Shown here piece by piece: positions 1 through 64,000 of a DNA stretch of 64,000 nucleotides. How positions within the stretch are numbered: position 1 is the first letter of the stretch; each line of letters opens with the position of its first letter. This stretch comes from Chiloscyllium plagiosum (Eukaryota). Position numbers and translations under genes: made by a program. The stretch covers positions 89,697,143 to 89,761,142 of the forward strand of contig NC_057712.1 in assembly GCF_004010195.1 (NCBI RefSeq), written 5' to 3'. The notes under the pieces were generated by a model. That model was not told where the DNA came from, did not search any database, and saw nothing but the letters and a program-made list of their open reading frames with translations.

Positions 1-127
1 GTATATGAATAGGAAGAGTTTAGAGGGATATGGGGTGGGTGCTGGCAGGTGGGTCTAGGATGTCTGGTCACATGGACGGGTTGGACCGAAGGGCCTGATT
101 CCGTCTTGTACATCGCTATGACTCTAT
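1..127 (+). mobile_element. HER1/CR1 LINE 3' end
   Basis: End of ORF2 (YMNRKSLEGYG), 3' UTR ggaccgaagggcctg and ctatgactctat tail; same as other copies in the window. Confidence 0.85.
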
Positions 128-321
128 CATACTTACACATAGATGTTAAAGAGCAATGGTAAGAGGAGACAACCATATCTCACTCTATTCCTGATTACAT
201 TGGCTTCAACTTCACCAAATATTCTCACTGTAACAAACCACCCTGTGTACAGCCTGCTTTGTGAACCAGTTCAGCCCTCAAAGGGTTCTTTGAGATCATG
301 AGATGAACTTGCCAACAGCTT

Positions 322-600
322 ATAGTGTCAGAGTCACAGACATATACAGCATGGAATCAGACCCTTCAGTCCAACTCATCCAAGCCAACCCAATATCCTA
401 AATTAATCTAGTCCCAGTTCCCAGTGCTTGGCCCATATCCCTCTAAACCCTTTCTATTCATACACCCATCCAGATTCCTTTTTAATGCTGTAATTGTATC
501 AGCCTCCACCAATTCCTCTGGAAGCTCATTCCATACCTCTGTGTGAAAAAGTTGCCCCTTAGGTCCTTTTTATATCTTTCCCTTCTCACCCTGAACCTGG
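322..600 (-). mobile_element. HER1/CR1 LINE 3' fragment
   Basis: Reverse complement of the ORF2 end (RVRRERYKKDLRGNFFTQR) plus 3' UTR and tail. Confidence 0.85.
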
Positions 601-1624
601 CCTGTTCCTGGGAGGGGTTAACCTATTCTGTGTTTGATACCAAAGTTGTGGGATACAGTTACAGTTGTAGTAATGTGAACTTACTCTTAGGCTGCGCCTG
701 ATGTCGCAGAAGAGACAAACATATATCTCAGATATAATGTGACTAATGACTAAGTAATATATAATAAACTTGCTAACTGTTCATTAGGATGGAGCCTAAT
801 TTCAGCCAAAAACTTCATGTGGACAATCTTCCCCACATGGTATCACAAATTTAGACTAATAGCAGTGAGAAGGATTCGTGAATGAAACCATTAAACCCTT
901 CACAGTCCTACCCTAATAATATGATTGAATACTGGTCATTAAATTATTTTGCCCATTGAAACTATTAAATCATAGTTTCAATGGTGGTCATCTGAATATT
1001 TAAATTAGCTGTCATTTATAATATGCTGGCAGTGGTGTGCACAACTCTCTATCATAATATAGGAGCAGTGGGCATAGCCTGAAAGGGGGAAAAAAAAATC
1101 TTAATTTCTCCAATAGCTATCACCATCTGAGGAAAAGAATGAATAAAAAGTTCCAGCCAGAAAACTATGAATGTACTTTTAACTACTCAACAGATCAAAG
1201 TCACACAGGGCCTGTCAGCTTCTGTGAATGCAGTCAGTTGTTAACAAACAGCAACACTGCCAGCTGTGGAAAATTTGCCTGAGAAAGTTTAAAAGAGCTA
1301 AAAGTAATAAAAAAAAGTGAAAAAGCTTGAGAAGACCAGAGCTATGAAGAGAAAAATCTGATTCCTAAACCCAGCAAGTAGCAACTGCTATTGGTCACCT
1401 AATGCAAGTTATGTCACCTAGAGGAACAATGGACATCTTTACATTTAACAAGAAGTTTTAGACTAAGCTCAAAAGATGCCTCAGAAAACTTATTGAAAAA
1501 GATTTAAATTTAATTTAATTGACTAGAGTGAATTATTTAAAATTTGGAACAGTAAAGTAACTTCATCTCCAAAACAAAAAGAGACAATTCCTGCAACATG
1601 TTATACCTCCCCCTTCTTATAGGA

Positions 1625-2045
1625 GTGATTGAGAACTCTGTATTCGATGGAGTTTAGAAGGATGAAAGGGGATCTCATTGAAACTTCCAGAATACTGAGA
1701 GGAGTAGATAGAGTGGATATGGAGAAGGTGTCTCCTCTAGTAGGAGAGACTAGGACCAAAGGTCACAGAGACAGGGTGAAGGTTTGGCCCTTTAGAGCTG
1801 TGATGAGGAGGAATTTCTTCAGCCAGAGCATGGTGATTCTGTGGAACTCATTACAACAGAATACCGTGAAGGTCAAGTCATTGAGTGCATTTAAAAAATG
1901 GATAGATAGGTTCCTTATCAGTCTGAGGATCAAAGATTATGGGAGAAGGCAGGAGAATGGAGTTGAGGAACATATCAGCCATGATCGAATGGTGGAACAG
2001 ACTCAATGGACTGAATAGCCTAATTCTGCTCCTATATCTTACAGT
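1625..2045 (+). mobile_element. CR1 LINE 3' fragment (second subfamily)
   Basis: ORF 1629-2018 has the CR1 ORF2 C-terminus LYSMEFRRMKGDLIE...RTKGH...RRNFFSQ..V.LWNSL. Confidence 0.9.
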
Positions 2046-2508
2046 CTAACAGTTTTGAAGCAAATAATTTAAATAAAAGAAATAACAGCAGCTAAATTTA
2101 ATCACCATGGATAAAGAATGTACATGGTAACTGTAGGCTACTCTCATATCAGTGAGAAGGATTGGTGAAACAATTAAACTTCTCAGTCCTACCACTTTAA
2201 TGTGTGAGGTGAGTGGTGAGGATTTTACTCACTACGATACAGACTTCAATTGTTCTTTCAGCTCTTCAGTCAACTCTGATTATTTCCAGTACTTTCAACA
2301 TTTTTGTGAGTTCACCTAGTCAAAAGCTTTTTCCTAATCCACCAAACAGGCATACACTTTATGCTGGTACTCTAAGCTTCTTTTGTTTAACACTCTCATC
2401 TCTGCCATTCCCTTTTTAGCTCCTCAGTCCTAGCTAAAACTGAAATGATGACAGAGAATGTACTAGATTGGTTTGGCTTCTAATCTACTTGTTAAAGACC
2501 TTTTCAAA

Positions 2509-2817
2509 GGTGGCACAGTGGTTAGCACTACTGCCTCACAGCGCCAGAGACCCGGGTTCAATTCTTACCTCGGGCAACTGTCTGTGTGGAGTTTGCACAT
2601 TCTCCCCGTGTCTGCATGGGTTTCCTCTGAGTGCTCCGGTTTCCTCCCACAGTTCAAAGATGTGCAGGTTAGGTGAATTGGCCATTGCTAAATTGCCCGT
2701 AGCGTTAGGTGAAGGGGTAAATGTAGGGGAATGGGTCTGGGTGGGTTGCTCTTCAGAGGATAGGTGTGGACTTGTTGGGCCGAAGGGTCTGTTTCCACAC
2801 TGTAAGTAATCTAATCT
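2509..2817 (+). mobile_element. HE1-type tRNA-derived SINE
   Basis: A-box-like tggcacagtgg, B-box gggttcaattc, core gtgtggagtttgcacattctcccc, LINE-like tail and taatc repeats. Confidence 0.9.
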
Positions 2818-2824
2818 TTAAAAA

Positions 2825-3136
2825 GGGGCGGCATGGTGACTCAGTGGTTACCACTGTTGCCTCACAGCATCAGGGTCTCAGGTTCAATTCCAGCCTCAGG
2901 TGACTGTCTGTGTGGAGTGTGCATATTCTCCCGGTTTCCTCCGGGTGCTCCGGTTTCCTCCCACAATCCAAAGATGTGCAGTCAGGTGAATTGGCCATGC
3001 TAAATTGCCCATAGTGTTAGGTGCATTAGTCAGAGGGAAATGGGTCTGGATGGGTTACTCTTCAGAGAGTCGATGTGGACATGTTGGGCCGTAGGGCCTG
3101 TTTCCACACTGTAGGGAATCTAATCTAATCTAATCT
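2825..3136 (+). mobile_element. HE1-type SINE (tandem with previous copy)
   Basis: Same head, core and tail; (taatc)n tail. Confidence 0.9.
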
Positions 3137-3452
3137 TTAATGTTAACTTGGGCGCATGTGTGATCAAAACTATGTGACAACATATGAAGAGCATCATACC
3201 ATAACTTACCTTTGGAGGTTGGAAAGAAATTATAAAAAAAGTCTCAGAACATTAATAAGTGGAATAGAATTAAAGGACATGTTGCATGTGGTGTATCAAA
3301 AGACTGAAATGATTGACTAAGTATCATTTGTCTCAGCTTTTTGTGTTTTTCTTAACTATACTAACCTGAACAATGATGGCAAGATAAGTACATTCCAGCA
3401 CAAAATAAAATGCAAAAATACTTCAGTTATGAATTTAGAACTGGATACTCAC

Positions 3453-3464
3453 CTTTTAAGAGAT
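3453..3464 (-). other. Candidate 12-nt microexon
   Basis: Minus strand reads catttttgccttaaag|ATCTCTTAAAAG|gtgagt; frame-preserving; TGC at -10..-8; lies in a repeat-free block. Confidence 0.4.
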
Positions 3465-4379
3465 CTTTAAGGCAAAAATGTGATATACAGTGATATACAT
3501 TTTGGTTTAGGTTTTAACTGAAGACAGGCCACTTAACTGAAAGATAAAGTCATAAATCAAACCCTTCAATTAATGCATTATCACTTGAATACCTTAACAG
3601 AATTACCTTATTATGATTGCATATTGAAATGTTTTGTGCTGAAAAAATGAAGTTTTCCTTGACATCTTCTCAAATTGGAGTCTATTTTCTACCTTTCAAT
3701 TAAAAGGAATGTGGCATAAACAGAACAAAAATGTAAGCAGTGAGCGCATTATAACAGTGCATTGCAGATGATGGATGGATCTATTATTGACCTAGCAGTC
3801 ACATTGCTAGGGTATTGTATTCTTAATATCCTGACACTGCAGTTCTGACTAATATCTGTACTTGACGTTCCTTGGGTGGATGAACATTTGGTCAGGATTA
3901 TGCCAAATCATCTGAGGAACGGTGGGAATACTGGCCTGAAATTATCCCCTTGCTTCCAGATCAAGTACACCTCCTGGTGGATGACTTTTGGATGATATTA
4001 AAATTTCCCACCGAGATGAGTGCATGCTTTTTGGTTCTATCTTCACTAAACCATAATAATATGACATCAAAGCTAAATAAATAGGTTGAACTCTGATATT
4101 AACTATATTATAAAGTCTATCATGTTGGTGAAAATAACTACTTTTCATTTCCCTCGTCTATCACTGGTGATTTAGATATGTTATGATTTGCATAAAATTA
4201 TTATAGAAAATTGGCCATGTGGCAAGGGTTGAATATAGGACATCATGTGACCTTATACCTGAGTTCATAGGTCACCACACGTTATTAGTTTTAACAATTA
4301 CAGAAGAGGAAGGTAGATAGACAGACAGACAGCTAAAAAGACAAGTATAAGTCCTACGGAAGGAATATTGTCTTCTAAT

Positions 4380-4760
4380 TTATGAAGCAATTTGCCCTTC
4401 ATGGTCCATAGTTTAAGCCACTACTCTGCATTCTGGCATGAAATGGGCTGTAAAATGGTCCTCCAGTGCAGCAGACAGCCAACTGCTCTTTCAGTGTAAT
4501 TCCTGCCTTGGGCACTTTGCCGGAGGGGAGGCAAGCGTGTGCTGGAGCTGATCAACCTGGATCTTTCATTCTTCATTAATTTACCGTTTAACAAATCCCA
4601 GCCATTATCAGGGTAAACGGTTGACAGAGCTCAGCAAACGGGAGCAGTTGGTGTCAGGCGTGGAGAATTGAGCTATTTGATACTGGGGCTTGTTTTATTC
4701 AACATCACTCACAGACATATACAAATCTATGAATAAATAAAATAAAGCGCACGTGTTTGA
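4380..4760. promoter_or_regulatory. Candidate conserved non-coding element
   Basis: Repeat-free, CpG-retaining, with TAAT, TGACAG, GTAAAC and CAGTTG motifs; conservation not tested. Confidence 0.35.
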
Positions 4761-6607
4761 ATTCAGAGGCACAACATATCAGCTTTAACCATTTAAACCA
4801 TTAAAGAGAAATGACACAATAATTGTTTTGCAAGGGCTGTTTCTCTACAGCCACGTTTTTTTTTAAGAAGGTCAGAAAAAGGGACTATCAAAGTGATTCT
4901 GTTTGCAGTTTCAATTAATCAAGAATCTGTTGTTGACCAAAACCACAATGCTTGGTTGCTTTCATCTGTTAAATAAATCTAATGTTTTACTTAATCGAAT
5001 TTGAAAATTTCCACGATTCAACACAGTTACATGGTTGCAAGCAGTTGAAGGGGGGATATTACGTGTATTGAAATGGTGATTTTAGTCTGACAACTGTGGT
5101 AGGAAAGACTAAATATGCAAGAAGATTACATTCATCTTAAAAAAAAAACTGCTGATCATTTCTGTTCGAGCACTACAGTGACCATTGGATTTAAAACCCG
5201 TTAATTTTGCAAATTCATTTCATGATTGTTTTCGATTTTACGGCGAATTGATATGAAATAAGATGAAACTGGAAATTGGTTGAAGCGTTAAGCTAACTGT
5301 AAGAAAGTCTGCCTGTTTGTATTTTGTTTAAGGTTGCCCTACATATGAGTTCTGTTCAACAAAACTTTATCGTGCTATGCATGCTTTAATTTCAAGTGTT
5401 GGAAATGCGATTTCAATCCTAAAAAGAGCTTGTTCTTTCCGTTATCTGTTTAGTAAAGGTGGTTCATTGCTTCTCGTGGCTGGAGGTGCGCAATGAGATG
5501 TAGCTGATCTGTTATGTGTTTATTTAACCTGTCTGTGCGTTAAATGCAGAGAAAGGACATCAGAATTAAACTATTGCAACTAATAACATTTGCAAATTTT
5601 GCACCAATTTTAAAAACAACTGAGGTGAATTGAAATACATTAATAACTTATAGGCCAAATTCATCAAAATTGAAAATGCCGCTTTAAATGAAGCAATGTA
5701 TTTATTCATGGCAGGCATATTACTGAATTATGCGTTTTAGTGCAAGGGGGAAAAAAAGAGGTTGGTTTTTACTCTTGCGGTTTGAGATTAATGCTGGACT
5801 ATCTAACCTCACGAAGATCTGAGTAAAAGGTTAATGAAAAGGCTGAACTTCAGCATTCCCAATTGAACCGAGTAGCAGCAGACCTGGGAGAATGGTTCAC
5901 TTAAAGTCGTTCTCCAGATCTCAGGCAAGCAGGAATTTGAAGGGATAATTTGACTCAGGAATCCCGGGACAGATTCTAAACCCAGTGCAAATCCAAATCC
6001 TTTGGGGGGTCTACGCTTTAAAATAAACCTTACAGTGCGCTCTGAATATTAATTTTAAAGTTTTAAACTGCACCCATCGCCCAGGGTCAGCATTTAATGT
6101 GATAAAAGGAGGTCAATTATTATTCACTTTCCGAGTGGAGAGGCTCTAATGGCGTTTTTGCTGCAAATGTGATTTCTACCTGTCAACTTGAGCAGGCACG
6201 TGATTGTATATTTTATCCTTGAAATGCTTTTTAAAGAATATCACTTAAGGAAAAGAAGCATGCAACATCATTTTGGGAGAGATTTAAAAGAAAAGAACAT
6301 GTTTGCATTTTTCTAATTTCTAATTTCTCCCCAAATACTTATATTGCCAATGCATGTCATTGCTTCATTGTTTCCCCGGTCTGTGCACGCGACTAAAAAA
6401 GCTTCCCCTGAGCAGCAACTAGCAGCCAGGCTCCCGCATTACACACTACAGTACATTGTACTGAGAAATAGGAGGATGGCTTTGCAATGGCTCTCCCTCT
6501 AGTTCCCCATACTGTGCGTGCCATTCTCTGCTTCAGTCTATCCTGACACATACATCAAGCAAGATTATTTTACCAGCTGGATCAAGCGACTCCATTTCAC
6601 TGCTTAC

Positions 6608-6681
6608 CACTGCTATATCTTCCGCGATCAGTTGTATCAGGCAAAATTATATTTCTTTAACTTTTTAACGATCCTGTAAAC
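6608..6681 (-). other. Candidate 74-nt non-coding exon
   Basis: Minus strand reads ctctaaacttattttcag|GTTTAC...GCAGTG|gtaagc; stops in all three frames. Confidence 0.3.
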
Positions 6682-7244
6682 CTGAAAATAAGTTTAGAGA
6701 AATAAGGGGAAAGCGAATAGACAGCTCCATTTAAGAGACAACACCACCCGAGTATACAATGGGTACAGCTTTCGGAGGAGATTCTCAATTCAGAACGTAC
6801 AGAATTGGTGATTCTTTTTTTTAATCACTGTCCTCAGAAGCCAAAGACATTTTTGTATCTGTCACACTGGATCATTGTGAAAACAATCAACTTGATGAGA
6901 AACATTGTCAAGGTGGGGGAAAAAAGGCCCCTACTTTTATAGGAAAGAGCACTACACGGCTAGTCAATGAATTTACAACAATTATTAATTAGTTCCTTGT
7001 GTGTAGTTTGTATGTTCGTGGCTATGTATAATGTAGGAGTTATTTCCTTTTTTATTGTTTTTAAATGGAACATTAGAGTGCGCAGGATTTCGAAAGGTCA
7101 TTGTCCTTACAACTAATTCAATTGTCAATCTTTGAATATTGGGCCAATCAGTTACATTGATTTAAAAAAAAGTGTAATGAAGGAATGTGTTAAAGAGCAA
7201 ATATATATCTATCTATCTCAGCCTCATATGTATACATGGACCAA

Positions 7245-8660
7245 ACAATGCTCTGTGGCAAGGAGTTTCAAAGACCTACAACCCTTTAAGAGAAGAAATT
7301 CCTCCTTAACTTTGTCTTAATTTGGTATCCCTTTATTCAGAGACTGTGCCCTCTGCTCCTAGACAGTTCCATGAGGGGAAACACCAACTCAGCATTTGCT
7401 CTGTCAAACCTTTAAGAATGTTTCTATGAGATCACATCTCATTTTTCTCAATCCAATGAGTCCCAACCTGTTCAGCCCCTGCTCATAAAACAATTCTTCA
7501 ACATTGGGATCATTCCAGTCAACTTCCTCTGTGTGGCTCCAATGAAATAATATTTTTCCTTAAATAAGAGGATCAAAACAGCTCCCATTTTTCCAGATGT
7601 GGTCTCACCAGCACTTAGCAGAATTAATAGTAAGTCTTCCTGGTGGTGGAATTTGAATAAAGATTCGTGCACTTTGTGTCTTTCACAGTGTCTCACACCT
7701 GCACACACACACACCATGGGTGCTGGGGGAAAAAATAAGCACTACCGCACTTAGGTGGTAGTATGGGGGTTTAAAAAGAAAAAAAGAAAATGGAGGAATG
7801 TAAGGGCAGTGTTTGTCACTGGCCACTCGGGTGTTTGCCTATTGTGAGTGTATGTGCAAGGACTCTCCTTGAAAGGGACTATCCCTATACTAGCTGCTAA
7901 AAAAAAAGAAAAAAAAAGAAAAAAAATTAATAGTAAGTCTTCCCCACTCTTATACTTCAACCCGCATGAAATAAGGGTCAACATTCCATTAGCCTTCCCG
8001 ATGCCCCACTGTACCTGCGTTTCATGCTTAAGAACCCCAAAATCCTCCAAGTTGCAGCTTTCTGCAGGTTTTCTCCATTTAAATAATACTCTGTTCTTCT
8101 ATTCTCCCTTCCAAAATGAACAACTTTACATTTTCCCACACTGTACTCCATTTGCAAACGCTTTTTGCTACTTATTTGATCTAATCTCCCTATAAATTGT
8201 TCGTAAACCTCTCACAACTTATTTTTTTCTCCCATTTTTATGTCAGCTACAGTACATTCACATTCTTTCTCTGAGTCATTAATAAAGATTGTAAACAGTT
8301 GCAATTGTAATACTGATTCCTGTGGAACCTCACTGGTTAGAGGTTGTTAACCATTTATCCCCACTGGCTGTTTCATGCCCATCAGCCAATTCTCTCTCCA
8401 TGCCAACATGCTGTCTCCAGCACCTTGAGCTCTTATCTTATGACTTAGCCTTTTATGAGGTAGCTTGTTGAACTCCTTCTGGAAGTACAACTACAATACA
8501 TTGACAGGTTCTCCTCTATCCACTCTGTTGAGACTTCCTTGAAAAATTCCAATAATTTAGACAGACATGTTTTCCCTTTCATGAAGCCATGCTGACTCTA
8601 CTTGATTGGAATATGATTTCACATATATGCTCTATTACTTCCTTCATAATTGATTCCAGC
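7245..8660 (-). mobile_element. Degraded CR1 LINE ORF2/3' fragment
   Basis: Minus-strand GKANGML..I..GLKYKS motif and RT-region remnants; interrupted by the 7641-7924 insertion. Confidence 0.8.
7641..7924 (+). mobile_element. Poly(A)-tailed retroposed insertion with 19-bp TSD
   Basis: TSD aattaatagtaagtcttcc at 7622-7640 and 7925-7943; terminal A tail; internal A tract near 7772-7790. Confidence 0.85.
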
Positions 8661-11114
8661 ATTGACATTGAAGGCAATGCAGGGTAGATTTTCAGAGTGA
8701 TACACTAAAAGTTAACATGAGGACAGGTTCCATAGGTCAGTTTAATATTCCCCTGTGAACTGACAATTAAAGAGTGAGGCACATAAGATTAACAAAGACT
8801 TAAGTAAAAAAAAATGCAGATCCGAATACTTTTTATGTTTGAGTTGCTTGAATTGTTTCCCAAAAAAATGTTGAACTCCTCTGAGATAATTTGCATATCA
8901 TCTCAATATCATGAAAGATTTCTTCTATTTAATGATTCCTACTTGAAATTTGAGTGCATAGAAAACATTTGGCCCCATTCATGATTTATTGTTGGTTTCA
9001 TGGACAACAACCAGTTCTATTGACATAACAAACAGAGACCCCAGGAGTAAATATACTCACTAGGATATTGTCCATTCACAGTCTTTAGCCACTTCCTGAT
9101 ATGTCTTCAAAACTGCAGTACCATGTGAGTGTAAGTCAATTCATGGTGAATAAAGTTCTGATTCCTCTTCATGCATTTGTCCTATTTCTTTCAAATAAGG
9201 CTTCATTTTGCAAAGAACTTACTGTTCCCACTGCTAAATATTATGTGTTGGTTACTTTTGTGATCAGCCACTGTCTACCTCCTTGATACAGTGAGTCCTG
9301 TTGAACTTTAATCCTTCAGGTTAAAGCATCACCAGTCATCTCTCTCTAATGAGAAAGCAGTCCTATGGTCTAGTAGGACTCTGGAGATTTTACTTACGTT
9401 GACTGAGACATAAATTATATTTTCTTCATTTATCCAGCACCGTCACTCCACAATTTGTTTCCTCTATCTATCCATCAAATTTCTTCCTCATCTGTCCTAA
9501 GGGCTTTGACTTCATGCTTGGGTATGACCTTCAGGCAGCAGCCTTGCCCAACTGTTTTGCTCTAGTAGGTGAGCTCTGGGAATGGAGTGTCAGCAAGTTA
9601 TTCAGCCATAAGGAGCATCACAGTCACCCAACACATGCCTTTGTATTCCTTTAAAATTGAGGAAAAAGGGAAATGGCCAGGTCCATAACGCTGTATATCC
9701 AACAAGGCTAAAGATACAAACAAGCCTGAATTATATGAGGATGTAGTAATCAGGTGATCTGAAGCAAAGTTTTAAAAGCTTGTAGATTGTATAAGAAATA
9801 ACTGAAGAAGGCAAGGATTTCTACACATTCAAAGTGCGTGGAAAAGATCAATTTGAGTTGGAGACAATGAAATGAATCTTAAGTTTAGCACAGTGAGGAT
9901 GCAATATCCAAATTGTTAGTATCTTTTAAAAGTTGCAGATATATGCCAAGTACTGACAGAATCAATAGACTAAGCATTGTTTTATAGTTGTTTTAGATGA
10001 TTTGCAGATGTTGTGTCAAGAACCTAACAACAAAATTAATAATTATCTAAATTAAGAGGCATATCAAATAGCTGATAGCTCAATAGAAAATATGGTTTTG
10101 ACTCATTGGATAGAATGACAGATATAAAAGCTGCTCCTTAGTCTCATTGGCTTAGGTTTGAATCCACCCAGTGTGAGGGGATGAAAATTTATTCCATTTT
10201 GTTGGTGAAGAACCAAAACCAACTAATTTTTGACTGCACCAAGCCATTCCCTACTGGACATTAACCGTAGCAAAAAAAACCAAATTCAATGACATTGACA
10301 ATAACATTATCATAGATTGGTAATCTCACCCAGAAGAGCAATGAGAGAAGTTGCTCTTTGAAGTTCAAATGAAAACATTCTAGAAATTGGCAATCTGATT
10401 TAGGCCTTGTATTAGAACAGGGATCAAGGGACACACGATGAGTGGTGATTACACTGGACAAGAGTGTAAGGGAGGCTTTGAGCAACTGGCAGCAGTGCAT
10501 TTATGTACACTGTATTCCTCAGGGGAATTGCAGCCCTTCACACATAATGTGATAATCAAGTGACTCCCACATATAAGATTCCTCATTAACAAACAAATCA
10601 GTTATGCTTAAACAAAAAAATAATCTCACTTGTAATAAAAGTATAATGGCGTAGGTTTGGCATTGAGTATAATGCTAAGGCCATCAATGATCACTATTCT
10701 TTCAGAGTCTGTGCACATGCTCTGGAAAATGGAAATCCAGATGTTACAGCTTGAGTTATCCTGTCCCTCCATGGACTGTGCTATGCCTGTACATTGTCTT
10801 GAGAATTAGCATTGAAATCAATGTAACAAATCTGAATTTTTGGTACTTAACCATTAGTTATGCACTAAGAAAATGTTAGAGTTGATGCATTCATGTGTAA
10901 GTGAATTTTGAACATTGTAATGAATTTTAATTGCTACCAAATGAATTCTTTAACACTGAAAATTCAATTTTACAGCTCTGCAGTTTAATTTCTTAGGAGT
11001 CTAATTAGTATTGGGGATTTTTTGCAATTTTTTTAAAAATCCCTTTCTTAATTCTACCATTTTTGCCAAATCTTAAATTAATTTTCTATATATGATTTGT
11101 AGATAAACAAAAGG

Positions 11115-12215
11115 TCATAAGAATTACAAGCAGCAGTAGGCCATTTGTATCTCTGAGGCTTGTAAACCCATTCATTAAGATCATGGCTGATCTAATTGTG
11201 GCCTTAATTCCACTTTTTTGCCTCGACCCAGAGCCCTGTATAACCTCAAGGATATTCAAAGGCCATCCCTTCCTTTATCTCTGGGGTAATTAATTCCAAA
11301 TATCTACACCTCTTTTGAGACAAGAAATTCCTCCATATCTTCATCTTAAATGAGACCCTTATGTTTAAGCAATGCCTTCCAGTTCCATACTCCCCCCATG
11401 TAGGGAAATAATCATCTCAGCATCTATCCTTTCAAGACCCCTTGGATTGTAATTAGTTTCAATATGATCACTTTTCATTCTTCTAAATTTCAATGAGGAA
11501 ATGCCCAACATGAATAATGTGGCCTCACAAGCCAACCTGTTCATCCCAGTTATTAGCCTGGTTAAATTTCTCTGTCATGGAAATGTGTTGCTGGAAAAGC
11601 GCAGCAGGTCAGGCAGCATCTAGAGAACAGGAGAATCGAGGTTTCGGGCATTAACCCTTCTTCAGGAATTCCTGAAGAAGGGCTAATGCTAACGTCGATT
11701 CTCCTGTTCCCTAGATGCTGCCTGACCTGCTGCGCTTTTCCAGCAACACATTTCCATCTCTGATCTCCAGCATCTGCAGACCTCACTTTCTCCTCATAAA
11801 TTTCTCTGTCACCAATGCAAATATATCTCTCCTTAGTAGAAAAAACCAAAACTGTACACAGGACTCCAAGTGTGGCCTCACAAATGCCTTGTTCAATTAA
11901 AACTGGACTTTCATGCTGTTACACTCCATCTCCTGTGCAATGAGGGCCAGATTCCATTTGCCTTCATAATTACTCCCTGTAGTTGTCTGCTAAAGCCTTA
12001 TCATCATGCACGAGCACACCCAGATCCCTCTCGAAGCAGAATTTTGCAGCCTCTCCATTTAAATAACGTTCTACTTCTCTATTCTCCCTGACAAATTTGA
12101 CAACCTCAAATGTTCCTTTATCTGTCAAATATTTGCAGAATTGCTTAATCTACTCCTGTTTTTTGCAGACTCTTTGTGTTCTCCTCCCAACATATTTTCT
12201 TGCCAATCTTTATAT
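11115..12215 (-). mobile_element. Degraded CR1 LINE 3' fragment
   Basis: 3' UTR starting cataagaatt...gtaggccatt, followed by reverse ORF2 remnants. Confidence 0.75.
11578..11796 (+). mobile_element. Penelope-derived hairpin insertion, family A
   Basis: ~90-bp inverted arms centred on gaattc 11666-11671; TSD taaatttctctgtca at 11563-11577 and 11797-11811; homologous to the terminus of the RT element at 53835-53968. Confidence 0.88.
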
Positions 12216-12259
12216 TTGCTTTATAAATACTGGCTTATTTGGTCTGGGTTAGACATCTT

Positions 12260-12380
12260 ACACGGAGAATCGACGTTTCGGACATGAGCCCTTCTTCAGG
12301 AATGCTGCCTGACCTGCTGCGCTTTTCCAGCAGCACATTTTCAGCTCTGTTCTCCACCATCTGCAGTCCTCACCTTCTCC
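12260..12380 (+). mobile_element. Penelope-derived short insertion, family A
   Basis: Inverted hammerhead segment joined to a direct tail; TSD ttagacatctt at 12249-12259 and 12381-12391. Confidence 0.85.
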
Positions 12381-13974
12381 TTAGACATCTTGCATTCAAC
12401 TTTACCTAACTCAAAACCAAGGATGGAAGTTAGACCTTTCATGTCTCGGTGAGAATTCTTCATCTAATTAGTTGGTGAACTTCACAACTGTCTGCTTTAC
12501 TGACACACATCATAGATTACTGAGGAGAGTGCCACACTTGATCAGACACCCAATGAGAGAAAACCTCTGTACATTAGACCACGAAAACTCTGTGGGTAGC
12601 TGTCAGCATAGTGAACAGCGTACGTTGTTCCTTCACCACTGATCATAGAATTGAAGCAAATGAAAATGACCCAAACCATTCACAAAATTACATGAGCATT
12701 GCTAAACTCAGACATAGTCATTAATTAAATTCGAGCTACTTTAATTCAGACTGCAGGAAGAGATTAAGCTAAATATCCATACCAATTAATGTACTTGTAC
12801 GGTTATTTGGTGAGATCCAGTTTAAGAACTATAATACATTTAACTTGATTTACTGTTGGAGTGAAGAAGAGGATAGTAAGTGAGCAGGTTGTGAGAAATA
12901 TTTCCAGGAATAAGTCTTTTGAGACATTGATCTGTTGAATGAGGTGTGTTGGAGCAGGATCATTACATTTTGAGCTGTAGGAGTTGGATTATTAAAACTA
13001 GGCTGCAGAAGATAGTAAATGAGCTGCACTCATTGAACTGTGGTAATTGGGCTGTAGGGAATGTGGTATAGATGTTGAGTTGAATTGCAAGAGCTGGCTT
13101 TATAAACATACTAGAATTGAGCAGAAAGGATAATTTTGTTTTGAAATTGGACTACGGAAGAATGGATTCTCATAGCCTGGTTTCAGACTCTATGTTTTAG
13201 TGTTTTGACTGCAAAAAATAATTTTTTATGAAGATGAAACTGAAAGAATTCAGTTCACATAGAGTGAGTACTGTCATGCTGATGAATGAAGTATTGGAAT
13301 TTTTCTCCATGAGGCTAGAGATCACTATAATATTTGATACATAATGTGTACCTCATCCATTTTATTGCTTTAAACTGTACATGGTTTATGTAAGGATCTC
13401 TTTGAGTACTTTTTCATAAAATTGCATGCTTACCTGCATTAGCGATATTTATGCACAATTCCAGCACAGCATCTTGCTCAGTATCTTGACTATTAAGGAC
13501 GTCATGAGCCTGGTCTCTATAATTTTTCACTCATCGCATCTGAGATGCCGCACTGATAACATGCATTCATAACAACTACCATATAATGTATGCCATACAT
13601 AACTGCACACATTGTACAGAGCCTTGAGTAGGAGAATGAATACCCCACCGTGCTAGTAGGGGATTAAATATTACAATGAGCTTCCCATCAAAAAAAGTGG
13701 TTACCAAAATTCCATTGCTAGCAAAATATATGTAGGTATATGATTTAGTAAAATTTGAAAACATAAAAGTTAATTGTTGCAATAAGATAAACTAGACATA
13801 AAGCAAAAAAGTTGAAAAGCAAGGAGGAATTGAATGAAGAAAATATGTCGGCAAAGGAAGCAGAAAAGAAACATATTAAATTTGAACTTGAATTTAGTAT
13901 GACATACTTATTTCAATTATTAAGGATTATTATTATAGCAATAAAATTATTCTCAATATTGGCTATCTTGTCAG

Positions 13975-14069
13975 TGCTGAAAATGTGTTGCTGGAAAAGC
14001 GCAGCAGGTCAGGCAGCATCCAAGGAACAGGAGAATCGACGTTTCGGGCATAAGCCCTTCTTCAGGAAT
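13975..14069 (-). mobile_element. Penelope pLTR fragment, family A
   Basis: Matches the left arm of the 11578 element; ends at ttcaggaat. Confidence 0.85.
14034..14069 (-). ncRNA. Minimal hammerhead ribozyme motif (family A, intact core)
   Basis: Minus strand attc-CTGAAGA-A-GGGC-ttat-GCCC-GAAA-CGTC-gatt. Confidence 0.7.
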
Positions 14070-14143
14070 CATTCCAATGTACAATAGCACAGCCTTCTCA
14101 AGACCTGAGAACTTGAGTTTCCTGAATTGTTACATCTGAACAA

Positions 14144-14689
14144 TGTTGTGGACCAGCTAGACTCCCTCAATATATTTTAAGAAGGTAGCATAGACCCTAA
14201 CTTTTCTTATTTTATAGGTAGATGTGAAGTGAGTGTTCCAGGTGTGATGCAGCTGGTCGAACCACTTGGCTTTAAGTGAAACAGAATTTATTTGAACACT
14301 ACAGCTGAAACATAAATAAAACAAAATGGAATTTAGAATAACTTAACTGGAAAGCGTAACTGTCCCGATACAATACAGTTACATCCCATAAACACATTCT
14401 TTGGCAAAAAGGTAAATTCAAACACAGATTCTTACAGGCAGGAGGGAACAACTTCCAGAGAGGGCTTCCAAAGGAAAGTCAGAGGAATTCTTTTTGAAGC
14501 TTGCAACTCACCTGGATGCACATACCTTGTGACTACTACACTGAAACCAAATTAGAAAAAACCTGAACTGGGAGAACTGACCACTCCTCTTTCATTGCTA
14601 AACTGGACTCTCCTGCACTTCTGCCTTTATGGACTCTCTTCAAAAAAGCCAAAGACAAAATACCTTTTTAAAGTGACAGCATTGTCACA
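14144..14689 (-). mobile_element. Solo LTR (Gypsy-like)
   Basis: TGT...ACA termini; flanks acaa/acag (4-bp TSD with 1 mismatch); related to the LTRs at 52243 and 54605. Confidence 0.75.
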
Positions 14690-17600
14690 ACAGATTCAAA
14701 AGTTTAGGCCCAGAAAGTCACAGTCATACTTCTGGTGTTTGATGACAGTACCTTTAAAAAGCGTCTCTTTTCATGGAGACTTCAGACTCATTTTATAGTC
14801 TTTTGAATATATTTTTACAAAACTTTTCCATAATTGCATATTCTTAAAGATGCTATGGTTAATATGCTTAAATATTGATTTGATGGTGTCCTTGATAAGT
14901 AATGCTGATTTTAGCTTTGTAACTCTTGGCTTATGTTCAGTGCAAATGCAAAAAAAGATTAATTGCAAATTTTTCATAAAATACTAATCAGCATGACCTG
15001 TATAGAAACCAACATAAATTTTGGTAACTTGCCAGTCATTCTAGGAAATTCAAGGCCACATGTCACAGTGCTGCATCTGGGAATCAACACATTGAAGGTG
15101 CAAATCGTTTTAAGTATCTTGACTTTTTTAACAGGCAATTTGATCCCATATCTGTTAGGAATGATGTGAGTCCTAGTATATCTGGCAATAAATGACTGGA
15201 GAGGGAGAAGAAGAAGGAGGGTATAACCATGCTCCCTGGTGGAATTATGCAATTGGAATTTCTACGAGCACTGCTGTTTTGTATCTACCAGACTCTGATG
15301 GATGAAACTTAAATTTATAGCTCAACTCCCGAGGATATGAAAGCTTTTATTGTTAGGAAATATGGATGACTAAGATTCATAAAGGTAAGTTGTACACCTG
15401 CGTAGAGAAAGCAACTAAGGGGTTTCAATTTGATCAGAGACAGGAACATGGAAGTTAGCTTATAGAAGCTGTGCTGCAGATGCTGAACTAGGTACTGGTC
15501 AGAGACTGTCTACCCTGCTGGGATGGTTTAGAATAAGACCCAGGCTGTCCTTTATTCAAATGGAGACTCACGCAGCAGGAGAGCTGGAACTCTGTCTCAG
15601 CCTCAGGCGCAACATATGCTGCTTCCCATCACTTTAATAGAAATTTGTTCCAGAGAAAGAACTAGTCTAATATATGTTATGCAAAACCACCTTAATAAAA
15701 ATGCAACAGACTGAGTAAGGAACGTATTGCAAAAATGACAGAAATAAATATGTTTATGGAAAGAAACAAACATTCATCTAATATTCACTGAAAAACTGGG
15801 AAGTATTAATATTTAGTTCACATTTTAAGTGATGAAGGATTCAAGGTATTTTTTCTAGATCTGTGAAACAAGAAGAAATAAATATTTGACATGAGAAAAA
15901 TGTTGTGTTATTATGATTCATTCATCAGTGTCTATCTTTAGAAACAAAACATAGAGAAATTCTTCAGTGTATACTAGACATATGCGTCAGTGACATGTGG
16001 GGCATAACAAAATATATATGCTCAATAAACTAACGTGTTCGTTTCTAGTCTGTCATCATGTTTTTTTACACTGAAAACATTACAAAATGCTGAGAGAGAC
16101 ACGTGAGCTTTCGCTCTTCACTCTGCCTCTGAGAGACATTCTGGTTCAGAGCTCAGTGCAAAACCTGTTTGCATGGATAGCAGAGAAACTCAATTGTTAA
16201 CCCACTCTGGGACTTTGACCCTGTCTTACTTGTGAAGCCATGATAGTTTCCAGTTAGAATCTCCATCAGCAGATTCATCTGTACTTTCACATACTTATTT
16301 TCCCAACTAAACTAACAGATATATGCACAGTAAATATTCATATTTGTTGTGCGTCTACTTACAGCAAATGGACCGCAACAGTTCAAGAAGGCAGCTCACT
16401 ACCACTTTCTCAAGGACAACTAGGGATGGGCAAGAAATGCTGCCTATGTCCCATGAATGAAGTTTTAAAAATGCATATTTGAACCAGAAAATATCAAGCT
16501 GCCTTGTTTGACACATCGTATAATAGTTTGCATTCATACACACCAATTTGAGCTTCATTATAGCTTAAATTGTGTAGTAGAATTTGAAGATGAAGTTACG
16601 CAAAATATGCTGTGGTAAATCTAAGAATGCCTGCAAGATGAAATATTGCTTTATTTCAGCTCAATTCTTTTTGCGTAATATACATAGGCTTGGATTTTGC
16701 AGCAAAAGTGATGGTGAAGTTAACAGTACTTGTCATTATTAAAGATTAAATTTGACAACAATGTCCTAAGCCTACATTTGCTCAGCTAAACATGGAAATG
16801 AGAGAATTGCGGTCTGAATTCCACAGCCAGTCCACAAGCTGCACTGTAATAGTATCTCAGTAAGAGACTCGGCATTACAATGTATGGAATGGTATAAAGT
16901 TGTGGTAATTACTTACTTAATTTGCACTGAGCAGTCAGAAAAAAATTAGAGCTTGTCCATTCTGATGTTAAGTGTTGCATCCGAATTATTACCGAACAAC
17001 CTCTAAGTTAGCTTCTAAAACTGTAGAGTGTCATTCCTTCACATTTTAATTTTTGTTGGAAATTTAAAAGATGAAACAGTCACTTTCTTATAAAACATTT
17101 TCTCATTTTTATATCTCTCATAACTCTTTCCTTTCCTTTCCTTCTTTCTATATTTCCCCTTCTGTAAATGATTTGATGCTGAATTAATTATAATATTTAC
17201 ACTTTCTGGTTCGGATTCTACACAGTTGGTGAAAAAAATCTTCAGTCAGATTGTAGCCCTGGATTTTCCCTGTTTCTCAATGACTTGGGAACTGGTGAGC
17301 CAGTTGAGAAAGTAGAACAAGATTAGAAAAATGATTTTCTCAATATTGAGAAGAAAATGTCAAATTTTACAACCAAGATTTGAGTGGTGTGATGAGAATC
17401 TCAGTTGTGAGCAGTGAGAGTCAAATTTGAATCTCATTATTACCTATTCTCACTGATGAAATGCAGTTTGCCATCCTCCCACTGGCAGAGAGAAACTAGA
17501 CAGTGACAATTCCCAATATGAAAACTCCAGCTTGGCCAGTAGTCCCCAAAACCTCAGGGCATACTCTTTGGGCAATGATCACTTGCACCACCCATTCACA

Positions 17601-17752
17601 CCAGCTTCACCACACCTCCAACTCATTGAGATTACGGCAAACTAGTATAGTGTGCAGTTTGAAGTGCACCAATATCTTTCTTTGCCATGCTGCTGCCAGG
17701 CTGCTTGATTCCTCTTGAGCTGCATCTCAGGACTTTTGTTTGCTTCTTTACT

Positions 17753-17801
17753 GCTGATTTCCTCTCACCTTGAATTGAGGACTTTGAGCAGAAAGAACAT
17801 C
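17753..17801 (+). repeat. 49-bp exact direct repeat, copy 1
   Basis: gctgatttcctctcaccttgaattgaggactttgagcagaaagaacatc, identical to 18567-18615. Confidence 0.9.
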
Positions 17802-18566
17802 TACTTGGATGGCAACAGCATCTCTGCCTTTCCTTACTTAGCTTTGCTCTTTTACTGCATCATTTGGAGCTGGGGTGAGGTGGGAGGTGAAATCTGGTCG
17901 CAAAAGTCAAAGCAACTTATCAGTGCCTGCTGCTGTGTTAAGAAAGTCAATTGTGGGAGTTGGAGGCAGCATTCTGGGATGCAGAAGGGACAATAATTGT
18001 GATAGAGACCAACCCAACACATATGCGTGTAAGACAATCTTGAATTGGAGAACATAGGTTACCACAGGGTTGGGGAAGTGTGGGGTGGAAGCTCTGAGGT
18101 CATTGATGGTCACCATCACCCTAGCTTTGATGGAGCAGACAGAGCATCCAATAGTTGGCATGTTTAATCTGTAAGCCTAGGTCCCCAGGTGTAGTGTTAG
18201 GAATTGAAGACTTAATTGAAAGTGTCACCTCTGGGAATTTGTAGAGTATTTTTTTCTCTGTTTTAACACATGAGCTGTAATTGTGAGTGGTGAGACCTTC
18301 AAGATGCATTTGTTTTAATTAGATATTAACACAGTGAAGACATCAGTAATCATCGGTAACAATGTATTTGAATCACATGTAAAGTCCAGTTGTGTGAGAT
18401 ATAAATGCTGTTCACAAACAATCTTGACCATGTCATTGATCTTTACGAGTTGATCATAGTCATCTTTGTTAAGCAGAAGTAATTACAGGAGACATTGAAA
18501 GTGTCACCTGTGACCCTCAATCCACAAAGACAATCCAAGATCTTATAGGCTGAACAAGGACGTGGA

Positions 18567-18615
18567 GCTGATTTCCTCTCACCTTGAATTGAGGACTTTG
18601 AGCAGAAAGAACATC
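18567..18615 (+). repeat. 49-bp exact direct repeat, copy 2
   Basis: Identical to 17753-17801. Confidence 0.9.
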
Positions 18616-19399
18616 ACCTTCAGCATGATATAGCAATGCAGTGTTGGGTATGACAAACCAGACAGACTTAATTAATCCTCACTTCCAATGGATGTAAGGT
18701 GAGTGCAGTGATTATTCATTGACTGTAAGTTTATTGTTGCTCAAAACGCCACCAAACCTTATTTATTCCCAGAAGCAAATGAAGCTTTCTTTCTCGGTTT
18801 GCTTTTTTAAAAAAGTTTTGTTGAAAGACAGAAAAAACTAACATTTTCAACTGTTTGAAGGCTTTCATACATGTGACTCTCCCACATTGAACAGTGAAAA
18901 GATGTTGCTATGTGTTAGATATTTCACTTCCTTAGACAGTAGGCCACTAAGAATAAGTGATCCTGTGTTGCTTGATTTTTAGCTGCAGTAACAATAACAG
19001 TTGATCAGACCAGTGATGATATAAAGTAACGACACAATTTGAGCTTCTATTTCTAATGAAGGGTCAGTCGTATCACCTAAGTACCCTCAGAAGTTGTTCT
19101 TTCTTCGTTCCATCCACTTTGTGCACTGTGAAGGACTAATTGCGGCTGACAGTGATTCACCCCGTGCACAGGTAAGCTTTAAATATGGTGCCAGTGGTGG
19201 AAAACCTGGGAGGTCTTGGCATTGACATGTAGTTCTGCTGCTGGTGTAAACAAGATAGACACCAGAGTTGCAAGGTTTCTGGTATAAGGCGAGCAGCAGA
19301 CAATTACACAAAATAATAATTCACATGATTTCGCAGAGAGATACCCTTCGTGAAATTCATGAAATTGACAATTATTTGATTTTTAGTAAATTTCAGCAC

Positions 19400-20032
19400 A
19401 TAGAGTCATAGAGTCAGAGAGATGTATAGCATGGAAACAGACCCTTCGGTCAAACCTGTCCACGCCGACCAGATATCCCAACCCAACCTAGTCCCACCTG
19501 CCAGCACCCGGCCCATATCCCTCCAAACCCTTCCTATTCATATACCCGTCCAAATGCCTCTTAAATGTTGCAATTGTGCCAGCCTCTACCACATCCTCTG
19601 GCAGCTCATTCCATACACGTACTACCCTCTGTGTGAAAAAGCTGCCCCTTAGGTCTCTTTTATATCTTTCCCCTCTCCCCTTAAACACAACATCTTTCCG
19701 ATAGGAAGAAGACAAGAATTGCATGCAATATCCCAACAGTGGCTTAACCAATGTCCTGTACAGCCACAACATGACCTCCCAACTCCTGTACTCAATACTC
19801 TGACCAATAAAGGAAAGCATACCAAATGCTTTCTTCACCATCCTATCTACCTGTGACTCCGCTTTCTAGGAGCTATGAACCTGCACTCCAAGGTCTCTTT
19901 GTTCAGCAACACTCCCTAGGATCTTACCATTAGGTGTATAAGTCCTGCTAAGATTTGCTTTCCCAAAATGCAGCACCTCACATTTACCTGAATTAAACTC
20001 CATCTGCCACTTCTCAGCCCATTGGCCCATCT
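19400..20032 (-). mobile_element. HER1/CR1 LINE 3' fragment with internal deletion
   Basis: ORF 19488-19841 (KAFGMLSFIGQSIEYRSW...FFTQRVVRVWNELP); (atagagtc)n tail on the plus strand. Confidence 0.9.
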
Positions 20033-20367
20033 ACTTGCCCTATTCATACAGAAATCCCTGCAGAGAAAACCAACTCAGCAAACTCTGAATGCCCAATTGG
20101 CATAGCTTCTAGTGTAAAAACCATTGGAACATTTGTGGATATGTAATGTTGTCTTTACTGCTGAATGCAAAATCTGGCCACTAGTATCATGGACGAAGTG
20201 AAAATTAACTTCAATTTATAGCATTTTGGAGTTGACAGTCTAACTAAGTCTTCTATGTAGAGATTTCCATGAACTCAAGGCATTCCACATGCTTTGAAGC
20301 AAATGAAATAATTTTCTAGTATTTACTGTTGTAATGTAAATTACAAAGCAGCTGAGCTGGTAAAAAA

Positions 20368-20915
20368 GACGGTCACACATCTCCTACTGGAATGTGCCTT
20401 TGCAAAGTAAGTCTGGAGAGAGATGCAATGGTTTTTGTCAAGCTTCATCCTGAGCAGCTCCGCGACGCAGGACTCTGTGCTCTATGATCTGTTCACTAGG
20501 ATGCACCTGGAGGACCATCAACTTGGTGAAAGACATTCTTTGGTCTGTTCAAAATGTTTTGGTCTCCCATGCAAAGAGTTGACATCAACTGAATGTTGCA
20601 GACTGGCACATTCCAAGGTCCAGGCTTATGTGCTGAGGCTTGCACTAAAGCTTGAGGCAGCTGTGCCCGAGGCACAGTGGGGGAAGACCATTGCCTCAGG
20701 CATTTCTGCCAAAATACAATGGAGGTCCGTTCAGTTATCAGACCCTCTCAGTGCCTCAATGTATGTACATAGAATCTTGGAAAAGTAAGAAATGCCTTGG
20801 GTTCTTTTGCAACTGCAGGAAATATCAATGTTTGCTTGTTATGCATTGCAAACACAATACAGAAATGCTTCAGTGAATGTGTACTTATTTTAAGTTATTT
20901 TTATGAATAAAGTAC
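20368..20915 (+). mobile_element. Tx1/L1-clade LINE 3' end
   Basis: TVTHLLLECAFAK*VWREMQWFLS (zinc-knuckle end of ORF2), then 3' UTR with aataaa near 20906. Confidence 0.8.
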
Positions 20916-20959
20916 AGCTTTGCAGTTACAAAATGTTGGGAATACTGATGTTCCGACCA

Positions 20960-21215
20960 TGCAAAGAAAAGTTCCTCAAAGAACCATGACATAAATGACC
21001 AGATAATTTGATTTGGTGTCAGTTAAGGAAATTCTCCTGCAGCTCTTCAAAGAATAAAATGTGATCTTTTACATTTACCTGAGAAGGCAGATGGGTACCT
21101 GGTTTGACATCTCATTCAAAAGACAACATCAGCTCAGATACTTGACGTGGGCTTTGAATTCAAGACCTAACTAGCTTAAAAGATTAGAGTGCACCACTGA
21201 GCCAAGGCTGATAAT
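20960..21215 (-). mobile_element. Old SINE, probably Deu-domain type
   Basis: acctgagaaggcagatgg..ggtttgacatctcattcaaaagac resembles the reverse Deu-domain core; similar copy near 32440-32730. Confidence 0.45.
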
Positions 21216-22730
21216 TGGATAATCAGTCCTCCAAACTCAAAATTCAATAGCAAGTCCAAATGGACATGATGGACTGAATATCTTCCTAAGCTTCTAATAC
21301 TGAAATATAGTGCAAATATACTGACATCACATTTTAGTTCCTTATTCACTTGTTCACGTTGATACCTTAAAACTTTCTTTACCCTGCAATGATGGTCTAT
21401 CTGGACCAAACTAAAACACATTACAACAAGTTGGCAAAGCCTATTAAGAACATGCACTCTTCTCTAAGCTTGTTGCCTCTGGAAGCAGAAATGATATCAC
21501 CTTCTCAGATACATGCATGGTGAGGGAGAACAGGTAAGTGGTGAGATTGATTGTTAGATGCACTGTAATTAATCTGCTAATTATAATCTATATGCTGGAC
21601 ACCACAGCTCTAACACAATTCTCATTGATTTATAGTTTTTTGCCTCATCATTTGCCAAGAGTAGATGTATTGCATGTATCTCTGAATTTCTATTCATAAC
21701 CGGCCAACATTGAGATATTGGAAACATGAGTATCGAAAGCTGATTGTTTCTTCTTCTCTTACTGCTCAAGTCCTCTATATTAGAATGTAGTGTTTTGAAG
21801 TGCTAGCTATTTGCAAGGTCACACTCTCACTTCTAGCTGCCATCTAATTTTCTTATTCCCATATAGCTAGCAAATTGCCCAAAAATTCTGATTTAATGAT
21901 TGATGTGAAACACCTCATAATATTTGACATGCACATAAGCAAATGCAGTGCACTGATACAGATGTATAAAACAGCAAATACAATTCATAGTTTTAATGTC
22001 AAAGTTTAACTATTAATTAACTTTTTTTTTGTGCGTGTCTAACTTATTGGTATTTGCTTTACTGCTAACTGTTTTGGTCTGCAGTGCCTGGTGTTTTGGG
22101 TTGATGGTGAAGTAAGCATACTGAGTCAAAGGATACTGCTTACAAATGTCTAACAATACTGATGTCTTGCTTTTCCCCTGTATAAAGGCAGTTAGATGTG
22201 AGCTATGGGAAATTCATAGTTTTGGGAGCAAGCAGGTATGCAACCTTCACAAATTATTCCCACAGCCAATGCAATAAGTTAAAAACACTCAAAATTCTTT
22301 ATTTTAACTTAAATTTCAGCAAATTAAGTAAATATGTAATTGTGCTATGGTAAAAACTAAATTAAATGTAAACAGATTTCTAAAATAAATTGTCTTTTTT
22401 AATCCTGTGAAATTGTAATTGTAATGTAGAAAAATTCAACATTGTACAAATTTAAACTTAATTTATAGGGCCAGTTAAATTCATTAGTATCAGTTGTAGA
22501 GTTAATATGTTGTGAAAATCCAGTTACATCTGATTTCAGAAGGTGTAAGCTTTTCAAAGATTTGTACAACGTGACTTAGCAGCATTAGAGTGGCTGTTCT
22601 TGCCTAATTTGTTATTGCAGGTAAGTTGAAAGTCTGTTGAAACTGCCACAGTGCACCGTACAGAGAATCACAGACTTGCTGAAAGTAACTTCTGAATTTC
22701 CACATTATTCTGTGCATGATCAAATTGTAA

Positions 22731-24075
22731 GACCATAAGAGACTAGGATCAGTACACCATTCAGCTCATATGTTCCATCATTCAATGAGAACATATTTGA
22801 CCTGATAAGCCTTGACTCCACTTTCCTGCCTTTTCCCAATAACCCTTGGTTCCCTTACATTATTAAAAATCTGGTTATTTCATACTCATAGAAACAGACC
22901 CTTCGGTCCAACCTGTCCACTCAAACCAGATATCTCAACCCAACCTAATCCCACCTGCCAGCACCCGGCCCATATCCCTCCAAACCCTTCCTATTCATAT
23001 ACCCATCCAAATGCCTCTTAAATGTTGCAATTGTACCAGTCTCCACCACATCCTCTGGAAGCTCATTCCATTTACATACCACCCTCTGCGTGAAAAAGTT
23101 GCCCCTTAGGTCTCTTTTATATCTTTCCCCTCTCACCCTAAACCTATGCCCTCTAGTTCTGGACTCCCCGATCCCAGGGAAAAGACTTTGTCTATTTATC
23201 CTATCTATGCCCCTCATAGTTTTGTAAACCTCTATAAGGTAACCCCTCATGAGTACACTTAAAGACAGCCTCAGCAGTCCTCTCTGGTAAAGAATTCCAC
23301 AAATTTACTATACTTAGAGAGAAGGAATGTCTCCTCATTTCTGCCTGCATTCACTGAGCTTAATTCCCCTGGTCCTAGACTCCCCTGCAAGGGGAAACAA
23401 CCTCTCTGCATCTATCTCATCAAAACTTCTAAGAATCTTGTATGTTTTATGCGGTCATCTTCCATTGTTCTAAATTCCAATGAGCCCAGGCCCAACCTAT
23501 CCAACCTGTTCTCATAAGACTGTCCCTCCATACTTGAAGCAAACCAAATAAACTGCGCATAATGAAAATTTGAAAAAAAGGCAGAAGTTGATGGAGACAC
23601 TCAGCAGATCTGGCAGCATCTGTGGAGAGAAAGCAGAGTTAACTTTTCAAGTTCAGATTGCATTCTGATAAGAAGGCACAGACGCTGCAGGATCTGCTGA
23701 GTTTTTCCAACAATTTCTGTGTTTTTCCTCTATACCTGATACCAGCTTAGTGAACCTTCTCTGGACTGCCACCAATGCTAGTGTACTTGCTTTAGATAAG
23801 TGCCCAAAACTGTTCACAGTGTTCCAGTTGTTGTCTGTTGAGTTTCTTAAACAGTTTTAGCAAAATCGACCTACCTTCATACTTCATTCCTTTTGAAATA
23901 AAGGCTACCATTTCATTTGTTTTTCTAATTATCCGCTGAACTTGGATGCTAGCTTTTTGAGATTCAAGACAAGGGTTCCCCATTTCCCTCTATTCTGCAG
24001 TCTTTCTTTGTTTCACTAATATTCAGTTCCTTTATTCTTCCTTCCAAAGTGCATAACCTCACATTTTCCTATATT
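22731..24075 (-). mobile_element. CR1 fragment with a nested younger HER1/CR1 3' end (about 22885-23250)
   Basis: ORFs 22945-23250 (MRGYLIEVYK...WNELP), 23412-23600 and 23792-23983 are CR1 ORF2 pieces. Confidence 0.85.
23575..23727. mobile_element. Older Penelope-like inverted-repeat insertion
   Basis: ctcagcagatct.gcagc inverted against gctgc.ggatctgctgag; interrupts the CR1 fragment. Confidence 0.55.
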
Positions 24076-25104
24076 AAGTTGAAATTGCTGTCCATTTCAA
24101 TGAGATAATTACAGCAAACTTGTTTTGTCATCATTAGCAGAGCAAAATCTGGACCATTGTTTGCCTTAGACAACATTGTTTGTCTATGTTAGCAAGTCAT
24201 TAGATTTAGAACAGATTTATCTGCCAAAAACTAGGAGGGGATGTCTCTGACTTATTGTGATTGGACTAATTGACTGATGGGTGCCTTCATGGACTTGGGA
24301 GAAGATGACTTCACTAAAACTTTGAGACGTGGTTGCCTGCTTGCATGATACTATGTTTGTTGCATATGTGGAGCAGGTGTGAGATTGAAATAGTACATTG
24401 TCATACAGTGAGATATATACCTGTTTAACAAATGCTATACAGCAAAATATTTGGATCATTGCGTAACTGTGTTAATTAGCATGGCTAGCAAGGGAATGCA
24501 TGCAGTTAGGAACGAAGAAAGCAAGTGAGCAGACCTGAGATACAGTCTGATCCATTCTGTGACTGCATGCCTGTTCGTGTACACTAAGGGTCCCTTCTGC
24601 AACCTTTCAATTCTCATTGCCAGTGCATCTTGCTATGCAAGTCTGTGCTTCCAAAGTGCACTGTCCATGTATAGGAGAGGTTCCATGAGGTCTATGAGTG
24701 GTTAGCAGATGCCAATGTCTATGGGTGAGAGGTAGATATAGCTGGTACCTTGTGATTCCTGTCCTGATCAGCAGTTTAATCACATGTAATGTGAGGGTAT
24801 TTTGGAGTGAATGACAAACTAAATCTGCCAGGTACCCATTCAGATTTTCAATTTGCATTGTCTTGACATTTAACTTGATTGGTGAGTTTGGTAAAAGCAT
24901 TAAAGATGATGCAAGTTGTTTCTAATGATCAAATAATCCTCAGTGCACTTCTCACCTGATTTTGCTATATATTCTGATAGTCCATATCACTCGGACCCTG
25001 ATTAGATTCGACCCGTCAGCCTGTTGGTAAGCTTGACAAAGTAGCTGCTGAAGGGTTATTTTCCCTCACATTTTTCTTTTAGTTTTATGCAAGATGAAAT
25101 AGTC

Positions 25105-25365
25105 ATAGATGGGGAGGAATTTCTTTTCTTAGAAGGTAGTGAATCTATGGAATTCTTTACAACAAGGGACTGTTGAATCTGGGTCATTATGTATATTCAA
25201 GATTGAGACAGACAAATTTTTCATCAGTGAGGGAAGCGAAGTTTGTCAGAAAGAGGTGGAAAAGTGGAGTTGAGGATTATCGGATTAGGCTGTGCTCTTA
25301 TTGAATGGTAGAGAAGACTAGATGGGGGTGAATGTTATACTTGCTGTTACAGCTTATGGTCTTAT
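25105..25365 (+). mobile_element. CR1 LINE 3' end
   Basis: RRNFFS*KVVNLWNSL motif and 3' UTR. Confidence 0.75.
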
Positions 25366-25559
25366 TGTTTTATGGCTGATGTCAACAGTTGAAGTGAGGC
25401 TAGAGTAACTTGCCTTTATGTCTGAGTTTATCATCAATGAACCGTCTCAAAAAAAGAAGATGGTGGAAAGCAGGGGAAAAGCTCTCTATTTCTTAAAGTC
25501 ATGCTTGGAACAATGAAGAATTGGGTAGTGCGTTGGGTAGTGTCCCAGGCCCAACCATC

Positions 25560-25990
25560 TTTGATTGTTTCATTCAGGACCTTCCCTCCTTCATAAGCCA
25601 GAAGTGAGGTGCTTGCTGATGATTGCACAATGTTCAGCACCATTCATGACTCCTCCGATACTAAAGCAGACCCTCTTTGTATATGGCAAGCCTTGGATAA
25701 GATACAGGCTCAGGCTGACAAATGGCAAATAATATTTGCATCATACAAGTGCCGTGCAGGAACTCCAGTAAGACAGAAGCTACCACTGCTTTCAACATTG
25801 AGGCTAGGTCATTTGCATTTTTCAAGCCAGAAGTAGACAGATTTTTAATCAGTAAGGGAATTAAGTGTTTTGGGGAAAAAGGTTTTAACGTTGAGGATTA
25901 TCAGATCAGCTGTGATCTGATTAAATGGCTAAGCAGACTTGATGGGCTGAATGGCCTACTATTGCTCCAATATCATATATTCTTATGGCT
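25560..25990 (+). mobile_element. LINE RT fragment joined to a CR1 3' end
   Basis: LADDCTMF...LDKIQAQADKWQ RT motif, followed by a CR1 3' UTR. Confidence 0.7.
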
Positions 25991-27348
25991 TTAGTAGATG
26001 ATCATCTATTGCCTGTAAAATTGTCGTTGCTCAAAAGGCAAATAGGCAGTTTCTGTTCCAAGTGGCAAAAACAGTTTGTTTTCTTGTTTGCTGTTAGATT
26101 CTGCTGGTTGTGAATAAAAATAAATCCTCCGAAACATTTAAAGAATTTCATGTATATGATGGTCACACATTGAACAATAAAACATGCAGGGATATACGGA
26201 AAGACTAGCACTGACTTAGACAAGTTGCCAAGGACATGTAAGCTGTGAGGCTTAGTGCTTAAACAGCAATAGATGTAGAAATGTGCAGTTGTCAGTGCAA
26301 TGAACTGTCAGTTGTACAACCATGTCTCATTTGTGACCTGAGAAGTATTGGTTGGTGGTTGCTGTCTCACTACATGCACTGTTAAGATAAATTCTGGAGT
26401 GGCAATTGTTTACTGGATGCACAGCTGTGTTCAAAGATGGCACTGCCATCAGGGATCCTGAGATGTTTTGGCAGTGACAAGTACTTTTGCCGACATCAAG
26501 TAGGAGAATAGGACAAATGGTGCACCCTCGGTAATGTGGTACATAGTTAGTGAGACTTGTTTGGGCCAATAATGAGAGAAAAGCTTGCTCAGGTTAGCGG
26601 AGACAAACTCTCCATGAAACTTGTCAGCAAGATGCATTCCACTGTTTGATTCAATCGACCAATTATTTGGACATAAAACCTAGGTATCTACTGTAAAACC
26701 AGCACTGTCATTCGTGCAAGACATTGCACAATTTTGGATTGTTGGCAACATCCTTATAGTGGAAAATGCCACTTGTATAGTCACTGCAGAGCACCAACTG
26801 AGTTGGCTTATTTAACCTCTTCAAATCTTTGAGATGTTGTGACTTTCTAGCATACAATAAGGTAGATCAGGCATTTTTAAAGTACATATATGATAGACTC
26901 TTACCTGCTTGTGGAGTATAAGGCGATGAATGATCTTGTCAAGATAACCATTGTCCTGCTGGCACTTTGATGCACTCTATTTCTGTGTCAAGCTTGCAAG
27001 ATGAGCAAATGGCTGGGACCCTATTTACAAAATTGTACACGAGGCCATATAGTATATAAAGCTATACCGATCCCAACCTATACATTTACAAGTAAATGTC
27101 GGCATGTGATAGACAGTAGTGGAAAATTTGAATGAATTTTTCAACTGGCATTTTGAGGAAAAGGAGGCCATTAAACTGTTCCATTTAAAAAGTGAAGTTA
27201 AATGAGGGAATGCACATTTAAAGGTCCATATGGAAATCCATATATAAATATAACTGTATATTCAAGAATTGCCTTTAAATTAGAACCTGATTTTGTGATT
27301 TTTTTTAAGTCAGATGAATAACTATTCTATTGAGTTGCTCTCTCAAGA

Positions 27349-27698
27349 TCATAGAATCACAGAATCTCTATAGAGTGGAAGAAGGCCATTCAGTTCATTA
27401 AGTCCATATTACCCCTCTGAAGAGCATCCCACCACAATCTAACCTCTACCTATCCCTGCATTTCCCATGGCAAATCCACGTAGCCTGCATATCCCTGGAT
27501 ACTTTGGGAAATTTAACAAAGCCAATTCACCTCACCTGCATATCTTTGGACAGTAGGAGGAAACCAGAGCACCTGGAGGAAATCCATATAGACATGGGGA
27601 AAATGTATAATTCTATACAGACGGTCACCTGAGCCTGGAATCAAACCTGAGTCCCTGGCACTGTGACACAGCAATGCTAACCACTGACCCACTAAGCT
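27349..27698 (-). mobile_element. HE1-type SINE (diverged)
   Basis: Reverse complement of HE1 head, core and tail. Confidence 0.85.
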
Positions 27699-30600
27699 GA
27701 TGTACTGCTACTCTCTTACATCACCTAACAAACGCATTTTCTCATATTAGATAGCATTCCCTTGCTGTTTTCAAACCTTTGTTAGCTTGCTCAGGAATCA
27801 TTCTTCACAGTTAAGTGTAGTTGAAACTATCCTATTCATTGTCATCCTATTATAACCCAAAACTAACATATGCACTTTCTAGCAGAAATCACTGCATAGA
27901 AATCTACAGCAGGAAATTTGGAAGATTATTTTCTTCCTTAAACTAGGGAAACTGAGGTGCAGCTACTTTTCTTGTAACTTCTACCACCTGAACAAAGGAG
28001 CAATGCTATGGGAACACTATCACCTCCAGTTTCCTTCCAAGTTAAACAGCAGTCTGCGATATATAGCAATCTGTAGTAACCCCATTCCTTTCCTGTTTCT
28101 GAGTCTGGATACTGGAATCCCTCACTGAGCATCACCAAAAAAGACAACAATGGTTCAGGAAGAGGGTCAAAATCATCCTGAAGAGCAACTTGATATGGAC
28201 AATAAATGTGAACTTTCCAGCATTGTTTACAATCCATGATCAACTAATGATAGAGAGTGGTGCTGGCTCGAAGGGCCGAATGGCCTACTCTTGCACCTAT
28301 TATCTATTGTCTATGATAGAATGCATGCCCACGACCCTATACTAGTTGGAAGCAGAAATGTAAATAAGTTGGGGATTGAATCTTGAACCTTCTTTTGCTC
28401 TGTGACTTTGACTTCCATTAGATCTCTCCTTCACTCACAGGTGAATTAGAGAGTTGCTTTGGTGGGCTACTCTTAACTAAAATTATTTTATGAATTTGTC
28501 ATATCTTAATCATGTGAAAAGCAGAATACTTGTAACTATATACCGTTAAAAACTTAAAAAAATACATTTTGACAATAAAACAGTATTAACCTCTATAAAT
28601 ATTCACTCTATAAAGGATATGAAAGTGGATAAAGGGCAATAATTTTACAAATTATATCAAAAGGTCTATAATATGCTGTCTAAAAATGGGTTTGATGACA
28701 GACTAACATTACCTTTTCGCAATATACTACTGAAAAAACAAACTCCCACTTGAACCTTATATTTAAAAAGGAAGTCCCATGCTGTGCAGACTTCGATCAG
28801 AGGAAGTACAAGTAATTTTTCCTTGGATCCCTGCCCACCATCATCAGGCTAATTAAAAACAGAAACTACATTGGCATGGAACATGGTGTTTGGCTTTTTA
28901 AAAATAACAGGCTTGCAAAGTGGAGGTACTTCTAATGAGCATGATTGAAGTATTCATTTTTGGCCTCTTCCTTTGTGTCAATTATAGGAAGCCCAGATTT
29001 CTGCCAGCACTCATGCTGAGGAACTGAAATAATGTTTTAACAGTACAAATTGAACTGCTGTTATACCAGGACAGGACAGATTTCCGTAATACATATTTCA
29101 ACAGCAGCACAAGCCCCTTATGCATTCTTTCACTCAGAGCTCATATCTCCAGTCTGTCATCAGCGTAAAAAGAGCAAATTAAATAGATTATTGACAGGGA
29201 AGAGTCAGCTGTTCTTTTTATGTCTTTTGAATCTATGACACAGAGCTTAGGATATGAAATACTTGGAAATATAATATTTGCAATTTACTATTGTTATGAT
29301 CAACTTCCATTTATATAGCACCTTTAATACAATGCAACATTCCATTGTCCTTCTCAGGTCAGGAACATTATCATAACAAAGGTTTCATTTTTTAAAATAT
29401 ATTTTTGTTACGTATTGTATTCATTTTGAAATTTAGAAGGATAAACTAAGTTATAAATATCCATGATTGACGGCAAGTCAGTGATCCCACAGAGATCCAA
29501 TAAGCCTTAAAATAAGTTCACAGCTGAATTATCCTCCAGCTTTGTAAAGATAATTTCTAAAATAATAAATAATGTGGGTGGTTAATTGGTACTATGGATC
29601 CTTTTTTTCACTTGTAGAAGATGTTGCGCTGGCATTGCTACACATGTATCCTCTGTTAGCATGTAATTGTGGCAGTGTTAATAGTGATGAAGTTATTTTA
29701 AGGCCATCAGAAAGGAAGGAAGAACAGAGAGACCTGGAAAAAAAAAATTGTGATTTCTTGCTAGTGGGTTTTCAGGTGTAGGGGCCCTAAAGAAAATTCC
29801 AGTGGCTTTTCTGCTATGCACTCACCCATCCTGATCTGCAGATAATTTGGCATGGGTAAGGTGAGGATTTAGGGAGTAAGCCTACCATCACTACAAATGA
29901 GATCTTCAAGTACCGAATTATTTGTCACTTCAGGCCCAGTTCCTTCTGGGTGCAGCCCTGTCTAAGAGACCCTTTTCCACACGCCTCGAAAATCTGTTGT
30001 CTACTCATACTCCTCCTTCGGCTCTCCATCAAGACCCTAACTCCTGGATCTCAGCTACCCTTTTGGCATTTAGCTGATCCTGGGCCCCAGGCTTTAGAAT
30101 ATGGGGACTCTTGCAGTCCAAATCATGGCCACAGTTATCATTGGTGCTGCCTGGACTGCAAAGTTGTCACTCAATCAGCTTTCTGAAATGAGACCTCCTC
30201 CTGAATGAAAGATGAAAGTCTTGCTTTATCAGAGTGTGAAATGGTTGGATACAGGGGGAGCTTGGACCAGCTGTTTGGGTGGAGACTGAAAACCCTACCA
30301 TCCTATCCTTGCATTTGTACAGCATTCTTTATGACCTCAGGATATCCAAAAATAGTTTTCTACTATTTCAATGTAGGAATTAATCCTTAAATAACCATTG
30401 AGGAAGAACATTTAATGCATATTCTTCACATTCTTGCAATAGAATATATGGTTCTTTTTACAATAGATCTGAAGATCTTACTATCATTCATTGTGCCTTA
30501 AATCATTGCAAGAGGATCTGCTTTATTATCCAAAATAATGCATAGGAAGTCATTTAACTCATGACATTTTCACTCATACTAACCAAAGCAAACGACTTTG

Positions 30601-31207
30601 TGATCAGTCATGATAATACTCAACTTGTCAATTCAATGTTCTTCAATATGTCACGTGTACCAGGAAGTTCAGAAAGAGTTTACAATTTAAATTCTCTGAC
30701 ACGCAACGTTTTATGAGCACCAATGTAATTAATTACTGGAAAATTCAAAGTAAGCAAAGTAAATTTTAAAAAAGGATATAAATCAATCTTACTCACTATT
30801 GCCCAGCAGCTGATTCAATTGACTTCAGAAAAGGACATATCCAGCTAAAACAAAACTCCAGTTCAAGCTCATAACTGTTGCCATTGTACACAATTTCTAA
30901 TTCAAGCATGAAATAGTCGACAATTATGTGTTTTTTTTAATACTCAGTGCACTATAATCATCTGCTGGCTAAAACTCATCTGGACACAGTAGGGGATTTT
31001 AGGATTCAATCACTTTTTTCCATCAGTTATGCTTTTTCTCTGTAATTTCTGATATTTTATTTAGATTAAATAGCGAAATTATAGGGGACAAGAGCTCTGT
31101 GAATTCTATATTAATAGTTGCATGAATTTTGAGGCTAAAATGTGAATACTTAACATCTAAATTAAATTCCTATTAGAGAAACACATATTAGAGAAAACAA
31201 ACACTTA

Positions 31208-31297
31208 GACTCATAGAGTCATAGAGATATATAGCATGAAAACAGACCCTGCGGTCCAACCCATCCGTGCCGACCAGACGTCCCAACCCAATCTAGA
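31208..31297 (-). mobile_element. HER1/CR1 3' tail fragment
   Basis: catagagtcatagag...acagaccctgcggtccaac. Confidence 0.8.
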
Positions 31298-34184
31298 CCG
31301 AGGTGTATATTGTCTTGTTATATTTGCATTAGGAAGCTGGATAATAGAGGATAGTTTGGGAGTTGTAACTTAGAGTTAGGAGAGGGAATTAGTCCAAGGT
31401 GTGGAGCTGCAGTTATACTGATTACTGTTTATAATACAGTTGATATGTGCTGTGAACAATTGAGCTTTGGCTTGAATCATTATATATTATCAACACTATA
31501 TATTATTTTTTAATCCTTGCATATGCTTTTATTACCAATGCATTTAGTGTACCTACTTTAATTATTATTTCTGTCCAGAAATGTTGAAGTCTGAGATTTG
31601 GAGCAGATCTATTTGTTTCGAGGGTTAGACAGCCAGGAGGATTATTCCAGATGATGATAAGGTCAATCCTGTGGCTAAACGATAATAAGATGACTATTGA
31701 CTTAAATAAATAAAGTTACTATAGCTATCTTGCAGAGATTTTTAACATTAGACCAAAGTTAGCAAGGTGACAAAATGGCAGACAAAACACATTGGAGTTT
31801 ATTTCATGGAAACACATCTAAAGAAATTTCATTTCAGTTATGACCTATGTATAAAAATGACTCACCAGTCTAGCTCATGTTATTCAGTTCAAACCTATGT
31901 GCTAGTAACTAAGCTCTTCCGGAAATGTTAAAGACTGCTGGTTTATTGCACTTTCCTGCTGGTATCTCTGACCATACAACTCTCTTTCAACAGTGAAGAG
32001 ATTAGAAACAAATAATTACCGCATAAACTCCTGCTTTTTTTCTGCAACAGGGTTGAGTGAAATGTTGCTAGTGCAAACTTTCTAGGATTTGGGAGAAAAA
32101 AAAAATTAATTGTGTAGATTTTGCTTGCGGTAATGAGTGACTCCATAGTTGGATATCACCCTTGACAAAGATTCTCCCTGTCAAAAGAAAACTTATCTTA
32201 AAAAGACAGAAATAAAGTTTCATGCACTGGGGTAATTTTTATATTGAACAATAGTTTGAAGAGGGTGATACTGATTCAGCTGTATATTTTGTAGCTCTCC
32301 CAATCTCTGTTCCAATAAATTCAGTGAAATAAAAATCAAGAGATATATATGAAGAGGCTGAATTTATACTGCAGTTTTACATTGTATCCTCCTAAGTCAA
32401 AGTCCACTGGTGATTTGTTTTTAAAGTGCACTGATTGTTTTTTTGGATTAAACACAGTAGCCACTCTACTCCAGGGAGCAGAACATAAACAACGAAGAAA
32501 TAAATGACTGGAAAATCTGTTTTATTTTGATGGTGTTGACTGACAGAATGTTGGTCAGGAACCCTGAGGAACAGAGAACCACTCAAAAGTTAATAAGGCC
32601 CAATCAGACAGACAGGATCTTAATTCAGCATCTTATCCAAAGGGTGCCACCTCTGAAAATTACATCACAATGCAGAACTGCGTCTTGCTCTCAAGTAGGA
32701 TTTTAGTTGAATCTAAGTGTAGAATTTTATGTGGCCTCAGGTATCAGGGAGATAAAATTGGGTGTAATATCATGAGCACCCATTCGCCCTCCCTGAACAC
32801 AAGGTAATTTTTCATGCAGTGAAAGAGACATTAGACAGGCTGCCTTCCTTTGGCTCAACAGAAAAGTGGCCAAATAATGGCACATAAGGTATTCTTCCTG
32901 TCCTGCCACAATGTTTCTTATGGCGGGCAGAGAAGAGAGCCAACTTTGAAACCCAGCAATTTTAACTCTTTGGGTTATTGGCTGGAATGGGGAACAAGGA
33001 CCCAAGGAACCTGGGAGCTTCTGTTTACATTCTCCATGTCTATGGCTCAATCAATCAGAACCAAACTGTCAATCAATTCCCTCTTCTCCTATTGTGTAAA
33101 CTGTTTTGATGGCGTAAAAGTTGGTACTTTTCCATTTGGCCTGATGAATATAACATGGCAACATGTCTCTCTTTTCAGTAATATTCAGGTTCCTCCTTTC
33201 TTCCTTGTGATGTGTCAGCTATAGTTCAGTTGTTTAGGTCAGTTAGTTCAATTGGTTGGACAGCAGGTTTGCAACGTAGAGTGGTGCCAACAACATGGTT
33301 GCAATTCCTGCACTAGCTGACGGTTGGAACCCTAGCAAAACATTACATTTGTGTGCAGTATCCGGTCACAATGTCTGACCCTATGACTTGAAAACCCTCA
33401 GATGTGCTGAGCTGACTCTTAAATGTAGCATTAAAGTCTGATGGATGAACACAGCATTTAATAGCTAAAAGGAGCCATTATAGCCTTGATAGGCATACAG
33501 ATATATCCCATAAAAGAAACCAATGAGAGAAATACGCTTTCAACACTAAATTTTACTTGAAGTTGCTGAAGATGAATCATGGATCAGCTACCTCATTAAA
33601 TAGCAACAGCGGCAGTCCTGACACCAGATGTAATGCCAAACTTGTAAATATTATAGTCTTGCAGCTTCCTGTGCAATTAGTATACATGGGTTTTAAAATC
33701 CCAACAGCATGTGTTAGAGCTTTATCACTGGCTGGCATTGATGGTGCTGTTTCACAGAACAGGAACTAACTTTTGTGTCACTCAAACCAGGCCATTCAAC
33801 ATAATATTTCAAAGAACCCTGTTAGCAAATTATGAGTAGACATACTGTCATTCAATAAGAAAATAATTGAAATGTTCTCAGTTAAAAAGTCTAGTTGCGC
33901 TAGGACCTTAACACAACTCAGTTTGCACTGTATTTTCTGAAGCCTTCATTCACACTGATTTTTTAAATTCTTACTTTATGTATTTACATCCAGAGCAGGT
34001 TGAATGGTATGGTCATTGTACTTTCTGTAACCACTGATAATTTAGAATAGTTAAGCCAACTATTGATGGTTGTCTCACAATTTCATTTACAAATTGGTAA
34101 TTTTGCCTTTTTTTGTTCTCAGATCAAAATTCAGACTTCAAGAATTATGCAGACGTGTTCATTATTCAAGTAGTAGCACACGAA

Positions 34185-34325
34185 TGAGAACGGTCTGCTC
34201 TCAGTCTGCTCCTGAAGTGTTCTCTGATGCATTTATAACCTTCTCCCTGATGTGCTTCTAATCTGCTCTCTGATGTGCTCCCAATTTGCTCCTGACGTCT
34301 ACTCAATCTGCTCCCTGACATGCAC
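34185..34325. repeat. Degenerate tandem repeat
   Basis: Recurring tctgctc/ctgatgtgct units. Confidence 0.5.
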
Positions 34326-35101
34326 TTGAGATTTAACAGAAAGTCAGGAGATTAAAAAAGAGCCTTTCCTTTCCCTCTTGTCCCTTATTTCGTGACCTGA
34401 GCCCTGCACTGAATAAATCTCTATCACCTTGTTACCGCGTCACTTATCTTTCAGTACTGCTGCCCTGGACATCCTCCGAACTCAATTTTGTGCATTTTAA
34501 AATGGTATTCTGCAAGAAAATGTCCAGAGTTCGTATTTTCATTTTCAAATTCAACAAAATGACCATTTAGAATTATATTCTTAAAATGCTCCAGTCTCAT
34601 AAATTGCTGTGTCAATTGCAAAATGTGGCAAGTTTGTAATAAGATACTCCCTCTAAAGTTGTGTCAGATATAAAAATGGCAGCTGTCTCACTGTTATAGG
34701 TTGTAAAATGGTGATGTGTGCATTAGAGCCTAGGACATGTCAGTAGGGAGAATTGTTTATGAATGGTAGCTTTTCCAGTGTGGCTTATGAATGAAGCTAC
34801 TTTTGACAAACATCCAACTACCCTGCTAAATCTGAATCAATCAACACAATTCAATCAAAAGATAACAGCTATTTGGCCAATCATCATTGGTTTGTCCAAC
34901 AGACATATGACACTTTGAGGACTAATGTCAACTGGAAAGAACCATGCAGATTCTCTTGCTTGAAACAAAATGTGGTTGTTTTTAATTTCCCATTTTCTTG
35001 TCTTGAAATGTAAGTGTACAACGAGATGGTGGATTTAATATCAACAAAGTGAATAAAAGTGCGGTTGAATATTTTTAACTTGCTGGATGGTAGAGGAATA
35101 C

Positions 35102-35346
35102 ATCCTGGAATATCTTTCCCGAATGATGTTCCTACGCTATAAAATGCTTTCATTTGGGGAGAAGAAACGGGAAACATTGTGATATTTTCCAGCAGTTTAC
35201 TCCTTGTAGCAGATGTTTTGTTCTCTTGGAAACCAAATTTCTGATAGGTCGGTACTGCCAGGTTAAGTACAGTATAGTGGAGCAGAGTCAAAAGGCATGC
35301 AATGTGGGGTACACTGACTCTATTTCTATTGTGGGAACTGAGTCAT
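35102..35346 (+). repeat. ~240-bp diverged direct repeat, copy 1
   Basis: Colinear with 36880-37114. Confidence 0.9.
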
Positions 35347-35483
35347 TAAAGTAGTCAAGGCAAGCACACTGTGGCTTAAAAAAGACAGAGAGGTCTCAAT
35401 CCTGCAGTTCTCAAAGGAGTTATCAGACCATCTCTGCAAGGTAATTAACTCCTTCTCAGAGCAATAACTCGCTTCCTCTAGCA

Positions 35484-35883
35484 TAGCCATTCTCAACAGG
35501 GGCCATATGACCGCCTTAGGGACCCTGGCACGTATGAAAGTGGCCACAGACTGAAAATGTGAGAAGGGGAGCCCCAAGTGTTTATGGGGGCCCTAGGAAC
35601 TGAACCGATGAAATACCCAAGCCTAACCTAATTTGGAACTTGATAATATGAAACTTGCAGAAAAGCACCAAGCTCAAGGATCGCATTAGGCCTGATTGAT
35701 GTTTAATTTCACACAGTCTTTTTTTAAGCTTTGCCCAGTATGTTGGAATGTTCTCTTGATGTTCAATAACGAATGGTTTTCTGTCTATCTGTTCATGTTG
35801 TATCCCTGTTTGAAAGGGGGGCCCTGATACATGAGAAGGGCTCCTGGGGGGCCCATGGCCAAAAAAACAACAGAGAATCACTG
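35484..35883. mobile_element. hAT (Charlie-like) non-autonomous DNA transposon
   Basis: Degenerate TIRs tagccattctcaac / cagagaatcactg; 8-bp TSD ctctagca / ctctggca. Confidence 0.7.
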
Positions 35884-36574
35884 CTCTGGCAGGCTCCTGC
35901 CTCTATGTTTTTGCGAAAGGATTTTCAAATTTAGTGTATAAAATTGACTTCCCTAATCCACCGCCTAATTGTACAGCAATTCTTCTGAGCAAACATCTGT
36001 GTTTGCATTCCCCATGCTATTTCAGGATCTAACTGGTTCCTAATTGCATTTTACAGGCAATTAAGAGGATCAGTTTCTTCCCTTTCATCAGCTGGTATAC
36101 TGTGCAGGAAAGAACTCCTACAGTCTTGCTCACACACTGTAAACACAAATAATATGAACAAACCATCGTAGAAAAATTTGCCCCAAAGCTTTTAGCGTCT
36201 CAAGTCAAACCCTAAATTGCATATGAGTGCAGCAGCATTTCTAAATGATAATAATAAGTGGGTATATAATTATTTTCAATTTAGCAAAATAAGTTTATTT
36301 TATTAACTTGTTGCTTTGATTATATCTTCAGTTAAATTGTTATTAAAAAAGTGAACATGATGTTTGGTTAAGGAGTGTTGCATGTTCAAAGTACAAGTAT
36401 CATTGGGCAGAAATTAATGTTGTGGGGCTAGGCTGTTGTGCTTCCTGTAAAATTGAGCATTACGCGTTAAGAATGGTTCCCAATGTCATCATACTTAAAG
36501 GTTGTAAGCTTGCCCTCACTCAATTAAAGGTCAATTAAGGTAATTTACTGTAGAGTTGGCATATACTTCACACA

Positions 36575-36732
36575 TGGAGCAGGAGAATTGACGTTTCGGG
36601 CATGAGGAATCATGCCCAGCTCATGCCCGAAACATCGATTCTCCTGCTCCTTGAATGCTGCCTGACTTGCTGCGCTTTTCCAGCAACACATTTTCAGCTC
36701 TGATCTCCAGCATCTGCAGTCCTCACTTTCTC
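36575..36732 (+). mobile_element. Penelope-derived hairpin insertion, family A
   Basis: Short inverted arm plus direct tail; TSD catatacttcacaca at 36560-36574 and 36733-36747. Confidence 0.88.
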
Positions 36733-36879
36733 CATATACTTCACACAGCCCAAGTAGCTTTACAGTTGGTGAATGGACTTCAGGGCAAACAAGAATCACG
36801 ACAGACACCTCTCTGTTGTTGAAAACTGAGAGGATAGCACTTAGAAATATAGTCATGGAGGCACGAGTCTGCTATACTG

Positions 36880-37114
36880 ATCCTGGAATATCTCTCCTGA
36901 ACTATATTCCTATGCTATAAAATGCTTTTATTTGGGGAGAAGAAACGGGAAAAAATGTGAAATGTTTCAGCAGTTTACTTCTTGCAGTGAATATTTTGTT
37001 TTCTTGGAAATCAAATTTCTGATAGGTCACTTCTACCAGGTTAAGTAGGAGCAGAATCTATGGCCATAAAAAGTGGGGACACTGACCCTATTCCTATTAT
37101 GGGAACTGAGTCAT
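36880..37114 (+). repeat. ~240-bp diverged direct repeat, copy 2
   Basis: Colinear with 35102-35346. Confidence 0.9.
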
Positions 37115-37613
37115 GTGTTTGTCCTTTTTTCCAGCAGTGTGGTCCTTTGTCACATCCTCTCTTGATTTAGAGATGCTCATAACTTGAGAATTGCTTTGTC
37201 ATTTTGTGCTGAGTTTGCTCTTAAATTCTTATTGATAGAATTTGACGATTGTGCTTTCTCCTGGCTGTTCCTCAATAGGAGGTGATGAGAAGAATGTAGA
37301 AGAGGTCAGTTTTCTGGAACAACAGCAATACGATTTCAAGCAAGGAATGGCCTTTCGATGCTGAAGGAGCTGGAGGCCTGTGAGTGAGAGATGAAGCCAG
37401 GGGAGGAACTACTGTTCTGCTGGCATTTGGTGACTATATTCAAACTGTTATGACATTACAGAGACACGATGTAGAAGAACACTGCCTTTCAAGTGTTGTA
37501 GTCACTAGAAATGAAAGATGCAGGATAAAATCAAATAGTATTTGAGGACACCTGAGTTTAGCACAGATGAGGAGAGCCATATGGATGGCAATGGTTTAGT
37601 TCCAGAATTGATT

Positions 37614-37946
37614 ATAGGATCCCTACTGTGTGGAAACAGGCCATTTGGCCCAACAAGTCCACAATGACCTTCCGAAGAGTAACCCACCCAGACCCATTAC
37701 CCAACCTTATTACTCTACATTTACCCTTGACTAACCTACATATTCCTGAACACGATGGGCAATTTAGCATGGCCAATCCACCCGACCTGCACATCTTTAA
37801 ATTGTGGGAGGAAACCGGAGCATCTGGAGGAAACCCACGCAGACATGGAGAGAATGTGGAAACTCCAGACAGACAGTTGCCCAAGGCTGGAATCGAAGCT
37901 GGGTTCCTGGCGCTGTGAGGCAGCAGTGCTAACCACTGAGCCACTG
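37614..37946 (-). mobile_element. HE1-type SINE
   Basis: Full reverse-complement HE1. Confidence 0.9.
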
Positions 37947-38389
37947 CGACACCCAGATCGACAAATATTCTGAATGGAAAAACAGAGAGGGATGCTAGTT
38001 ACCACTTTGACCTCCAGACACTAAGTGAGCAATGCTGGGTGGAGTGAGCAGGTGAGAAGGAAGTTGAGATTCACTCTTCGTAGCTGAATTTAATAGGTAT
38101 ATTGTAAGAAGTGAGTAATGCTTTTGGGGAGTTGAGATTTGAGGGGGAATGAAATCAACTTGTTTACACAAAGGAATCAGCTGGATTGTCCATAATCTGT
38201 TATGTCTAGTATGGTGTCAGTCATGGAGAAGGTGTACATTGCAGGAGCAGGGCAAACTTTCAGCTAAAATATTTGTGGAGTTTATCCATTGGATTTAGAG
38301 GAGCCAAGCAAGGTGTAATCTGCAGTCTGAGTCAGTAGATTAATTCATGGGTGTACTTCACATATCAACAGAGCACACAAGAAAAGTAA

Positions 38390-39080
38390 GGGACAGTGGG
38401 GATGCAGCAAGACCTGAACAATATCCAATTTTGGTCTGACATATGGCAAGCAGCATTCATATCACAAAATACCAGTCAATGACTATTTCCCACAAGATTC
38501 AACCTAGGCATCATTCCTTGACTTTCAACAGCATTGAAACCCCATTATCACTATCATGGGGCTTATCATTGACTGGAAAGTGAACTGGACTAGCTGTGTA
38601 TACACTGGGAACAAGAGCATGTCAGAGGCAAGGAATACTGCAGTGAGTAACTCATTACCTGATTTCCAAAGCCTGTTCACCATTTTGCAAGGCAGAGGTC
38701 AGGAGTGGAAAACTCCCATAAATGCTTGGATGAGTTCAGCTCCAACAAACTTTAAGGAGTTTGATCTCATTGAGGGTAAATCAATCCACTTGATGAGCAG
38801 CACATTCACAATCACGCCCTCCACCACCAATAAGAGCAATGAGTACTATCTGTAAAATATACAGCAAAAAATCCACTTTCAGCACCTTTAAACCCACAGC
38901 TACTAGCAGCTCAAAGGGCAAGGGCAGCAGATCCTTGGAAACAGGGCCATCAGCAAGTTCTGCTGACTTGGAAATATATTCAGAGATGCAGGGTCAAAAT
39001 CCTTGAACTCCTACCCTAACAGAAGTGTGGCTATATATCAAATGGACTGCAGAGAATCATGAAGACGGTTCACTGCCACT
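38390..39080 (+). mobile_element. Old CR1-superfamily LINE 3' fragment
   Basis: QQDLNNIQFWSDIWQ post-RT motif; same family as 25560-25760. Confidence 0.6.
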
Positions 39081-39779
39081 GTTATGTATTATAGTTGATG
39101 CATATTATGTTGAAACAGTGCCTCTTTAAGTGGTGAGTCATGTGACACTGGTGAGTGTTCAGCCAGTGCTCATGGGCTTGTTCAGGCTTGTTCAAGCTTT
39201 CATGGAGTTCACAGCTTTGGAATAAAAATGTCCCTGTTGTGTTGCAGCAAAGAGCGAGTTTGTATGATCTTGGTTCTGACTGGAATCTAGTAAAAGCCCA
39301 ACACAGAGTAACTACCTTTTCAAGGGCAACTAAAGCTAGGTCCAGCCAACCATGCCCCATTCCATGATAGGACAAAAAAAGCTTACAATCTCCTACTGTT
39401 TCCCCTACTGCTAATGCATTCAGAGATATAAGGTCCCAGTGTTAAAATTCCATGTAGATATCAAAGCAATTCCATGGATCTCCATGACTGAGTTCTCCAC
39501 TTCACTCTGGATGGCCATGCACTGAGCAGTTATTGTGAGTGATGTGAATGCTGATTGGGCACATTATGGTTTCTGTTTTTTTCTTTTTTGCACACAGGTT
39601 CCTTGCATGCATGACTGATGGATCCAGCCACAGCAGATGTAATTGCCACACAGTGGCACAGTACATAGGAAGGTGATCATTGATGTGCCCGCAAGCACAC
39701 GGCTAGTGCCAACCTCCAGTGAATGCAAACAGCCTCCACATAAAGACATAACAGCTGATGATCATCACAGCATTGTGCA

Positions 39780-40205
39780 GGAGGGTTAGAGTATGTTGTC
39801 CTCAGCACCATTTCCTCCAGATAAGTGAGGGACAGTAGTGCCAAATGCTGAAGTTGTCCCAGGACATTGTCATGGAATTCACTATGCCAGCTGCTGGAGT
39901 AGTTAGCCACTGGGGTAGAATGAAGATTTGGGTGGCTATCATATCCCAGTGCCATAAAAATGACAGCTGCACTCAACATTTATGCAAATGATTCCTTCCA
40001 AGGAGCAAATGGGAATCTGTGTGGGTTCTCTCAATCTTCAACTCACAAATGTATCAAGTTTTTTATAGATACAATTTATTCCAGATCACATCATGACATC
40101 TCATGTCCCCATGGTGAGGTCAGTGCTGTAGCCGGGGCAGTAGGCTTTGAGACAGAACTGGCCTTCTGCAGGTGCAGGGCATGATAGACTGCGCAGCTCA
40201 CGTTC
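39780..40205 (+). mobile_element. PIF/Harbinger transposase remnant
   Basis: TAALNIYANDSFQGANGNLCGFSQSSTHKCI (HARBI1-like HTH), then a frameshifted QVQGMIDC (first catalytic Asp motif). Confidence 0.8.
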
Positions 40206-41867
40206 AGAGAGTCATATCATGATGTGGCTGAGTTCATCAGTTAAAAAGGCTAGCGATTTATTCCTCTATCAATAATTCTTATCAACTGCCCAGGGAAACA
40301 GGACAAAAAAAATAATTTAAAAGGTTGAGAAATTTGCAAGTTTAACCATTCATTATTTGCAGTCTTAGCAAAGTAGCTGCAGGAACGTTTTGAGGTTCAG
40401 TTTCAATAAAGAATGTCCACAGATTTACATTTCTTCCTGAACTGGTTCAAGTACTTCCTTAATAACCTGTCCTGCAGCTATATCTTGAGTAATGACATCA
40501 CATCAGCACTATCAATAATCTGCTGGTCTCAACCTTGAAATTGGGAACCAGGGAAGACCACTCAGCTCTTTGAGCCTGCTCTGTCATTCAATCTAATTAT
40601 GGCTGAACATCCAGTTCTGACACTGTTCCTGCTTTCTCCACATAGACTTTGCTTCTTTTAACAGCAATGTCTTTGATGGCCAGATACCTCATAATTCCTT
40701 CAGGACCCGGTCTCCAAATGTGTCCTCCACAGACAGAGTCACAAAACACCTCCTCTGCCCTTCTCCTTTCCAGCTAATCCATGGGAATTCTGTGCCACTG
40801 ATCTATTTAAATGTTAGGGGATGGCTTTTCTCATCCTGGTTGGCTATTACTTTCAATGGTTTTCAGGTACAAGAGCTCTAACAGCCTACCCTCGAAGCCA
40901 TTATGAATCCTATGCTTCACACTTATGGAATCCTGTTGTAATTGTTTCTAATAGCACATGACAATTTTTCATTAAGTGTGTGAATGCTGAGAGTGAGAGT
41001 GAGCCAGAAACACAGGCACACCCCACCTCCTTCTCATCTCTCCCCCAAAACTTAGGGATGGTGACAGGAAAAACCCAGGACGTAAATGTGAATTCATGTG
41101 AATTTCACCAGAATTGTAAATTCAGTTTTGTTGAACCCAATCCATCTCAGCTCTGATCTTTATCCCTTTCCTGGTGATCAGGACTCCATCTTTTTAAAAT
41201 CTCCCTACCTTGACTCCTTAAACAACAAGGCAAAGGAAGTTTTAATAGCTGGCTCTGCTGTTTGCTACTTTTTCTACTGGTAATTTTTATTAACTATTCA
41301 TTCATTTAAATTACTATTTTAATGCTTTGAAATTCTTTTTCTCTGAACTTCCTGTTGTGTCAAACCTTGTCTTTCTGAAATTTTCTCTCTGGCACAGCCA
41401 AGCGAGATAAAAATCGAAATGAGGTTCCCCACGTGGATAGGCTAGGCAGCCCTGATTTAACTGTGATCAACAACCACTCTACACATTACAGAAGGGCTTG
41501 GCTCCCTGACAACTTGTGATAGTACAAGCCCAACTTCCCTCTCTTTCCTCTGCATTAACTCCCAGCTTCACTGTAGAATGATGAACAACATGACAGACAG
41601 AAGAAAATTGTAGGGCAAACTGAGCTTGCATCTTCAACCACAGACATACGGCTCTTGATCTGCCCACATTGGAAAGGGGAGTGCAGATATCAGTGCAAGG
41701 GCACAATGATTGAGAAACCTTAAAATCACATCTAGTCCAAACACCAAATATCATCATTTGAAGAAACAGGAGTGTCTTGATTTCACCAAAAAAAGAAGAC
41801 TGTAGGTGGCCTGCACATTCTGATCCTCTGGAGGAAACTGTGATAACACAGACACTAACAACAGCCT

Positions 41868-42230
41868 TATAGAAGTTTATAAACTATCAAGGAGTCTAGA
41901 TAGGATTAATGGTAGTTGTCTTTTCCCTAGAATGGGGGATTTCAAGATCAGAAGGCACATTTTTAAGGTGAGAGGAGAGAGATTTTAAAAAGACATGAGG
42001 AACAAATGTTTTACAGAGAGGATAGTTCCCATGTGGAATGAAATTCCTGAGGAAGTGATGGATGTGGTTACAATTGCAATATTTAAAAGACATTTGGATA
42101 AGTACATGAATAGGAAAGGTTTGGAGGGATATGGGCCAGGAGCAGACAGGTGGGACTAGTTTAATTTGGGATTTTGTTCAGCATGGACTGGTTGTGTCAA
42201 AGGGTCTGTTTCCCTGCTACATGACTCTAC
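41868..42230 (+). mobile_element. HER1/CR1 LINE 3' fragment
   Basis: LIEVYK...WNEIPEEV...YMNRKGLEGYGPG plus 3' UTR. Confidence 0.88.
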
Positions 42231-42377
42231 AACATCTTCAGTGAAGTAGCTTGAATTGTGCAGATTCTCCTCAGAAGGGACTCTATATTCAAGAAGATTT
42301 TCAACTCATCTCACAGACTTTCCCTTTAAAGAATGGAGACTTTGATGTGGGGGTTGAAGGTAGGTGTAGGTAGTTTT

Positions 42378-42547
42378 GACAGCATCCAAGGAACAGGAAA
42401 ATCAATATTTCGGGCAAAAGCCCTTCATCAGGAATGCCCAAAATGTCGATTTTCCTGCTCCTCGGATGCTGCCTGACCTGCTGTGCTTTTTCAGCACCAC
42501 TCTGATCTTGACTCTAATCTCCAGCATCTGCAGTATCCACTTCTGCC
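42378..42547 (+). mobile_element. Penelope-derived hairpin insertion, family A-related
   Basis: Inverted arm ending cttcatcaggaat; diverged TSD taggtgtaggtagtt / taggtatgggcagtt. Confidence 0.8.
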
Positions 42548-44357
42548 TAGGTATGGGCAGTTGTTTATATCGTAATAAAGATTGTGGGGAGATATGGAGT
42601 AAAAGATATCACTCCTGTAATAATAGCAACTTTTTGTCTCTATCCTTGTATGTGATGTGGGCATTACTGGCAAAGCTTGCATTTATTAACCATCGCTAGA
42701 CTGAGTGGCTTTCTAGCCATCTCAGAGGACAATGAGAAGTCAACACATATTCATGTGGGTCTGGAGTCACGTGTAGGCCAGACCAGATAAGGGCGGCAAA
42801 TTTCCTTCCTTAAAGGGCATCAGTAAACCAGAAGGGTTGAGGAACTTTTAGCTCCATTTTATTTTTAATTGAACTCAAATGTAATTGCCTGTCATGGTGA
42901 AATTGAAACCCATATCTCTAGAACATTACCTTAAGGTTAAGGTTATTAGTCCAGTGATTTTACCATTGCACCACTGCCTCTCTAGCTCATTCAACAAATA
43001 TATATGGAGCTTTATCATAATGGTATCAGGTCACATGGAATTGGACCTAGGTCTATAGGGTTCCAGACATGTGTCCTCCTCCCTTCTCCTTCATATAGTC
43101 ACAGTTAACAAACAATGTTGATCTCTGACATGAGTATAGATTACTTTCTATCATATTTCAGACATGATCTCACTACAGGAATCCGTGATTCAGGTGTTAC
43201 TTATTGAAAATTGTCATTGTGTGTTACTTACATGTCGCGAATCTTATCTGCCATTTTGCAGCTCAGGATGGTGTTCATATCGTACTGGGCCCTGGAATGA
43301 GCGGCTTTATTATTGCAATACTTAGGAATAGAAATGGAAACTGTGGAATCATTATGTTTGGAAGAAGAGTAGTGATGATACAGCCACTGATGGCTGGGGC
43401 AGACAACACTGTCATGAGCTCCTGCAGTTTATCCATGATTTTCAGTCATAGACCTTAACGTGTTTAAAGAGTGAGAGGCATATACAATTGTGTTAATGTG
43501 GAATGGCCCATATTGTCTCATAGATGCATTATTTTTGAGCTCCTAGTTTTGTCTTTGGTTTGTCCAACTGAGCACAGTAATACTATTTTGTTGAACATTG
43601 CTAATGTTGAAATGAAACTTTGTTTTTGCAACTCCTGGCTGCTGATCACTGTTACCATTAAAATAAACAAATATCACAAAAAGATCATCAGGATGCCTTT
43701 TTAATAAACGCTTTCGAATATATATTACCCTCATTGTTCAGTTACCACATGTAGTTGAGTTATCAACCATCATAATTAGTTATAATACGTCAAAAATCTT
43801 TCAAATAATGAACAACCTTCTTCCAATATACATAGTTCATTACATCTAACTTTTATAAATGCTGAAATTGGAGTTGATAGAGAAATATATAAAGATTAGC
43901 AAATAATAAAATAAACATTTTATTAAATAATAGTGTATCCAGGAATTTCTATACAGAATGGCAAAATTAACTAAAGATTGTGCAAAATGGATTCATTCCT
44001 TCTGACCACACACACACACACATCTCAGAACATAGTTGAGGGTCTAAATATTTTCTTGTAAAATTATGGCCTATAATTGCCTAATAGTCATCACTTCCCA
44101 CAATAATTTGAACTGCAGAACAGAAGGTGCACAATTAAAGATCCTTGGGCTCATTGCCATATGAGTGAGAACAGCTGGTCAGCAAGCCATGTCATTCCAA
44201 ATCTTTGCAGGAGAACACAAGATGATCAGGCTACATTAATTATAGTATAAATGCTCTTGGCAAGTGATCAGGTAAATTCAAAGCTAACCTCAGTACTATG
44301 CATTTAATATTCTAGTAAGGCGAACCATTGGTGTAAACCACTTGGGTGGCATGATGA

Positions 44358-44586
44358 CACATTCTCTCCGTGTCTTCGTGGGTTTCCTCTGGTGCTCCGG
44401 TTTCCTCCCACCGTCCAAAGATGTGCAGTTTAGGTGAATTGGCCATGCTAAATTGCCCTTAGTGTTAAGTATATTAGTCAGGGGTAAATGTAGGGGAATA
44501 GGTCTGGATGGGTTGCTCTTCAGAGGGTCGATGTGGACTTGTTGGGCCGAAGGGCCTGTTTCCACACTGTAGGGAATCTAATCTAA
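44358..44586 (+). mobile_element. 5'-truncated HE1-type SINE
   Basis: HE1 core and tail without the tRNA head. Confidence 0.88.
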
Positions 44587-45248
44587 ATATGTCTCCTGCA
44601 TGCTATGTACGATGAGGTAAGAGCTTATTGATATAAGTGGAAACTGCTGTTAATACCAAATATTAGGATAGTTTGTTACTGCTAAATGTTTAGGTTAGAA
44701 GTTATAGATTGTGATGGTATTACGTGAATATTCAACTGGAACAGTTAACTGGTTCATGTAATGTTCCTTTACCTGTCATTTTCACGTACATTCATCTCTA
44801 TATTTTAATTGTGAACTGTTTCAATTGCTCATATTTTTCTAATCTATGGTCATTACCCTTAAATTTATTGCTGAGGTACTGTATAAAAGAAAAGGCCTCT
44901 GCTCAACCAGCACAGAGTACAATCTGCAGAGTGGAGTGTGAGAGTTAGGTGAGTATGGGAGTCAGGTGAGTTTGGGAATTAGGTGAGGTGTGAGACTGAG
45001 ATTTTTCTTATTTTCTGCAGTCTCATTTTCCAAACTACTTGCACAGATCAGTGAAAGCAAGAGCAGACCACAGTCCTAGAGCTGAGAGATTATTAAGGGA
45101 TTAACTAAGAAGCACCAGGGATAAGTAAAAGTCAGAGAATAAGAGAAGGAGACTAAAGTTAAAGTGAAGGAGTATCTTTAATATTAAGTAATTACAGATG
45201 AGTATGGACCTCCCCGACCCTCACTTCAGCAACTCAACACTCTTCACT

Positions 45249-45313
45249 GGTGGGGTTGGGCGGAAGGGTGTGGGGTGGGGTGGGGTGGGGTGGGGTGGGG
45301 GGGTTGGTAGGGA
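45249..45313 (+). repeat. (GGGGT)n microsatellite with G-quadruplex potential
   Basis: Multiple G4 runs separated by single T. Confidence 0.8.
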
Positions 45314-45814
45314 TGTCCATGAATGGAAAGTTAAAACAGTTAACTGCCTCAGTTGGCCATCATCGTAATTTCATCAACCTTCCTACTCTATATTTGAATG
45401 TAGGGAGATGAATCGGTGGAAGGATCTCTTCCCTGTTCTTTTTTATCTACTCACTCCCAGCCTCTGTAGTTGCTTCTGCTGATAGGGACAGGGGTAATTC
45501 CATTCAGCTCCTTACTTTGGGCATTGCACTTTAGGAAGCATGCCAGAGGAATTTGGAGAGATTGCTGGAAAGATTGACTGGAATGCTACCAAGGACTTCA
45601 GTTTGAATGGGGAAACTGAGGTTATTCTCTACAAAACAGAGGAGCTTGACAGCACATTTTACAGAATCACAGCATCATTACAGCAGAGAAGGAGGCCATT
45701 CAGCCCATTACTCCTGCATCAGTTCTATTACCTCGTGCCAACCTGCTGCTTTTTCCCCATATCCCTGTAACACCATTTCTATCCAAACAAATCATCCAAA
45801 ACTCTCTTAAATGA

Positions 45815-46205
45815 CTAATTTGACAGAGATGTTCAAAATCAGGAATTGTTTTGATAAATAAATAAAGAGAAACTGATTGTAGTGACAAAAGGGTTGGTAA
45901 CTAGAAGACGCAGACTTAAATTGATTGACTAATGAAACAGAGGTGCCATGAGGAAACATGACAAGATGGGGCTAGAATCAGACAAGATTCCAACAAGAGT
46001 TTTCCAAGTGGGTTCCAAGTGCTTGAAAAAGTGATGAAAACAAATACAAACCAGAATTGGCGAAAAAAAAAAAAATTGCTTGAAGGAAAACATATATAGG
46101 ATTTGGACGATAGAGCAGATGAATTGTATAGTTCTATTCAAAACCCAACATAAGTACATTGTGTCAAATGGCCATCTCTTTTCCTGCTACTTTCTTTGAT
46201 TCCAT
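45815..46205 (+). mobile_element. Degraded CR1 3' fragment
   Basis: LTEMFKI...TRRRRLKL remnants and 3' UTR. Confidence 0.55.
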
Positions 46206-47165
46206 GATACAAATGTAAAATTTCTTCACCTAGTTTAACTTTAAAACATTATATTGCTTATTTTCAATCCAGACAGTTTTGCACTTTGAAAAAAACATTT
46301 CTAAACATTATGGTGTTGGTTTACTTTGTAGCCAACTAACAGCCTGACCAGTGATAACCAGAAGCATCCAAAATCGTCCAAATAACATGTGTAAGGTGTC
46401 TAAGTGGGAATGGAGAACTGGCACATGTTCAAACTTGTTGGAAGTACACAAAGTGACATGATACCCCGATTAATAAATGTACCCACAGTAGACTAAGCAT
46501 TGATTACATCAGTGATGACTTCTTAAAAGTATTTGATTAGTTTTAAAGTGCCTTGAGATGTTCTGAGGTGGTTGAAGCTATAAATGCAGCACGTTTGACT
46601 GAAGGATCTGTTTCCGTGCTGTATGACAATGACTGCATGGGTCTTCCTTTCTGTCTTTCAATTCTATCCATGTGAAATGTTTATTGGATGATATTGATTA
46701 ATGACTTGCTATTTGCCCTATAATTAATGCACTCTGTCCATTTCAATTTGAGTGACCAATCCATTATTGATGTAAACACAGCTTACAAAAGTGATGCTGG
46801 AAATCTGAAATGAAAACAAAAGAAGATGGATGCAATGACTCAGCAGGACAGTCAGCATCTTAGTGACAAAGTTAATGTTTGGGTTGTTCATCAGAACAGA
46901 ATAAAAATAGAAATGCAAGAGCTAAAACTTACGTCTATTTGGCCAAGTGTCAGTTTTGTTGAGTAATTTTGAAGGGTTGCTGGTTGTAAGCTCTAGCAAG
47001 ATCTCTCACTGTATCTTACAAAACTCATGTTACTAACTACCTGTCCCAGCCTATAGTAGCCCTCTTGTCTGATTCTAGCCCCATCTTGCCATGTACATTC
47101 CTCAATTGATTCACCACTGTTGCAGTATCTTAGAATTGACTGGCATCTTGGTACTGTCATCGCCA

Positions 47166-47476
47166 AGGTGGCTCAGTGCTTAGCACTGCTGCCTCACAGC
47201 ACCAAGAGAGCTGGGTTCAGTTCCTGCCTTGGGTGACTGTCTGTGTGGAGTTTGCACATTCTCCCCGTGTCTGTGCGGATTTCCTCCGGGTGCTCTTGTT
47301 TCCTCCCACGATTCAAAGATGTTCAGGCCAGGTGAATTGGCCATGCTAAATTGTCCCATAGCATTAGGCGTATTAGTCAGGGTGGGGGAATGCGTCCGGG
47401 TAGGTTGCTCTTTGGAGGGTCGGTGTGGACGTGTTGGGCTGAAGGGCCTGTTTCCACACTGTAGGTAATCTAATCT
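47166..47476 (+). mobile_element. HE1-type SINE
   Basis: HE1 head, core and tail. Confidence 0.9.
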
Positions 47477-47549
47477 TCTTTAAAAGACCACACTGCACCT
47501 AGACAAGAGATGCTAGTCAGCAGAGTTCCTGACATCTTTCCCAGACAAG

Positions 47550-47790
47550 GCAGACAAGAGAAATCCGGCATCCTGTTTTTAAGGTAGGGACCTGAAGTAC
47601 TGCTGGACAGGGTGGCGCAGAGAAGGGATGTTCTCTTCCCTCAGGACCATGTGGCGGTCACAATGCCTGACCATGCCAGCTTGGTTCAAGGCTGTCAAAT
47701 GGCTCAGTACAGTCTCAGCCACATAGACGAATATGCAGCAATGTAGGAAGGGGGTCAATGAACTTCTCCACTTCACCAGCAAAAGTGCTA
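47550..47790 (+). mobile_element. Harbinger-type Myb/SANT-like ORF remnant
   Basis: Frameshifted VLLDRVAQRRDVLFP...PAWFKAV...QQCRKGVNELL. Confidence 0.65.
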
Positions 47791-49579
47791 CCATCTATCT
47801 CTGATACCTCACACTTACTCTATCTCTGCTGCTGTATCCACTTCCTACCATGTTACTAACACACTGTCACTATTCCCTGCAGCATCTTCTCTCACTGTCA
47901 TCCACACCATCAGCACTAACCTAGCATATCTCTGTGGTGTCTACTCACTTGCTTGGGATACACCCTCCTCTGCACCAAAAGTAACCCCCCTTTCCTTAAC
48001 ATCACTTTCACCTCCTTAATTCAATCTTTTCTCACATTCCAGGAGGTAATCACCATCCAGTGGGCTAGAAGGAGTCAAGGTGGTCAGTGAGCTGCACATC
48101 ATTTTGTTCCTACCCCTTATTTGGAGAAGATCCGCACTCTGTTCACCTTGAATAAAATTGGAAATCTCAATGGGCAAAGGGGAAGAGCTTTAAAATAATA
48201 GTGCAAAATACCAGGCTGGGAAGAATATAAGTAAAAAGGTGTACTTAACCTTCAAAACAAGCTTCACCGAGCAGGCTCAATGAGGCAGGGCTATCATAGA
48301 TGGAACAAAAGCTAAAACATTAATTTATATCAAGGCAGCAATAGCAGAAAAGTCACAGAGTACATTAAAGATGATCAAAAAGCAATTTAAAGGTTTTCAA
48401 AGGTACAGTCGACTGGAAGAGGACAATTTGAAGAAGATTATGATTGTGACAACATTGTGACATTCATAATTTAGACCATAGTTATTGAGGGAAGATTTAT
48501 TACTGCCATAGCCAAAGCAATTTATTTTTTCAATGAGCTGTACATTGTGTTTTAGAACGTAAATGTTGGTGAATGCCCACTTTGCTGGTGAAGAAGCAGA
48601 AAACCTCAATTTTGCCTGTAGGAGGTGGGAATATTCCTGTTTAAAATGTGGGAAACCCCCATTAAGAAGGACAGAGATTTAGAGTTTTTTTTTAGTAGCA
48701 TTTGAAACTTAATGTATGTAAAACACTTCAGCATTATGTCACTCCACACTAGGGAAATACGTTGGAAATTAAGCATCATTGCAAAAGTAAAAGATTTTAT
48801 CAATGTACACAAAATTCCATAAGTCACCTGTTTTTATGATCCAGGCTAATAGAAAGTAAGCACCAAGGTTCTGTGCTTAACAAGCATTACTATTTATTAC
48901 AAATAAATAGATTTTAGTTACAGGTAAACAATATGAACTATTGACATATAATGCTACTAGTTAAAACCTATCCCTTTATAACCACCAGCGCCCTCCACCA
49001 CCACCCCACATATACACACATACAAACAGACACAGAGATGCAAAGAAACAATACATTGGTGAAGAGAAAAACTGGTAAGACAGTTCAAGGATCCCTGTCC
49101 TGAGGGTTTGCTAAGATGATCCTTTCAGCATGACAGAACGTGTTGCTCCTCAATTTCTCTTCTTCAGGCACTTTCACTTGCTTACAGGATCCACAAGAGC
49201 TATTGGTTCACTCTGACTTAGTTGGTTAAAAGCAATATCCTACAGCAAGTGGTGAAGGAAAATACATTGGCTTTCTTCAGGTTTTAGGTATTTTCTACTG
49301 TTGTGACAGACACCACCTCCTTTTCTGGAGATCTGAGGGTTTCTGCTTACATTGTTCAGAATATGCAAACTCCACACACACAGATAGTTACCCATGGATG
49401 GAATTGAACCCGGGTCCCTGGCATTGTGAAGCAGTGGTGCTAGTCACTGAGTCACCGTGCTGCTCTATTTACACCCACAAACTCTTCAACTACCCAGGAG
49501 CCAATCAAAGAGTGTTGATAGGCAGGAAGTTTTTGTCATCAACAACTGGTCACCATTCCACAAACCAATTGAATCACCA

Positions 49580-49870
49580 TAGAATCCTTATTGTGTCGAA
49601 GCACACCATTTGGCCCATTGTGTCCTTCAAACAGCATTTACTGATATAACCCTGCACTTCCTATGGCTAATCCACCATCTCTGGACATATGGGCAATTTC
49701 CCATGGCCAATCCACTAACTTGCATATCTTTGGACTATGGGAAGAAACCAGAGGAAACCCACACAGACACAGGGAGAATGTGCAAACTCCACGCAGACAG
49801 TTGCCCAAGGTTGAAATTGAACCTGGGTCCCTGGTGCTGTGAGGTAGCAGTGCTAACCAGTGAGCCATCA
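49580..49870 (-). mobile_element. HE1-type SINE
   Basis: Reverse HE1; an additional head fragment lies at about 49360-49460. Confidence 0.85.
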
Positions 49871-50149
49871 TGATGCCCACTTGCGCCTGACCAAATCTCA
49901 TTGTGTACACACTTTCTGATTCTGATCCATCTGTAGAAATATACCCCCAAAACTTGAACAAGCACAGTGTAAACAAATTTATAGTAAATGTTGGCAGTTT
50001 ACTTTTAAAGAGTACAGTAATTCTTTCCACAATCCTTGCCTGTTTTAAAAACAGTGTTTCTCCTTTCAGTCAACAACCAAAAATACAATAAAAACTGAAT
50101 TTTATTTTGCAATTGCCTCAACATTTTTACCATTGTACAATTCCATTAT

Positions 50150-50478
50150 GGGCAGCCCAGTGGGTCAGTAGTTAGCACTGTTGCCTCCTAGTACCAGGGA
50201 CCCAGGTGCGATTCCATTCTCGGATAGCTGTCTGTGTGGAGTTTGCGCATGCTCCCTGTGTCTGTGTGGATTTTCTCCAGGTGCTCCAGGTTTCCTTCTG
50301 CAGTATGAAGATGTGCAGGTTAGGTGGACTGGCCATGATAAATGCCTCGTAGTGTCCAGGGATGTGCAGGCTCGGGTTAGGATTGGGAGTGTGGGGTAAC
50401 AGAGATACGGTAGGGGTGGGAGGGTCTGAGTGGAGTGTTGTGGTGGGCTGAATGGACTGCTTCCATGTTGTAGAGATT
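50150..50478 (+). mobile_element. HE1-type SINE (diverged)
   Basis: HE1 head and core, with gattctatgattct tail. Confidence 0.85.
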
Positions 50479-52700
50479 CTATGATTCTAAAGCAAAATCT
50501 AAAACTTATTTGGAAGAATAACATAAACATTGCTATAATATAGAGTTCAAAAGATGTATATACAAAATATATACTCAATATTATTATTATACATAGTTTG
50601 AACATTTGATAAGACTTTAAGACAAATTATTTTTATGCGAAACTTACAAGCTTTAGTACCATCATGATTTATCTATTTTAGACTCATTAGATCTTTGAGG
50701 AAAACAGAAAAAAAACTGCATTGCAATGTTACAGTTTCTTTTAAAACAAACTTTAAAACAGAAAAAAATAACTGCTTTGAGAAGAAATTACTAGAGAAAC
50801 AATATTGCCAACAAAATTTAATGTCAGAGATATATCAAGCAGAACACAGAATTGGACATCTTGGAGAAAAATGTTCTTAAGATACAGAATTGCTTCAAAA
50901 CTAAATATTATATCTCAAATTTAGCAAGTGAACATACCATTGTATTCAGTAGTCTCATTGTAGGTAATGTTATGGATTGCAAATTATAAAAAGCATTGGT
51001 ATTTTTGGAGAAATTCAGCCACTTTTGCTAATTGTTTCAATTTGGGAACTAAAAAATATTCTTGCAAGACAAAGATTTAACAAAATAACTCAGCATCCAG
51101 AGAAAACCACAAATAATTTCAGAAAAAAGAACATATTTGTGGAAACTATGGATCTTTGAGATCAGAAATCTTAAGTGACAAACTTGTCACTAGAGTGATT
51201 CATGAGTCTTTGTCATATTTCTTGTCATTCTGGGAAGATTTGACTTTGGTTCAAGCTATTCAAATTTGCTGTGATAGAAATTGGAAAGACTGAAAGCAAA
51301 TCCTGAGAGGAGAAGTACAACATTTCCACAGGAGACCAACAGAATCTGACTACTTGAAAGGGTGATCAAAATACATATGTGAAAAGCCAACATAAAGACT
51401 CAGCCAAGCAGCAGGTTCAAAGATCAATGCTATGAAACAAAAAAAAAGCCTCACAAGCACAAGCAGCACCCAGTTATTGCAAAAAAAAATTGCATCTGTA
51501 GAACAGTCAGTTATTCCAGAAAGTGTGCAGAAGCTAAATATAATTTCAAAGCAGGAAAGAAGCCAAATACTTTCTCAGGCAATGAGGTTAATGCAGGAGA
51601 AAATCTTATTTAGAAATTATATCCATATAGAACAATACATCTCCACTAAAAATATATGTAAATCATTCCTAGTGGAAATTTATGATCGAACAAATTCTAA
51701 TTTGACAGAATCTGTCTATGTCAATAGATTTGCCATTAATTTTCAGTTTGTAGCAGGTGAAAGTGTCACTGAGCTATTAAATCAAATGTTATGGCTGAAG
51801 AAACAGGAGTTATAAATTATAAAAGTGAAATTATATACGGAAGAAAGTGGAACCATCTCAAGAGCAAAGGTATGCTGCACAAAAAGTATAAGCGAGTTGG
51901 AAATATTTACATAATTTGCAAAGAGCATTGTCATTTTTAAGCCTGCATGCATATATTGAACTCAACATCCTTAAAATAGCAGAAAATGCTCAATTGGTTC
52001 CAACAAAACAAATGGTCCAGGAATAAACTATTGTCCACCAACTGGTAGAGGATTTAATTGGGTTTCTTTGACTCATAGCAGAACTCAAAATGAAGAAAGA
52101 GTCTATTGAGATTATATACATTGGCAAAAGGCAATTATTTTATATTGTCAACTGGAAGGGAGTCACAGACTTCAAAAAAAATTATTTTCTATTCCTATCA
52201 TTACTAAAGATATTCAGACAATAGCAGTCAGTAAAGATTGCCTGTGAAAATTCTGCTCCTTTAACAAGGTTATTTTGCCCTTTTTTTGAGAGGGGTCATA
52301 AAGGCAAAAGTGCTGATATGTCTGAACAGGCTACTTTAATGATGGCAAACAGATACAGCCTAAGGCAACAATCAGGGAAAAAGGCTTTTAGGTTTTTTAA
52401 AAAGACACTTGTACAATGAAAGGGGAGTGGCCAGTTTTTATAGTTCAGGGATTTTTCGATTTTGGTTTAGTTTGACGCTTCTAGTCAAAGAAAGCTGTTG
52501 GGGAGAAAGCTTCCTTGATTCAACAAAGGTTTTCTGGCTGACACTCTCTCTGACATCTCTCCCATAAGAATCTGTGTTTGATTTTACCTTTTTTTGACAA
52601 GGGGGTGTTTATGGGGATGTTGCAAGAAATCAGAACAGCATCATTAGGTTGTGGTAGAGTCACTTGTGTTTTCAGATAGGTTAGATTATTCTATATTCTG

Positions 52701-53968
52701 GATTAGTGGTGCTGGAAGAGCACAGCAGTTCAGGCAGCATCCAAGGAGCAGCGAAATCGACATTTCGGGCGCCACATTGTGCTCCCGCAAGGAGGTTGAG
52801 CAATTCATCAACTTCACCGACATTTTCCACCCTGACCTTAAATTTACCTGGACCATCTCTGACACCTCCCTCCCCTTCCTGGACCTCTCCATCTCCATTA
52901 ATGACGACCAACTTGACACTGACATTTTTTACAAACCCACCGACTCCCAGAGCTACCTGGATTACACCTCTTCCTACCCTACCTCTTGCAAAAAAGCCAT
53001 CCCGTATTCCCAATTCCTCCGCCTCTGCCGTATCTGCTCCCAGGAGGACCAGTTCCACCACAGAACACACCAGATGGCCTCCTTCTTTAGAGACCGCAAT
53101 TTCCCTTCCCACGTGGTTAAAGATGCCCTCCAACACATCTCGTCTACATCCTGCACCTCCGCCCTCAGACCCNNNNNNNNNNNNNNNNNNNNNNNNNNNN
53201 NNNNNNNNNNNNNNNNNNNNNNNNNNNNNNNNNNNNNNNNNNNNNNNNNNNNNNNNNNNNNNNNNNNNNNNNNNNNNNNNNNNNNNNNNNNNNNNNNNNN
53301 NNNNNNNNNNNNNNNNNNNNNNNNNNNNNNNNNNNNNNNNNNNNNNNNNNNNNNNNNNNNNNNNNNNNNNNNNNNNNNNNNNNNNNNNNNNNNNNNNNNN
53401 NNNNNNNNNNNNNNNNNNNNNNNNNNNNNNNNNNNNNNNNNNNNNNNNNNNNNNNNNNNNNNNNNNNNNNNNNNNNNNNNNNNNNNNNNNNNNNNNNNNN
53501 NNNNNNNNNNNNNNNNNNNNNNNNNNNNNNNNNNNNNNNNNNNNNNNNNNNNNNNNNNNNNNNNNNNNNNNNNNNNNNNNNNNNNNNNNNNNNNNNNNNN
53601 NNNNNNNNNNNNNNNNNNNNNNNNNNNNNNNNNNNNNNNNNNNNNNNNNNNNNNNNNNNNNNNNNNNNNNNNNNNNNNNNNNNNNNNNNNNNNNNNNNNN
53701 NNNNNNNNNNNNNNNNNNNNNNNNNNNNNNNNNNNNNNNNNNNNNNNNNNNNNNNNNNNNNNNNNNNNNNNNNNNNNNNNNNNNNNNNNNNNNNNNNNNN
53801 NNNNNNNNNNNNNNNCACTTCAGGCTCACTGCCTTTATTCCTGATGAAGGGCCTTTGCCCGAAACATCGATTTCGCTGCTCCTTGGATGCTGCCTGAACT
53901 GCTGTGCTCTTCCAGCACCACTGATCCAGAATCTGGTCTCCAGCATCTGCAGTCATTGTTTTTACCTC
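52701..53968 (+). mobile_element. 5'-truncated Penelope-like element (probably Neptune group) with inverted 5' pLTR
   Basis: RT/thumb ORF LPFLDLSI...TDIFYKPTDSQSYLDYTSSYP..CKKAIPYSQFLRLCRICS; TSD tattctatattctg at 52687-52700 and 53969-53982; N gap 53173-53815. Confidence 0.92.
53837..53872 (+). ncRNA. Minimal hammerhead ribozyme motif in Penelope pLTR
   Basis: attc-CTGATGA-A-GGGC-cttt-GCCC-GAAA-CATC-gatt (CATC is probably CpG-decayed CGTC). Confidence 0.7.
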
Positions 53969-54049
53969 TATTCTATATTCTGTTCTCTTTTGTTCATGTT
54001 TCATTCGGTACCCTGTTAATAAATTCTAGAAACGTCATCAGAATCTTTG

Positions 54050-54602
54050 GAGATGGCTAAAATTCAATTGAAAATGAAGTAGGTTGAGTTAGAGGCAAAG
54101 AAAACAAGAAAAGAAATGAAACTGTTTGAATTATGATTAAAACAGAAGAAATCCAAAAAGACACAGAGAGAAAGAAAGAGGGAAGAGAGAGAAAGCGAGA
54201 AAGAGAGGGGAAAGGAAGAAAGAGAGGCAGTTTGAATTTCAAAAAGCACTTAGACAGAAAAGTCAGCTTAAAAGGATGGAGTGAAGGGAGAAGGTAAGCT
54301 TAGTGCAGAAGAGGGTGAGGATGAGCAAATCCATCATAACCAAAGGCCTGGTGGAGAATTGTTTAAATATATCCAAGCATTGCCTAAATTTGAGGAGAGG
54401 CTGTAGAAGCCTTTTTCATCTAATTTGAGAAGGTGGCTAAACAAATGAAGTGACCAGTGACCATGTGCATTTTGTTGATGTAAACAAAACCTGTAGTTAG
54501 AGCTAGTGAGGCATTTGCATGACTAGCAGAGAGGTATCTGGGGAATATGAGGAGGTGAAGAAAGCTATCTTAAGTGTATAAGAACTTATGCCAGAAGCCT
54601 AC
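54050..54602 (+). pseudogene. Gypsy (Gmr1-like) gag remnant
   Basis: E/R/K-rich coiled coil, then LPKFEE..VEAFF..FEKVAKQMK*P...YEEVKKAIL...LMPEAY with stops and frameshifts. Confidence 0.8.
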
Positions 54603-54604
54603 AC

Positions 54605-55082
54605 ACTACTGATTGAAACATGAACAGAATATAGAATAACTTAACCTGTCTGAAAACTCAAGTGACGCTATAACAACTTAATGATGCTGTTATGATTTCC
54701 TGCAACATCCCCATAAACACCCCATTGGCAAAAAAAATGTAAAATCAAACACAGATTTTTAAGGGAAAGATGTCAAAGAGAATGTCATCCAGAAAACCTT
54801 TGCTGAATCAGGGAACCTTTCTCCCTATTGGCTTTATTTTACCAGCAGCTTCAAAGTAAACCAAAATAGGAAAATCCCTGAAATGGGAGAACTGGCCACT
54901 CCCCTTTCATTGAGCAAATTTTTTTTTAAAAACCTAAAAGCCCTTTTCCCTGATTGTTGCCTTAGGCTGTATCTGTTGGCCATTATTAAAGTAGTCAGTT
55001 CAGACACCTAGGCACCTCTGCTTTTACAACTCCTCTCAAAAAAAGGATAAAATAACTTTGTTAAAGGAGCAGCATCATCACT
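54605..55082 (-). mobile_element. Gypsy-like LTR in inverted orientation
   Basis: Colinear reverse complement of 52243-52700 plus 53983-54005. Confidence 0.85.
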
Positions 55083-55587
55083 TTGCTGAACTAGTCAATG
55101 GGGAATTTGTACCTACTATTATCATGCAACAAGCTGCATCACATGTAAGACAGGTGCCTCTTTTTATTAAACTGTGATAGTGATTTATCCTTGACCACTA
55201 CTAATTATCTTGTAGTACAGTCACAATAGTGTTCCTACCACTGTACCAGGAGGCCTGGGTTCAAGTCCCATCTGCTCCAGAGATGTGTAATAAAATCTCT
55301 GAACAGATTGATTAGAAAATATCTGGAAAGGAGAATTGATAGCAACACTCTACCCCAAACCACAACCTACTGTTTGTTAGTACTACAATTTATGACAGAA
55401 TAGTCATCTAAGAGATGACAGAGGTTGAGCCACGGACATGGTAAAATGGAGAAAGGATCTAAGGGAGGACAAAGAATAGGTAGGAATAATGGAGGAGTAA
55501 AGTGTGAAAAATCTAGTTTCTGAGTGTGTGTTAGGGAGTTGAGCCGGGGGGTCAGTCAGTCAAGTTCAGTAGGGGGAGCACTTAAAT

Positions 55588-55703
55588 GGCTTATACCTGA
55601 AACATCGGCTCTCCTGCTCCTTGGATGCTCTCTGACCTGTTGTGCTTTTCCAGCGTCATGTTTTTCGACTCTGACCACCAGCATCTGCAGTGTTCACTTT
55701 CTC
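55588..55703 (+). mobile_element. Diverged Penelope pLTR fragment
   Basis: gaaacatcggctctcctgctccttggatgct...ccagcatctgcagt. Confidence 0.75.
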
Positions 55704-56559
55704 TCAATCACCAATGTGTGCCAACCATGAGGGGTGCTGATACATTTTGCTCCCTGACTATATTGGTCTCAACAAATAATAATAATGCACTCATGAATAA
55801 AGCGCAAGATATGAAATGAGAAACATTTTCAAGTAAAAGTTAATTCTGCAAACAGACATTCCCACCTTACTGCTTTCAATAAATCTGGGGTTAGCAGCAA
55901 TGGAGTTAGGTAGGCTTGAACTGTCCATGATGCCAAGTTCCCTGTTTGACTTGGGACTCTTTAATGGCTGCACAGGGTTGTCGCATGATCAGCTGATAGT
56001 GGGTTTCATTGCTGTAAACTTGCCCTGCTTCCTGATTGCCATAAAGTGCTGACACTTTAAATTATGTGGGAAACAGGAAAAAAACAAGTCAGTGGAAGTG
56101 CTGCACGGTTCTGGTTCTGACCTCAGGAACACTGACAAAATTCTGCCCATTATCACAAATAGTTAGTCACCTACCAAAAGGAGACCACCACTAAATACAA
56201 CATTCAGCACTGACTCACTTCAAATTTAGATGGTAGTAAACAAAGTTTATGTTGCACTCTGAATGACTATAACACTGGCAAATTTCTCAGTTACCAGGCA
56301 TTTGTTACTCGGAATTTTGAGATCAAACATTATATGTGCTCAGGGAAAAGCCAATTAAAGGTTTTTGACCTTGCTTTGCCGCTTTGAATTATATATGGCT
56401 GCTTTACCATGGTTTTTTTTCCCTTTTTTAAAAAAAGTCCACCACTTCAGTGACATTTGATGCATTTTGATGTTTGACTGCATCACCTATACCCTGATAA
56501 ATCCTCAGGGCTTAAACAACAAAGTGTCCTTTAAATGTCGGCTGTAAATCAGAATTTAG

Positions 56560-56830
56560 TAGCATCATTTCATGCCTTCCACTCCTGGTGTCTAAGTATT
56601 ATGTGCAACTCCCCTTGTATCAGCATATGAGATTAATGAGCAGACTGTGTGTGTGACAGTGGCCTCTAGGGAAAAGCTAATGGTCTGAAATTGACAGGCC
56701 CCTTTAAGAAGTATTTGTCAGCAGGTTCTTCTGATGATTCTGCTTGATTTCTGAGTAGCTGAAATAACACTGATTCACAGTATGCAATTTCATTAGAAGT
56801 TTAACACATGAAAGAGGTCAATAATGTGTA
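56560..56830. promoter_or_regulatory. Candidate conserved non-coding element
   Basis: Repeat-free with attaat, several TGACAG/TGTCA and ctaatgg motifs; conservation not tested. Confidence 0.3.
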
Positions 56831-57318
56831 AAGAAATTAAACTTATAGAAGTGTTGTGAAGTAACAGTTTGCTTTCACCAGCTTTACTTTTGGCAGGGGT
56901 GCAGAAACTAATTCTTTAGAACAGTGAAACTGAAAGTTGAGCTAAATTGGCTGATGTTAGCATACCTTCCAGAGCATTAAATTGCTTTACACTTTCCTCA
57001 CTATTTGTTTGGGGAAGAGAAATCATGTTGTGATCCGACTTCTGATCAATTGCTAGGGGGCTTTAATTCTATAGGTCACATCCTGGTGTAAAGGTTAAGA
57101 TACATGCTCCTACCCAACACCTTCTACACAAACAAGTGCAAATCACCATTTTATATTGAAGCTTGCTTATGTGATGAAAGGCCACTGAGTTGCTAATGGA
57201 CGTGAAACTGAATCCTAGTCATTGTCTTCGAGAGCAAATTAGGGAGTGAGTGTGTTGATAGGTATGGGCAAGTAGGAATCTATTTACTTATATGTAAATA
57301 AATATTTATATGTACACA

Positions 57319-57510
57319 GGTAAACTTACTCTAGTTCCACTTTCTCATTAGAGAGACGACTGATAGCAAATTTAAACTGAATGTCATCATATCTCAGGTA
57401 AGAGCAAGGTTGAGAAGATGGGACCTTCATGTTAACCTCAGCCAGTGATGAACTGAACTCATGACATTGGCTCACTTTGTATTGCAAACCAGCCATCCAA
57501 CTCACTGACC
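57319..57510 (-). mobile_element. Old tRNA-derived SINE
   Basis: Head matches 33237-33320 (+) and tail matches 9300-9395 (+). Confidence 0.55.
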
Positions 57511-59411
57511 CTGATCATTTGTACGTATATAATTTTGGAACAGATATATCATTGCTTCAGAAGGAAAATGTGAATAAAAATGAATTCAGGTTTAAAATAT
57601 GCCATAACTTTCAGGTTTGTGTTCTGGACATTCGAAACCTAATGTTATCTGCAAATTATTACATTTAAACAATGCAACTATTTTAATATTACTTTGTCAT
57701 AGGCAGCTTATACAGCCCTCAGAAATGTGTCCTTTAAGTCCCTCAACCTTGTGAATCTATAGGTGAGCAAGAGCAAAAGACAGCACTGTCTCAAGCCCTT
57801 TATGTGCTTCAAAGTTAAATGCTTTTATTTCAAGATCCTCCAGACAGAATGATTTGTGAGTGGAATGGAGTTCTGCAGCTCTCCTGTCACTGCCATTTTA
57901 TACATCAGTCAACAAAATTCACCAGCAGAAAAATAAGTTCCCTGGCTCCAGGCACCTATAACACATTGCAGCCAATTGTATTTCTTTAAGCTGCAAACTG
58001 TTTTATGTGCCAAAAAACAGACTTTGATGATTTACATTTTCAGTTGAGTTTGATCACAATACATAGGATTGAGTGCAAATTATAGGACCTTTAAAAGTAT
58101 CAGCATCAAAACTTCCAGTACCAGAGCTGCAGTGACTAATCATGCCTTCTCAGATCTGGTCCTCTAATTACAAATCCAAGATGTTCCAGTTATACATGAA
58201 ACAAGCTGAGATGCTGACATGCGCCATGGCAGTGCTTTAGTTTCCAGGTTCAGCTGGAAATGGGTATCAGACTTTTATCTTTGCTCACAGACAAAGATGC
58301 TCAAAAGTATGGACTAATAATGAGATACGAAGATAAATACCAAGGTGTTCAAAGCAATATTTTATGAATTAATGCTTGGGCCACAAATCTAAATTATTGC
58401 ACTCTCCTCAGTCCCTGACCTTTTCAATGTGGGGTAGAATGACACTGGATGGAATATAGGACGAAAAGATTGACATTTCCACTTGAAAATCTAAACACTC
58501 GATATCTAAGGACATCAATCCTGTATTATTGTATTATATGCATCATTCTGCCCTTTTAACAAGTTTAACTTCCCGGAGACCATTGCAATGGTCCAAACAG
58601 AACTGGGCTTGCAGTGGGTGAATTTCTAAGTAGATTCACACACTCGCCTGTTACAACTGCAGCAGATGAGTGGTAGAGACAATGAAAACCAACAGAAACA
58701 GTCCTAGCGCTTCATTTTTAGGGGGTTCTTCAACTCCTTAAAATGAAGGCTGCAGAGGAGATTTGGGGAAATACCCAATGGAAATTGACTCCCATGATTT
58801 TTGATCATTTAAGCCTATAATTAGCCTTAAAAACGCTCACTCTTATTTATAAATGGATATTTATCTAATCCTTTTTTAAGGAAATTAATTGAGTGAACAT
58901 TTAAAAATTCTGATAGTAGTTTTGCTTTTCCTTTTACCTTTTACATATAGAAAAGAGACAAGTCATAAGACAATGTATCATTTGCTCATTCCTTTTCTCT
59001 GTCCTTCCTTGTTTAAACAGTCTCCCCTGTAATGAAAAATGCAAATCATTTACAAATAGTGCTTTGCTTCTCCACAATTTAATCTCTTTAGGCAGATAGA
59101 GAAACAGTTGGTTATCATGACAGAGAATTGAAACTCAGTTTAGACAAATGTTGTCCACATTGCCAAAAGCTAGCCACAGATTCAAATGTAGGAAAATCTC
59201 CATCAACTTTTCTGAACTTTTCTATATAAATCTTCTGGACTAATCCAGAAAGCTGATATCAGCAAACAAGTCAAGGGGTGTTCGTTTACTTAAGGAGAAG
59301 ACAGTGGGAGTCAAACAATTAATGGAGAGTTCATTTGCCCTAAAAACAATGCAGCAGTTTTTTGGTGGAATCAAGAGAAAAACAGAATACCTAGAAGAAC
59401 AGGTGCTGCAC

Positions 59412-60995
59412 TGGAGGCTGCTAAATTAGGAAAAAGCCCATGGTATTAAAGGCAACATACTGGCATAGATGGAGGATTAACTCTCCAGCAGAAGGCAGAG
59501 ATTGGGATTAAGGATCTTTTTCAGAATGGCAACTGGTGACTAGTGGAGTTCCGCAGAGATCAGTGTTGGGATCTCAACTATTCGGGCTGAACATTAATGA
59601 TTTGGATGAAGGCACCGAGGGCATTATTGCAGATGACACATAGGTAAAGGGACAGGTAATGTTGAGGAAGCAAAGAGGCTGCAGAAGGACTTGGATGGGC
59701 TAGGAGAGTGGGCCAAAGAAGTGGCAGATGGAATACAATGTGGGAAAGTCTGAGGTTATGCACTTCGGAAAGAAGAATAGAAGCATAGACTATTTTCTTA
59801 AAGGCGAAAGACTTAGAAAGTTTGAAGCACAAAGGGGCTCTAGTTCAGGATTCTCTTAAGGTTAACATGCAAATTCTGTTTGCAGTTGGGAAGGCAAATG
59901 CTGTGATAGTATTTATTTCAAGACGGCTAGAATACAAGAGCAGAGCTGTACTACTGAAGCCATATAAGGTTCTGATCAGATTGCATTTGGAATATTGTGA
60001 GCAGTTTTAGGCTCCATATCTGAGAAAGGAGGTGCTGGGATTGGAGGCAGTCCAGAAGAAGTTTACAAGAATGATCTCAGTGATGAAGGATCACGATGAT
60101 TTAGACAAGTTCAGTGAGTGGGCAAAAACATGACAGATGCATATTTTGTGACTTGAGTGTGGAAAACAGAAAGGAAGAGTATCAGTTAAATGGTGAGACA
60201 TTGGAAAGTGTGGTTATACAAAATAATGTGACTATCCTTATACACAAGTCAGTGCAAGTAAATAGGCAGGTATAGCAGACAATTTTGGAAGGAAAATGAT
60301 ATATTGGCCTTCATTGCAAGAGGATTTGAGTTCGGAAGTAGTGTTGTCTGACTGCAAGTATACAGTGCCAGGTGAGATCATACCTGGAGTATTGTGTGTA
60401 GATTTGGTCTCACTTGCTGAGAGAGTATACTTGCCATAGAGGTTAAAAATCACACAACACCAGGTTATAGTCCAACAGGTTTAATTGGAAGCACACTGGC
60501 TTTCGGAGCGACACTCCTTCATCAGGTGATTGTCGGAGCTTCGCTCCGAAAGCTAGTGTGCTTCCAATTAAACCTGTTGGACTATAACCTGGTGTTGTGT
60601 GATTTTTAACTTTGTACACCCCAGTCCAACACCGGCATCTCCAAATCATGCCATAGAGGGACTGAGGGTGTTCACTGGACTGACCAGATTTAACAGGGCT
60701 GACCTGTGAAGAGAGATTGGTTCATCTGGGCCTGTACTCACAAGAGTTTAGAAGGATGAAAGGGACCTGTTTGAAATTGAAAGGTTAACTTATAGAATTC
60801 TCATCACAGAAGGCTGTGGAGGCCAAATTACTGAACATGTTCAAGTAAGTGATAGGCATACTTTTCACATTGAAGTCATCAAGTAATGTGGAGAGAAAGC
60901 TGAAATATGACAATGAGATAGAGGATCAGCCATGAGAATAATGAATGTTGAAGTGGGTTCAACGAGTCAAATGACCTACTCCTGCTTCTAGTTTC
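59412..60995 (+). mobile_element. CR1 LINE ORF2 remnants (two joined fragments)
   Basis: KAHGIKG...[14 protein letters not shown]...INDLD...ADDT RT motifs and 3' UTR. Confidence 0.88.
60443..60648 (+). mobile_element. Penelope-derived hairpin insertion, family B
   Basis: Long inverted arms; TSD tgccatagagg at 60432-60442 and 60649-60659; hammerhead-like core on the minus arm. Confidence 0.85.
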
Positions 60996-62196
60996 TGTAT
61001 ATGTTTGACAGGAGCTGGACAACCATGACAGTGCTGTCTCACTAATTCTCATGGCAATGCAGCAGGCTTGTTGAAGAGTTTACACAAAAAAAAAACCTGT
61101 GTCTATGCATGAAAGATAATTGTACAGGTAATGGAAGTCTTGTTTTTCCAGTTCTTTAAGTTCAGGCAGTATTTCTATGAAATGCAGTTACAAACTTGAT
61201 AAAACCATACAACTTTATCAAACTTTTGTTTTTTGGATGGATGCTGAGGAACTGCAAAGAATTACTAATGGCACATATAGGCTCCACATGACAACTTCAA
61301 AGAACAGATTGGAACTTTGATTACAGAAATGAATCATGGCATTAACAACTTCTCCCCCTGTAGCTGCATAATTTATTAAGTTTGAAACAATCTATGGGAT
61401 ACACAGTTATTTGACTACAGGTAATTGCTGGTACATTAAGGCTATAGAGGACAGCCATAGCTGCTTACTCTATTTAGTAACTAAAGAGGCTCAGAACAAT
61501 ATAATGAAGCATATACTGGCACTAGCATGCCCTCATTATAACCATCAGCATCATTCAATTTAGGTTCAGTTCTCTGAAATAATCAGGGATTGCTGCAGCC
61601 TAAAGAAACACAAAAAGAAATTCAAAATTATTGTTGCATTTTAAATAAATTTATCCTGTAAAGCATTCCGAATGTGTATCATGATGTGAAGCAAATGTTG
61701 AAGACAGGCAAAATCAAATGTCTGGAGATATGTCCTCTCAAATAGCCATTCATCAGTGATTGGCTATTTATGTATCTTATTAGAAACTATAAGATGCAGC
61801 AGTTATTTGCATATATATGCACTACCAGCCAAATAAAAAAAAATCACTCAAATTGCCCTTGGTTTTACACCAGAACTATTGAATGCCATGGAGTTTCTCA
61901 TTGACTATCTGTAGCAAAAGGACTTGCCTAGTCATTGTGCAATGTTGAGTTACATCCCAGTGCCTCACCTTTGTTACATTTTATTGAGATATTAGTGCCA
62001 TTTCATTTTTAAAAATGTGTTCATGGGCTGATGACATCGCAGGCAGGATTTAGCCCATCTCTAATTGTCCAGAGGGCAGTTTAGAGTCAATCACATTGTT
62101 ATGGGTCTGAAGGCCAGATCATGTAAGGATAGCATATTAACTCATTTAAAAATCACACAACACCAGGTTATAGTCCAACAGGTTTAATTGGAAACA

Positions 62197-62231
62197 CACT
62201 AGCTTTCGGAGTGCCGCTCCTTCATCAGGTG
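62197..62231 (-). ncRNA. Minimal hammerhead ribozyme motif (family B)
   Basis: Minus strand cac-CTGATGA-A-GGAG-cggca-CTCC-GAAA-GCTA-gtg. Confidence 0.72.
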
Positions 62232-62310
62232 GTAGCGGAGGGTTCAATCCTAACACACAGAATTTATAGCAAAAATTTACAGTGTGATGTAACTGAAATC
62301 CCTCCACTAC

Positions 62311-62345
62311 CACCTGATGAAGGAGCGACGCTCCGAAAGCTAGTG
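62311..62345 (+). ncRNA. Minimal hammerhead ribozyme motif (family B)
   Basis: cac-CTGATGA-A-GGAGC-gac-GCTCC-GAAA-GCTA-gtg; stem I cac/gtg, 5-bp stem II, palindromic AGCT. Confidence 0.8.
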
Positions 62346-63631
62346 TGTTTCCAATTAAACTATAACCTGGTGTTGTGTGATTTTTAACTTTGTACACCCC
62401 AGTCCAACACCGGCACCTCCGAATCATATTTACTCATGGCTTTATTGGATCAATGAAGGGGGCTTATCTTTATTTGGAAACAAGTTGAATGGTATCTGCA
62501 GCCTTGTGAGAGTCATTGTTCGTCAATGATGACTGCTGAGAATGTTTGTATCGTAAGTGAATACATTCAATACTCCAAAGTAATAAAGGTAACTTTTTCT
62601 GAACATATTTGACAAAGTTTATTCTGCAAGCTTTGTTCCTGTTTGGACAGTAAAATGAAAACAATTCGGTTTTTTTCAGAGTATTGAGAGGAGTGTAATA
62701 AATAGCAAAGATACTTTTCAGACTTGCGCTTAAAATGAGTTAGTAGCCTTATATTTTGAGAGTTGACATATTCTTGATTCCTAAGAACAAGGGAATAATG
62801 CCAAAGGTCATTTTGCATGCACAGTGCTTCGACTACCTTGCGTTTAGTTCAATTTTCTTCTTCATGTGTAAGCCAAAGCAAGCATGTGCTATGAGGTCAA
62901 TGAGGTCAAGATCCAATTATGAGAAGACACTTGAAGTTGGGGATAAATCAATTTGAACAGAGAAGATTAACAGAAAATGTCACTTTTTTTTAAAAAGGTC
63001 TCTTGGAAATTTTACAGTAAATAAGGGAAAGTACATAGGCAACAAAAGAGAGAATTAAACTGGAGTACAAAATGGTTTGGACAGATGTCAAAAAATTAAG
63101 CAAGAGAAAAGAAACTCTGCAAATAAAATTACCAAGACAAAATGTTTTACATACATATTAGCAACAAAAAAAAACAGAATAGGTTTCAGATTACTAAAGA
63201 ATACCAACAATAAGCTCACAGGTGATACCAATAAAATAACAAAAAATTAAATAATTGCTTTGCCTTTGTATTTACAGAACTAAAATGAAGTGCAATAAAT
63301 TAATGAAGAGAGAAAAACTTGATGTAAAGACATTTAAGATGGAACTGGTAAAGATAAATTGAGAAACAATTCAAGCAGAGAGTAAAATATTCTTATGTAG
63401 TTGGATTGCATCTGGTATACAAAAATAACTTAGTGAAGAAATAGTCGAGGGACAAATGCTAATGCATTTATTGAAAGATTCATTAAAAATGTCTATTATC
63501 AATCTATCCATGCCTCTCTAAATAACGATTAATACTGTTCCTCTGATTTTTTTCCCAATTTGTCAAACTAAAGGCCTGACTGGTCTATAGTTATTTTCTC
63601 TATCACTGTCCTCATTTTTAAACAGCCTTCC

Positions 63632-64000
63632 ATAAGACCATGAGAAATACAGACAGGAGTAGGCCATTTGGACCTTCAAGCCTACTCTGCTGTCGAATAA
63701 GATCTTGGCTGATCCATCATTCTCCATGTTAATTTTCCTGACCTTTCCCCAAAGCTCTTGATTTCCTTTACTGATCAAAGACCTATCTTTTTCTGCCTTA
63801 AATATACACAAGGATGTTGCCTCATAGTTCTCTGTAACAAGGAGCTCTAAAAACCCACAACAGAGGAAGAATTCTCCCTCATCTCAGGTCTTAAGTTGGT
63901 ACCCTTTTATTCTGAGACTATGCCCTCTGGTCCAAGACTCTCCCATGAGGTGGAACATCCTCTCAGCATTTACCCTGTCAAGATCCTTAAGACTCCTCTT
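63632..64000 (-). mobile_element. CR1 LINE 3' fragment
   Basis: cataagaccat...ggagtaggccatt tail; ORF 63563-63811 FKAEKDRSLISKG. Confidence 0.85.

Follow-up and report, generated by a model that had tools for sequence, protein, structure and literature searches.

Short Penelope-like insertions in a Chiloscyllium plagiosum window share a 5′ edge beside a hammerhead motif

Insertions in the window

The window, a 64,000-nucleotide stretch of the Chiloscyllium plagiosum genome, holds a family of short insertions (family A) that are pLTR stubs of a Penelope-like element (PLE), probably an endonuclease-bearing one, of published architecture. We listed the copies by self-BLAST of the window and then mapped each arm on the 3′ end of the one copy that carries reverse transcriptase (RT) sequence. 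Numbering takes the first base of the CUGA core, its C, as +1 and the preceding base as −1; in the RT copy, +1 falls at 53841, −4 at 53837 and +29 at 53869. A distant relative at 23575–23726 without a recognisable core was left out of the arm counts; it is a module of broadly similar kind but more distant, with 50-nt arms placed head to head.

The copy at 11578 lies between exact 15-bp target-site duplications (TSDs; 11563–11577 and 11797–11811) and consists of a tail-less inverted arm on the minus strand (11578–11669, −4 to +88, hammerhead core at 11642–11665) and a direct arm on the plus strand (11668–11796) that runs from −4 to the tail end at about +130 and has a 3-nt deletion in helix II/GAAA; an AT is common to both arms, making the copy a palindrome without a spacer. 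At 12260, an 11-bp TSD (12249–12259, repeated at 12381–12391) encloses an inverted arm with an intact core (12260–12303, minus strand, −4 to about +40) and, joined to it with AT microhomology, a direct arm containing no part of the ribozyme (12302–12380, plus strand, +47 to the tail). The copy at 36575 has a 15-bp TSD (36560–36574 and 36733–36747), an inverted arm with +3 to +13 deleted (36575–36610, minus strand, −4 to +42) and a direct arm from +11 to the tail (36619–36732, plus strand), separated by an 8-nt insertion (36611–36618, plus strand) that appears to have been copied from the adjoining direct arm. In the copy at 42378, which belongs to a second subfamily with CUGAUGA, the inverted arm (42380–42435, minus strand) spans −4 to +52 and the direct arm (42435–42547, plus strand) +16 to the tail. 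The arm at 13975 (13972–14069, minus strand, −4 to about +92) is solo and tail-less, and an old direct-only copy (55585–55703, plus strand) begins at about +7 with no TSD found. Where the solo arm ends (14065–14075), it is followed on the plus strand by C-ATTCC, so that GGAAT-C-ATTCC forms a 5-bp mini-palindrome around one central base; this could stem from a cap-templated C plus snap-back, or from chance.

The copies measure 219, 121 and 158 bp between TSDs and about 168 bp at 42378, in keeping with the 120–220 bp given in the initial annotation, but the arm at 13975 has about 95 bp and no direct partner. The claim that most copies have TSDs of 11–15 bp stands for the exact repeats of 15, 11 and 15 bp at 11578, 12260 and 36575, which make up only three of the five copies: no TSD flanks 13975, and 42378 has only a doubtful 6-mer (42367/42548). 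As a distant TSD for 13975 we found only 8–10-mers 12–18 kb off, which were taken as chance. Exact flanking 11-mers occurred in 2 of 3000 random placements. In all three cases checked, the outer ends have short microhomologies with the TSD, of 1, 2 and 6 nt. The inner junctions share AT (11578, 12260) or T, one of them carrying the templated insertion, as in microhomology-mediated joining.

The two arms of 11578 differ at 4 of 89 sites, against at least 7 of 92 in comparisons with full-length arms of other copies, and those of the RT copy at 3 of 70, against at least 11 of 70; the arms of one insertion are thus closest kin, implying one source variant or later homogenisation. The arms of 12260 leave a gap of a few bases, whereas those of the other three two-armed copies overlap by 31–92 nt. 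In 12260, 36575 and 42378, the inverted arm contains sequence upstream of the start of the direct arm, which a fold-back of the tail-primed cDNA could not supply. The tail, at about +93 to +128, is confined to direct arms.

The RT copy (52701–53968; 1268 bp, of which 643 are N) has a 14-bp TSD (52687–52700, repeated at 53969–53982) whose last 6 nt match the element. Its inverted arm (52701–52770, minus strand) covers +17 to +86, or to +92 including microhomology, and stops short of −4. It is followed by a 5′-truncated Penelope-type RT fragment with 134 open codons (52771–53172, plus strand), an N gap (53173–53815) and the 3′ pLTR module (53816–53968, plus strand), in which natural upstream sequence leads up to −4, the core lies at 53841–53864 and the tail at about 53933–53968. 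The RT fragment (P0001) is 87–89% identical to Chiloscyllium punctatum proteins and 60–67% identical to whale shark and ray proteins, and a Pfam scan of it alone gave only a sub-cutoff PAH match. The homologue P0003 has RVT_1 and a DKG motif, P0007 (67% identical) combines RVT_1, a CX4CxxC linker and GIY-YIG, and P0039 also has GIY-YIG; in the window's RT copy, the GIY-YIG part is hidden by the N gap. According to the accessible part of PMC8557442, a CX2-5CxxC linker before the endonuclease defines Neptune/Nematis, and the linker sequence in P0007 points to an element of Neptune/Nematis type rather than Poseidon.

The RT copy had been described as carrying the same terminus and as a candidate autonomous partner. 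The 3′ module is indeed shared, but the inverted arm ends at +17 and the direct arm passes −4; autonomy must be rejected, as the copy begins just after YxDD (residue 455 of P0003), is truncated and belongs to another subfamily, about 78–86% identical to family A by BLAST. A full ORF between two direct pLTRs is absent from the window, the only ORF piece being the one that starts after YxDD, and tblastn with seven homologues found no further piece in the window. The signs of an endonuclease-bearing (EN+) PLE seen there are the inverted 5′-truncated pLTR, the tail at one end and the TSD (three of five mini copies and the RT copy); a PLE-type RT joined to the terminal module was found in just one subfamily, that of the RT copy. 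Near this copy, 52602–52700 and 54625–54723 form a 99-bp inverted pair (90%), and 53969–54027 resembles 14283–14340, which together indicate that it landed in another repeat.

The window contains further repeats. A second hammerhead PLE family (family B; 60432–60659 and 62133–62437) has CUGAUGA, a 5-bp helix II and an AGCU palindrome, and is represented by two inserts, 206 and 279 bp long, whose arms stand head to head between TSDs of 11 and 13 bp; one of its arms stops at −3, the two arms of 62146 extend beyond the edge in the upstream direction, and the tails end in CAT and contain, by eye, a possible intron (GT...ccccAG). A 32-bp inverted pair (45956–45987 and 47063–47094; 97%, 1075 nt apart) resembles the ends of a small DNA transposon. 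Inverted copies of another repeat (72–79%, up to 129 nt) at 49377–50277 are presumably LINE/SINE 3′ ends.

The hammerhead motif and the edge at −4

The solo arm carries, by sequence, a minimal type I hammerhead motif (14034–14069, minus strand, −4 to +32) with CUGANGA and GAAA boxes, helix II, a palindromic helix III and H17; helix I, which has 4–5 bp in the definition of this type, comprises here, by eye, 2 bp, a U.U mismatch and 1 bp. The consensus proposed earlier, CUGA(A/U)GA-A-GGGC-N4-GCCC-GAAA-CGUC with a palindromic ACGU, matches the sequence. From standard hammerhead numbering, we take the cut to fall after the C at +28 (+28/+29), here between 14038 and 14037. A like motif in PMC11167929, as far as that source is accessible, supports this position. 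As the predicted cut lies 32 nt downstream of −4, self-cleavage would not be the source of an edge there. An Rfam scan at the gathering cut-off gave 0 matches, and minimum free energy folds did not produce the active hammerhead as a monomer. Scans for the motif gave one match in a metagenome collection, a chance hit in GC-rich coding-like DNA, none in a viral collection and one in GTDB, where a hammerhead-like motif had unrelated flanks. A 1.1-kb Desulfobulbaceae MAG contig (L002:301-327) ends in a minimal hammerhead-like motif with ACGU and is possibly host DNA in the bin.

Five of the six minus-strand arms in the self-BLAST set end at −4, the sixth being that of the RT copy. They comprise the inverted segments at 11578, 12260, 13975 and 42378, correctly reported in the initial annotation as ending in ttcaggaat or atcaggaat, and that of 36575, whose reading as a deleted variant of the same junction we confirm. 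Five of six arms falling in one 3-nt bin has a chance of ~1e-5 to 1e-3 under a uniform null with 85 to 25 possible positions. Among the direct arms, one of six, that of 11578, has its 5′ end at −4. The starts of the partner arms differ across the −4 copies (−4, +47, none, +11 and +16), so each junction was formed anew. Position −4 is the last base able to pair in helix I.

We compared 4 of the 24 listed public runs with the reference 53816–53990 at 80% likeness: X1 (DNA, possibly from the source sample), X5 (DNA, another study with the same species label), X10 (DNA, a second species label) and X21 (poly(A) RNA from a single cell, about 2% read). Loose ends immediately before −4 were found in 579 of 4456 partly matching contigs in X1, 475 of 3375 in X5 and 596 of 5021 in X10, and in 263 of 1918 RNA reads in X21; in each of the four runs, this was the largest entry of the "before" type among the 24 of 771 entries listed. 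Position −3 adds 181 loose ends in X1 and 151 in X5, and no entry at +29 occurs among the 24 listed. Position −4 is thus the top listed 5′ pile in three of three DNA runs with two species labels.

The loose parts in DNA are long (median about 250) and agree with each other at 0.33–0.34. Simulation gave 0.32 for unrelated flanks, 0.33–0.35 with 10% shared sequence and 0.37–0.41 with 20% shared; the observed values fit about 10% or less shared upstream sequence, although the simulation's definition of agreement may differ from the one behind them. Long and poorly agreeing loose parts suggest that most DNA ends are independent junctions to unique sequence, like 13975. In X21 the agreement is 0.45, indicating a larger shared part than in the DNA runs. 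The divergence of other subfamilies from the reference immediately upstream of −4 is a confounder: the loose-letter consensus there ends in CCTC, and their natural upstream sequence forms part of the pile, perhaps 25–35% of the RNA reads. Of the 1984 matching reads in X21, 98% run on into unlike sequence; the run has no pile of read begins or ends, its library type being unable to show transcription starts.

Among the 15 of 19 joints listed, five change strand, and four of these have −4 on one side, with partners at +39, +41, +42 and +93. Several tandem-like joints listed return to −5 to +1, and +92/+93, the boundary of the ~36-nt tail, recurs. The partners +39, +41 and +42 (reference 53879–53882), like +47 at 12302 in the window, lie just 3′ of the hammerhead; in these few joints the first RT has perhaps stalled near +39 to +47 or copied a cut, trimmed RNA. 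Depth in X1 is 2.2 million at −13 to −8 against 6.1 million at −1 to +5, edge effects included; many copies read through −4, and the edge is thus a strong preference and not a rule. It is the 5′ end of copies generally, whether solo, direct, inverted or tandem, and not a property of the inverted arm. The proposal that a fixed boundary defines the insertions therefore holds in that the boundary beside the hammerhead exists, genome-wide, but it bounds direct and solo copies as well.

Possible origin of the edge

The insertions are probably short retrocopies of the pLTR end module (the hammerhead, about 100 nt and the 36-nt tail), with both target strands acting as primers after nicking and one cDNA running off the 5′ end of the RNA. 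A protein of the element, an enzyme postulated from the observed TSDs, would nick the two strands 11–15 bp apart. The bottom strand would prime at the tail end, at about +128 to +130, and give the direct arm; on the top strand, a second cDNA would be primed at about +88 to +93 or deeper within the module and give the tail-less inverted arm, a step suggested by the observed arm ends and by analogy with the Poseidon element of Anolis carolinensis (PAc) and L1 twin/dual priming. The second cDNA, and often also the first, would run to −4, the presumed 5′ end of an uncut template RNA. Joining, either of the two cDNA ends with each other or of one of them with the target, would use 1–2 nt of microhomology and at times add a templated insertion. 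The copy at 12260 would fit twin priming on one RNA, and the overlaps of 31–92 nt would need strand displacement or two RNAs. In the accessible part of PMC11167929, the PAc protein cleaves and extends both strands, reverse transcription has two internal starts, which delimit the tail, and the protein is modelled as a dimer and uses uncut RNA; two-strand extension with two RT starts would leave, between TSDs, a direct arm with a tail and an inverted arm without one. As the predicted cut is 32 nt away and a structural block would be expected at the 3′ side of the fold, the simplest interpretation is that the RNA has its 5′ end at −4.

This RNA end may further be the transcription start of an internal pLTR promoter, with the A at −4 as initiator +1, a sequence-based reading that we hold tentatively and at slightly less than an even chance. 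The initiator consensus is YYANWYY. It fits the −4 context TT|ATTCC of the RT copy and apparently TC|ATTCC of other subfamilies, taken from the loose-end consensus, but the fit is weak, as 1.3% of positions match and YY precedes ATTCC at 50 of 188 window sites. The pLTRs are stated to hold a promoter and start site in PMC2377424 and PMC8557442, as far as these are accessible. Against a start site at −4, the downstream element RGACGTGY of Penelope (PMC2377424, accessible part) was, by eye, not seen at +28 from −4, and the same text places the D. virilis start at 371, considerably upstream of the hammerhead. A cap-derived extra G is not the rule either: G precedes −4 in two of five window arms, perhaps from the template in one of them, and C is the last letter of the loose-end consensus in four of four runs. 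Two observations count against a run-off at −4 as such, namely that the RT copy arm stops at +17 and that two of three core-bearing family B arms miss the edge; the family B arm that does stop there, at −3, has no initiator fit. We also considered a splice acceptor at −4 and rejected it, as the RT copy has no AG at −6/−5 and the consensus of the other subfamilies ends in TC.

Beyond this, we think it unlikely, though conceivable, that the RNA begins with the ribozyme so that uncut hammerheads, through the palindromic ACGU, pair two templates for a dimeric RT-endonuclease. The start would then be the first helix I base, and each nicked strand would prime the copying of one template, the copies being joined in head-to-head orientation. 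If so, millions of years of insertions would record a start site at single-base resolution, and PLE hammerheads would have a non-cleaving job.

Other explanations of the edge are less likely. On a longer RNA, a folded and possibly dimeric hammerhead, or a bound protein, might halt the RT where helix I ends; the outermost position of helix I coincides with the edge both for family A (−4 with +32) and for one family B arm (−3; CAC/GUG), two motif copies cofold at −24.1 kcal/mol against −16.4 kcal/mol as two monomers with helix II kept, and the PAc hammerhead is protein-assisted (PMC11167929, accessible part). We still regard such a stop as unlikely, because an RT moving 3′ to 5′ meets the fold at about +32 and no pile at +29 to +33 occurs among the entries listed, because helix I is so short and interrupted, and because many contigs pass −4, as the X1 depths show. 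Cutting of the cDNA or a duplex intermediate by the GIY-YIG endonuclease at the ATT that starts at −4 would agree with the preference of PAc for 5′-ATT-3′ in its own pLTR (PMC11167929, accessible part), the edge reading ATTC; yet the six TSD ends show, by eye, no ATT at a constant place, the family B edge lacks ATT, and other ATT sites of the module (+30) have no pile among the entries listed, leaving this improbable. Equally improbable is that the edge goes back to a single non-autonomous master stub, or a small number of them, beginning at −4 by chance. The private variants in both arms of 11578 allow that variant stubs act as sources, but at least two subfamilies (11578-type and 42378-type) and two species labels show the edge, the junction partners differ, and read-through masters should bring along a flank, yet the flanks are unrelated. 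A master stub starting its own RNA at −4 would merge with the explanation by RNA run-off.

Self-priming by fold-back, possibly on an antisense template, has been proposed for rotifer PLEs in PMC3846280, whose accessible part reports palindromes at inverted junctions, and both the perfect palindrome of 11578 with its near-identical arms and the snap-back-like 5-bp end of 13975 recall it. It is nevertheless an improbable source of the head-to-head palindromes: 11578 has no spacer for a loop, three of four two-armed mini copies have asymmetric arms, of which the tail-less one retains −4, junctions of solo −4 ends with unique DNA abound, and fold-back gives no reason for −4. That ribozyme self-cleavage makes the RNA end defining the insertions seems hardly credible, even though the motif is intact in the best copies and the common core substitutions in DNA, among the entries listed, affect N7, loop II, a CpG and a site where the reference itself deviates. 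A cut at +28/+29 would remove the core that the arms retain, the listed loose ends show no pile at +29, and PAc uses uncut RNA, the accessible part of PMC11167929 stating that reads ending at its cut site were not found.

The run-off from an RNA beginning at −4 is the reading that we prefer. The base-exact edge in hundreds of independent junctions per run suggests that templates are usually uncut RNAs whose end lies immediately ahead of the core. It also defines a precise RNA, −4 to about +130, with which priming on one RNA or two could be compared in vitro.

Relation to known elements

The inverted arm, the one-sided tail, the TSD, the junction palindromes and the minimal hammerhead are all already published. 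Canonical EN+ PLE units, in the accessible parts of PMC8557442 and PMC3846280, share with the window units a 5′-truncated direct copy with an adjoining inverted 5′-truncated pLTR, a 30–40-bp tail at one end, TSDs and head-to-head junction palindromes. The window units differ in being 95–220 bp long and non-coding, and those texts describe variable truncation and name no single-base hammerhead edge. PAc, as far as PMC11167929 is accessible, has the same hammerhead layout with ACGU, an RT start about 120 nt behind the core, cutting and extension of both strands, and uncut RNA; that text makes no mention of where PAc copies have their 5′ ends. In contrast to PAc, the shark relatives carry the CX4CxxC linker (P0007), and the PAc ORF starts in helix II, whereas the core ATG of the RT copy meets, by eye, a stop after 16 codons. 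The minimal hammerheads of metazoan PLEs (PMC4209133, accessible part) are alike in their short helix I, bulged base before helix II, G10.1–C11.1 and palindromic 15.2–16.2, and are mostly solo with some opposite-strand pairs 100–700 bp apart; the window motif differs in its 4-bp helix II. The helix I edge of D. virilis is given there as a splice acceptor, unlike that of the window element.

L1 twin/dual priming, in the accessible part of PMC2837659, similarly yields an inverted 5′ part, TSDs and microhomology or small deletions at the inner junction. The window copies are not L1 products, since their arms overlap by up to 92 nt, they have no poly(A), and the enzyme is presumably of the GIY-YIG family. 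Animal non-LTR retrozymes (bioRxiv 10.64898/2026.07.22.740005, accessible part) are likewise non-coding, with a type I hammerhead and kinship to PLE pLTRs. They form tandem units, whereas the window copies are dispersed, head-to-head or solo, and start before the core; consecutive head-to-tail units with complete hammerheads were absent among the family's BLAST matches in the window, and the few tandem-like joints come from outside it, among the joints listed for the public runs.

The role of the PLE hammerhead and the origin of the inverted ends are stated as open in the accessible parts of PMC8557442 and PMC11167929, and we found no description of a fixed single-base 5′ edge at the hammerhead in the literature, covered mainly through open-access main texts. 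The sharp genome-wide 5′ edge is a new detail of otherwise textbook PLE stubs and refines a known system.

Follow-up and report, generated by a model that had tools for sequence, protein, structure and literature searches.

A hammerhead-bearing fold-back in Chiloscyllium plagiosum is very probably a single head-to-head insertion of truncated Penelope-like retrotransposon ends

Endonuclease-bearing (EN+) Penelope-like elements (PLEs) are described as inserting in units in which a 5'-truncated copy lies beside an inverted 5'-truncated copy, a tail of 30-40 bp is present at one end, the target is duplicated over 8-13 bp, and the pLTR carries a TATA and an initiator-like motif (Craig et al. 2021, PMC8557442; Arkhipova et al. 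2013, PMC3846280; for the inverted copy and the one-ended tail also Schostak 2008). Metazoan PLEs contain minimal type I hammerheads with intact core boxes, an unpaired base between positions 9 and 10.1, a G10.1-C11.1 pair, a palindromic 15.2-16.2 and a short stem I, and dual minimal hammerheads 100-700 bp apart on opposite strands have been reported; no shark motif was noted among the examples considered (Cervera and De la Pena 2014, PMC4209133). In its published assays, single minimal motifs did not cleave and dimers cleaved little. For Poseidon PAc of Anolis carolinensis, both target strands are cut and extended in vitro, the template is uncleaved RNA, the hammerhead motif cut only with the element's own protein, and insertions have two end points that bound the tail (Frangieh et al. 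2024, PMC11167929). Non-LTR retrozymes are short, non-coding and PLE-related, and they carry type I hammerheads (Cervera and De la Pena 2020, PMC7229834; Li, Clavereau and Pollet 2026 preprint).

The window analyzed here is a 64,000-nucleotide stretch of C. plagiosum DNA. Self-alignment reveals a fold-back at 62146-62427, made of two inverted arms with an unpaired centre and a one-sided tail. The arms pair over 61 nt at 95% (62182-62242 with 62300-62360) and over 29 nt at 100% (62146-62174 with 62359-62387), and a deletion after 62360 leaves the right arm without 9 nt of the left. The fold-back is asymmetric, with a 57-nt unpaired centre and with 40 nt that lack a partner at the right end only. 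The flanking target is duplicated over 13 nt with one mismatch, of which 11 bp is the conservative length because the first 2-3 letters of the right copy are common to the element end. The features are as follows.

62133..62145, plus strand: left target-site duplication, 13 nt (11 nt minus the letters common to the element end), one mismatch to 62425-62437
62146..62299, minus strand: inverted arm, a tail-less pLTR end 5'-truncated 71 nt upstream of the hammerhead core, 96% to offsets 999-1152 of natural copy L027
62183..62188, minus strand: ATTAAA, likely poly(A) signal of the pLTR in the left arm, from sequence and from sister-copy reads with poly(A) 12-15 nt behind the hexamer
62197..62231, minus strand: minimal hammerhead motif of the left arm, four of five stem II pairs, predicted cut between 62200 and 62199
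62263..62268, minus strand: TATAAA, likely pLTR TATA box; its first T is 40 nt before core C3, and 39 of 45 long copies have an exact TATAAA at 36-40 nt
62299..62300, no strand: head-to-head junction of the two truncated arms, one genome match, no microhomology seen
62300..62427, plus strand: sense arm, a pLTR end that begins 14 nt before the core and extends to where the ORF start codon lies, from self-alignment and comparison with natural copies
62306, plus strand: the A eight nucleotides before the core (-8), in a TCCACW context, the family's putative transcription start, from the family-level 5'-end pile-up and extra G
62311..62345, plus strand: minimal hammerhead motif of the right arm, with stem I of 3 bp, an extra A, stem II of 5 bp and the AGCU palindrome, predicted cut after A62342
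62354..62359, plus strand: ATTAAA, likely poly(A) signal of the right arm, from sequence and from reads on sister copies
62388..62427, plus strand: 40-nt tail, on one arm only, ending at the AT of the ORF's ATG, from self-alignment, the natural copy L130 and 81 exact tail-to-ORF junctions
62425..62437, plus strand: right target-site duplication, 13 nt, one mismatch to the left copy

The focal arms are two truncated pLTR ends of the parent element, only one of them with a tail, and the flanks are duplicated. The sense arm, with the tail, reaches 14 nt upstream of the core, and the inverted arm, without it, reaches 71 nt. The arrangement is that of the EN+ PLE units in its inverted truncated copies, its one-ended tail, its short duplication and its pLTR motifs; it differs in that both copies are too short for any ORF and that the family is far more numerous. 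With a layout already described in 2013-2014 and thousands of other dead PLE ends like it, the locus is of little consequence in itself; the family is a natural experiment on the pLTR, the tail, the formation of inverted arms and the role of the hammerhead. A preliminary description of the window had proposed a 281-bp insertion with an 11-bp duplication, which is borne out by the two arms between flanks duplicated over 11-13 bp with one mismatch. It had also placed a full hammerhead core on each arm; this stands for the right arm on the plus strand, and in the left arm, on the minus strand, one stem II pair is lost.

The plus-strand motif consists of CAC (62311-62313), CUGAUGA (62314-62320), stem II GGAGC/GCUCC with loop GAC, GAAA (62335-62338), GCU, A62342 and GUG (62343-62345). 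The stem I CAC/GUG and the helix III reduced to the AGCU palindrome are as first described, and an unpaired A62321 before stem II, absent from that description, is added. The minus-strand motif has its C3 at 62228. A descriptor for the minimal hammerhead (core boxes, stem II of at least 4 bp, stem I of at least 3 bp) matches exactly these two sites in the window and none in 100 shuffles, and Rfam at gathering thresholds gives no match anywhere in the window. The motif found by the descriptor search has the core boxes, the unpaired base before stem II, the G10.1-C11.1 pair and the palindromic 15.2-16.2 of metazoan PLE hammerheads; its stem II of 5 bp and stem I of 3 bp compare with 7-8 and 4-5 bp in Schistosoma (PMC4209133). 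The proposed assignment to Penelope-type minimal hammerheads with a palindromic helix III holds, and coding Penelope copies have the terminus in common. Across 102 copies, core bases deviate from the commonest letter in 2.0% and so does the free N7 position, so that conservation within the family is uninformative on function; the 3' flank deviates in 5.8%, a figure raised by indels and by where copies end. In the parent element the motif still carries meaning: the loci also contain a second hammerhead family that differs in its letters and retains the layout (stem II GGGC/GCCC, ACGU for AGCU; 15 top-class motifs).

When the right arm is folded alone, stem II forms with a probability of 0.97 and stem I with 0.4, at 1.0 kcal/mol above the minimum, and the left arm alone forms the hammerhead poorly (probability about 0.01). 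The whole element folds into one long hairpin (-163.9 and -177 kcal/mol for the two strands; z about -20, with none of 200 shuffles equally stable). Whether the RNA is the whole element or a nascent transcript that stops right behind the motif, every hammerhead stem has a probability of 0.0, and forcing the hammerhead fold carries a predicted penalty of 54-64 kcal/mol on either strand. The ribozyme fold is lost in read-through RNA because the antisense arm is always transcribed first. These predictions make cleavage of a full read-through transcript unlikely from either strand, contrary to what had been suggested, whereas the formation of dsRNA, suggested along with it, is to be expected from a long hairpin that is stable on both strands.

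The terminus of the fold-back is shared with longer copies, in which it is preceded by a CA-rich untranslated stretch and, before that, by a frame with a GIY-YIG-type C-terminus about 480 nt upstream. A first look at the genome gave 26,598 candidates for this C-terminus, of which 150 were scored. Translations of three loci (L046-L048) contain reverse transcriptase (RT) and endonuclease pieces with what we take to be DKG, YIDD, a Cx4Cx2C linker and VY..YIG; the RT motifs and the linker were read in L046 and L048, and Cx4Cx2C, a zinc-finger-like Cys motif between RT and endonuclease (EN), in L047 and L048. In the ESM Atlas, a 422-aa piece matches at 0.96 clusters named HTH_animal/GIY-YIG/RVT_1, which carry PF26215 (31-95% of members), PF01541 and PF00078, and a Pfam search of three parent ORF pieces gave no match at E 0.001 and only a sub-threshold RVT_1 (E 0.012). 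DKG and a Cys-motif linker are described for PLEs, and the Cys linker motif is common to Neptune and Nematis (Craig 2021, PMC8557442). As far as the translations can be read, the Cys-rich RT-EN linker of the parent protein is of the Neptune/Nematis type, unlike that of PAc (PMC11167929).

At the 5' side of the ORF, one copy (L130) has the order pLTR, tail, ATG, ORF, pLTR, and the tail-to-ORF junction has 81 exact copies. In four further loci (L204, L206, L214, L218) the downstream hammerhead lies about 3.1 kb past the ATG; in these and in L130, the ORF has a pLTR with a hammerhead on either side. The right end of the focal copy breaks off at the AT of this ATG. The tail of the focal family thus ends at the ATG, whereas the PAc ORF starts inside the hammerhead and holds the tail within it (PMC11167929). 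An intact full-length ORF was found neither in six loci nor in 40 of the 81 tail-ORF copies, so the parent was pieced together by inspection from broken copies. Runs of N cover the ORF or the 3' UTR in many long copies (among them L043, L044, L045, L196, L200 and L208), so that intact parents may be hidden, for example by gaps in the assembly; the long "ORFs" in L043-L045 are such runs of N and not coding frames. A search for an autonomous Penelope sharing this terminus had been proposed, and in longer, broken copies an RT/GIY-YIG frame indeed joins it. By its translated frames, the terminus belongs to an element coding for RT plus a GIY-YIG endonuclease at the C-terminus, present only as broken copies among those read.

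If the fold-back were copied as a unit, its junction would be expected to recur. The 30-nt core pattern has 15,860 exact matches in the 3.56-Gb genome, and the focal junction has one, the focal copy itself (search for exact matches with a slack of 0-4 nt; with no mismatch allowed, decayed twins may have escaped it). The genome-wide count of copies called for in the preliminary description therefore gives a very large family with a unique focal junction. There are 2,645 head-to-head pairs with 0-30 nt between cores and 289 of the focal class, with 71-100 nt, and junction centres differ widely among the first 50 listed of each. One 15-nt centre occurs four times in the first 50 listed of the 2,645. 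A few minimal centres are repeated at unrelated sites (e.g. L083, L090 and L091), likely because ends at the start site paired with a short complement in the other arm. Among 90 hairpins, a mixed and non-random set, the tail is on one arm in 77, on neither in 10 and on both in three. The first 100 exact core matches (C1, 0.1-19.3 Mb) served as the sample for 3' and 5' ends; in it, the 3' end lies 80-93 nt beyond the first base of the core in 53 copies and 120-128 nt beyond it in 29. Two such end points bounding the tail are also seen in PAc insertions.

These observations bear on how the fold-back arose. Very probably, it is a single 5'-truncated head-to-head insertion of an EN+ Penelope-like pLTR, likely built anew and likely dead on arrival. 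The element's protein would nick both target strands 11-13 nt apart, reverse transcription would begin from two internal start points bounding the tail (the clusters of 3' ends at about 80-93 and 120-128 nt), and both cDNAs would end early, at -71 and -14, before being joined by their inner ends. The hammerheads would be passengers from the parent's pLTR, and in read-through RNA of either strand the antisense arm would come first and trap the ribozyme in dsRNA. The preliminary description had instead proposed a non-autonomous, retrozyme-like element; on such a reading, the 281-bp hairpin would be transcribed in its own right, cleaved by the hammerheads it carries and copied in one piece. Many hairpins are indeed of similar size, some very short centres are repeated, and animal retrozymes are reported as pLTR-derived (bioRxiv 10.64898/2026.07.22.740005). 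Yet the focal junction is unique, and the best-matching other hairpins resemble the full-length query at 79-86% and differ in their centres, which speaks against a non-autonomous element; the motifs lie on opposite strands rather than in tandem, and the whole RNA is predicted not to adopt the hammerhead fold. Near the cut site there are 390 junctions, of which the first 50 listed are spread over small palindromes and show no pile-up at the cut that would mark cleavage in vivo; 2,645 junctions lie just upstream of the core. Published retrozymes are head-to-tail tandems with same-strand, mostly canonical hammerheads (PMC7229834), whereas the focal element is a single inverted pair. The non-autonomous retrozyme-like reading is thus largely refuted, and we regard copying as a unit as highly improbable. 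The focal element is neither a tandem retrozyme nor a fixed non-autonomous family: a non-LTR retrozyme was rejected since there is one inverted motif per strand and no head-to-tail same-strand unit, and a MITE-like or SINE-like family is excluded by the unique junction (exact search) and the differing sister centres.

A closer competitor for the two primed cDNAs is a single cDNA (or antisense template) that snapped back and primed itself, as argued for in Arkhipova 2013 (PMC3846280). Many sister hairpins are near-perfect palindromes at the centre, and a loop variant is common to both arms in 46 of 90, against a mean of 20.5 and a maximum of 33 in shuffled pairs; a single source locus dominating at any one time would produce such concordance as well. 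In the focal copy the arms are unequal (-71 and -14, with a 57-nt unpaired centre), and two start points are needed because the tail is present on only one arm, so that self-priming appears on balance somewhat unlikely here. Co-option of the insertion as a two-way RNA switch, by cleavage or dsRNA in a host transcript, could draw on the very stable hairpin on both strands and on the occurrence of the family sequence in poly(A) RNA of a related source. Against this, the copy shows ordinary decay (a CpG-type change breaking the left stem II and the 9-nt deletion in the right arm), there are thousands of like copies, and no host gene was recognized among the nine stop-to-stop frames of at least 110 aa in 50000-64000, a search in which exons would be missed. 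We consider such a switch extremely improbable.

One poly(A) single-cell RNA run (X21; one sample of a related source whose species may differ, with reads mostly 90-95% alike) contains reads on family copies, which may derive from any copy, including copies within host transcripts. Poly(A) tails start 12-15 nt behind the ATTAAA downstream of the ribozyme (653 reads in one analysis and 938 in another), about 30 nt past the uncut cleavage site. Read depth is continuous across the cut site, 319 reads run upstream through the TATA region, and among the listed reads none has a joint at the cut site, a result limited by the library type and the related source. Read starts and ends show no pile-up in this 3'-type single-cell library. 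In a second run (X22), no reads mapped to family copies. Poly(A) addition behind ATTAAA is followed by a GU-rich stretch in two copies (L027:1612-1632 and L096:1556-1559, X21), and thousands of family copies could supply poly(A) sites to host transcripts.

In the sample of 100 copies, 45 extend past the TATAAA region and 55 are short; 35 of the 55 (35 of the 100) begin 6-9 nt before the ribozyme core, and of the eight that start exactly at -8, the next base is G in seven and A in one. The -8 A lies in a TCCACW context, and the first T of TATAAA lies 36-40 nt before the core, that is 28-32 nt before this A, in 39 of the 45 long copies. We take this spacing and the match to an initiator consensus to be signs of a promoter. 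Across the genome, 3,013 copies have a G in front of the -8 A, a position at which the template has C, and 1,325 copies have A or T there; with 35 A and 65 T in the first 100 listed, the latter contain about 460 A, so that G exceeds A about 6:1 at -9. At -10 the ratio is about 1:1 (48 G and 52 A in the first 100 of 1,365 matches listed). Long copies with a changed -9 number 177, with 14 G, 17 A and 69 T in the first 100 listed; point change thus explains about 25 G, and there is no excess of the kind that strand transfer retaining the extra G would predict. A splice acceptor was ruled out as the cause of the pile-up, because the letters in front of -8 vary from one short copy to the next. In the second hammerhead family (L095-L189 and others), copies also often begin only 3-6 nt before the core, and 37 copies viewed by eye have no clear extra G.

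The pile-up at -8 could reflect a polymerase stall or a microhomology hot spot rather than the start of a capped RNA. When 51 G-bearing arms are classified, 17 could have taken the G from the abutting antisense arm, two are point-changed long copies and 32 are neither, although in some the G may come from the target. In these arms, from L150-L189 and 10 other loci, the extra G follows T 25 times, G 17 times, A six times and C three times, hinting at further untemplated additions or pairing preferences. The RNA reads, from a 3'-type library, lack a pile-up of starts, and 26 of 40 ORF-start copies begin downstream of the core and not at -8; both observations favour a stall or hot spot. The 32 arms explained by neither the partner arm nor a point change, the excess of G at -9 with near equality at -10, the small share due to point change and the TATAAA 28-32 nt upstream argue the other way, and we judge a stall or hot spot unlikely. 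An untemplated 5' G is a known mark of mRNA-cap copying in L1 insertions (PMC9341517). The order promoter, start, ribozyme, poly(A), tail and ATG suggests a likeness to U3-R-U5, with short copies as run-off products of capped, uncut RNA. Such a layout would run from the TATA box through a start lying 8 nt ahead of the hammerhead and a poly(A) site some 30 nt beyond the cut to the tail and the ATG.

On the capped-RNA reading, the pLTR would work much like a retroviral LTR: reverse transcription would start internally, by the ATG of a capped and uncleaved mRNA, and run off at the cap with addition of a G; roughly a third to half of the genomic copies would be strong-stop products, as would many hairpin arms, and a jump of the cDNA to the RNA 3' end would perhaps give rise to the longer copies. 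We put this forward tentatively, as a proposal that falls just short of evenly balanced. If it is true, the genome records that the hammerhead had not cut the copied RNAs. The family's start-site signal allows the question of the PLE template to be tested sharply and cheaply. Should the -8/+G pile-up mark the cap, sheer copy number would provide base-level evidence on a capped, uncleaved RNA template and would predict directly what 5' end mapping and the in vitro PLE assay now available should show. A search of mostly open papers found nothing on a shark Neptune or on strong-stop or strand transfer in Penelope, and in the titles and abstract openings listed there was nothing on cap-marked PLE starts. 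The focal copy itself lies outside the run-off class because both of its arms reach beyond -8.

The window contains further insertions of both hammerhead families.

60443..60649, no strand: second fold-back of the same family with a different junction, perfect 11-bp duplication (60432-60442 and 60649-60659)
52648-54025: another fold-back insertion, with a different Penelope-like ORF fragment around an assembly gap, ending in the second hammerhead family
11665, 12299, 14065 and 42431 (minus strand) and 53841 (plus strand), first core base: five second-family hammerhead motifs of the GGGC/GCCC type with an ACGU-type palindrome and a stem I of 2 bp

Some of these five motifs are decayed. In the fold-back at 60443-60649, the right arm starts inside stem II, leaving only one whole hammerhead, and the left arm stops at the inferred start, -8, plus one extra base, so that one arm of this neighbour belongs to the run-off class.
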